Below are positions 1-32,638 of a stretch of DNA of 32,638 bases, one piece after another. The DNA is taken from assembly GCA_043754535.1 (NCBI GenBank), contig JAYUUN010000083.1, forward strand, positions 1 to 32,638, in the 5' to 3' direction. Origin of the DNA: Chloroflexota bacterium (GTDB lineage Bacteria > Chloroflexota > Chloroflexia > QHBQ01). The translations under genes were made by a program, and so were the position numbers. The notes beneath the pieces were generated by a model. The model made no database searches, was not told where the DNA came from, and saw only the letters and a program-made list of their open reading frames with translations. Numbering within the stretch: position 1 is the stretch's first letter; each line of letters starts with the position of its first letter.

Positions 1-6
1 CAAGGA

Positions 7-45
7 GAGCGGGGACGGCCAACTGCCAGCCCCGCTCCTTCTTTT
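7..45. terminator. Intrinsic terminator-like hairpin
   Basis: Inverted repeat GAGCGGGG..GGC / GCC..CCCCGCTC followed by CTTCTTTT on +. It lies just past the stop of the minus-strand gene at 69. Confidence 0.6.
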
Positions 46-68
46 GCCTTCGCACCGCTACGGCCAGG

Positions 69-1082
69 CTAGAGATGCATCCCCTTAACCGTGTCTGCGA
101 CAGCAGCGACGTTCTTGGCCGGGCTACGCACATCTATCGAGCAGTCGGCGGCGGCCAGCCAGCGCGGTTCCCCATCGGCCTGGTCAAGGTCGTGGACAAG
201 TTGGGCGTGTAGCTGCTCTGGCGTACCCTCAAGCAAGGTAGCCAGGCCAACCCCGCCGATCAAGGCCTTGTCGGTCTTGCCCAGCATCGTCTGCAAATCG
301 GGGTTGCCTGCCTCATGCGCTGCCCAACTGAAGGCCTGCACGGGATAGTCGAGCAGGTCAAGCAGCATATTGTTTGCCTTACAGACGTGTAGCAGGTTGA
401 ACTCGGCCTCCTGCGCCGCCTTTAGTATCCTCATGTCGTAAGGGCGGCCAAACTCGGCATACTGCTCCTTCGTCAGCCGGTCGTAACTACCCCACTCGGT
501 AGTCGCAAAGAAGATGCCATCACAGAGGTTGATCGCCTCGGCCACGTACTGCTCAAAGGTGCGCGTAATCTGCTCCAATGCCGCGTGCAACAACTCTGGG
601 GCCTCCTGCAAGTGCTGCTTGAACACAGCATCGGTTGCTACCAGGTCGGCGGCGACCGAGAGGGGCGAGAACACCGTTTGCACGAATAGCACCCGCTCGT
701 CACCCTTCAAAGCCCGCTTGAGCAGGTTGAGAGCCTGCAACTGTTCGCCCAGTGCGCCAGCGGTGGGGGACTGCTGGGTAATCTGCTGCCAGTCCTCCGC
801 TTGCTGCACCGGCAGGCTGAGGGTGGTGGGCTTGGTCACGCCGTCGCGGTGGTACTTGAAGCGCGCCCCCCAGGGTTCGACGTGATACTGCGCTCGTGGA
901 TTAACCTTCATGAAGTCCCAACCATACTGCCGTTGCCAGCGTAGCATCGCAGCCACCAGCCCCTCGGCATCCTCCTCACTCTCATAAAAGTGCCGCCAGA
1001 GGCTGACTGCTGGCCGGTCTACCGCCTCGTTCGCCAAAGCCGCCCGTACCCGCTCCAAACTGCTGATCGCTGCTACCATCAT
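69..1082 (-). CDS. Uroporphyrinogen decarboxylase (UroD/MtaA-CmuA TIM-barrel) family protein
   Basis: ERVRAAL..E.VDRP.VS.W.HF N-terminus, TVFSPLS, LLHVC and C-terminal AADCS are typical of UroD-family paralogs. Start moved to ATG 1082, which follows a GAGGAGGG RBS. Confidence 0.8.
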   Translation of the reverse strand: MMVAAISSLERVRAALANEAVDRPAVSLWRHFYESEEDAEGLVAAMLRWQRQYGWDFMKVNPRAQYHVEPWGARFKYHRDGVTKPTTLSLPVQQAEDWQQITQQSPTAGALGEQLQALNLLKRALKGDERVLFVQTVFSPLSVAADLVATDAVFKQHLQEAPELLHAALEQITRTFEQYVAEAINLCDGIFFATTEWGSYDRLTKEQYAEFGRPYDMRILKAAQEAEFNLLHVCKANNMLLDLLDYPVQAFSWAAHEAGNPDLQTMLGKTDKALIGGVGLATLLEGTPEQLHAQLVHDLDQADGEPRWLAAADCSIDVRSPAKNVAAVADTVKGMHL

Positions 1083-1259
1083 TGCCCTCCTCAGTGACAA
1101 ACCGCCACACCAAAATATGCGCTGAGCGAATCCGCTTGCAATGTTTGTACCCCAGTCGGATTGCCCCACCGTGATTATAGCTAGCTGGGTCGGGAACTGT
1201 CAACCAGGGGCGGTTTAGGTTAGAGCGATGTGAGATTGGCAGATTCAGCGGCCACAAAG

Positions 1260-1288
1260 TTGACACCTGTCTCCCAGCCTGCTATAAT
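1260..1288 (+). promoter_or_regulatory. Perfect-consensus sigma70 promoter
   Basis: TTGACA (1260-1265), 17 bp spacer, TATAAT (1283-1288). Confidence 0.8.
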
Positions 1289-1366
1289 GTGTGTTGCTTG
1301 CCATGTTATTTGGCGGGCGCAAAACATCTCTCTACAACAGAAACAACGGTAACAAACGTGACATAT

Positions 1367-1513
1367 GTGAACCAGCGAATCGAATGGAACGTCTACGAGC
1401 CGGTCGTCTACAAGATAGACAACCTGCGGAACGAGGCTACCCTGAAGATCAACGCCGATATCTATGGGCGGGTGGTCGAGCTGGTATGTCGTGGTGGCTG
1501 TGGCTTTGGTTAG
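1367..1513 (+). CDS. Small hypothetical protein (~48 aa) ending in CRGGCGFG
   Basis: GC-rich third codon positions like neighbouring genes, and it lies downstream of a consensus promoter. Start is uncertain (GTG 1358 or 1367) and there is no clear SD. Confidence 0.45.
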   Translation: MNQRIEWNVYEPVVYKIDNLRNEATLKINADIYGRVVELVCRGGCGFG

Positions 1514-1714
1514 CTTGCTGAGTGCAGACGGCGGTTGGCGAACGGGCCAGCTAAAGGGCAACAGCGGAGGTCTTCCTGTCTATGTTTAATCTAAAACTAG
1601 CAATCATCTACAACCCCCAGTTGGCGAAGGCTGGCTGAGTTAGCCACCAGGCTAGCTTTGCTGTACCATGCGGCGGGGATCAGTAGTGCGAAGATAGAGT
1701 GAACCCAGGGAACC

Positions 1715-1790
1715 AAACTAACCAACGGCCAGCGTTCAGAGGCGATTTCAGCCAGCCTCTCTGAACCTGGTCTTTAGTTTTGCCTTTTTT
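1715..1790 (+). terminator. Long hairpin plus U-tract immediately upstream of potA (terminator or attenuator)
   Basis: GGCCAG-C-GTTCAGAGGC / GCCTCTCTGAAC-CTGGTC stem (1727-1772), flanked by AAACTA/TAGTTT and followed by TTTTTT (1785-1790). Confidence 0.5.
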
Positions 1791-1814
1791 AGGGTGATTT
1801 TGGAGGTTGTGCGA

Positions 1815-3023
1815 GTGAACAAGAGTACTGAGGGTGCCGTAAGCAGCGTCGAACTGGTGGGCATCAGCAAGAAGTTTGGCGACAGCTTGGCGGTAGACAA
1901 TATCAGCCTGAGCATCCGTGAGGGCGAGTTCTTCAGCCTGCTAGGGCCGAGCGGCTGTGGCAAGACGACTACCCTGCGGATGATCGCAGGCTTTGAGCAA
2001 CCGACCAGCGGCCAACTCTACATTGCGGGCCAGCCAGTTGCGGGCGTACCGGCCTTCCGCCGCAACGTCAACACTGTCTTCCAGAACTACGCCCTCTTTC
2101 CCCACATGGATGTGACCGACAACGTAGCCTTCGGCCTGGAAGCCACTCATGCCGCGAGCAAGACCGAGATCGCCAGCCGCGTGCAGGACGCGCTCGACCT
2201 GGTGCGCCTGGGCAACTACGGCAAGCGTCGCCCGCGCCAGCTATCCGGCGGTCAACAACAGCGGGTCGCCCTCGCCCGCGCCCTCGTCAACCGCCCAGCA
2301 GTGCTGCTGCTCGATGAGCCACTGGGCGCGCTAGACCAGAAGCTGCGCAAGGAGATGCAAATCGAACTGAAGCACTTGCAGAGTCAGGTGGGCATCACCT
2401 TCATCTTCGTCACCCACGACCAGGAAGAAGCCTTGACCATGAGCGACCGCATCGCGGTGATGTCCAACGGCAAGGTGTTGCAGGTGGACTCGCCTGCTGC
2501 AATCTATGAGCGGCCAAACTGCAAGTTTGTGGCTGACTTCATCGGCCAGAGCAACTTCTTCGCGGGGCGCATAACCGGGATGGATAGCGACTCGGTGACA
2601 GTGGCGGTTGGCGGTAGCGACGGCGGCAGCTTTGCGGTTCAGGCTCCGCGCACCAATGGGATGCAGGCTGGTCAGGAGGTGACGGTCGCAGTGCGGCCAG
2701 AGAAGATCGGCCTGCGCCGGGTGGTGGGCAGCGATGCAATCCACAGCAACGGCCTCAACCGCACCCCTGGGCGCATCCAGCGGGTGATCTACATGGGAAC
2801 TTCGACCCAGTACGTGGTGGACATCCCCGGCGGCAGCACCCTGACGGTGGAGCGGCAGAACAGCGGCATCGCTGAACCGAACCTCCCCCGCTTTGCGCGC
2901 AACACGCAGGGGATTGATCTGCCTGGGGACAGCGGCCTGGTAGAACATGAGGAAGTAGTCCTCGAATGGTCACCCGCAGTTACGCTCCTATTGGACAAGT
3001 TACGTTGCCGCTTGAGGCAGTGA
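1815..3023 (+). CDS. potA: Spermidine/putrescine ABC transporter ATP-binding protein
   Basis: Walker A GPSGCGKT, VFQNYALFPH, LSGGQQQRVALARAL, LLLDEP, C-terminal TOBE-like region. GGAGG RBS precedes GTG 1815. Confidence 0.9.
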   Translation: MNKSTEGAVSSVELVGISKKFGDSLAVDNISLSIREGEFFSLLGPSGCGKTTTLRMIAGFEQPTSGQLYIAGQPVAGVPAFRRNVNTVFQNYALFPHMDVTDNVAFGLEATHAASKTEIASRVQDALDLVRLGNYGKRRPRQLSGGQQQRVALARALVNRPAVLLLDEPLGALDQKLRKEMQIELKHLQSQVGITFIFVTHDQEEALTMSDRIAVMSNGKVLQVDSPAAIYERPNCKFVADFIGQSNFFAGRITGMDSDSVTVAVGGSDGGSFAVQAPRTNGMQAGQEVTVAVRPEKIGLRRVVGSDAIHSNGLNRTPGRIQRVIYMGTSTQYVVDIPGGSTLTVERQNSGIAEPNLPRFARNTQGIDLPGDSGLVEHEEVVLEWSPAVTLLLDKLRCRLRQ

Positions 3024-3034
3024 GGGATTAGAGA

Positions 3035-3964
3035 TTGAAGCAATTGGATATCAAGGAAAATAGAGGGCTGGCTGCCTGGGTGCGGCGCAGGCCAGGGGTG
3101 CAGGCAGCAGGGTTGCTGCTGCCGGGGCTGATTGCCTTTGGCCTTTTCTTCGTCATCCCCCTGTTGATCGTGGTTGGAGTCAGCTTCACGGCCAAGAAGG
3201 CGGGGACGGTTGACTGGACGCACTGGACCCTGAACAACTATGTCAGCCTGGTGACGAACTTCGCGGGCGACTTCGACCCACTCTACCTCAACATCTTCCT
3301 CCGCTCGCTCTGGTTCGCCTTGCTAACCACAGTGATCTGCCTGCTGGTTGGTTACCCACTGGCCTACTTCATCGCCCGCCGCGGCGAAAAGTGGCGCGCC
3401 GCCCTGATCTTGCTGATCATGATCCCCTTCTGGACTAACTTCCTGGTGCGAACTTACGCCCTGCAACTGATTTTCCGCAAAGAAGGGCTACTCAACAGTC
3501 TGCTGCTGGACGGCCACATCATTAAGCAACCGCTGGACATGATGTTTACCCCTGGGCTGGTGCTGTTCGGCCTGGTCTACGGCTACCTGCCCTTCATGGT
3601 ACTACCGCTCTACGCCAGCATTGAGAAGTTCGACTTCAGCCTGCTGGAAGCAGCCCAAGACCTCGGTGCGGGGACGTTCCGCACCCTGCGTAAGGTACTA
3701 CTGCCCCTCACCATGCCAGGGGTGGTCGCGGGTAGCATCCTGGTCTTCATCCCAGTAGTTGGCAGCTATGTGACTAGCGACCTGCTGGGCGCGCAGTCCA
3801 GTGGCACACTGATGGTCGGTAACACGATTGAGAACCAGTTCCTCAAGTCGCAGAACTGGCCGCTCGGCTCGGCAATGTCGCTGGTGCTGATGGCGGTGGT
3901 ACTGCTGGCAATCATCATCTACTTCCGCGTGGCGCGGGGTGACAAGAAGGGGGCAGCACTTTGA
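3035..3964 (+). CDS. potB: Spermidine/putrescine ABC transporter permease
   Basis: IPFWTNFLVRTYA, YLPFMVLPLYAS, EAA motif LLEAAQDLGA. Confidence 0.88.
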   Translation: MKQLDIKENRGLAAWVRRRPGVQAAGLLLPGLIAFGLFFVIPLLIVVGVSFTAKKAGTVDWTHWTLNNYVSLVTNFAGDFDPLYLNIFLRSLWFALLTTVICLLVGYPLAYFIARRGEKWRAALILLIMIPFWTNFLVRTYALQLIFRKEGLLNSLLLDGHIIKQPLDMMFTPGLVLFGLVYGYLPFMVLPLYASIEKFDFSLLEAAQDLGAGTFRTLRKVLLPLTMPGVVAGSILVFIPVVGSYVTSDLLGAQSSGTLMVGNTIENQFLKSQNWPLGSAMSLVLMAVVLLAIIIYFRVARGDKKGAAL

Positions 3965-4887
3965 GCGCAATCAATTACAACGATAAGCCAGGCCAGATGA
4001 ACGCCGCGATTGTGGCGAAGGAGCAGGTAGCAGGTCATGCTCAGGCAGGCAGTGGGGCGCAAGCTATCAGCCGTCCCCCCGCGCGCCTCGCCCTACCCGC
4101 CTGGTTGGGCAACCTGCTACTCAAGAGCAACGCCCTGGTTGTTTTCCTCGTCCTCTACCTGCCAGTGGTGATCCTGATCGTCTTCAGCTTCAACGCCGCC
4201 CGCAGCGGGGTAAACTGGACTGGCTTCAGCCTGGACTGGTACAACAAGTTGCTGCACGACGGCAACATCGGCTCGGCGGCGATCAAGACGCTGATCGTGG
4301 CTGGCTTTGCCACCGCGATCTCGACGATCATCGGCACTATGACTGCCCTCGCGTTGGAGCGGCACAAGTTTGTGGGCAAGGTGGTGTTCGAGGGAGTGAT
4401 GTACCTGCCGATCATCATCCCAGAGATCGTGATGGGCCTATCGCTGCTGCTGTTCTTCCGTGCTGTCGGCGTAGACCTGAGCCTGGTGACGGTGATCATC
4501 GCCCACGTCGTCTTCTGCATCCCCTTCGTCGCAGTGATCGTGCGGGCGCGCCTGGCCGACTTCGACCGCCGCCTGGAGGAGGCTGCCATGGACCTGGGGG
4601 CCGACGAGCTAGCCACCTTCCGCAAGGTGACGCTACCGCTGCTGATGCCCGCGATCATCGGAGGGGCGGTGATGGCCTTCACCCTCTCAATTGACGACGT
4701 GATAGTAACCCAGTTCACCGCTGGGGTTGGCTCGACCACCCTGCCGCTCTACATCTACTCGCAGGTGCGCGTGGGGATCACCCCTGTAATCAACGCCCTC
4801 TCGACAATCATGCTAGTCGCCAGCATCGGCCTGGTGCTAACCTCGCTGTTTCTTCAGCGTGACCCAGCGGGCAAGAAGGTGAAGTAA
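3961..4887 (+). CDS. potC: Spermidine/putrescine ABC transporter permease
   Basis: FSFN..WTGFSLDWY, LEEAAMDLGA, FTLSIDD, TTLPLYIYS. TTGA start/stop overlap with potB. Confidence 0.88.
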   Translation: MSAINYNDKPGQMNAAIVAKEQVAGHAQAGSGAQAISRPPARLALPAWLGNLLLKSNALVVFLVLYLPVVILIVFSFNAARSGVNWTGFSLDWYNKLLHDGNIGSAAIKTLIVAGFATAISTIIGTMTALALERHKFVGKVVFEGVMYLPIIIPEIVMGLSLLLFFRAVGVDLSLVTVIIAHVVFCIPFVAVIVRARLADFDRRLEEAAMDLGADELATFRKVTLPLLMPAIIGGAVMAFTLSIDDVIVTQFTAGVGSTTLPLYIYSQVRVGITPVINALSTIMLVASIGLVLTSLFLQRDPAGKKVK

Positions 4888-4908
4888 GGTCAAGCACAGC
4901 AACAAGTG

Positions 4909-4947
4909 AACAGCAAGCCCGCTGAGTGATCGGCGGGCTTGCTTGTT
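4909..4947 (+). terminator. Intrinsic terminator after potC
   Basis: AGCAAGCCCGC / GCGGGCTTGCT 11-bp stem followed by TGTT. Confidence 0.7.
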
Positions 4948-5347
4948 AAAGTGGAGCCGTTTATTCAAGCAGCAGATGTGTGTGCTTTCTTTCTACGCCA
5001 GTACGTTGAGCCAAACAGGTACTTTGCTGTCGGGAACCGCAGTGTTAACAGCTTTAACTTGCTAAGACCTATACTGTGCCAGTACGTTGTTGGTAAAGAC
5101 GAGCTTGGTATTCCCACAGACCCCGACTACATAGTTAGGTGGCCCAAATAGAAGAAGGGGCAAGCCCATAGGCTTACCCCTCCAGGGCCGCACTTACCTC
5201 GCGTACTTCGGGGTTTGGCTGCCAAAGACATTTTGACCCATTTGTGTCTGTGTGTCAAGTATTCAGACTACAAAGAGGAAGGAGCTTCTGGTGGCTGGCA
5301 GGGGAATCACCCACTATCTACCACCCCTGGTGAGCCAGAAGATCAGC

Positions 5348-5665
5348 TTAGAAGCCCATCCCTGGCAGGCCCATGCCCCCGGTGACTCCGCCCATACGCT
5401 GCTCGGCGAGAGCGGCTGCCTTCTCCATCGCCTCGTTGAAGGCTAGCATGATCAGGTCTTGCAGGGTCTCCACGTCCTCTGGGTCTACCGCCTCCTTGCT
5501 GATCGTGATGCTTTTCAGTTCCTTGAGACCAGTCATCTGAACGACGACTGCGCTGCCACCGGCTGAACCCTCGACCATCTCCTGGCCTAGCTTCTCCTGC
5601 TCCTTCGCCAACTGCTTCTGCATCTGCTGAACCTGGCGCATCATCTTGTTCATGTCCATACTCAT
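5348..5665 (-). CDS. ybaB: YbaB/EbfC family nucleoid-associated protein
   Basis: MNKMMRQVQQMQ..., VEGSAGG, VDPEDVETLQDLIMLAFNEA. Directly downstream of dnaX. AGGAG RBS precedes ATG 5665. Confidence 0.92.
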   Translation of the reverse strand: MSMDMNKMMRQVQQMQKQLAKEQEKLGQEMVEGSAGGSAVVVQMTGLKELKSITISKEAVDPEDVETLQDLIMLAFNEAMEKAAALAEQRMGGVTGGMGLPGMGF

Positions 5666-5681
5666 CTCGTTCGCTCCTCTC

Positions 5682-7496
5682 TTACTGCTCCTTGACATCG
5701 GTGATTGTGCCATTAAAGATACTAACTACTGCGCGCACGCGCACGTCCTGCCTGGCTGCTTGCGCTCGCTCGCTCAGCGTGGCACGGCGGGCAGGGGCGA
5801 CCTGGCCCTCCAACAACTGACAGATCACCTGCCAGTCGCCACCTACCACCTTGCCGATCAGTTGCTCGATCAACAGGCGGTTGGTCGGGTCGTTGGTCTT
5901 GCTGTAGTGGAATGGGTACTTGCAGCCCAGCACCACCGTGCCGCCCTCGATGCTGATCGGGTAGACATCTAGCAGCACCCCCTTGAGCATCTTGTTGTGA
6001 ACCTCCATTGCGCCAACGATGCGCGGCCAGGCGGCGGTCATCTGCTCCAGACTGATGCTACCGTCGCTGGCGGTCTCAACGGCCTCCGCTACCGCCACTG
6101 GCTTCTCTGTTGCCACTAGCTCTGCTACCGCCACTAGCTCCGTTACCGCCATCGGCTGTACAACAAGCAGGGGTGGCTCTGAGCGGGTGGGTGGCTTGAC
6201 TTGGGCTACAGCAGCCGGTTGGCTGGCTGGTTGGTCGGGTTGCGGCTCGACGGCTGGACGCAGCAAGCGTGGGGGCTGCTGGTTGCCAACAGGTGGCTGA
6301 GGGCGGCTGGCGGGTAGGGGCTGGGGGCTGCTAGTGCGTGGCTGCTCAACGCGCTGCTGCTCCGCTCCCGCCAGCGTTGCTTCAACAAAGGCCACCTCTA
6401 GCGGCAACTGACCGTAGGGAGTAGAGCGCAGTAGGCTGTCGGCTGCGCTAAAGGTCTTGACCCAGCCCACGATCTGGCCGAGATTGACGGCCTCCGCCTG
6501 CCCTTGCAGGCGGCCCAGCGTCTCCTGAGTCACATCGAGGGTGGGCAGCGACGCACCGCCTGCTTTGAGCAACATCAGATTCCGCAGGTGGTCAACCAGT
6601 TGGCGGTTGAACTGGCGCAGGTCTACGCCATCCTCCTGCATTGCACTGATCTGGCCCAGGCCCACCCCCAACTCGCCCGCTAGCAGGTTGTCCACGAAGG
6701 CGGCCACCCGCTCTCCACCAGTTGCTCCCAGCATATCTTGAGCGGCAGCCAGCGTCACCTGCGTGCCATTATAGGCGACGAGTTGATCGAGCAGGCTGAG
6801 AGCATCACGCATACTACCCGTCGCGGTGCGGCAGAGCAGTTCGAGGGCGGCAGGTTCGGCCACGATCCCTTCTTCGGCGCAGACGTGGGCGGCGCGGGCT
6901 ACCATATCGCCCAGTGGCACCCGCCGAAAGTCATAGCGTTGGCACCGCGAGAGGACGGTAGCCGGTATCTTGTGAACCTCAGTCGTCGCCAGAATGAAGA
7001 TGGCGTGTTCGGGCGGCTCCTCCAGCGTCTTGAGCAGCGCGTTGAAGGCGGCAGTGGAGAGCATATGCACCTCGTCGATGATGTAGACGCGGTACTTGAA
7101 TAGGCTGGGCGAGAAGTTCACGCCGTCGCGCAGGACGCGCACATCGTCCACGCCAGTGTTGCTGGCCGCGTCGATCTCCACCAAGTCGATTGCATTGCCC
7201 TCGGCCACCGCCTGACAGTTGGCACATTGGCCGCAGGGAACCGACTGGCCTGCCGCCACCGCCTCGGCATTGTAGCGCAGACAGTTGACCGCCTTCGCCA
7301 TCAGTCGGGCGGTCGAGGTCTTGCCCGTGCCACGTGGCCCCGTGAACAGGTATGCGTGGGCAAGGCGGCCCGTCGCCAGTGCGTTCTGCAAGGTACGCAC
7401 CACGTGTTCCTGGCCCACCAGTTCGCCGAACGTCTGCGAACGCCACTTGCGGTAGAGCGACTGACCCTGTTGATTGTTGCTGGCTATGTTGTCCAT
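5682..7496 (-). CDS. dnaX: DNA polymerase III subunit gamma/tau
   Basis: LYRKWRSQTF, HAYLFTGPRGTGKT, Zn-binding Cys, EIDAASN, IIDEVHML, LLKTLEEPP, SRC motif, Pro-rich linker. Start is ATG 7496 or 7508. Confidence 0.95.
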   Translation of the reverse strand: MDNIASNNQQGQSLYRKWRSQTFGELVGQEHVVRTLQNALATGRLAHAYLFTGPRGTGKTSTARLMAKAVNCLRYNAEAVAAGQSVPCGQCANCQAVAEGNAIDLVEIDAASNTGVDDVRVLRDGVNFSPSLFKYRVYIIDEVHMLSTAAFNALLKTLEEPPEHAIFILATTEVHKIPATVLSRCQRYDFRRVPLGDMVARAAHVCAEEGIVAEPAALELLCRTATGSMRDALSLLDQLVAYNGTQVTLAAAQDMLGATGGERVAAFVDNLLAGELGVGLGQISAMQEDGVDLRQFNRQLVDHLRNLMLLKAGGASLPTLDVTQETLGRLQGQAEAVNLGQIVGWVKTFSAADSLLRSTPYGQLPLEVAFVEATLAGAEQQRVEQPRTSSPQPLPASRPQPPVGNQQPPRLLRPAVEPQPDQPASQPAAVAQVKPPTRSEPPLLVVQPMAVTELVAVAELVATEKPVAVAEAVETASDGSISLEQMTAAWPRIVGAMEVHNKMLKGVLLDVYPISIEGGTVVLGCKYPFHYSKTNDPTNRLLIEQLIGKVVGGDWQVICQLLEGQVAPARRATLSERAQAARQDVRVRAVVSIFNGTITDVKEQ

Positions 7497-7675
7497 GCTA
7501 CCCTTCATCCTCTATTGGGCTGATGCAGCCTTGCGCCCCGCCGCTTGCTGCCCTATTATACAGCAACATCCCCCTGGATGCCACTTGCAGACGGTTAGAT
7601 TCGGTGCTAAACTACTGACCTAAACCCCCAGCCACTAAGCGGCAAAGAGAAGCGGGCAAAGAAGGAGCAGTTGAG

Positions 7676-7924
7676 ATGCAGAACCAGGAGCAAGAGATCG
7701 CCCGCCTGACCGCCGAGGTTGCGGCCCAGCCGACTGCTGTACTTTACACCCAGCGCGGCAAGCTGCTCGCCAGCCTCAAACGGTATGATGAGGCGATTGC
7801 CGACTACAGCCGCGCAATAGAGCTTGACCCCAACCACACCCGTGCCTATACCGGTCGCGCCAACGCCTACACCGCGACAGGCCGCTTCATAGAGGCTCTC
7901 GCTGACGTGAACAAGGTCTTGTGA
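7676..7924 (+). CDS. Small tetratricopeptide repeat protein
   Basis: TPR pattern Y..RG.....LKRYDEAIADYSRAIELDP..AY..RA.AY...GRF.EA. AAGGAG RBS. Confidence 0.8.
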   Translation: MQNQEQEIARLTAEVAAQPTAVLYTQRGKLLASLKRYDEAIADYSRAIELDPNHTRAYTGRANAYTATGRFIEALADVNKVL

Positions 7925-7938
7925 GCCACCAACAGCAC

Positions 7939-7977
7939 AAAGAGAGGAGCGGCTGCCGTCTGGCAACCGCCCCTTTG
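7939..7977. terminator. Hairpin terminator between convergent genes
   Basis: GCGGCTGCC / GGCAACCGC stem with T-containing flanks on both strands. Confidence 0.5.
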
Positions 7978-8011
7978 CTATCTACCTGCGAAGCCGCTGG
8001 TATGCTCTGCT

Positions 8012-10249
8012 TTACGGGGTCTGCAACTTGTTGGCCTGGCTCTCAGCATCGCGGAGGGCATCCGTCACGCTGCGAGTACCCTTGATCGCTACAGTCATCG
8101 CGTTAGAGATGATATCGCGCACCTGCTGGTAGCTGCCCAACTTCGGCTCGCTGCGGGTGGCGAACGGTAGCACGTTGAGGTTGCTCTTGGCCTTCGCGTC
8201 CTTATCGTAGACCGACTTCAGTGGGTCGAGCGTGGTCGCGCTCTTGCGCACTGGGAAGTAGCCGCTGACCGAGGCCCAGCGAGCGGACTGCTGCCCTTCG
8301 AGGAACCACTTGACGAACTGCCACGAAGCCGCCTGCTTGGCCTCTGTGGTCTTGTACATGATGATATTGCCGCCGTAGAGGGTGGTGCCAGGCTGCACAC
8401 CAGCGGCCTGCGGCATCACAGCAGCGAACCAGTTGAAGTCGTAGGCCGGGTCAGCCTTGCCGTCTGCACCCTTCGGGTAGTAGGTCTTGATGAAGCTGTA
8501 GGCCGTGCTGCTGCGGAACAGGAAGGCGACCTTCTTGTTGGCGAAGTCGATCTCGTCCTGGAACGAGTTGAACTCAACCTGGTTGAAGTAACCGCCGCGC
8601 ACGCCGTCTACCAGCAGTTGCAAGGCCTTCTGCGCGCCTGCGTTGTTGAAGTTGTACTTCTTGTTGTCCGCCGTGGTGACCGTGCCACCGAAGGCGTAGA
8701 TCATCGCTACGTACATCGAAGTCTCGTTCTCGAACTCGAAGCCGCTGTATTCCTCACCGAGAGCCGCAACCTTCTTAGAAATGCTCACGAACTCGTCCCA
8801 GGTCTTGGGTGGGCCGCTGGCACCAACCTGCTTGAGCAGGTCTTCGTTGTACCACATGGTCAGAGCCGACTTGGTGAAGGGTAGGCTGTAGAACTTGTTG
8901 TCGTACTGAGCATACTTGTTGGTCTCGATAAAGTTGGGGTAGATGTCCGCGAGGTCGGCCTGGCTGAAGCCGTCCGCGCCGTTCAGGTAGCTGTCGAAGG
9001 GAACGACGGCATCGGCATCGTAGAGCGAGGGAATCCAGTTCTCGTAACCGACGGTCAGTTCGGGCAGCGCGTTGGCAACTGCGGCGGCCTGCACAGCGGT
9101 GAGCAACTGCGAGTAGTTGCCCTTGTACTCTGGGATGACCTGGATGTTGGGGTGTGACTTGTTAAAGTCCACTGCCATTGCAGTCAGTTCAGCCGCGTTG
9201 GTGCGGGTCTGGGTGTGCCAGAAGTGGACGATGGTGGCGTTGGGGGCGGCGGTGAAGGTCGGGGCTGGGGTCGCAGTAGCAGCGGGCGGGCCAGCCGGGG
9301 TAGGCGTGCTAGCCTTTGGCGTGGCTGTCGGCGGCACGCCCTGACCCTTGTAACGCCAGTCGTAGTAGTGCTGGCCGATATTGCCAACCTGTACCTTGAA
9401 GCCTTCGGGCGCACTCGGTACGTAGGTAATGACTCGCCGCTCGAACGCCTGGATCAGCACGTCGGTGTTGGCCTGGCCCGCGATCTTGACCTTCGCCCAG
9501 TATGGCTCGCTGATTGGCAGGCCGCTGGCATAGTTCCAGGGGTCGCTCAATTGCACGTCCTGCTTGGTTGTGCCATTCTCAACCACAGGGCCTTTGCTGT
9601 TGAGGAAGGTCCAGAAGGCTGCTGGGATGTTGTGGCGGGTGGTCTCGTCGAAGTGGACGTACTTGCCCAGGGCATCGCTGCTCTTGGTCGCGTCAATACC
9701 TGTGCGGCCATCCTTGCGGATCGTGGTAATCGCGTTGTCGCCAGTGTTGTCGCTAACCTGGCCGAGCAGGTTCTTGAAGCTGGCGTAGGTCGGGGCAGTC
9801 CTGTCGTCGCTGTCCGAAGCCAACGGGATGTCGGCGGCCTGCTTGTCCATGAACTTGTCGTTGCCGACCTGCATCCGACCAGAGATCAACTCCTGGGTCA
9901 GCAGACCGTTGGTGACGTAGAACTTGCTGCTCTTGTCGCCCTTCGGGTCGTTGAGTTCCATGCGGCTCTTGTCGAAGTACTGCACCAGCCGCTTGCCGCT
10001 GCCGTCCTTGGCCTCGGCGTAATCTTCCTGAAGTGCGCCGCTGCTTGGGGTCGGCCCCCAGTACCAACTGCGCTTAACCGCGCCGCTGGCAACCAGACTG
10101 TCGGTGCGGTTCCAGGTGGTCTGGAACGCGGGGTCGGCAAAGCCGTTGGCGGTCGCGGTCTGGGCCTGGGCAGGCCGCATCTGGATCAGGCCTGCGAAGA
10201 CCATGACCAGCATGGCGGCGGCCATAAAGATAGAACCAAACTTCTTCAC
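8012..10249 (-). CDS. ABC transporter substrate-binding protein (UgpB-like, family 1) fused to an N-terminal Chloroflexi-type surface domain
   Basis: Signal peptide, then a domain with FADPAF..W.RTD / RLVQYFDKSRME / GLPISEPYW / QAFERR / GNIGQHYY.WRY, a P/T/A linker, and an SBP (FWHTQT, SLPFTKS, PPKTWDE, ASWQFVKW, SGYFPVRKSA). AAGGAGG RBS precedes GTG 10249. Confidence 0.85.
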   Translation of the reverse strand: MKKFGSIFMAAAMLVMVFAGLIQMRPAQAQTATANGFADPAFQTTWNRTDSLVASGAVKRSWYWGPTPSSGALQEDYAEAKDGSGKRLVQYFDKSRMELNDPKGDKSSKFYVTNGLLTQELISGRMQVGNDKFMDKQAADIPLASDSDDRTAPTYASFKNLLGQVSDNTGDNAITTIRKDGRTGIDATKSSDALGKYVHFDETTRHNIPAAFWTFLNSKGPVVENGTTKQDVQLSDPWNYASGLPISEPYWAKVKIAGQANTDVLIQAFERRVITYVPSAPEGFKVQVGNIGQHYYDWRYKGQGVPPTATPKASTPTPAGPPAATATPAPTFTAAPNATIVHFWHTQTRTNAAELTAMAVDFNKSHPNIQVIPEYKGNYSQLLTAVQAAAVANALPELTVGYENWIPSLYDADAVVPFDSYLNGADGFSQADLADIYPNFIETNKYAQYDNKFYSLPFTKSALTMWYNEDLLKQVGASGPPKTWDEFVSISKKVAALGEEYSGFEFENETSMYVAMIYAFGGTVTTADNKKYNFNNAGAQKALQLLVDGVRGGYFNQVEFNSFQDEIDFANKKVAFLFRSSTAYSFIKTYYPKGADGKADPAYDFNWFAAVMPQAAGVQPGTTLYGGNIIMYKTTEAKQAASWQFVKWFLEGQQSARWASVSGYFPVRKSATTLDPLKSVYDKDAKAKSNLNVLPFATRSEPKLGSYQQVRDIISNAMTVAIKGTRSVTDALRDAESQANKLQTP

Positions 10250-10403
10250 ACAATCCTCCTTGTGAGACTGCACACTGGCCCGGCATACTTCGCCGGACTG
10301 ACGAGATATAGGGTGGAACCGTTCGTTGCCCTGGTGGGCGCGTATGGGGTTGGTATGGTGGAGGCTGCGCTGGTTACCCAGCCGGGCGGAGCATGGTGGT
10401 TGG

Positions 10404-11342
10404 CTAGTGTAGAGTAGGGGCTGATAACTTGACACCCGTCTTGGCGATGCCTTCAACAAACTGCCGTTGGGCAAAGAAGTAGATGACGATGATCGGCAGG
10501 ATGGTGAAGGTAGCCGCAGCCATCAGCAGGTGGAACTCATTCTGCTCGGAGTTGAGGAAGTTAGACAGCCCCACCTGGATTGTCCGCATACTATCCTGGC
10601 TGGTGACAATCAGCGGCCAGAGCAGGCTGTTCCAACTACCAATAAAGCTGAACAGCCCAGCGGTAATCAGGGCGGGCTTGGAGAGCGGCACTGCAAACTG
10701 CCAAATGAAGCGCAGACGGCTGCACCCATCCAATGCTGCCGCTTCGTAAATCTCCTCTGGCAGGGCGCGGAAGAACTGGCGCAGTAGAAAGATGTTGAAA
10801 GGGCTGGCGATCCAGGGGATGACCAGTGCGGCGTACGTATCGATCCACTGGAGGTTGCGAACGATCACGAAGTTGGGGATGTAGGCAGCCTCGTGGGGGA
10901 TCATCATCGTTGCTAGCACCAGGCCGAAGATCAGCCCAGACCCGCGGAAGTCGAGCTTGGCGAAGGCGTAGGCTGCCAACACTGAGGTGATCAGCACCCC
11001 GACGGTGCAGAGGCTTGCCACCAGGATAGAGTTGAAGAAGTAGCGACCAAAGTCCGCCGACTGCCAGGCATCTTTGTAATTGCTCCACTGCGGATTGGTC
11101 GGCACAAACATCCGCAGGGTGGCCCCCAGGTCAGCGTTCTTGGGGAAGTTGGTCGCCTGGTCGCTAGTCTTGAGTGAGGTGGCGACCATCCAGACAAAGG
11201 GGAGTAGGGCGAAAACCGACCCAATGATTAGCACAAAATGGGTGAGCAGACCGCTCAACTGGAAGCGGCGTTTGCGGCCCGCAGTGCGGGTCTGCACTGC
11301 ATCGCTGCTGACTGGTACTCTGGCGGAGGCTTCTACGGCCAC
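10404..11342 (-). CDS. Carbohydrate/glycerol-phosphate ABC transporter permease (UgpE/MalG-like)
   Basis: AAYAFAKL.F.G, IFLLRQFF.ALPEEIYEAAALDG, SWNSLLWPLIV. Confidence 0.9.
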   Translation of the reverse strand: MAVEASARVPVSSDAVQTRTAGRKRRFQLSGLLTHFVLIIGSVFALLPFVWMVATSLKTSDQATNFPKNADLGATLRMFVPTNPQWSNYKDAWQSADFGRYFFNSILVASLCTVGVLITSVLAAYAFAKLDFRGSGLIFGLVLATMMIPHEAAYIPNFVIVRNLQWIDTYAALVIPWIASPFNIFLLRQFFRALPEEIYEAAALDGCSRLRFIWQFAVPLSKPALITAGLFSFIGSWNSLLWPLIVTSQDSMRTIQVGLSNFLNSEQNEFHLLMAAATFTILPIIVIYFFAQRQFVEGIAKTGVKLSAPTLH

Positions 11343-11357
11343 AGGGCGGCTCTCCCT

Positions 11358-12452
11358 CTAGTAGTTGACGCGGCTAGCCGCGAGGCGAGTCTGGAAGATC
11401 GAGAGGACCACTAGGATGAAGAACAGAATGATCGCTGTGGTCGAGGCGTAGCTGAGGCCCAACTGGGTGTAGCGGAAGGCTGCGGTGTAGAAGAACAAGG
11501 TCATGACGTTGGTCGAGTTATCAGGCCCGCCCAGGCGGTCAATCGAGGTGGTGAACACAGTGGTGAAAGCCTGGAACGCGCCGATGGTGCTGACGATAGC
11601 CAGGAAGAAGGTGGTTGGCGAGATCAGCGGCCAGGTGATGTTCTTGAACAGCGTCCAGCCCTGCGCGCCATCTACGCGGGCCGCATCGTATAGTTCCTTC
11701 GGCACGTTTTGCAGCCCTGCAATAAAGACAACCGTGTTGAAGCCCACCACGCTCCAGATCGCCAGGAGGATGATCGTAAACAGAGCAAGGCTGGGGCCGC
11801 CGAGGAAGCTAGTCAGGCCGCCGATCAGCTTCGATCCCAAGTCGTCGGGATTGGCACTGTTGATCACTGGCTGGATGTTGAAGGCGAGTTGGAAGATACC
11901 GCGACTCTCGCCCAGAAAGTCAACAGGCTTGCCGCCAACCCCGACGATCAGCGAGTTGACCAGGCCGCCAGGCCCGTTCTGGTTCGGTGAGCGGAACAGC
12001 CACCGCCAGATCATGCCCGCCACGAGCAACGAGGTTACGTAGGGTAGAAAGAAGATGGTGCGGTAGATACCAATGCCCCGAATGGGCCGATTGAGCAGCA
12101 GAGCGAGGCCGAGCGCAGTCGCCAGCCCCAACACTACGCTACCGAGGGCGTACCAGATCGTATTGCCCAGCACCTTCCAGAATATGTCGTCGTTGAGGAT
12201 GCGGCCATAGTTGTTAAAGCCGGTAAACCGCTCTGGGGCAGGCAGCAAGCCCTTGAAGATCGGGGCGCGGTAGAGGCTGAGGACGAAAGCATAGATGATC
12301 GGCAGGAAGTGGAAGATGCCAAGAACCAGCACGGCGGGGAGGATCAGCACGTAACCCTCAAGGTTGAGGCGGAACCGCCGTCGCCGTTGTGAGCGCGCCA
12401 GTTGCGCCAACATATGTTCTTCGCTCTGCAAACCCGCAGTGCCTGTTGTCAT
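11358..12452 (-). CDS. Carbohydrate/glycerol-phosphate ABC transporter permease (UgpA/MalF-like)
   Basis: GFNNY, YRTIFFLPYV, AGLQNVPKELYDAARVDGA, ITWPLISPTTFF, GGPDNST. Confidence 0.9.
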   Translation of the reverse strand: MTTGTAGLQSEEHMLAQLARSQRRRRFRLNLEGYVLILPAVLVLGIFHFLPIIYAFVLSLYRAPIFKGLLPAPERFTGFNNYGRILNDDIFWKVLGNTIWYALGSVVLGLATALGLALLLNRPIRGIGIYRTIFFLPYVTSLLVAGMIWRWLFRSPNQNGPGGLVNSLIVGVGGKPVDFLGESRGIFQLAFNIQPVINSANPDDLGSKLIGGLTSFLGGPSLALFTIILLAIWSVVGFNTVVFIAGLQNVPKELYDAARVDGAQGWTLFKNITWPLISPTTFFLAIVSTIGAFQAFTTVFTTSIDRLGGPDNSTNVMTLFFYTAAFRYTQLGLSYASTTAIILFFILVVLSIFQTRLAASRVNY

Positions 12453-12500
12453 CTAACAGCGGCTCCCCCTTGCGTTGCCAAAACTGATTGACGCGGCTGT

Positions 12501-12532
12501 ATTTTACCGAACAAGTGTTAACGAGATGTTAA
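12501..12532 (-). promoter_or_regulatory. Pho-box-like direct repeat plus -10 element for the ABC operon
   Basis: Minus strand TTAACA-N5-TTAACA (12532-12527, 12521-12516; 11-bp period), 9 nt upstream of TAAAAT (12506-12501). Confidence 0.55.
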
Positions 12533-12577
12533 GAAAATCTAGGACTGCACAAATCGCACCAGCCTTGCAGCCCCAGG

Positions 12578-13375
12578 TCAAAGATGCAGCAGGCTGAGGA
12601 GCAGGTAGCTGCCCAGCATGGCAAGCAGGAAGCTACTAGCCTGGAGCAGATCGCGCTGGCGGTCGAGTACCCAGTCGTTGAAGTCGATCAGGCTGGCGTT
12701 GCGGAAGGTGATGATACCGCCGAGCATGGCGGGCAGCCCACGCACCAAGCCGTAGAGCGCACCTAGTAGCAGCCCCACTTTGAGGCTGGCGGCCAGCAAC
12801 TCCCAGCCGAGCAGTAGATAGAAACCCGCAAAGGGGATGAAGGTGAACACACCTGCGCCCAGGGCGAGGCCGTAGAAGAAGGTACCGACGAGGGGGTAGT
12901 TGACCCCCCAGGAGTTAGGCACTTGCCAGTTGGATTGTGGCGCAGGCAGGCGCAGCACGCCCACCTCGTGCAGGGCATAGAGCAGGGCAGTGACCGCCAG
13001 CAACGCCACCGGTATAGCCTCTCTGCCAAAGAACAGCAGGCGCAGTGGCTTACCGAGCAAGGCTAGCAGCAGCCCCAGCAACGCGCCACCGAGCGCAGAT
13101 GCGAGTACGTATACAACTACTCTGGCGAGCCAGAGCCTTACATCCTTTGCCTGCTGACCCAGCGGCACGATCACGTAGATCATGTTCACCCCTCAGGCAG
13201 AGGAGGTTTTGGCAATGCCGAGCAGCACTGCCAGTGCAGCCACCAGCGCGAGAGCCGCCCCTGCCCGCAGATCGACGTTGGCCCCCTGCCACAAGGCAAG
13301 GCCCACCCCGGTCAGGAGACCGGTGGCAGGCCAGAGTAGGGAGCTAAAGCGTCTACTTGCGCTCAGGTTAGCCAT
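12578..13375 (-). CDS. MauF-like membrane protein with in-frame TGA (13193-13195); candidate selenoprotein, alternatively a nonsense pseudogene
   Basis: ORFs 13193..13375 and 12578..13189 are in the same frame, separated only by TGA-GGG. Readthrough gives SSA-U-GVNM, matching MauF S-P-C-G as recalled. PQSNWQVP and YGLALG motifs are also MauF-like. Confidence 0.65.
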
Positions 13376-13386
13376 CAGTCAGCTAG

Positions 13387-13839
13387 CTAGTCGTTGCTGC
13401 GCTGGCGGCCCAGCGCAGGAGCGGCTACCGGCGACTTGCTGGTGCGGAACTCGCGGCAACCACACTGATAATTGCTCGCGCTGCAGAAGCAGTCGGTGCA
13501 GACGAAGTAGCCCGGTACCACGCCCCGCCCGCCCGTGCAGTACGAAGTCCAGGTGCCAGAGGGATAATAGTTGCGGTTGAGGCGACACTCCTCCATAGTA
13601 CCGCGCCCGCTGTCCTGGTAGCAGTTTGCGCCCCGACAGTTGGTGCAGTACGGCCCCGGTGGCGAGCAGGAGCAGATGCTGTTGGTGTAAGCCTCGGCCA
13701 CCTGGGTGAACTTGCCAGTAGCAACCCCGACCAGCACGGCAAACACTGCGGTGCCTGCTTGCTTGAGGAACGAGCGGCGGTCAACGGCCCTGGCGATGCT
13801 CTGGGCCAACCGCTGCGTAGATGTCAGTTCTTCATCCAT
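13387..13839 (-). CDS. Tat-exported cysteine-rich protein, distantly MauA (methylamine dehydrogenase small subunit)-like
   Basis: DRRSFLK Tat motif, hydrophobic stretch and AEA cleavage site. The mature part has 12 Cys and one Trp (GTWTSYC). AGGAG RBS. Confidence 0.75.
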   Translation of the reverse strand: MDEELTSTQRLAQSIARAVDRRSFLKQAGTAVFAVLVGVATGKFTQVAEAYTNSICSCSPPGPYCTNCRGANCYQDSGRGTMEECRLNRNYYPSGTWTSYCTGGRGVVPGYFVCTDCFCSASNYQCGCREFRTSKSPVAAPALGRQRSND

Positions 13840-13854
13840 TTTGTTACTCCTATA

Positions 13855-14475
13855 CTAAACTGCGCTGAAACGAGAGAACCGGGTGGGTAAGCGGGCGGCC
13901 AGGGGAGCGGCAGTGCTGCCGCCCGCCTCGGCCTCGCGCAGGTAGGTCTCCAGGTTTTGCCTGGTGTTCGCCAGCCCCTTGACCAGCACCTTGCCGTTGG
14001 GGTTGAGCAGGAAAACGAACGGGGTGACGCGCACCTGGTAGCGTTCCATCAGGCTGCCGTCGTCGCTGCTGACGGTCGGCAAGACCGACTCCATCTCTGC
14101 GACGTAGCGCACACTCTCCTCATGGCTGGTGCGGTTGTTGATCCAGAGGGCGTGGACGCGATCCCCATGCTCGGTAACGAACTGCTGCACGTCGGGTAGG
14201 AGGCGGCGGCAGGGCTGGCAAGTGGTCGAGCCGAAGACAAGCAGCAGATACCGCTTGCCGTCAAGCAGCGACCGCATCTGCAAGTTCTCGCCTTGCTGGT
14301 TGAGCGCACCAAAGTCGGGAGCGAGGGTATTGGACTTGAGGCCATCACCCGCCACCCCCTGCGCGGTGTTGAGGTACTGCTGACCGATCTGACGGTAGAG
14401 CAGCACCACGAGCAAGCCCAGGGCCAGGACTATGGCCCAAAGGACTATATAACTGACCAGCCAGATGCCATCCAT
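13855..14475 (-). CDS. mauD: MauD-like membrane-anchored thioredoxin/redoxin
   Basis: N-terminal TM SYIVLW...LYRQIG, APDF, CQPC, YQVRVTPF, KGLANT..LE. Confidence 0.75.
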   Translation of the reverse strand: MDGIWLVSYIVLWAIVLALGLLVVLLYRQIGQQYLNTAQGVAGDGLKSNTLAPDFGALNQQGENLQMRSLLDGKRYLLLVFGSTTCQPCRRLLPDVQQFVTEHGDRVHALWINNRTSHEESVRYVAEMESVLPTVSSDDGSLMERYQVRVTPFVFLLNPNGKVLVKGLANTRQNLETYLREAEAGGSTAAPLAARLPTRFSRFSAV

Positions 14476-14506
14476 TGGCGTTAAACTGCCTCTCTTGTAC
14501 TTCATC

Positions 14507-15085
14507 TTATACTGCCTGCAAGGTCTGGCGGATGTAGCCAAGCACACGACCGCCAAATACGATCCCTACGACGGTGATCCCTGCCAGGAGCAGCACTGGT
14601 AGACCGTCAAGCGCGGGCGGATAGACCCCCTGCCGCCCTGCCACCACCAGGTAGTCGAGCGCAAGCCAGGCCGAGCCAGTGAAGGTCAGCAGCAGCGCAG
14701 TGGTCAGCAGCAGCAGATTACGCAGCAGCGCACCCCATGTTAGCGTCCCCGCCGAAAAGCTACCGAAGCAATGACAGTTCTCCGTCTTGCCAAGCAGCAG
14801 CTTACGAGCCAACACTATGCTAAAGAGCAGAAACATGGCCGCTGCTGCCAGCCCCGCTATGTTAGTCAGCAGCCCCAGCAGCAGCAGCCCGCCGATAGCT
14901 AGCTCAACAAAGGGCAGTAGCCGTGCCGCAAGCCGCGCCAGTGGCAAGGGCAGGAAGCTGACCTCAGCCAGCAGCAGCCCTGGATTGTTCTCGCGCAGCT
15001 TGCCCACCCCAGCAACGAGCAGCACCCCCGCCAGCAACAGGCGAGCAAACAGCACTAGATAGGGTGAATTAACGACCTCTGCCAC
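14507..15085 (-). CDS. mauE: MauE/DoxX family redox-associated membrane protein
   Basis: ARLLLAGVLLVAGVGKL, LPFVELAIG, NCHCFG, LLRNLLL. Confidence 0.8.
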   Translation of the reverse strand: MAEVVNSPYLVLFARLLLAGVLLVAGVGKLRENNPGLLLAEVSFLPLPLARLAARLLPFVELAIGGLLLLGLLTNIAGLAAAAMFLLFSIVLARKLLLGKTENCHCFGSFSAGTLTWGALLRNLLLLTTALLLTFTGSAWLALDYLVVAGRQGVYPPALDGLPVLLLAGITVVGIVFGGRVLGYIRQTLQAV

Positions 15086-15390
15086 CGCTTAGACCTTTAT
15101 GCAAGCGAACGATAGTCTCAAGTGCCAGCGAACCCGCTGGCTCTGGCTGAATGTTAGCACAAACTGGGGGGAGAGTCAAGGGGCTGCCGATGTGGTTCAA
15201 CTACTAGCTGCGCGCAACCGCAGCATCCAGCAGTGTGCTAACCTGGGCCAGCAACTCGCAGTAATGTTGGAGGTTGATCACCCTGGCAGGAGGCTTAGCG
15301 GCTGCGTCCAGCATTTGCGAGCAGCACTGGCCCCCCTCCGCGCTGATCGTGGGCTAATTGTAGCACCACTGTACTGGATAGTCAGTGTGG

Positions 15391-15419
15391 TTGCCGCGCT
15401 CTCTATGCTCTGCTATAAT
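15391..15419 (+). promoter_or_regulatory. Sigma70 promoter with extended -10, likely giving a leaderless methyltransferase mRNA
   Basis: TTGCCG (15391-15396), 17 bp spacer, TATAAT (15414-15419) preceded by TG-C. ATG 15427 follows after a 7-nt gap with no SD. Confidence 0.6.
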
Positions 15420-15426
15420 GGCGACT

Positions 15427-16386
15427 ATGCAGGCTAATCCCTTCCTCAAGTGGGCTGGTGGCAAGCGGCAGTTGCTCAGCCACCTACTGCCCCTCGTCCC
15501 CGCACGCTACAGCCGCTACCTGGAGCCATTCATTGGCGGTGGCGCGCTTTACTTTGCCACTCAGCCACGGGTTGCCTTCATTGCCGACGCAAACCGCGAG
15601 TTGGTCACCACCTATGAGGTTGTGCGCGACAAGCCAGAGGCACTGGTCGCGCGGCTGACTGAACACCGCACCTGCCACAATCAAGATTACTACTACCAGC
15701 TACGTGCTGAACAGCCTACCTCTCCACTTGAGGTTGCTGCTCGCTTCATCTACCTGAACAAAACCTGCTTCAACGGCCTCTACCGCGTCAATCGCAGCGG
15801 CCAGTACAATGTGCCAATCGGCAGCTACAAGAACCCCCAGATATTCGACCGCTCCAACCTGCTTGCCTGTGCCTCTGCCCTTAAATCGGCCATCATCCGC
15901 CATGCTGACTACCGCGAAACGCTGCAAGAGGCAAAGTCAGGTGATTTCGTCTACCTCGATCCACCCTATGCTCCGCTCAGTCCTACATCCTCGTTCACCA
16001 GCTATACGAAAGACGAGTTTGGTGAGCGGCAGCAGCGCGAACTGGCCCAGTGCTACCGTGAATTGGATCGGCGCGGCTGCTACGTGATGCTAAGTAACTC
16101 CTCAGCCCAGCTAATCCTTGACATCTATCAGGGCTTTGATGTTCGTCTAGTTGCTGCTACACGCATGATCAACAGCAAAGCGGACGGGCGTGGTATGGTC
16201 AACGAGGTGGTTATTTTGAACTACCAACCGCCCGCTAGCGGATTCGTAAAAGTGGATAAGCGGACAAAGCAGCCAGTCAACCCAGTATCAGTAGGCTTGT
16301 TACCATCCAATGAAGATGCAATCGGGTCACATCAAACTGAACAGCAACCATCTACATCCACTTATCCATTTCTACGAATCCGCTAG
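15427..16386 (+). CDS. Dam/DpnM-family (alpha class) N6-adenine DNA methyltransferase
   Basis: FLKWAGGK, YLEPFIGGGA, FIYLNKTCFNGLYRVN..G.YNVP.G.Y, FVYLDPPY, MLSNS. Confidence 0.9.
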   Translation: MQANPFLKWAGGKRQLLSHLLPLVPARYSRYLEPFIGGGALYFATQPRVAFIADANRELVTTYEVVRDKPEALVARLTEHRTCHNQDYYYQLRAEQPTSPLEVAARFIYLNKTCFNGLYRVNRSGQYNVPIGSYKNPQIFDRSNLLACASALKSAIIRHADYRETLQEAKSGDFVYLDPPYAPLSPTSSFTSYTKDEFGERQQRELAQCYRELDRRGCYVMLSNSSAQLILDIYQGFDVRLVAATRMINSKADGRGMVNEVVILNYQPPASGFVKVDKRTKQPVNPVSVGLLPSNEDAIGSHQTEQQPSTSTYPFLRIR

Positions 16387-16419
16387 CCGCAACCAACTTT
16401 CTCAACGAGGAGAAACCCC

Positions 16420-18405
<1,986 letters not shown>

Positions 18406-18564
18406 GCCGCCGCCAGGGACAGCTAACCTGACGACCGATCTGTTCAGCCAGCAACCACCTCCGCACCATCCGCTATGCCAAGCTGCTGCTCCTAATGCCG
18501 TTGGCTAAGATTCTGCTGTAGCAACAGCACGACCGTTCAGCATTCATCATCCACATCTACTGCT

Positions 18565-19854
18565 ATGCACCTGACCAACCTCAACCTGACAGACTTCCGC
18601 AGCTACGAACGGCTAGGGCTGGCCCTATCGCCGGGGATCAGCGTGCTGCTCGGCGACAATGCCACTGGCAAGACGACCCTGCTCGAAGCGATCTACTTCC
18701 TTGCCACCACCCGTTCGCACCGCTCTAGCTCCGACGCTGAGTTGATCAACCGCGCTGCCATCGCCGACATGGGCGCACCCCCCTTCAGCCGCCTGCTCGC
18801 CCTGGTAGAGCGGGCGCGGGGCGATTTGCGGGTAGAGATTGTGATCGCCCGCGATGCCGAGCGCGAAATCAACCAGCAGGTTAGCGGCCTCGCCCGCAAG
18901 CAGGTAAAGATCAACGGGGTAGCTCGCCGCGCCGCCGACCTGATCGGCCAGGTCAACGTGGTCATGTTTGCGCCAGAGGACATGGCCCTAGTCACTACTG
19001 CCCCTGCCGCCCGCCGCCGCTACCTGGACATGACCATCTCGCAGGTAGACCACCGTTATATGCTCTCGCTAGCCCAATACAACAAGGTGCTACTGCAACG
19101 CAACGCCCTGCTGCGCGACATCCGCGACCGGGGCCGCAACTCCAGCAGCCCCGCAGTGCGTGAGGAGATGGTCTACTGGAATGGTGAACTGGCCCAGGCG
19201 GGGGCGTATGTTAGCCTGCGCCGACAGGACTTCCTGCTGCGCCTCTCTGCGCTAGCCGAGCCGCTGCATGAGCAACTAGTAGGCACGGGCGCGCCGCTCT
19301 GCCTGCTCTACAGTAGTGCGGTCGCCCCCAACGTGCGGGCCAATCTTGCGCCCACGCTGGCGGCACCCCGCCCATCCGCTACCCCACAGCTAGCAGCGGG
19401 CATTCCCCAGGTACACCGTCTCACCGAGCAGGTGCAAACTGAGTTCGCCGCCCAGTTGGAGGCCGCCCGCCAGGACGAGGCCCGGCGCGGCGTGTCGCTG
19501 ATCGGCCCCCACCGCGACGACTTCAGCTTCAGCCTGGGCGACGGCCCCCAGGCTTCTCCCCTTGCGGTCTACGGTAGTCGTGGGCAGCAGCGCAGTGCGA
19601 TCCTCGCCCTGAAGCTGGCCGAACTCGCCCTGATGGAGCAGGAGGTGGGCGACCGTCCGATCCTGCTGCTCGACGACATCCTCAGCGAACTGGACGCGAG
19701 CCGCCGCCAATTCTTGCTAGAGACGGTGCGGGCCAACCCCCGCCAGGTGTTGATCACTGGCACCGCTGCCGCTGACTTTGAGCCGAGCTTCCTGCAAGAT
19801 GCGACCCGCTACCGGGTGGCGGCGGGTCGGGTGACGGAGCTTGCCGAGGATTGA
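18565..19854 (+). CDS. recF: DNA replication/repair protein RecF
   Basis: FRSY, GDNATGKT, RRRYLD, GPHRDD, GSRGQQRS, PILLLDDILSELD. Confidence 0.93.
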   Translation: MHLTNLNLTDFRSYERLGLALSPGISVLLGDNATGKTTLLEAIYFLATTRSHRSSSDAELINRAAIADMGAPPFSRLLALVERARGDLRVEIVIARDAEREINQQVSGLARKQVKINGVARRAADLIGQVNVVMFAPEDMALVTTAPAARRRYLDMTISQVDHRYMLSLAQYNKVLLQRNALLRDIRDRGRNSSSPAVREEMVYWNGELAQAGAYVSLRRQDFLLRLSALAEPLHEQLVGTGAPLCLLYSSAVAPNVRANLAPTLAAPRPSATPQLAAGIPQVHRLTEQVQTEFAAQLEAARQDEARRGVSLIGPHRDDFSFSLGDGPQASPLAVYGSRGQQRSAILALKLAELALMEQEVGDRPILLLDDILSELDASRRQFLLETVRANPRQVLITGTAAADFEPSFLQDATRYRVAAGRVTELAED

Positions 19855-19869
19855 GTGCGGTGCAGCAAG

Positions 19870-22566
19870 CTACAGCAAACAAAAGTCCCCGCCTCCAGTT
19901 GGAAGCGGGGACTTCGCTAATCGTATCTCTAAGGGCGCGGTCGTGATCGCCTGGTGAACAACCTTGCTCAGTTCGCCACGGGCGATGCTGGAGTTGGGGC
20001 GGAAGCAGGTGCCACTACCGCCAGCGCAGGTCGCCCCGCCGATTATGCCCACATGAGCCAGCGTCTCGATCTGCTGGTAGCCAAAGGCAGTAGCTGGCAC
20101 GTCGCTGAAGGTCGGACTGGTCGGGGTGAAAGCCGGGTAGTTGCGGATGCGTTGCACTATTACCACAGTCTCCACCCGACTGATGTTGGCGTTGGGCCGG
20201 AAGGTGCCGCCAGGGAAGCCACTAATCGCCCCTGCATGGACAGCAGCCTCGACGTACTGGTAGAAGGTGTAGCTGGCAGGCACGTCGCTGAAGGTCGGGC
20301 TGGTCGGGGTGAAGGCGGGCAGACTGAAGCCGAGCGCAGCAATCTTGGCGAACTGACCGCGACTGGTGTTGGCGTTGGGCCGGAAGGTGCCGCCAGGGAA
20401 GCCGTTGATCACCCCACGACAGGCCAGGAAGGTGATATCGCCATAGAAGATGTTGCTGGTCGGCACGTCGCTGAAGCTGATCGCGCAGGCGGTGGCCGTC
20501 GGGCTGACTACCGCCGTGCTAGTGGCCGTCGGGGTGACTACTGCCGTGCTGGTGGCAGTGCTGCCAGCCGGGACGGTGCTGGTCGCAGTGCTACCTGCTG
20601 GCACCGTGCTGGTCGCAGTGCTGCCCGCCGGAGCCGTGCTGGTCGCAGTGCTGCCAGCCGGGACGGTACTGGTGGCGGTGCTGCCAGCCGGGGCCGTGTT
20701 GGTGGCGGTGCTGCCAGCCGGGACGGTGCTGGTGACGGTAGGTTGCACCGGGGTGGCGGTTGGCGTGCCGTTAGGGTCAACCACGGTTAGGAAGGCGGCG
20801 GTGATTGGCCCCCATGTCTGGAAGCCCTGGTAGTCAGTCGCCCCGCGCCCGCGCATGAAAATGATGTGCCGCCCAAAGCTGAGACCGCTGGTGGCGATGC
20901 TGGCCTGAGCCTGCTCGTTGGTGCTGTTGAAGCTGCCGTCCACTGCCGTCATGCTGATGCCCACGCTGCCGGTAATCCAGGGCGGCGTGTCCAGGTAATA
21001 CTCGGCGGCCCCCACGTTCTGGCTCAGGGTGTTGGCCGTCCAGTTGTACTGGATCGTAGCCAGCAGGCTGGCACTAACCCCCTGGGTGACCGTTAGTGGG
21101 ATGCTGGCGGTGCCGGTCACGTCTGGGCCGTGGGCTAGCAGGTAGGGATAGCGGGCGATCTTGGCCTCGTAGAGCAAGGCACCCCGGTTCTCCGGCCAGA
21201 GAGTGTTCTGGGTGTAGTCGTAGGGAACGAAGAAGTCGTTACCATCCACCTCGGTGGTGAAGGAGGCGATACCCAGTTCGCCATAGCCCCAGTCGGCAGA
21301 GGTGCCGTCGGTGGCGTAGAGACCAATAGACTGCTCGGAGAGGTAGCCGCTACCGCCCGCGTTCACCGCACTCATGTGGTTGCTGATGTTGCGCAACTCA
21401 GTATTGTTGGGGGTGATGCTGTTAACCCCACCCCAGGGGTAGAGGTTGAGGGCGGCGTTGGAGTGCATACTCTGGAAGATGCCAGTGGTGGTCAACGGGG
21501 CCAGGTTGACGGTCGGCTCGGTCGTCCCCGACCCGTTTGCGTCAGCGATCAGGCTGCGCACGTAAGCCGTCTCGGAGATCACCTCTGGCTCGGAACCTGC
21601 CGAAGGGCCACGATAGGTCTGGCTGCACACGGCACCGCTGCTGCCATTATGCTGCCCCCACTGGAAGCGGTAGTTGCGGTTGAGGTCAACCCCCTTCTGG
21701 CTACTTGCGCTTGGCGGCCAGGTGGTGCAGCTACCAGAGACGTAGTTGCCGTTCTTGCGCTGGTAGTAAGCACTGTTCGGGCTGCCGCCGTTCTCAACCT
21801 GGTGGTGGCCGTCGGGGTTGAGCATCGGCACTACCCAGATGTCGTGGTAGTCCACCAACCAGTGTACGTCGGCGTTGGTGTCGTAGTTGTCCAGCAGGTA
21901 CTGAACGTAGTTCATGCCGATCTCATGCACGGCGATCTCGCGGGCGTGGATACCAGCAGTGTACCAGAAGACCGGCTTGGGGCCAGGGATAGACTGGTTA
22001 GTGATGTGCATTGCCCAGAGATCGTAGCCGTTGCTGCTATAGCCAGAGGCGGGGACACAGGGGGCGTGATCCTTGCACCACGAGTTGCCAAAATCCACCT
22101 TCTGCACTAGGCCGGGGTGCGCGGCTACCTGCTGGTCGAAGAAGCTCTGCATCTCCTCTACCGTGCGGTAGCCACCACAGAAGTTGACATCCGCTGGGCA
22201 AGTATCGTCGCCCTTGTGCTGGCCGAACAACTGCTTGGGGGCGTTCGCCATTGCGGTCGTCTTCTGGTCGATCTCCACCCGCACGCCCTGGGCCTTCATC
22301 TCGTCGTAAGCAGTCTGGTTGGCCCAGACAGTCAGGTAGCCATGCTGGGTGTTTGCCTCGATAGCATCCCAGCGCACAGCAAGGATATTGCGCTCCTCCA
22401 TCGTCTTGAAGTAGATACGCAACACCAGCACTTGTGGGGCCGGGGCTGCACCGTTGACGAACCCGGCAGCGTCGCCTTGCCCGCCGGTCAGCACCAACAC
22501 CAGAGCCAGATTAAGTACCAGGCCGAGGGCGACCACTGCCGCCACAATCTTACCGCTACGCTTCAT
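19870..22566 (-). CDS. Secreted M14 zinc carboxypeptidase with Thr/Pro-rich repeat linker and three SLH domains
   Basis: Signal peptide, HARE zinc motif, NPDG, RKN, GVDLNRN, SEPE, MHS, DWGYG. Three FSDVP...FRPN...R SLH repeats. Confidence 0.9.
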   Translation of the reverse strand: MKRSGKIVAAVVALGLVLNLALVLVLTGGQGDAAGFVNGAAPAPQVLVLRIYFKTMEERNILAVRWDAIEANTQHGYLTVWANQTAYDEMKAQGVRVEIDQKTTAMANAPKQLFGQHKGDDTCPADVNFCGGYRTVEEMQSFFDQQVAAHPGLVQKVDFGNSWCKDHAPCVPASGYSSNGYDLWAMHITNQSIPGPKPVFWYTAGIHAREIAVHEIGMNYVQYLLDNYDTNADVHWLVDYHDIWVVPMLNPDGHHQVENGGSPNSAYYQRKNGNYVSGSCTTWPPSASSQKGVDLNRNYRFQWGQHNGSSGAVCSQTYRGPSAGSEPEVISETAYVRSLIADANGSGTTEPTVNLAPLTTTGIFQSMHSNAALNLYPWGGVNSITPNNTELRNISNHMSAVNAGGSGYLSEQSIGLYATDGTSADWGYGELGIASFTTEVDGNDFFVPYDYTQNTLWPENRGALLYEAKIARYPYLLAHGPDVTGTASIPLTVTQGVSASLLATIQYNWTANTLSQNVGAAEYYLDTPPWITGSVGISMTAVDGSFNSTNEQAQASIATSGLSFGRHIIFMRGRGATDYQGFQTWGPITAAFLTVVDPNGTPTATPVQPTVTSTVPAGSTATNTAPAGSTATSTVPAGSTATSTAPAGSTATSTVPAGSTATSTVPAGSTATSTAVVTPTATSTAVVSPTATACAISFSDVPTSNIFYGDITFLACRGVINGFPGGTFRPNANTSRGQFAKIAALGFSLPAFTPTSPTFSDVPASYTFYQYVEAAVHAGAISGFPGGTFRPNANISRVETVVIVQRIRNYPAFTPTSPTFSDVPATAFGYQQIETLAHVGIIGGATCAGGSGTCFRPNSSIARGELSKVVHQAITTAPLEIRLAKSPLPTGGGDFCLL
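19876..19914 (-). terminator. Intrinsic terminator between convergent recF and the peptidase gene
   Basis: AAGTCCCCGC / GCGGGGACTT 10-bp stem followed by a T-rich tract (TTTTGTTTG) on the minus strand. Confidence 0.7.
20491..20730 (-). repeat. 8 x 30-bp intragenic tandem repeat
   Basis: Six units encode (S/N)T(V/A)PAGSTAT and two encode STAVV(T/S)PTAT. Confidence 0.9.
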
Positions 22567-22640
22567 CGATCAACCTTTCTCTTAAACCCACCAGGGAGAC
22601 TACTACAGCCACAGCCACGGTTCAGGGCCAACGGGGACGG

Positions 22641-23717
22641 TTAGCCCAGCCATTTTTGGCCTTCGTAGTATAGCACTGGCCTTCTGCTTTGGCAAATATC
22701 TAACCCATCTCTCATCCCCTCGCCGAACTGCGCGATAGCCTGGGTTAGCCGCTGCTGGTCGGGGAAGGGGCAAGGGCGGGCGCGCAGCCAGGCGGGTAGC
22801 GCGGCAATGGCTGCCAGTTGGCCGCGCAGTCGGGCGCGGGCTGCTGGTTCACGCAGGTGGCGCAGGGCGCGGAAGCTCTCGCGCAGGGTTGCGCCGACGA
22901 AGCGGCCCCAGTGGTCGGCCCACATCGTGCCACTCCAATGCTTGGCGGCCAGGGCGATCAGGTTGCGGCCCACAAAGTAGCTAGCGAGTGCGCCGCCGCC
23001 GCTCGCGCTCAACTTGTGGTAGATCACCGCCTCTGGCACGTAGCGGGCGGTTGCGCCGTGCAGGATCGCCCGAATGTTGAGGTCTACATCTTCGCAGTAC
23101 ATCACCAACCGCTCATCAAATGGCCTGCCATCGGCATTGTCCTGGGCCAGCAGGTCAAGCAGGGAGCGGCGGTAGAGGGCGGCGGCAGCACAGGGGCCGA
23201 ATACCGGGCCAGCCGCAAACTGCCCGCGATCAACCTGCCAGACCCCGCGACTGTTCGGCACTCCACTCCACGAGTAGTAGTCGCCAGTGGTGTGCAGCCG
23301 GGCCGCCTGTGGCTGGGCGGCATAGTAGTCAAGCGGCTCGGCTACTTCGCTGGGCCAGAGGCGGATGTGGCTGGCGAACAAGCCGACCGTCGGGTAAGCA
23401 GCGGCGGCAGCGAGCAAAGCATCCAGCCAGCCCGGTTCGGCGGCCACATCGCTGTTGAACAGGGCGATCAGTTCACCCTGGGCGGCGGCGATCCCGTCGT
23501 TGACGCTGACGGCAAAGCGGCGGTTGCGGGCGTGCCGCAGCACCCGCACTTCAGGGTAGCCTGCCAGCAGGGCCAGCGAACCGTCAGTGCTGGCATCGTC
23601 CACCACGATTACTTCAAAGTCGCGGAAGCTCTGCGCTCGCAACGAGGCCAGGCAAGCGGGCAGCAGGCCCACACCGTTGTAGTTGGGGATTATGACAGAG
23701 ACTAGCGGCTGCTTCAT
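22641..23717 (-). CDS. Glycosyltransferase family 2 (rhamnosyltransferase-like)
   Basis: VSVIIPNYNG, VIVVDDASTDGS, FNSD, FDERLVMYCEDVDL. Same operon as rfbD. Confidence 0.88.
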   Translation of the reverse strand: MKQPLVSVIIPNYNGVGLLPACLASLRAQSFRDFEVIVVDDASTDGSLALLAGYPEVRVLRHARNRRFAVSVNDGIAAAQGELIALFNSDVAAEPGWLDALLAAAAAYPTVGLFASHIRLWPSEVAEPLDYYAAQPQAARLHTTGDYYSWSGVPNSRGVWQVDRGQFAAGPVFGPCAAAALYRRSLLDLLAQDNADGRPFDERLVMYCEDVDLNIRAILHGATARYVPEAVIYHKLSASGGGALASYFVGRNLIALAAKHWSGTMWADHWGRFVGATLRESFRALRHLREPAARARLRGQLAAIAALPAWLRARPCPFPDQQRLTQAIAQFGEGMRDGLDICQSRRPVLYYEGQKWLG

Positions 23718-23760
23718 CAGCTACCTCACGAAGGATGCGTACCTGGGCCATGCCCCCTGC

Positions 23761-24822
23761 TCACGTGATTTGCCGCTGTTCGAGGGCCAGCTTGAAGCGA
23801 GCTGGGTTGGCCGCCACCTGGCTGAGGCCGTTGATCTGTGCGTTCTTCAACTCTGGGGTCTGACACTTAAACTCCAGTTCGCTGCTGAGGAAGGCGCAGA
23901 AGCCCGGTAGCTCGGCCATGGAGCCGACCACGGTTGCGCCGTCTTCGATCACCGCGTCGTGAGTGCGCGGGTCGAACTCCAACCAGAGCCAGCGCAGTTC
24001 CTCCACCAGGTAGTGCAGGCTAGCGCGGATCGCCTTGCTCACCTCCTCACTACTCAACTCGATGTAGCTGGTGCGGTGCATCAGGCGCAGCGAACTGAAG
24101 TGCTGCTTCTCCCCGTCGTCCTTGCTGTCGTCCAGGGCGGCCAGTTCGAGCTTGGCCCGCTCTGCGATGTCCAGCGGCAGCACTTCACCGCGCTCCATAC
24201 GTAGCTGACGGACGATGCTGGTGTCCAGCCAGTCGCCGCCAAAGGGCAGACTGCGGGCAAAGATCACCTGGTTGAGGGCGATCAGGGCCACTTCGACCCC
24301 GCCCACCCCCGCGTCGATGATCAGGCGGGGGCGCGAACCGCTGATCGGCAGGCCGAGCGCGAGACCGACCGCCAGCGGGCTGGGGAAGATACGCACGCTG
24401 CCAGCCCCTGCTGCGATGATCACCCCCATCATTACCATTCGTTCGGCGGGCGTGGCCGAGGCGGGCATCCCAGCAATGACGCGTGGTCGGCCCACCCCCT
24501 TCGTCATCTGGCGCAGGTAGAGGGTAAGCATGATGCGGGCTGCGTCTGGCTCAGCCACCACCCCACGGCGGATTGGGCGCAGGGCTAGCAAGTGGTCGGG
24601 CAGGGTGCCAGAGGCGATCTCCGCCGCTTCCTGACCGATGGCGACCAGCTTATTGCGCGAACGGTCGATCAGCACGATGGCGGGGAACTCTTGCAGACCG
24701 GGCGTGGTTGTGCTGCGCGGGCCAGCCCTGGCGATCCGCACCTGATTGCTACCTGGGTCAATAGCGAGGCGGGCGGCGAAGCGGCCCACCACCGGCATGT
24801 CGGCGATCCCTGGGCGGTGCAT
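23761..24822 (-). CDS. Divergent MreB/Mbl-like actin-family protein
   Basis: AIDPGS, VAIGQEA, RPIRRGVVA, IIDAGVGGVEVA, GGDWLD, AERAK align to the MreB motifs. AAGGAG RBS precedes ATG 24822. Confidence 0.75.
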   Translation of the reverse strand: MHRPGIADMPVVGRFAARLAIDPGSNQVRIARAGPRSTTTPGLQEFPAIVLIDRSRNKLVAIGQEAAEIASGTLPDHLLALRPIRRGVVAEPDAARIMLTLYLRQMTKGVGRPRVIAGMPASATPAERMVMMGVIIAAGAGSVRIFPSPLAVGLALGLPISGSRPRLIIDAGVGGVEVALIALNQVIFARSLPFGGDWLDTSIVRQLRMERGEVLPLDIAERAKLELAALDDSKDDGEKQHFSSLRLMHRTSYIELSSEEVSKAIRASLHYLVEELRWLWLEFDPRTHDAVIEDGATVVGSMAELPGFCAFLSSELEFKCQTPELKNAQINGLSQVAANPARFKLALEQRQIT

Positions 24823-24824
24823 AG

Positions 24825-25706
24825 TCACTCCTTTACCCTGGCGAAGGTGCTGGGCGGCAGCGAGGCGAGGTAGGCGGCCAACGCCTCCTGCCAGGGACGC
24901 ATGGTGATACCGAGGTCGGCAGCGGCGAAGTTGGTGATCGCCGAGAACTGGGGTGGAGTGGCGGCGCGCTGGTAGCTAGCCAGCAGCGTCTCCGTCAACG
25001 GCACGTCACGCCGACCAGTCAGGCGCAGGATTTCTGCCGTGTACTCGAAGCGCGAACAGTAGCCGTCGTTGGGTAGATGGTAGGTGCCGTAGGCCGGGAG
25101 CGGGAGGCTGACCAGCTTGAGCAGGGCCGTGCTGATGTCATCAACCCAGGAGGGGCTGCTGATTTCGTCGGTGACAATGCTGAGGCTGCCACGCTCATCG
25201 GCGGCGCGGATGATCTTGGCGATGAAGTTGTTGCCGCCTGCCCCGAACAGCCAGCTACCACGCACGATGTAGAACTGGCGCAGCAACTGCTGCACATACC
25301 ACTCGCCCGCCGCCTTCGACTTAGCATAGGTGCAGAGGGGGTTGAGGGCTTCCCACTCGCGGAACGGCTCCCTGCGCGTGGGCGGCGCGCTAAACACCCA
25401 GTCGGTGCTGAAGTACATCAAGGGGATGCCCGCCGCCTGACAGTAGTAGGCGAAGTTGCGCGGGCCAAGCGCGTTGACCCTGTAGGCGAGGTCGGGATTG
25501 CGCTCGGCCCCATCCACGTCGGTGTACGCCCCACAGTGCATGATGATGTCGGGCGCGAACTCGTGCAGGGTTGCGTGCATAGCACCCAGTTTGGTGAAGT
25601 CATGCTCCGGCAAGTCCATACCCAAGACCACATGGCCCTGGGCCTCGGCCTGCCGCTGCAAGGTGCCACCCAACTGCCCCTTGCTGCCCGTCACTACCAT
25701 CTTCAT
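24825..25706 (-). CDS. rfbD: dTDP-4-dehydrorhamnose reductase
   Basis: VTGSKGQLG, AYTDVDGAE, STDWVF, YAKSK, GTYH, RPWQEAL. Confidence 0.9.
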   Translation of the reverse strand: MKMVVTGSKGQLGGTLQRQAEAQGHVVLGMDLPEHDFTKLGAMHATLHEFAPDIIMHCGAYTDVDGAERNPDLAYRVNALGPRNFAYYCQAAGIPLMYFSTDWVFSAPPTRREPFREWEALNPLCTYAKSKAAGEWYVQQLLRQFYIVRGSWLFGAGGNNFIAKIIRAADERGSLSIVTDEISSPSWVDDISTALLKLVSLPLPAYGTYHLPNDGYCSRFEYTAEILRLTGRRDVPLTETLLASYQRAATPPQFSAITNFAAADLGITMRPWQEALAAYLASLPPSTFARVKE

Positions 25707-25740
25707 CCTACCACCTCCAGAGGAATCCTGATGCCACCAG

Positions 25741-26562
25741 CTAACGGCTAACCAGCGTTGCTACAAACAGAAGGGCAGCCAGCGATAGGTTGTAGCGCAG
25801 ATAGAAGGCAGCAGCCGTCGCTGGGCGGGCCTGCACGCTGCTGCGCCTGCTGACGAAGCCGACCGCCACCGTCAGCAGCCCCGCCAGGCCGACGACTGCC
25901 GCCACCTGCACTGGTACGCCACCCAGCAAGGGAGGCAGCATCAGAGTCGCAGTAAAGAGGGGCAAGGCAGCTTCCCAACTGAGCAGAGCCAGCACCGCTG
26001 GGGTCGCTTCGGCCCTGCGTCCAGCCAGCCGCTCTGCGTCCTCGCCGACAGCGAAGGGGTGAGCGGCCAGCCTGCCGGGCAGCGCGAGCAGCAACAACAC
26101 AGCTGCCAGCCCCCGCACCAGGGTCGCCAGCGGGCGGCTATCCCAGCCCACTGCTTGCTCCCAGCGCAGGCCGCCTTGCAGCAGGGCCGCCAGGGCAGCG
26201 AAGTAGCCGAGGCTGGCAATGGCGTACAGTTGCAGCCGCCGCGCCCCACCCACCTGCGCCCAGGGGTCGCCCGCTAGCAGTGCCACCAGCACAATGCCCA
26301 GTGGAGCCGCCTCCAACGCTAGAGCCGCCGTCAACAGGTCGCCTTGCAAGAGGCTGGCGCAGGCGAAGGCTGCCCCGAACCAGCCAAGCAAGCCACCCAG
26401 CACCTCTGCCGCCGAGAAGCTAGCGCGTAGCCAGGCGAACGCCGCCCGCCACTCACCCCGCAAGCTGACTGGCTGCTCTGCCAGCCGCAGCCGCAGCCAG
26501 CGCAACAGCCCACCTGCCAACGGCAGCAAAACCAGTAGCAGCAGCAAATAAATGTTGATCAC
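25741..26562 (-). CDS. Integral membrane protein with weak similarity to the NuoH/HycD (complex I subunit 1) family
   Basis: Several hydrophobic segments. WAQVGGARRL and RLAAHPFAVGEDAERLAG..AE resemble the NuoH GA.R and R.PFD..E.E.EL..G...E loops. Confidence 0.5.
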   Translation of the reverse strand: MINIYLLLLLVLLPLAGGLLRWLRLRLAEQPVSLRGEWRAAFAWLRASFSAAEVLGGLLGWFGAAFACASLLQGDLLTAALALEAAPLGIVLVALLAGDPWAQVGGARRLQLYAIASLGYFAALAALLQGGLRWEQAVGWDSRPLATLVRGLAAVLLLLALPGRLAAHPFAVGEDAERLAGRRAEATPAVLALLSWEAALPLFTATLMLPPLLGGVPVQVAAVVGLAGLLTVAVGFVSRRSSVQARPATAAAFYLRYNLSLAALLFVATLVSR

Positions 26563-26797
26563 GCCCAGAGTTTAACACAGCCCCGCCCAGGAGGCAAGTG
26601 GGTGATTTGCGCTGGCTGCAAGGCTTTCGTAGAGACGCTCCTGTAGGTAGCGGTAGGCAGCAGCCACCCCACTGCACCCAACATCCGCAACCGCTCTAAC
26701 CTTTCTAATCCGCAGCTAACTTTGCGATTCGCATCCTGAAGCGGTTTGGCTCGTTCTAAGAGAGCTACGTTGTTTTGTTTCGCCGCCGCTGCTGATG

Positions 26798-26806
26798 TGG
26801 TATCAT
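26798..26806 (+). promoter_or_regulatory. Extended -10 promoter element
   Basis: TG-G-TATCAT about 40 nt upstream of the lipoprotein start. Confidence 0.4.
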
Positions 26807-26847
26807 GGAGCTAGCGGACGTTGTTCCCCACCCAGGAGGTAGTACAC

Positions 26848-28263
26848 TTGAAGCGCACTAATCCCTTCGTCGCCCTCATCTTTGCCGCCCTGCTGCTGAT
26901 TGGCTGCGGCGATGGCACGACTGTCCCGCCGACTGCTACCCTGCCAGCCGCCACCGCCACTAGCCTAGCCAGCCCGCCCACTGCCACGCTGGCTGCCAGC
27001 CTGCCTAGTGCTACCCCCGCCCAGGTGAGTCAGCTTGCCACTGTCACCAGCCCGCCAGCCGCTACGTCCACACCTGAGCAGCCAACTGCCAATCCACCCA
27101 CTGCGCCAACCGCCACCAACCCACCCGCCGTCAACCCCGACGTGCTAACCGCCGAGGCGCAGCCCACCTTCGCTCCGACCGAGGCCGCCACCCGCGCCCC
27201 AATCAGCACGGCGGTAGCATCCGAAGCTGCACTTTCGCCGACCGCCGCACCTTTCGCTACCCAGCCGCAGCCGACCGCCGCCGAGATCGTCACCCCCGCC
27301 AACCAGCGCATCGCGCTGATCTACGATGGTAGGCTGGCAACGGTCAACGCCGACGGCAGCGGCCTCAAGCTGTTGACTGGCATAGGAGCCAGCAACCCAC
27401 GCTGGTCCCCCGACCACTTGCGCATCGCCTTCGCCTTCGCTGAGGGGAAGGACGCGCGCCTGCACATCATCAAGGCGGACGGTAGCGGCGACCTGGGCAT
27501 TGCCGACTCTGGGGGTAACGACGCTAACCCGGCCTGGTCACCCGACAGCAGCACGGTGGCCTTCGAGGTGCGCAATGCCGACCGCAGCCAGATCGCGCTG
27601 GTAGACAGGGCTGGCGGCCAGCTACGCCTCATCGCCGACGGCCAGCAACCAACCTGGCGCAGCGACGGGCAGGTGATCGGCTTCGTCACCTATGGGCTGG
27701 CTGGCGACAGTAGCAACAGCCTGCGCCTGACCAGCGCGCAGGGCAAGAACGAGTGGCAGCCGCTGGCCTACAGCAGCGTGCCGCAAGACCTCTCTGCCTA
27801 TAACTACCCCTTCAGCCCTGGCACTACCAGCCTCGGCAACCCCCAGTACAGCGCGAGTGGCCGCATCGCTCTCGCCGCCCGGGGCCACAGCGGGCTGGTC
27901 CTGAGCGTGAATGGGCAGGGCCAAGACTTGCAGGTGCTGGGCTTTAGCTACGAAGGTGGCATTGGCGCGCTGGATTGGTCACCAAGCAGCAGCTACCTGG
28001 CCTATGAGAACCAGGGCGCAAGCGGCATCACCACTGTCAACATTGTGGACAGCAGCAAAGCGGTGGACGCGAACAGTACGCCGCTAGCCAGCTTCGGTTC
28101 GCCGCAAAACAGCAGCGGCTACCGTGACCCCGCCTGGTCGCCGAGCGGCAAGCAGCTTGCCCTGGTCGCGCTGGACGGGGAACGCAGCAGCGGCCTCGCC
28201 ATTAGCGACCTTAGCAGCCCTCGCCTGGTTCTCAAAGGCAACGTGACGGAGATAGATTGGTGA
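26848..28263 (+). CDS. Lipoprotein with P/T/A-rich linker and TolB-like (PD40) beta-propeller
   Basis: Lipobox LIGC, then a low-complexity linker and repeated P.WSPD/WSPS motifs. AGGAGG RBS precedes TTG 26848. Confidence 0.82.
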   Translation: MKRTNPFVALIFAALLLIGCGDGTTVPPTATLPAATATSLASPPTATLAASLPSATPAQVSQLATVTSPPAATSTPEQPTANPPTAPTATNPPAVNPDVLTAEAQPTFAPTEAATRAPISTAVASEAALSPTAAPFATQPQPTAAEIVTPANQRIALIYDGRLATVNADGSGLKLLTGIGASNPRWSPDHLRIAFAFAEGKDARLHIIKADGSGDLGIADSGGNDANPAWSPDSSTVAFEVRNADRSQIALVDRAGGQLRLIADGQQPTWRSDGQVIGFVTYGLAGDSSNSLRLTSAQGKNEWQPLAYSSVPQDLSAYNYPFSPGTTSLGNPQYSASGRIALAARGHSGLVLSVNGQGQDLQVLGFSYEGGIGALDWSPSSSYLAYENQGASGITTVNIVDSSKAVDANSTPLASFGSPQNSSGYRDPAWSPSGKQLALVALDGERSSGLAISDLSSPRLVLKGNVTEIDW

Positions 28264-28272
28264 GCGGGGACA

Positions 28273-28310
28273 CAAAGAGGGGCGCACTTTGCGGGTGCGC
28301 CCCTTTCTGT
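28273..28310. terminator. Bidirectional intrinsic terminator
   Basis: AGGGGCGCAC / GTGCGCCCCT stem with T-rich tails on both strands, between convergent genes. Confidence 0.75.
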
Positions 28311-28313
28311 TGC

Positions 28314-29987
28314 TCAAGTTGTTAAGCTGACCACCGCCTCATCCTCAGCGGCTGCGTCCGTCTGCGGGGCCGCCTCCACATCGAAGCCGCGCACGAAGTC
28401 GGCCATCACGTTCGGGGTGGCGGTGTCGAAGCCAACCACGTCAAGCATCCCCCCGTCGTCAGGGTCAGCGATGCTGAAGCCGTTGGAGGTCATGCCCACC
28501 ACGATCAGCTTGGCCGGGATAGCCATCTTCTGGCGGTACTGCTGCAAGGCCTGGACAGGATGCACATCCCCCACCCAGGTCTCCGAGTCGGTGTAGATGG
28601 TGAACACGTCCACCTTCAGCTTCTTCTCCATTGCGTAGAGCATCGGCTGGGCGCAATCGGTCGAGCCGAACGGCAGGTCACTGATCGCCTTGATCGCATC
28701 GTCGAGACGCTGGCGGGGCGAGATGGTTAGTGGAAGCAGCTTGTTCTGGAAGCCAACCACATGGTACCGAGCTTCAGTGGCCGCCGTGACCAGGCACATT
28801 GCCGCCGAGGCATCGCGGGGCGATAGGTTCGGCACGCCGCCAACGTTGCCAGCACCCATCGAGCCGGACACGTCGAGGGCCAACAGCCACCGCTTGCCGG
28901 TGCTTGCCACGTTGCCGAAGCTAAGGTAGAAGGCACTGTCGAGTGCATCCACGATCTGTGTGACTGGCTGCCAGGTGTTGCCACCGCGCACCCCCTCCCC
29001 ACTGCCGTAAGTGCGCAGAGCAGCCAGCACCGCAATCGGGTGGATGCGCGCCTTCGTCAGCCGCTCGCCATCTTGCAGCGCAGCCACCACCTTGCCCACT
29101 GCCTCTGCCCCAGGCACAAGCAGCCCAACCCGCGTCATCGTCGCCAGGTTGCGGATCAGAGCGGTCGTCGGCATCGTCCCCTCACCGAGCAGAGCCTCCC
29201 ACACTGCAACCTGGTTGAGGTACTGGGTGGGGATCGCCTCCCGCGGGAGGTTGTAGTCGTTGATCAGGCGCACGACTTCGCCGACCGAGCTAGCTCGCTT
29301 CGCCTTCTCAAAAGCCCAGAGCAGTTGCAGGGCCGCCTCTGGGTGTGGCTCATTGCCGACCCACTCCCAGCCGCCCTTGACCACCCAGTTGTAGATGTCG
29401 TTATGCTGCGGCGTAGTCGCCTTCGGGTGAGTCAGGCGCAGGAGGTCGCGGTGACTCCAGCCGTCGCGCTGCTGGTACTTGACCACCTGCAACGCTAGCT
29501 TGCGCGCAGGCTGCTGGTACCAGCGGGCGACCGCGTTTCGCAGCCCACGCCCCCAGCCCCGCATATTGCCCGCATACTGGGCGAAGTGGAACAGATGGGT
29601 GCCAGTGCGACAGACCTGCGGCACCGCATTGAGGGCCAGCTTGCGCGTAGCCTCGTCGCCAACAGTGGCAGCCACGGCCAGAGCAAAGATAGCGGGGTCG
29701 TTCTTGGGCGCACGGCCACCCTCAGAGACGGCCACGATGGTCTCTACAGCACGCTTGCCGTCGGCGGCGATGCAGGCAACCACCGCCAGTGCGTTCTCCT
29801 GCGTAAGCTGCTTCTCGCTGATGTAGTAAGTGCCGCCCTCGCTGCCCAGGATCAGGAAGCGCAGTAGCCGCTGCCAGTCGTCCACCGCGAACGAGTAGCC
29901 GCCTGCACTGTTGGCCGCCATCTCCTTGCCAGGGATCGGCTCACTCTGCGGGGTCTGCTTGGGGTTGAAGTACTTGGTAAAGTTCAT
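28314..29987 (-). CDS. rsr: Ro60 orthologue (TROVE + vWA domains)
   Basis: PQSEPIPG..NSAGGY.F..D.W.RL.RFLILGSEGGTYY, RTGTHLF, KYQQRDGWSHRDLLRL.HP, ALIRNLATM, RIHP, MIDAS DVSGSM, TDCAQPM, YTDSETW, MLDVVGFD. GGAGG RBS. Confidence 0.95.
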   Translation of the reverse strand: MNFTKYFNPKQTPQSEPIPGKEMAANSAGGYSFAVDDWQRLLRFLILGSEGGTYYISEKQLTQENALAVVACIAADGKRAVETIVAVSEGGRAPKNDPAIFALAVAATVGDEATRKLALNAVPQVCRTGTHLFHFAQYAGNMRGWGRGLRNAVARWYQQPARKLALQVVKYQQRDGWSHRDLLRLTHPKATTPQHNDIYNWVVKGGWEWVGNEPHPEAALQLLWAFEKAKRASSVGEVVRLINDYNLPREAIPTQYLNQVAVWEALLGEGTMPTTALIRNLATMTRVGLLVPGAEAVGKVVAALQDGERLTKARIHPIAVLAALRTYGSGEGVRGGNTWQPVTQIVDALDSAFYLSFGNVASTGKRWLLALDVSGSMGAGNVGGVPNLSPRDASAAMCLVTAATEARYHVVGFQNKLLPLTISPRQRLDDAIKAISDLPFGSTDCAQPMLYAMEKKLKVDVFTIYTDSETWVGDVHPVQALQQYRQKMAIPAKLIVVGMTSNGFSIADPDDGGMLDVVGFDTATPNVMADFVRGFDVEAAPQTDAAAEDEAVVSLTT

Positions 29988-30025
29988 GACGACCACCTCC
30001 CATCAGGGTGCTAAAAAGTCGGCGA

Positions 30026-30131
30026 GACGGACAAGTAGTGGGCTGGCAGTGCCTCCGCAGGCTACCCAGAAAGGGCCAGGAGTCGAACCTGAACTTCGAA
30101 TGAAGTGGTAAGCCAACCGCAGCGGCCCATC
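30026..30131 (-). ncRNA. Y RNA-like element 7 (nearest rsr); miniaturised permuted tRNA mimic
   Basis: 5' GATGGGCCG pairs with 3' CTTGTCCGTC. Contains GGCTTACC, T arm CAGGTTCGACTCCTG, short acceptor hairpin GCCC/GGGT and D-like GCCT-GCGG-AGGC. Confidence 0.7.
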
Positions 30132-30196
30132 CAATTGAGCGGGGCAGTAGCCCCCTTACGCGGCAGATTTTGGTGCTAGTTGCAGGCTAGCCAGCT

Positions 30197-30394
30197 TGGT
30201 CAGGCGGACAAGGGGCGGATCAGGGCATTGCTCGCCACGAGCATCTCAACCCTTGCGGGTCGGGCGGGACTCAACCCCCGCTGCTTACAGCTGCTCTGCC
30301 GTTGAGCTGCGCTACCTTGCGGCAACGGTGGCGAATCGAACGCCACAACCCACTGTCAAATTAGATAACCTGGTCACATCGGCCCGTCTGACCA
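30197..30394 (-). ncRNA. Y RNA-like element 6 with two tandem permuted tRNA-like modules
   Basis: TGGTCAGACGGGCCG / CTTGTCCGCCTGACCA terminal stem, GGTTATC, then two T arm - GCAA-capped acceptor - D arm series. Confidence 0.72.
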
Positions 30395-30427
30395 CGCTGG
30401 CTGCGTGCGCTAGAGAAGATCGGTTGG

Positions 30428-30558
30428 GGTAGTCGCTGTCGTCAGGTAGACTAGCTGTGTTCATGGGACGCTGGAGTTGAACCAGCGCGTCCACCTTGCG
30501 GTGGTCGCTTGCCACTGATAACCCATCAACTTCGGCCCACCTGACGACGGCGGCTGCC
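30428..30558 (-). ncRNA. Y RNA-like element 5 with long terminal stem and non-permuted tRNA-like core
   Basis: ~20-bp terminal stem, GGGCCGAAG / CTAGTCT, GGTTATC, CCACC-GCAA-GGTGG hairpin, then T arm GCTGGTTCAACTCCAGC. Confidence 0.65.
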
Positions 30559-30582
30559 GTCTTTGCTGCTTGATGCTGTAAT

Positions 30583-30771
30583 TTGCTTCCGACAAGAACC
30601 TCGCTGCAAGTTAACCACCTGCTGGCTCGCACCAGCAGGCGGGTGCATTCAACCACTCTGCCACGTCATCCCCAGCGGGCGACGGCGGGATTCGAACCCG
30701 CGAGGCTGTTCTGTGACCAGCCTACCGAAGCTAACTTTGCTGGCTAGCCAGATAAACTGCGGCACTGGCAA
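30583..30771 (-). ncRNA. Y RNA-like element 4 with class II (Ser-like) permuted tRNA mimic
   Basis: GTGCCGCAG / CTTGTCG stem, GTTTATC, long variable arm AGGCTG..CAGCCT, T arm GCGGGTTCGAATCCCGC, capped acceptor, D arm TGGCAGAGTGGTTGAATGCA. Confidence 0.68.
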
Positions 30772-30946
30772 GGTGAAGCGGACAAGTGGCGCAAATGGGA
30801 TAGCTTCCACCAGGATCGCTCCTGGCTTCTGCAAGCTGCTCTACCACTGAGCTACCTCCCCCAGGTTGGTGGTGGAGAGAGGGAATCGAACCCCCGACCA
30901 GCCGATTAAGAGTCGGTAACCCACGTACTAGCGGCCCACTTCACCT
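30771..30946 (-). ncRNA. Y RNA-like element 3 (YrlA-like) with Lys(CTT) anticodon-like loop
   Basis: AGGTGAAGTGGGCCG / CTTGTCCGCTTCACCT stem, GGTTACC, CCGA-CTCTTAA-TCGG, T arm GGGGGTTCGATTCCCTC, looped acceptor, D arm TAGCTCAGTGGTAGAGCA. Confidence 0.8.
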
Positions 30947-30982
30947 CGTCAGTACCCGATCAGTTGTAGCCTACTCTAGCCT

Positions 30983-31098
30983 AGACAGTCGGACAAGAAT
31001 CGCGCTTGACTATGCTCCCCTGCGGAGCTACACCCCCATGATGGGTGGGGGTGCGTGGACTCGAACCTGATAACCGAACGACAGCGGCCCACCTGTCT
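30983..31098 (-). ncRNA. Y RNA-like element 2 (permuted tRNA mimic with degenerate T stem)
   Basis: AGACAGGTGGGCCG / CTTGTCCGACTGTCT stem, GGTTATC, GGTTCGAGTCC, acceptor hairpin CACCCCCA/TGGGGGTG, D arm TAGCTCCGCAGGGGAGCA. Confidence 0.7.
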
Positions 31099-31118
31099 GC
31101 GCCAGAGGTAGTCAGAGG

Positions 31119-31183
31119 GGTGTGAGGGCAAGTTGTCGCTGCTGGGGCCTTGACGATAACCCAACAACTTCGGCCCTCTCACC
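31119..31183 (-). ncRNA. Y RNA-like element 1 (minimal, no tRNA module)
   Basis: GGTGAGAGGGCCGAAGTTGTTG / CGACAACTTGCCCTCACACC stem with GGTTATC. Begins at the predicted transcription start. Confidence 0.65.
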
Positions 31184-31186
31184 ACA

Positions 31187-31215
31187 ATTTTAGCTTAAAG
31201 TCGGCAAATGGTCAA
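31187..31215 (-). promoter_or_regulatory. Sigma70 promoter for the Y RNA array-rsr unit
   Basis: Minus strand TTGACC (31215-31210), 17 bp spacer, TAAAAT (31192-31187). Predicted start ~31180-31182 coincides with the 5' end of element 1. Confidence 0.7.
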
Positions 31216-31416
31216 TAGGGATGAAGGTGTATTTGTGCTACGCCCACAGCAGTAGACTGCCGCTTGCTCACTCACTTGCACAGTCATTACGTCCGAAGTG
31301 GCAAAAAGGTTGCATGATCTGCGCCATTTGTCGCAATCTGCGACCAAAGTGGCGAGTCCAGTCGCTGGTGCAACCGACCCGCTGTCTACACTGTGGCCGG
31401 GCCGCAAGTTGCAGCC

Positions 31417-32232
31417 CTACGCCCCAATCTTCCTGAACTTGTCGTAGCGGGCATCAAGCAGGCGGCGCAAGCCAGCTGGAGTGCGCCAATCATGCTGGTC
31501 AAGGGCAGCCAGGTGGCGGCTGATCGCGGCAGCGACTGTCTCTACGGTAGCGAGCGGGTCTTTGTGCGCGCCGCCTACTGGCTCGGCCAGCACCTCGTCA
31601 ACTATGCCAAATTGGAGCAGATCGGGGGCGGTGATCCGCATCCGCTCGGCGGCAATGGGGGCTTGCTTCGCATCGTTCCAAAGGATCGCGGCGGCGGCTT
31701 CGGGTGAGGCGACGCTGTAGATCGCGTTCTCCAACATCAACACGCGGTCGGCCACCCCAATCGCCAATGCGCCGCCGCTGCCCCCTTCGCCAACGACCAC
31801 TGCGACCAGGGGGATTGGCAGGCCCAGCATGGTCTGGATCGCTTCGGCAATAGCCAGGGCCATACCGCGCTCCTCCGATTGCAGGCTGGGGCTGGCTCCT
31901 GCCGTGTCGATCAGGGTGACGAGCGGGAAGCCAAACTTGGCGGCGTGCAGCATCAGCCGCTGGGCCTTACGGTATCCCTCTGGTAGCGGCATCCCAAAAT
32001 TGCGGGCGATGCTCTCCTTGGTGTCGCGCCCCTTCTGCTGACCGATGAACATCACTGCGCTGCCCGCAAAAGTACCGAGGCCGCCGATGATCGCCGGGTC
32101 GTCACCGTACATACGGTCGCCGTGCAGTTCGATAAAGTCGGGGGCCATCACCTTGATGTAGTCTAGGGTATGCGGTCGTTCGGGGTGGCGGGCCGTCTGC
32201 ACCCGCGCCCACTGCGGGCTATCGTGGCTCAA
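31417..32232 (-). CDS. accA: Acetyl-CoA carboxylase carboxyltransferase alpha subunit
   Basis: [54 protein letters not shown] overlap with accD. Confidence 0.93.
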
Positions 32233-32638
32233 GACTGCTCTCCATTCGGGCTGGTGTGCGACAGGAGGCTGCTGGTTGCCAGGCCGCCGCTGCTACGGTT
32301 GTAGAAGCGGAGCAGGCGGGCCACCTGCCCGCGCAATTCGCGGCGCGAGAGGACCAGATCGATCATGCCATGCTCAAGCAAGAACTCAGCGGTCTGGAAG
32401 CCAGCGGGCAGCTTCTGGCGGATCGTCTGCTCGATCACGCGGGGGCCAGCGAAGCCGACTAGTGCGCCCGGCTCGGCCATGATCACGTCGGCTATTGTAG
32501 CGTAGCTGGCAGTTACGCCGCCAAAGCAGGGGTCGGTGAGCAGGGAGATGTAGGGCAGCCCTGCGCTGGCAAGGCGGTTGAGGGTGGCTGTTGTCTTCGC
32601 CATCTGCATCAGCGAGTAAATACCCTCGTGCATCCGCG
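32229..32638 (-). CDS. accD: Acetyl-CoA carboxylase carboxyltransferase beta subunit (5'-truncated by the window edge)
   Basis: [31 protein letters not shown]...[14 protein letters not shown]. Confidence 0.93.

Follow-up and report, generated by a model that had tools for sequence, protein, structure and literature searches.

A MauF-like membrane protein of Chloroflexota with an in-frame UGA almost certainly read as selenocysteine

A stretch of 32,638 nucleotides from a Chloroflexota bacterium (contig JAYUUN010000083.1, assembly GCA_043754535.1), hereafter the window, was found to carry a MauF-like membrane protein gene on its minus strand (12578..13375). The in-frame stop of this gene is almost certainly read as selenocysteine (Sec), at the one conserved Cys of MauF. 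Comparison of sequences makes Sec at UGA 61 very highly probable. A MauF-family membrane selenoprotein, with Sec61 inserted under the guidance of SelB and a hairpin, is a highly probable explanation of the observations overall.

The interrupted MauF-like reading frame

Read from 13375 to 12578 on the minus strand, the frame gives 60 amino acids, a TGA (13193..13195), 204 further amino acids and a terminal TGA. The residues around the in-frame UGA are KTSSA-UGA-GVNMIYV. The original prediction had treated ORFs of 60 and 203 aa as one frame split by TGA, and translation bore this out: the product has 265 aa counting Sec61 and contains no other Cys. Database entries hold only the 201-aa piece from ATG 13183.

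The UGA, the inferred Sec codon, falls on the Cys of the MauF S-P-C-G motif and on the first catalytic Cys of CcdA. Paracoccus MauF was retrieved by a search with a Cys homologue. A MauF-family profile aligned with it at P=99.3 over 197 columns with 30% identity, placing the UGA column on the Cys of STWSPCG. Homology to MauF is full-length and includes the S-P-C-G position. The S-P-C-G motif given in the original prediction is real (STWSPCGYSS in Paracoccus MauF), and the proposed pairing of UGA with Cys holds in this profile match.

The TGA was then followed through homologues reaching down to about 25% identity. The gene was matched in 35 of 40 relatives, which are not independent of each other, and every one of the 35 carried one in-frame TGA. 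Its context was K/M-T-S/T-S-A-TGA-G-V/L-N-M, viewed directly at 25 loci and later at further ones. In a sample of the phylum, 17 of 400 genomes gave a match: the same column held TGA in 14 and TGC (Cys) in one, and two matches stopped short of the Sec site. The contexts of these 14 TGA genes were very different (V-G-H, A-S-P, W-S-P, H-A-P). Across 123 homologous loci, metagenomes included, the codon was TGA in 56, TGC in 50, TGT in 17 and anything else in none; these loci represent 44 distinct TGA genes and 53 distinct Cys genes. Coding homology lies on either side of the in-frame UGA, as in bacterial selenoproteins, and the UGA sits on the conserved Cys of homologues and is kept in other Sec users. 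The expectation that homologues would share a TGA at this site was therefore confirmed in the 35 relatives, a genome of the same genus, the phylum sample and metagenomes. Genomes flagged as unpublished (G007, G012, G015, G034, G267, G508 and G548) are included in the counts and alignments; none of the compensatory changes, the cases without a nearby Met or the Cys genome G155 described below comes from them.

A quick tree of 97 rows (105 minus 8 near-copies) required four changes between Sec and Cys, with a single origin also possible, and its long branches do not fix the direction of change. A second, distant Sec-containing MauF paralogue was observed at two loci (L046 in G008 and L047 in G036), each in its own mauE-mauD-mauF-Tat operon and with the same SECIS loop.

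The SECIS hairpin and the selenocysteine machinery

Downstream of the UGA lies a hairpin of 8 bp with one bulge (13148..13167, minus strand; -9.9 kcal/mol), whose apical loop GGU (13157..13159) begins 33 nt past the UGA. As given in PMC13188914, the bSECIS model has a loop of 3-9 nt with G in its first two positions, 16-37 nt from the UGA, a stem of 4-16 bp and an MFE of at most -7.5. The hairpin conforms to this model. Both structures offered in the original prediction occur in the minimum-energy fold, but only the one written UGCC...GGU...GGCA is a SECIS. The other, with a UACGU loop (13167..13183, minus strand), is not, because its first two loop positions contain no G and because it is conserved in close relatives only, where it shows one compensatory pair. 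This small hairpin covers the internal AUG (Met65) and may hinder initiation there. Against shuffled sequences the 24-nt second hairpin gave z -2.3 and folds of 51-60 nt were no stabler (z -0.5 to -0.9). Evidence for a SECIS therefore comes from comparison rather than energy.

That comparison was made in several ways. In 21 close sequences, 96.5% of cells were paired and three pairs showed double changes; the covariation score was reached by none of 500 shuffles and slid controls paired at 34-65%. In 20 diverse sequences, 91.7% were paired, again with three pairs doubly changed and none of 500 shuffles reaching the score, though kinship inflates both the shuffle and the slid controls and few events are involved. 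A hairpin with a GG or GU loop passed a fixed test in 37 of the 44 distinct TGA genes (seven failed its strict form) and in 3 of the 53 Cys genes, constantly at offset 32 in the TGA genes that passed. The SECIS is made from codons for P-L-G-(K/Q/E), residues found in Cys forms as well. Since Cys forms carry P-L-G-E too, residue-matched genes of the P-L-G-K type were compared: of those with TGA, 29 of 35 form both stems, versus 5 of 24 of those with Cys. In all 35 of these TGA genes, base pairing joins the third, synonymous position of the Pro codon to the first position of a later codon (25 C-G, 7 U-A, 1 G-C and 2 U-G). Third codon positions within the hairpin are constrained, at 0.46 bits against 1.33-1.35 in the flanks. 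The loop resembles that behind the formate dehydrogenase (FDH) Sec codon in relatives.

These results bear on a reading in which a 60-aa membrane peptide ends at the UGA and a coupled 201-aa protein starts from the AUG 9 nt later. In the window lineage an SD-like GAGGGG over the UGA is followed by ATG 13183 (13181..13194, minus strand), a possible internal start, and gene callers give the 201-aa form. The profile gathered 4402 clusters at E<=0.001; among the best 150 the Cys motif was present in 88, and 48 of the other 62 representatives begin at exactly that Met, four codons past the site. Nevertheless, the stop is invariably TGA, in frame and on the Cys column, and never TAA or TAG. In seven distinct TGA genes, no Met occurs in the six codons that follow. 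The G next to the stop is kept, as it is in C-G, the hairpin goes with TGA rather than with Cys, and AF2 models the whole chain as one unit. Two coupled genes are thus very unlikely, and a Sec-less 201-aa side product of the selenoprotein gene may also be made. The 48 clusters are candidate truncated Sec forms and an upper bound on them, as Cys forms may be called from the same Met. Records starting there include Fictibacillus, a Pyrinomonadaceae bin, Ca. Roseilinea and Ca. Amarolinea, annotated as hypothetical or TauE/CcdA.

selA, selB, selC and selD were sought in the source genome (88.9% complete) and all four are present: SelA (E 1e-137), SelB, a tRNA-Sec (69.5 bits, anticodon TCA) and a SelD of the Cys type. 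Among the 49 TGA genomes, selA was found in all (two as fragments) and selB in 44, the five in which selB was not found being 66-84% complete. selA also occurs in 7 of 8 class genomes without the MauF-like gene, so co-occurrence with the Sec machinery is weak evidence. The single Chloroflexota Cys form, in G155 (96% complete), is also without the SECIS hairpin; neither selA nor selB was found in this genome, and the tRNA there that best matches tRNA-Sec is a tRNA-Ser. G155 is the one genome with an informative loss of Sec machinery.

Leaky or reassigned decoding of the UGA as Cys or Trp would agree with the Cys carried by homologues. However, TGA closes 412 of the 1265 frames of 400 or more codons in the source genome, so this genome is not recoded and UGA serves in it as an ordinary stop. 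Its tRNA with anticodon TCA is moreover tRNA-Sec, and the hairpin fits the bSECIS model with its FDH-like loop, making such decoding highly improbable. A nonsense mutation, Cys codons being one change away from TGA, or an assembly error in a pseudogene can practically be dismissed, as conservation of the TGA in 49 other genomes, with open frames on either side, refuted this alternative raised in the original prediction. Reads carrying TGC or TGT were looked for in assembled contigs: TGA was the same in contigs of four runs from four studies (one maybe the source sample, one other flagged as near-identical) and unchanged in three other metagenome assemblies and the same-genus genome.

We also checked the source genome for further selenoproteins. 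A SelL-related protein with the motif H-F-G-U-P-H-C (G000:C54:30996-31454, minus strand; L226) scored above its family cut-off and has a hairpin with a GUU loop at its gene, indicating that the Sec system has another client. The idea of the MauF-like protein as the sole selenoprotein of the genome was rejected given this UxxC protein of a known family. A loose hairpin scan gave 230 matches, mostly chance, and a SECIS-model search of the genome matched the MauF-like gene only. A coding-potential screen missed the MauF-like gene itself, and what it ranked highest was either adjacent genes or, probably, nonsense mutations. A 985-codon frame for a secreted protein contains an in-frame TGA at 66 codons from its start (G000:C29:50079, minus strand); this TGA has no SECIS-like hairpin and is probably a nonsense mutation. 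A tRNA-Pyl call by ARAGORN (G000:C31:4032-4124) has mismatched acceptor and T stems and is probably false. In other genomes, thioredoxin-like proteins of about 500 aa were observed (L222-L225, in G005, G008, G017 and G009). Their motif is F-W-T-Y-G-U-I-N-C (UxxC), the genes show a clean hairpin, and the C-terminal part spans 400+ aa. Sec formate dehydrogenase scored above cut-off in three of five genomes (G005, G009 and G017) and was not found in G000, the source genome, or G008 (89-91% complete).

Gene neighbourhood and a possible electron relay

The operon in the window runs mauE, mauD-like, Tat 12-Cys gene and mauF-like on the minus strand. The MauE membrane protein (14507..15085) matches PF07291 at E 3.7e-23 and carries a C-x-C-F-G motif that was invariant in 30 sequences. 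Next is a MauD/TlpA-like membrane-anchored thioredoxin with CQPC (13855..14475), whose ORF reaches TTG 14556, ATG 14475 being the preferred start. The Tat-exported protein (13387..13839; 150 aa, 12 Cys and one Trp) is the presumed substrate. Sigma-70-like promoter matches, by pattern only, lie upstream of mauE at 15151..15179 (minus strand) and at 15357-15385.

Across 30 wide loci, MauE adjoins the MauF-like gene in 25, as judged with a profile built largely from these loci, and a MauD-like gene is present in at least 18. MauE and MauD are thus neighbours here as they are of MauF. The Tat Cys-rich genes were variable, with up to three tandem copies. Three loci hold MauE and the Sec gene alone, neither MauD nor a Tat substrate lying close by, indicating that this pair is the core. 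No MauE fusion was found among 41 longer homologues scanned. At L050, L053 and L044, a mauE-mauF pair lies downstream of paa (phenylacetate-catabolism-like) genes, as labelled from reading of the sequences.

The Paracoccus cluster mauFBEDACJG offers the closest parallel, with the same Cys position in MauF, MauE and MauD as neighbours and a Tat-exported Cys-rich neighbour. It differs in that the window protein has Sec for Cys, the operon has no MauB, MauG or amicyanin, and the Tat protein cannot be recognised as MauA. A likeness to MauA from a three-sequence alignment was contradicted by the profile test (hhalign, P=2.4), which matched the signal peptide only. The TTQ of MauA is built from two Trp, and the one Trp of the Tat protein makes such a cofactor impossible there. 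The MauB heavy chain was found in 0 of 13 genomes, these being incomplete and with no control above cut-off; PF02975 was found in 0 of 1, with the control silent too.

Elsewhere in the window, a Dam-family DNA adenine methyltransferase gene (15385-16386, plus strand) is divergent from the mau-like operon. An rsr (Ro60) gene lies at 28314-29996, and upstream of it (30000-31300, minus strand) Y-RNA-like and tRNA-like RNAs are clustered. YrlA is matched twice, at 30835-30902 (32 bits, E 1e-4) and at 30289-30354, and GGGCCG...GGTTATC stems of Ro60 type recur at 31121-31182, 30443-30544 and other positions; all of these are below Rfam gathering scores.

The MauF-like profile aligned with five CcdA/DsbD-like proteins at P=97.6 (E 3.6e-12, 207 columns), indicating a homologous membrane domain. 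Sec aligns with the first P-C of CcdA, and the column of the second catalytic Cys is unmatched, being replaced by G-x-G-x-x-T-F-I; a downstream Cys is absent in 28 of the 44 TGA forms. The original prediction of Sec at the redox Cys of a CcdA/DsbD-like membrane protein thus stood, refined in that just the first of two catalytic residues is present. CcdA, DsbD-beta and ScsB-beta transporters work with two membrane cysteines, according to the available part of PMC3322552, whereas the window protein keeps the first position, as Sec, without the second Cys. With only one of two catalytic residues it cannot act as a self-contained CcdA; in sequence terms, it is a 'half-CcdA'.

No family in Pfam or NCBIfam scans takes the MauF-like protein, although homologues match DsbD_2/DsbD_TM weakly. 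Homologues of the P0025, P0032 and P0073 type (435-600 aa, Cys type) have a fused C-terminal domain without a Pfam match, and looking for longer fusions gave one match. No PDB sequence matched. AF2, given 17 sequences and Cys in place of Sec, produced a confident, all-helical model of the entire chain (pLDDT 86.6, pTM 0.86), in which residue 61 opens the second of two predicted helices that a short break separates. In a fold search, the solved CcdA 5vkv ranked 18 (E 0.76, TM 0.31-0.35) and the best VIA Z was 6.4. The absence of a clear fold match is no demonstration of a new fold.

MauD and MauE are required for the disulfides of the MADH light chain; to our knowledge, the mechanism of MauF is unknown. 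We lean, with limited confidence, towards the MauF-like protein being one half of a split CcdA-like relay with MauE. SelB, directed by the hairpin 33 nt downstream, would insert Sec at UGA 61, at the position of the first catalytic Cys of CcdA/DsbD. The Sec61 selenolate would exchange with the C-x-C of MauE, through a presumed contact. Electrons would pass between the thioredoxin pool in the cytoplasm and the CxxC of MauD, which would face outward; direction and topology are both putative. MauD would shuffle or reduce disulfides of the co-encoded Tat-exported Cys-rich protein or proteins.

The main alternative, though rather unlikely, is that Sec is inserted but serves as the ligand of a metal or metalloid carrier, or joins a diselenide homodimer without MauE. 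It would account for there being just one redox residue. Some homologues match ArsG, a permease of the DsbD_2 fold, weakly (E 2.8e-5, 15-21 bits where shown, cut-off 200) and MauE weakly matches a Cu-binding RiPP maturation family. Against this alternative, Sec is on the catalytic position of CcdA and the genes nearby encode, as they do in the mau cluster, thiol-disulfide proteins and Cys-rich Tat substrates.

Relation to known selenoproteins and meaning

The nearest precedent is TsoB (NF045694), a rhodanese/DsbD fusion-like selenoprotein that likewise has a CcdA/DsbD-like membrane domain. In Table 1 of PMC13188914, its motif is UxxxxU. Its Sec may lie in a rhodanese loop. By contrast, the window protein has no rhodanese domain and does not match TsoB (best homologue 15 bits, cut-off 805). 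No TsoB above its cut-off was found in 301 Chloroflexota genomes. YeeE/YedE, MerT-like, SaoP and SO_0444 in the 2026 catalogue also have Sec in a bacterial membrane protein with Cys homologues, but are families unrelated to the MauF-like protein and none matched it.

Relative to the sources searched, the selenoprotein family is probably new. It is absent from the 119-family Table 1 of the 2026 catalogue (PMC13188914), and 'mau' and 'ccda' occur nowhere in the available part of that source. The text and four supplements of PMC12013277 (deep-Sep) contain no Mau, DsbD or CcdA. NCBIfam 20.0 has no family for the MauF-like protein, though it includes models for TsoB and the SelL-related selenoprotein. 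By title and abstract, a search for selenoprotein and MauF gave nothing on topic; Haft & Tolstoy 2025 and Haft & Gwadz 2023 may bear on it. No preprint containing MauF was among the matches listed (20 of 39).

The finding would add a selenoprotein family that NCBIfam 20.0 and the 119-entry 2026 catalogue are without. RefSeq relatives at NCBI start from the Met after the UGA and are called hypothetical (WP_423225220.1 and WP_426859696.1, for example). If true, the family would extend well beyond Chloroflexota, a further 48 clusters at 50% identity beginning at the post-site Met. Tentatively, it may be a selenoprotein family of old origin and wide occurrence that is systematically mis-annotated. 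It would form the half that bears Sec in a split relay of CcdA type, to which MauF contributes one Sec/Cys and MauE the C-x-C, and which is dedicated to the maturation of diverse Tat-exported disulfide-rich proteins. Sec marks catalytic redox residues, and its presence thus singles out the residue through which MauF probably works. The idea of a split, single-residue relay of CcdA type with MauE would become directly testable.

Follow-up and report, generated by a model that had tools for sequence, protein, structure and literature searches.

The window, as we call the whole 32,638-nt stretch of DNA analysed here, carries on its minus strand the rsr gene, an orthologue of Ro60. Within the 1.2 kb upstream of rsr, on the same strand, lie seven stem-closed RNA elements (E1 to E7) behind one promoter-like site, all of them 37-1197 nt upstream of the rsr start. 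Read in the direction of the strand, the features are as follows.

31187..31215, minus strand: sigma-70-type promoter-like site, TTGACC-17-TAAAAT, hexamers matched at 10/12 bases
31118..31184, minus strand: E1, minimal hairpin Y RNA with the handle and a UGGGUUAUC internal loop, without a tRNA-like domain
30983..31098, minus strand: E2, handle, weak T arm (3/5 stem pairs), 8-bp acceptor-like hairpin, D-like hairpin
30772..30945, minus strand: E3, full YrlA-type element: V hairpin, T arm, acceptor hairpin, D arm of canonical form, plus two more hairpins
30583..30771, minus strand: E4, atypical: T arm, acceptor hairpin of 8 bp looped by GCUG, class-II D arm, extra arm of 11 bp
30440..30546, minus strand: E5, handle, GCAA-capped hairpin, T arm only
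30198..30393, minus strand: E6, full YrlA-type element: T arm, acceptor hairpin of 7 bp looped by GCAA, D arm, plus three more hairpins
30025..30132, minus strand: E7, small YrlA-like element: V hairpin, T arm, acceptor hairpin of 4 bp, D-like hairpin capped by GCGG
28314..29987, minus strand: rsr (Ro60 orthologue), full-length, 557 aa
28278..28304, minus strand: terminator-like hairpin 3' of rsr, 10-bp stem with 8 GC pairs, then CTTTGTGT

The identification of the gene as Ro60/Rsr, made in a preliminary description of this DNA, is confirmed by the Pfam domains of its product (TROVE, E 4.6e-49; vWA_Ro60, E 2.2e-69) and by full-length matches to Xenopus laevis Ro60 (1yvp, E 2.4e-138), human RO60 (9nen) and D. 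radiodurans Rsr (2nvo). The listed reading frame begins with a GTG at 29996; the start is placed at the ATG at 29987, which has GGGAGG 8 nt ahead of it and at which the alignment of the Rsr orthologue from G001, a same-genus genome used for comparison, begins. The promoter-like site, described earlier as a sigma-70-type promoter, is the sole one within 28000-31500; as shuffles of that interval average 0.7, the match is weak when taken alone. The transcription start predicted from it falls on the first bases of E1, and both hexamers are identical in G001, with 4 of the 17 spacer bases differing. The terminator-like hairpin behind rsr is likewise the sole site of its kind within 28000-31500, which bears on the polycistronic transcription that we infer for the array.

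Neighbours of the array are accA and genes for a PD40-repeat protein, RmlD and an MreB-like protein; no defence or toxin gene was found adjoining it by Pfam among the neighbouring genes. A search of the 3.87-Mb genome (88.9% complete) turned up no RtcB, which in Salmonella is the usual companion of rsr in its operon. The same genome encodes PNPase, a possible partner of Rsr. The stretch 28300-31230 is present unbroken in contigs of four other studies with 5-7 differences each, none of which falls in a handle motif; the natural variants across it number 7 in the array and 2 in rsr. The host of the row is a soil or freshwater Chloroflexia bacterium. Among listed sequencing runs, the contig turns up in DNA from sediment, glacier and freshwater, and the stretch in no RNA run.

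Handles and closing stems of the seven elements

Along the minus strand, as first described, 5' G(G/T)GCCG words, seven in number (31176, 31090, 30937, 30765, 30538, 30385 and 30128), take turns with seven 3' words resembling CTTGTCC (31132, 30997, 30786, 30596, 30454, 30212 and 30035), and six GTTC(G/A)A T-loop words lie within E2-E7. The hexamer GKGCCG alone shows no enrichment (85 matches against 81 expected). The combination GCCG-N7-17-GKTTAYC is clustered non-randomly: it occurs five times in the window, always in the array and on the minus strand, against 0.51 expected, and 0/100 shuffles reach five. A descriptor made of both handle motifs, 4/4 core pairs and at least 5/6 flank pairs, which E2 and E7 are among the elements to match, has 54 matches in the 3.87-Mb genome; six of these have the loop motif too, and all six are in the array. 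The loop motif of E7 is GCUUACC, which a natural variant at 30107 changes to GCUUAUC.

E1-E3 and E5-E7 each carry the Y RNA handle, consisting of a 5' GGGCCG, a 3' CUUGYCC-like strand, a GGUUAYC-type motif and a closing stem of their own. Scored over 8 positions, the 5' and 3' flanks of E1-E7 pair with each other at 6, 7, 8, 1, 8, 7 and 5; non-cognate flanks pair at a mean of 4.0 of 8 (42 combinations), and 2/5040 permutations reach the observed sum. Seven self-contained Y RNA stem-loops, with terminal stems that differ and yet pair, had been proposed. Six of the seven are sound in both respects, their bulged Ro60-binding helix being closed by paired ends, and E4 falls short. The E4 motifs are present in a degenerate handle (GUGCCG / CUUGUCG), its flanks pair at 1/8 in register, with only an offset 4-bp TTGC/GCAA stem, and it fails the descriptor, its TTTATC motif lying only 4 nt behind the handle. 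E4 also directly abuts E3. The 3' strand of E5, CUAGUCU, gives a G-A at a position that is G-U or G-C in 59/59 members of the family. The strict YrlA 5' motif GNCGAAN0-1G is found in 2/7 elements (E1 and E5, GCCGAAG); the same site reads GCCGAUG in E6, GCCGCU in E2, E3 and E7, and GCCGCAG in E4.

E1 and five relatives were the basis of a covariance model, R1. Searched against the window and 80 rsr loci, it has 59 matches at E<=0.01, all on the strand of their own array. In the R1 alignment 91.9% of cells pair, as against 75.9% in shuffles and 39-47% with partners slid, figures that lean toward the model since the alignment was fitted to it. Both sides change in 12/16 pairs, and the helix of the E1-type family thus covaries, as the preliminary description had supposed of the array at large; the long elements are scored poorly. 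E1 reaches 73 bits and E5 19.0, followed by E3 (11.6), E6 (8.3) and E2 (5.7), and there is no full R1 match for E4 or E7. Because R1 suits hairpin-type Y RNAs and gives elements with large inserts low scores, it was not used for counting elements.

Inner domains and their conservation

Inside the constant handle the elements differ, as had been claimed, in having a hairpin, a T arm only, or a permuted tRNA-like head. E1 is without a tRNA-like domain and E5 has just the T arm; E2, E3, E4, E6 and E7 have T arm, sealed acceptor hairpin and D arm, the YrlA order. The succession of T arm and D arm is read from Rfam alignment in E3 and E6, from the predicted fold in E7, and from BLAST against the tRNAs of the genome itself in E2, E3 and E4. 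In E2 a T-arm-like match precedes a match to tRNA-Ala positions 1-13, and the tRNA-Ser-like D arm of E4 matches tRNA-Ser positions 7-22; a D-arm stretch of 22 nt in E6 matches tRNA-Thr positions 9-30 without a mismatch. Five elements have 5/5 T-stem pairs, and stable tetraloops (GCAA, GCUG) close the acceptor hairpins. In E3 the acceptor hairpin loop is ACCA, directly after the 3' acceptor strand. None of the seven elements has an anticodon arm, and the Ro60 handle occupies that position.

At gathering score Rfam has 0 matches in the window and annotates 0/7 elements; the YrlA family, RF02553, has none at that score in the window or in 14 related loci. Below it, partial YrlA matches appear in E3 (30835-30902, 32.2 bits) and E6 (30289-30354, 21.8 bits; cut-off 69), and the nematode stem-bulge RNA family RF01656 matches E1 end to end with 33.2 bits and E5 with 26.1 (cut-off 38); these partial matches speak for the Y RNA assignment, and the lack of any match at threshold speaks against it. 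ARAGORN reports 0 tRNA and 0 tmRNA genes in the window. When introns are allowed it joins the D arm of E3 to the T arm of E4, a span that RF00005 scores at a sub-threshold 28.3 bits (cut-off 29). This candidate, which spans two elements, was rejected as a tRNA gene; we read it as a by-product of similar acceptor strands or as a relic of another permutation.

Compared with G001, E7 (97.2% identical), E3 (96.5%) and E6 (94.8%) are better kept than the third codon positions of rsr (85.1%); E1 is 91.0% identical, and E2, at 85.2%, is no better kept than those positions. A 216-nt deletion in G001 fuses E4 to E5, leaving E5 absent as an intact unit. It follows from the loss of this junction that not all seven elements are indispensable. 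E4 gives the impression of a copy that is decaying or diverging, and E2 perhaps does too.

Known Y RNA systems and related loci

Bacterial Y RNAs have been studied in three species, and in characterised species their heads tether Rsr to PNPase (D. radiodurans, Salmonella) or gate the Rsr cavity. YrlA and YrlB of Salmonella Typhimurium (rsr-yrlBA-rtcBA) resemble the array in adjoining rsr on the same strand and in forming the Ro60-binding stem from their 5' and 3' ends. YrlA shares with it the T arm, sealed acceptor hairpin and D arm, with a YUAY motif opening the variable region, and in both loci a plain-hairpin Y RNA (YrlB type there, E1 here) stands beside tRNA-like ones. The two differ in that the Salmonella genes have an RtcB/RtcR context, none of which was found at the array locus, and in that the best element reaches 32.2 of the 69 bits required for YrlA RF02553. 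The array also keeps both handle strands, as in animals, whereas in Salmonella and Mycobacterium smegmatis only the 5' strand is recognisable, according to the consulted parts of Chen et al. (2014; PMC4201824). In the M. smegmatis YrlA the acceptor region of the tRNA-like head can be processed like the end of a tRNA (RNase P cut, CCA added). E3, with ACCA encoded in its acceptor loop, resembles it; the acceptors of E4, E6 and E7 are sealed by 4-5-nt loops, so that cleavage is not suggested there.

In D. radiodurans, according to the same parts of that paper (PMC4201824), small RNAs lie upstream of rsr on one strand and come from a polycistronic precursor, the source of Yrn2, tRNA-Asp and Yrn1; the upstream Y RNAs are cut from it and accumulate as small RNAs. 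That locus (Yrn1, Yrn2 and small RNAs a, b and d) has a metazoan-type handle with both strands, as here, as well as heads consisting of a T arm only, of which E5 is the present example. Two of its five RNAs are counted as Y RNAs, with a real tRNA-Asp between them; here the handle is found in 6/7, and there is no tRNA. Metazoan Y RNAs and nematode stem-bulge RNAs share with the array the sequence GG(G/U)CCG ... CUUG(A/U/C)CC with a bulged C, followed by UGGGUUAUC. Unlike them the array is bacterial, not transcribed by RNA polymerase III, without an oligo-U tail and mostly furnished with tRNA-like heads, and E1 and E5 stay under the RF01656 cut-off.

Copies in relatives were counted with a regular expression for the 5' motif upstream of rsr, the opposite strand serving as control. 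Over 65 related rsr loci the motif occurs 0-8 times, with at least six copies in 7/65; the highest counts among related rsr loci are one locus with 8 and one with 11. By this one motif criterion the seven-element row is not exceptional among related rsr loci, and the rarity implied by the preliminary description is not supported. Chen et al. 2014 (PMC4201824) give 355 YrlA candidates, with at most four YrlA per locus in Table S1, against seven elements in a row here, and none in Chloroflexi. One relative carries a Y RNA (L054, 3659-3733) that scores 46.9 bits with RF01656, above the cut-off of 38.

Across 80 related loci there are 603 tRNA calls on the rsr strand and 1 on the opposite strand; the window itself has none. 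In sister lineages a circular permutation is seen, namely tRNA-shaped RNAs with a sealed Ro60 handle; these units lie inside tRNA arrays and their acceptors are open, some of them CCA-ending. A cultured bacterium, Limnoglobus roseus PX52 (L063), has the tRNA-shaped form. In six loci (L040, L041, L044, L045, L047 and L048) a sealed handle hairpin lies 31-39 nt ahead of the rsr start, near the ribosome-binding site. By text match, the words Ro60, TROVE, Rsr and Y RNA are absent from two tRNA-array surveys (PMC4758250, PMC5966550), and our literature search found no published link of tRNA arrays to Ro60, Y RNAs, TROVE or Rsr.

Proposed working of the locus

Most likely this is an rsr locus of the already known Ro60/Y RNA kind, with an unusually long row of RNAs; a shared handle with differing inner domains is the existing view of Y RNAs in the consulted parts of Chen et al. 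(2014; PMC4201824). One promoter would probably drive a single transcript comprising seven Y RNA genes and then rsr, from which RNases, to judge by the D. radiodurans precedent, may release the small RNAs. Six of the seven RNAs would offer the conserved bulged helix recognised by Ro60, each with a private terminal stem, so that each should bind at the outer side of the Rsr ring. The effector ends would be the variable heads: one plain hairpin, one head limited to a T arm, and four to five tRNA-like domains in permuted order whose acceptors are sealed. For E1-E7 themselves we infer transcription, processing, Rsr binding and any effector; PNPase tethering and UV induction, shown in D. radiodurans, are presumed for the array by analogy. 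The row would grow and shrink by recombination between the repeated T arms.

Alternatively, the rsr mRNA could begin with the elements as one long structured 5' leader; their handles would then bind Rsr in cis, for feedback or titration, and no free small RNAs would be released. The single promoter-like site, the 37 nt between the end of E7 and the rsr start codon with no terminator-like site ahead of rsr, and the sealed handle hairpins near the ribosome-binding site in the six related loci would fit such a leader. We nevertheless consider it unlikely, as the window has no handle hairpin at its own ribosome-binding site, the elements are each closed by a stem of their own, in the manner of excised Y RNAs, and the upstream Y RNAs of D. 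radiodurans are cut from their precursor and accumulate (PMC4201824, consulted in part). A leader and free small RNAs are not mutually exclusive.

It is very improbable that the row is a non-functional, decaying remnant of an array of tRNA or tRNA-like genes. Large tRNA arrays do adjoin rsr in relatives and are missing from the window, E4 and E2 look degenerate, G001 has its deletion, and the acceptor hairpin loop of E3 reads like the junction of two tRNA-shaped units. Against this, handle motif, loop motif and private closing stem are kept in 6/7 elements, conservation in E3, E6 and E7 exceeds that at the third codon positions of rsr, five T stems are fully paired and acceptor hairpins have stable tetraloops, and the contigs of the other studies are without handle changes. 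The suggestion that the tRNA-like heads are decoys for anticodon nucleases or for phage or toxin factors is hardly credible: with their T and D arms the heads do imitate the elbow of a tRNA, related rsr loci sit in tRNA arrays, and it has been proposed that the tRNA arrays of phages counteract tRNA-cleaving defences, but the array has no defence or toxin gene as a neighbour, ARAGORN finds no tRNA in these elements, whose T arm comes before the D arm, and a decoy for anticodon nucleases is rejected, since no element has the anticodon stem-loop that is their target and the Ro60 handle stands in its place.

Beyond the reading of the locus as a known kind of rsr locus with a long row, it is possible, though we hold it doubtful, that the seven RNAs are non-redundant Rsr adaptors and that the module is built on the tRNA gene and processing pathway in two circular permutations. 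The acceptor loop of E3 and the E3/E4 junction suggest that recombination can shift a unit between permutation phases. If so, the order would hold two permutations, one with the handle open and the acceptor sealed, as here, the other with the handle sealed and the acceptors open, as in sister lineages. One Rsr ring would then sit on a shared handle while each head (plain hairpin, T arm only, class-I-like tRNA body, class-II Ser-like tRNA body or miniature body) leads it to a different tRNA-binding enzyme or class of RNA substrate.

Standard annotation misses the Y RNAs here, with 0/7 found at Rfam thresholds, and because long rows are not exceptional in this Ro60 clade, the published one to four per locus understates their number. 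With six sound and differing Y RNAs before one Ro60 gene, the 1.25-kb cassette is a convenient test bed for the question whether different Y RNA heads give one Ro60 different partners.

The rsr gene and the row of elements upstream of it

The open frame at 28314-29996 (- strand) specifies a product with TROVE (E 4.6e-49) and Ro60 vWA (E 2.2e-69) domains and full-length matches to Xenopus laevis Ro60, human RO60 and Deinococcus radiodurans Rsr (E 2.4e-138 to 1.9e-131), which bears out its identification as a Ro60 gene (rsr) in the preliminary description. Translation probably starts from the ATG at 29987, which has GGGAGG 8 nt before it and from which the alignment with the same-genus orthologue begins. 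Carboxyltransferase genes of the accA type are the upstream neighbours on the same strand, and a convergent gene for a PD40-repeat protein lies downstream. PNPase is encoded in the genome; no RtcB was found in it (88.9% complete). Among related genomes rsr has a patchy occurrence: 19 of 61 carry it, a tally that takes in the unpublished G007, G012 and G015, which enter no other statement made here.

Between 31184 and 30025 (- strand), seven 5' G(G/T)GCCG words occur in alternation with as many CTTGTCC-type 3' words, the two strands of the bulged Ro60-binding helix (the handle). In minimum-energy folds each unit is closed by pairing of its two ends. Spacers between elements measure 0-65 nt, and six T-loop words, GTTC(G/A)A, fall in E2-E7.

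Candidate Y RNA elements upstream of rsr
E1, 31184-31118, - strand: plain hairpin with UGGGUUAUC internal loop
E2, 31098-30983, - strand: T-arm-like then D-arm-like match; T stem 3/5 paired
E3, 30945-30772, - strand: T arm, acceptor-like hairpin, D arm; T stem 5/5 paired
E4, 30771-30583, - strand: handle GUGCCG/CUUGUCG; class-II tRNA-Ser-type D arm; T stem 5/5 paired
E5, 30546-30440, - strand: GCAA-capped hairpin and T arm only; T stem 5/5 paired
E6, 30393-30198, - strand: T arm, acceptor-like hairpin, D arm; T stem 5/5 paired
E7, 30132-30025, - strand: T stem 5/5 paired

The hexamer G(G/T)GCCG is by itself not enriched (85 found, 81 expected). The combination GCCG-N7-17-GKTTAYC, which adds the loop motif, occurs five times in the window, always within the array and on the rsr strand; shuffles gave a mean of 0.51, and none of 100 reached five. 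A descriptor that required the two handle words together with four core pairs and no fewer than 5 of 6 flank pairs returned 54 matches from the 3.87-Mb genome, and the six that also had the loop motif were E1, E2, E3, E5, E6 and E7. When the 8-nt flanks outside the motifs were compared, cognate pairing in E1-E7 amounted to 6, 7, 8, 1, 8, 7 and 5 positions, against a mean of 4.0 in the 42 non-cognate combinations; only 2 of 5040 permutations were as good as observed. Six elements accordingly have private closing stems. The earlier claim that closing stems differ in sequence yet stay paired thus stands for these six and fails for E4, which has a single in-register pair plus an offset UUGC/GCAA stem of 4 bp, and in which UUUAUC follows the handle by only 4 nt.

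A covariance model (R1) built from E1 and five relatives (alignment A1) was used to search the window and 80 related rsr loci. With E<=0.01 as threshold the search gave 59 matches, every one on the strand of its array. In the resulting alignment, which was fitted to the model and is hence biased towards pairing, 91.9% of cells pair, versus 75.9% after shuffling and 39-47% with slid partners. The custom model proposed at the outset thereby delivered both-sided changes, in 12 of 16 pairs of this model-fitted alignment.

The Rfam search proposed alongside it was only partly productive. Nothing in the array reached a gathering score, and what it yielded were sub-threshold alignments to the central part (T arm, acceptor-like hairpin, D arm) of the bacterial Y RNA family YrlA for E3 (32.2 bits) and E6 (21.8 bits; cut-off 69). 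In addition, E1 aligned end to end with RF01656, the nematode stem-bulge RNA homologous to Y RNAs (33.2 bits; cut-off 38). ARAGORN found no tRNA in the window, so that routine annotation would leave 1.2 kb blank. Compared by BLAST with the 46 dispersed tRNAs of their own genome, E2, E3 and E4 show T-arm-like matches ahead of D-arm-like ones; this order is the permutation of YrlA. E6 has 22 bases identical to positions 9-30 of tRNA-Thr. The acceptor hairpin caps, read from the sequence, are GCUG in E4 and GCAA in E6. In a related locus (L054, 3659-3733), RF01656 scores a bacterial Y RNA at 46.9 bits, above its gathering cut-off of 38, a match that would give a misleading automatic annotation. 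Separately, four metagenome runs had excess depth at 30652-30749 and 30848-30945, due to short contigs from other organisms with 85-95% likeness to T-arm/D-arm stretches of E3 and E4; these matches reflect the tRNA-likeness of those parts.

Array length and turnover among relatives

Chen et al. (2014; PMC4201824) report 355 YrlA candidates, spread over 254 bacteria and 22 phages. Chloroflexi are absent from their Table S1, where no rsr locus has more than four, a number reached in Neisseria elongata, Hahella chejuensis and Chondromyces apiculatus. Section 9 of that paper describes five small RNAs upstream of rsr in D. radiodurans, of which two are classed as Y RNAs. For comparison, rsr with up to 4.5 kb on each side was fetched with the window's Rsr for 80 loci (L038-L117) from Chloroflexota, Armatimonadota, Verrucomicrobiota, Planctomycetota and other phyla. 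Upstream of rsr the 5' motif occurred 252 times on the rsr strand versus 13 on the opposite one. In the 65 loci whose upstream sequence reaches 1500 nt or more, the copies within 1500 nt numbered 0 (8 loci), 1 (8), 2 (13), 3 (14), 4 (8), 5 (7), 6 (5), 7 (1) or 8 (1); the opposite strand had none in 61 loci and one in 4. This count beside rsr, another proposal of the preliminary description, leaves the possible rarity of so large an array unsupported: 7 of 65 loci carry 6-8 copies, and a Chloroflexia locus (L039, 6245-8344, - strand) packs 11 copies of the handle and loop motifs into 2.1 kb of the strand converging on rsr. That row, in which five units are tRNA-shaped, is the longest seen in the survey. 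The window's count is six by a stricter motif pattern than that of the census (E4 fails both), which puts it in the upper tail, not alone.

The region 28300-31230 is unbroken in contigs from four other studies, with 5-7 differences each; variable sites number seven in the array, two in rsr and none in the handle words. In a same-genus genome (G001), Rsr is 95% identical and third codon positions of rsr are 85.1% identical; the elements show 96.5% (E3), 94.8% (E6), 97.2% (E7), 91.0% (E1) and 85.2% (E2) identity. G001 lacks 216 nt between the T arm of E4 and the 3' side of that of E5 (window 30546-30771 versus locus L021, alignment A2, columns 563-778), and what is left is a hybrid of E4 and E5 whose handle strands are mismatched. 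Deletion and hybrid indicate a row in flux, apparently turning over by recombination between repeated T arms.

A second topology with sealed handles

ARAGORN, with introns allowed, identified 44 tRNA-shaped units. They are spread over 23 of the 80 loci, and every unit shares the strand of the array to which it belongs. In each unit the "intron" forms a sealed handle hairpin made up of CUUGCC, a loop of 3-8 nt and GGGCCG ... GGUUAYC. The order is acceptor, D arm, T arm, with the handle replacing the anticodon arm, and some units encode CCA.

tRNA-shaped units in three related loci
L041: 3979-4102, 4124-4233
L043: 3704-3829, 3864-3986, 4121-4246
L063: 2333-2454, 3806-3931, 4052-4177

Alignment A4 comprised 35 units, after removal of four belonging to L042 and of five that exceeded 137 nt. 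Its RNAalifold consensus has a 7-bp acceptor stem formed from both ends, D and T stems, and a GCC/GGC handle core. Compensatory changes affect 13 of 19 pairs; in the acceptor stem, five of seven pairs show both-sided changes in 10-15 sequences, the outermost in 4 and the innermost in 2. The Rfam tRNA model scores such units above cut-off as 105-154-nt "tRNAs". As folded, these units are a circular permutation of YrlA. We met no description of the form in the limited Y RNA and tRNA-array literature examined; by term search, Ro60 goes unmentioned in two tRNA-array surveys (PMC4758250, PMC5966550). The 80 loci lie in or beside tRNA arrays, with up to 25 plain ARAGORN tRNAs per locus and 603 on the rsr strand versus 1 opposite.

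The loop of the E3 acceptor hairpin (...CUCUCC-ACCA-CCAACCU-GGGGGAG...) reads like the junction of two tRNA-shaped units. At 30677-30861 the Rfam tRNA model (28.3 bits; cut-off 29) spans E3 and E4, ARAGORN with introns concurring: the E3 acceptor 5' strand and D arm join the E4 T arm and acceptor 3' strand around a 102-nt insert. The odd 5' handle of E4 stands 14 nt behind the 3' handle of E3. The sub-threshold match may be a relic of a sealed-handle phase.

In relatives, the rsr ribosome-binding site is immediately preceded by a bare sealed handle (UUGCCCC, 3-4 nt, GGGGCCG), which the window lacks; it may be a site for Rsr control of its own translation.

Bare sealed handles before rsr
L040, L041, L044, L045, L047, L048: 31-39 nt before the rsr start
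L042, L043: 70-73 nt before the rsr start

Two further observations concern other sites. L047 has a match to the group II intron catalytic domain (RF00029, 65.5 bits) at 2859-2958, in the tRNA/Y RNA region upstream of rsr. A loose sealed-handle scan of genome G000 found near-identical words (TTGCC, a spacer of about 9-10 nt, GGGCCGAGGAA) at C99 ~13118 and C105 ~745 (+ strand), far from rsr and without the GGUUAYC motif.

Probable transcription and possible partners of Rsr

A site resembling the sigma-70-type promoter announced ahead of E1 lies at 31215..31187, the sole such site in 28000-31500. Since shuffles alone yield 0.7, its weight comes from conservation: G001 keeps both hexamers, although its spacer differs at 4 of 17 positions. 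The sole terminator-like hairpin in the same interval follows rsr. Given this arrangement and the short spacers, a single transcript of array and rsr, processed into small RNAs, is plausible; section 9 of PMC4201824 provides a precedent in D. radiodurans.

The proposal that the elements act as decoys for anticodon nucleases is unsupported, because in each tRNA-like element the handle stands where an anticodon arm would be. According to PMC4201824, Ro60 binds the bulged helix mainly via the 5' strand of that helix, and the opposite end of a Y RNA serves to tether the protein to partners; in both D. radiodurans and Salmonella the partner is PNPase. With this family precedent, the best reading is that one Rsr protein would have six, perhaps seven, alternative Y RNA partners. 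Judged from sequence, the row is real and well supported as a Y RNA array, its kind is already known, and it is long but not unique. It would provide a compact natural test set, at one end of a wider range of Ro60 partner RNAs whose diversity is under-described.
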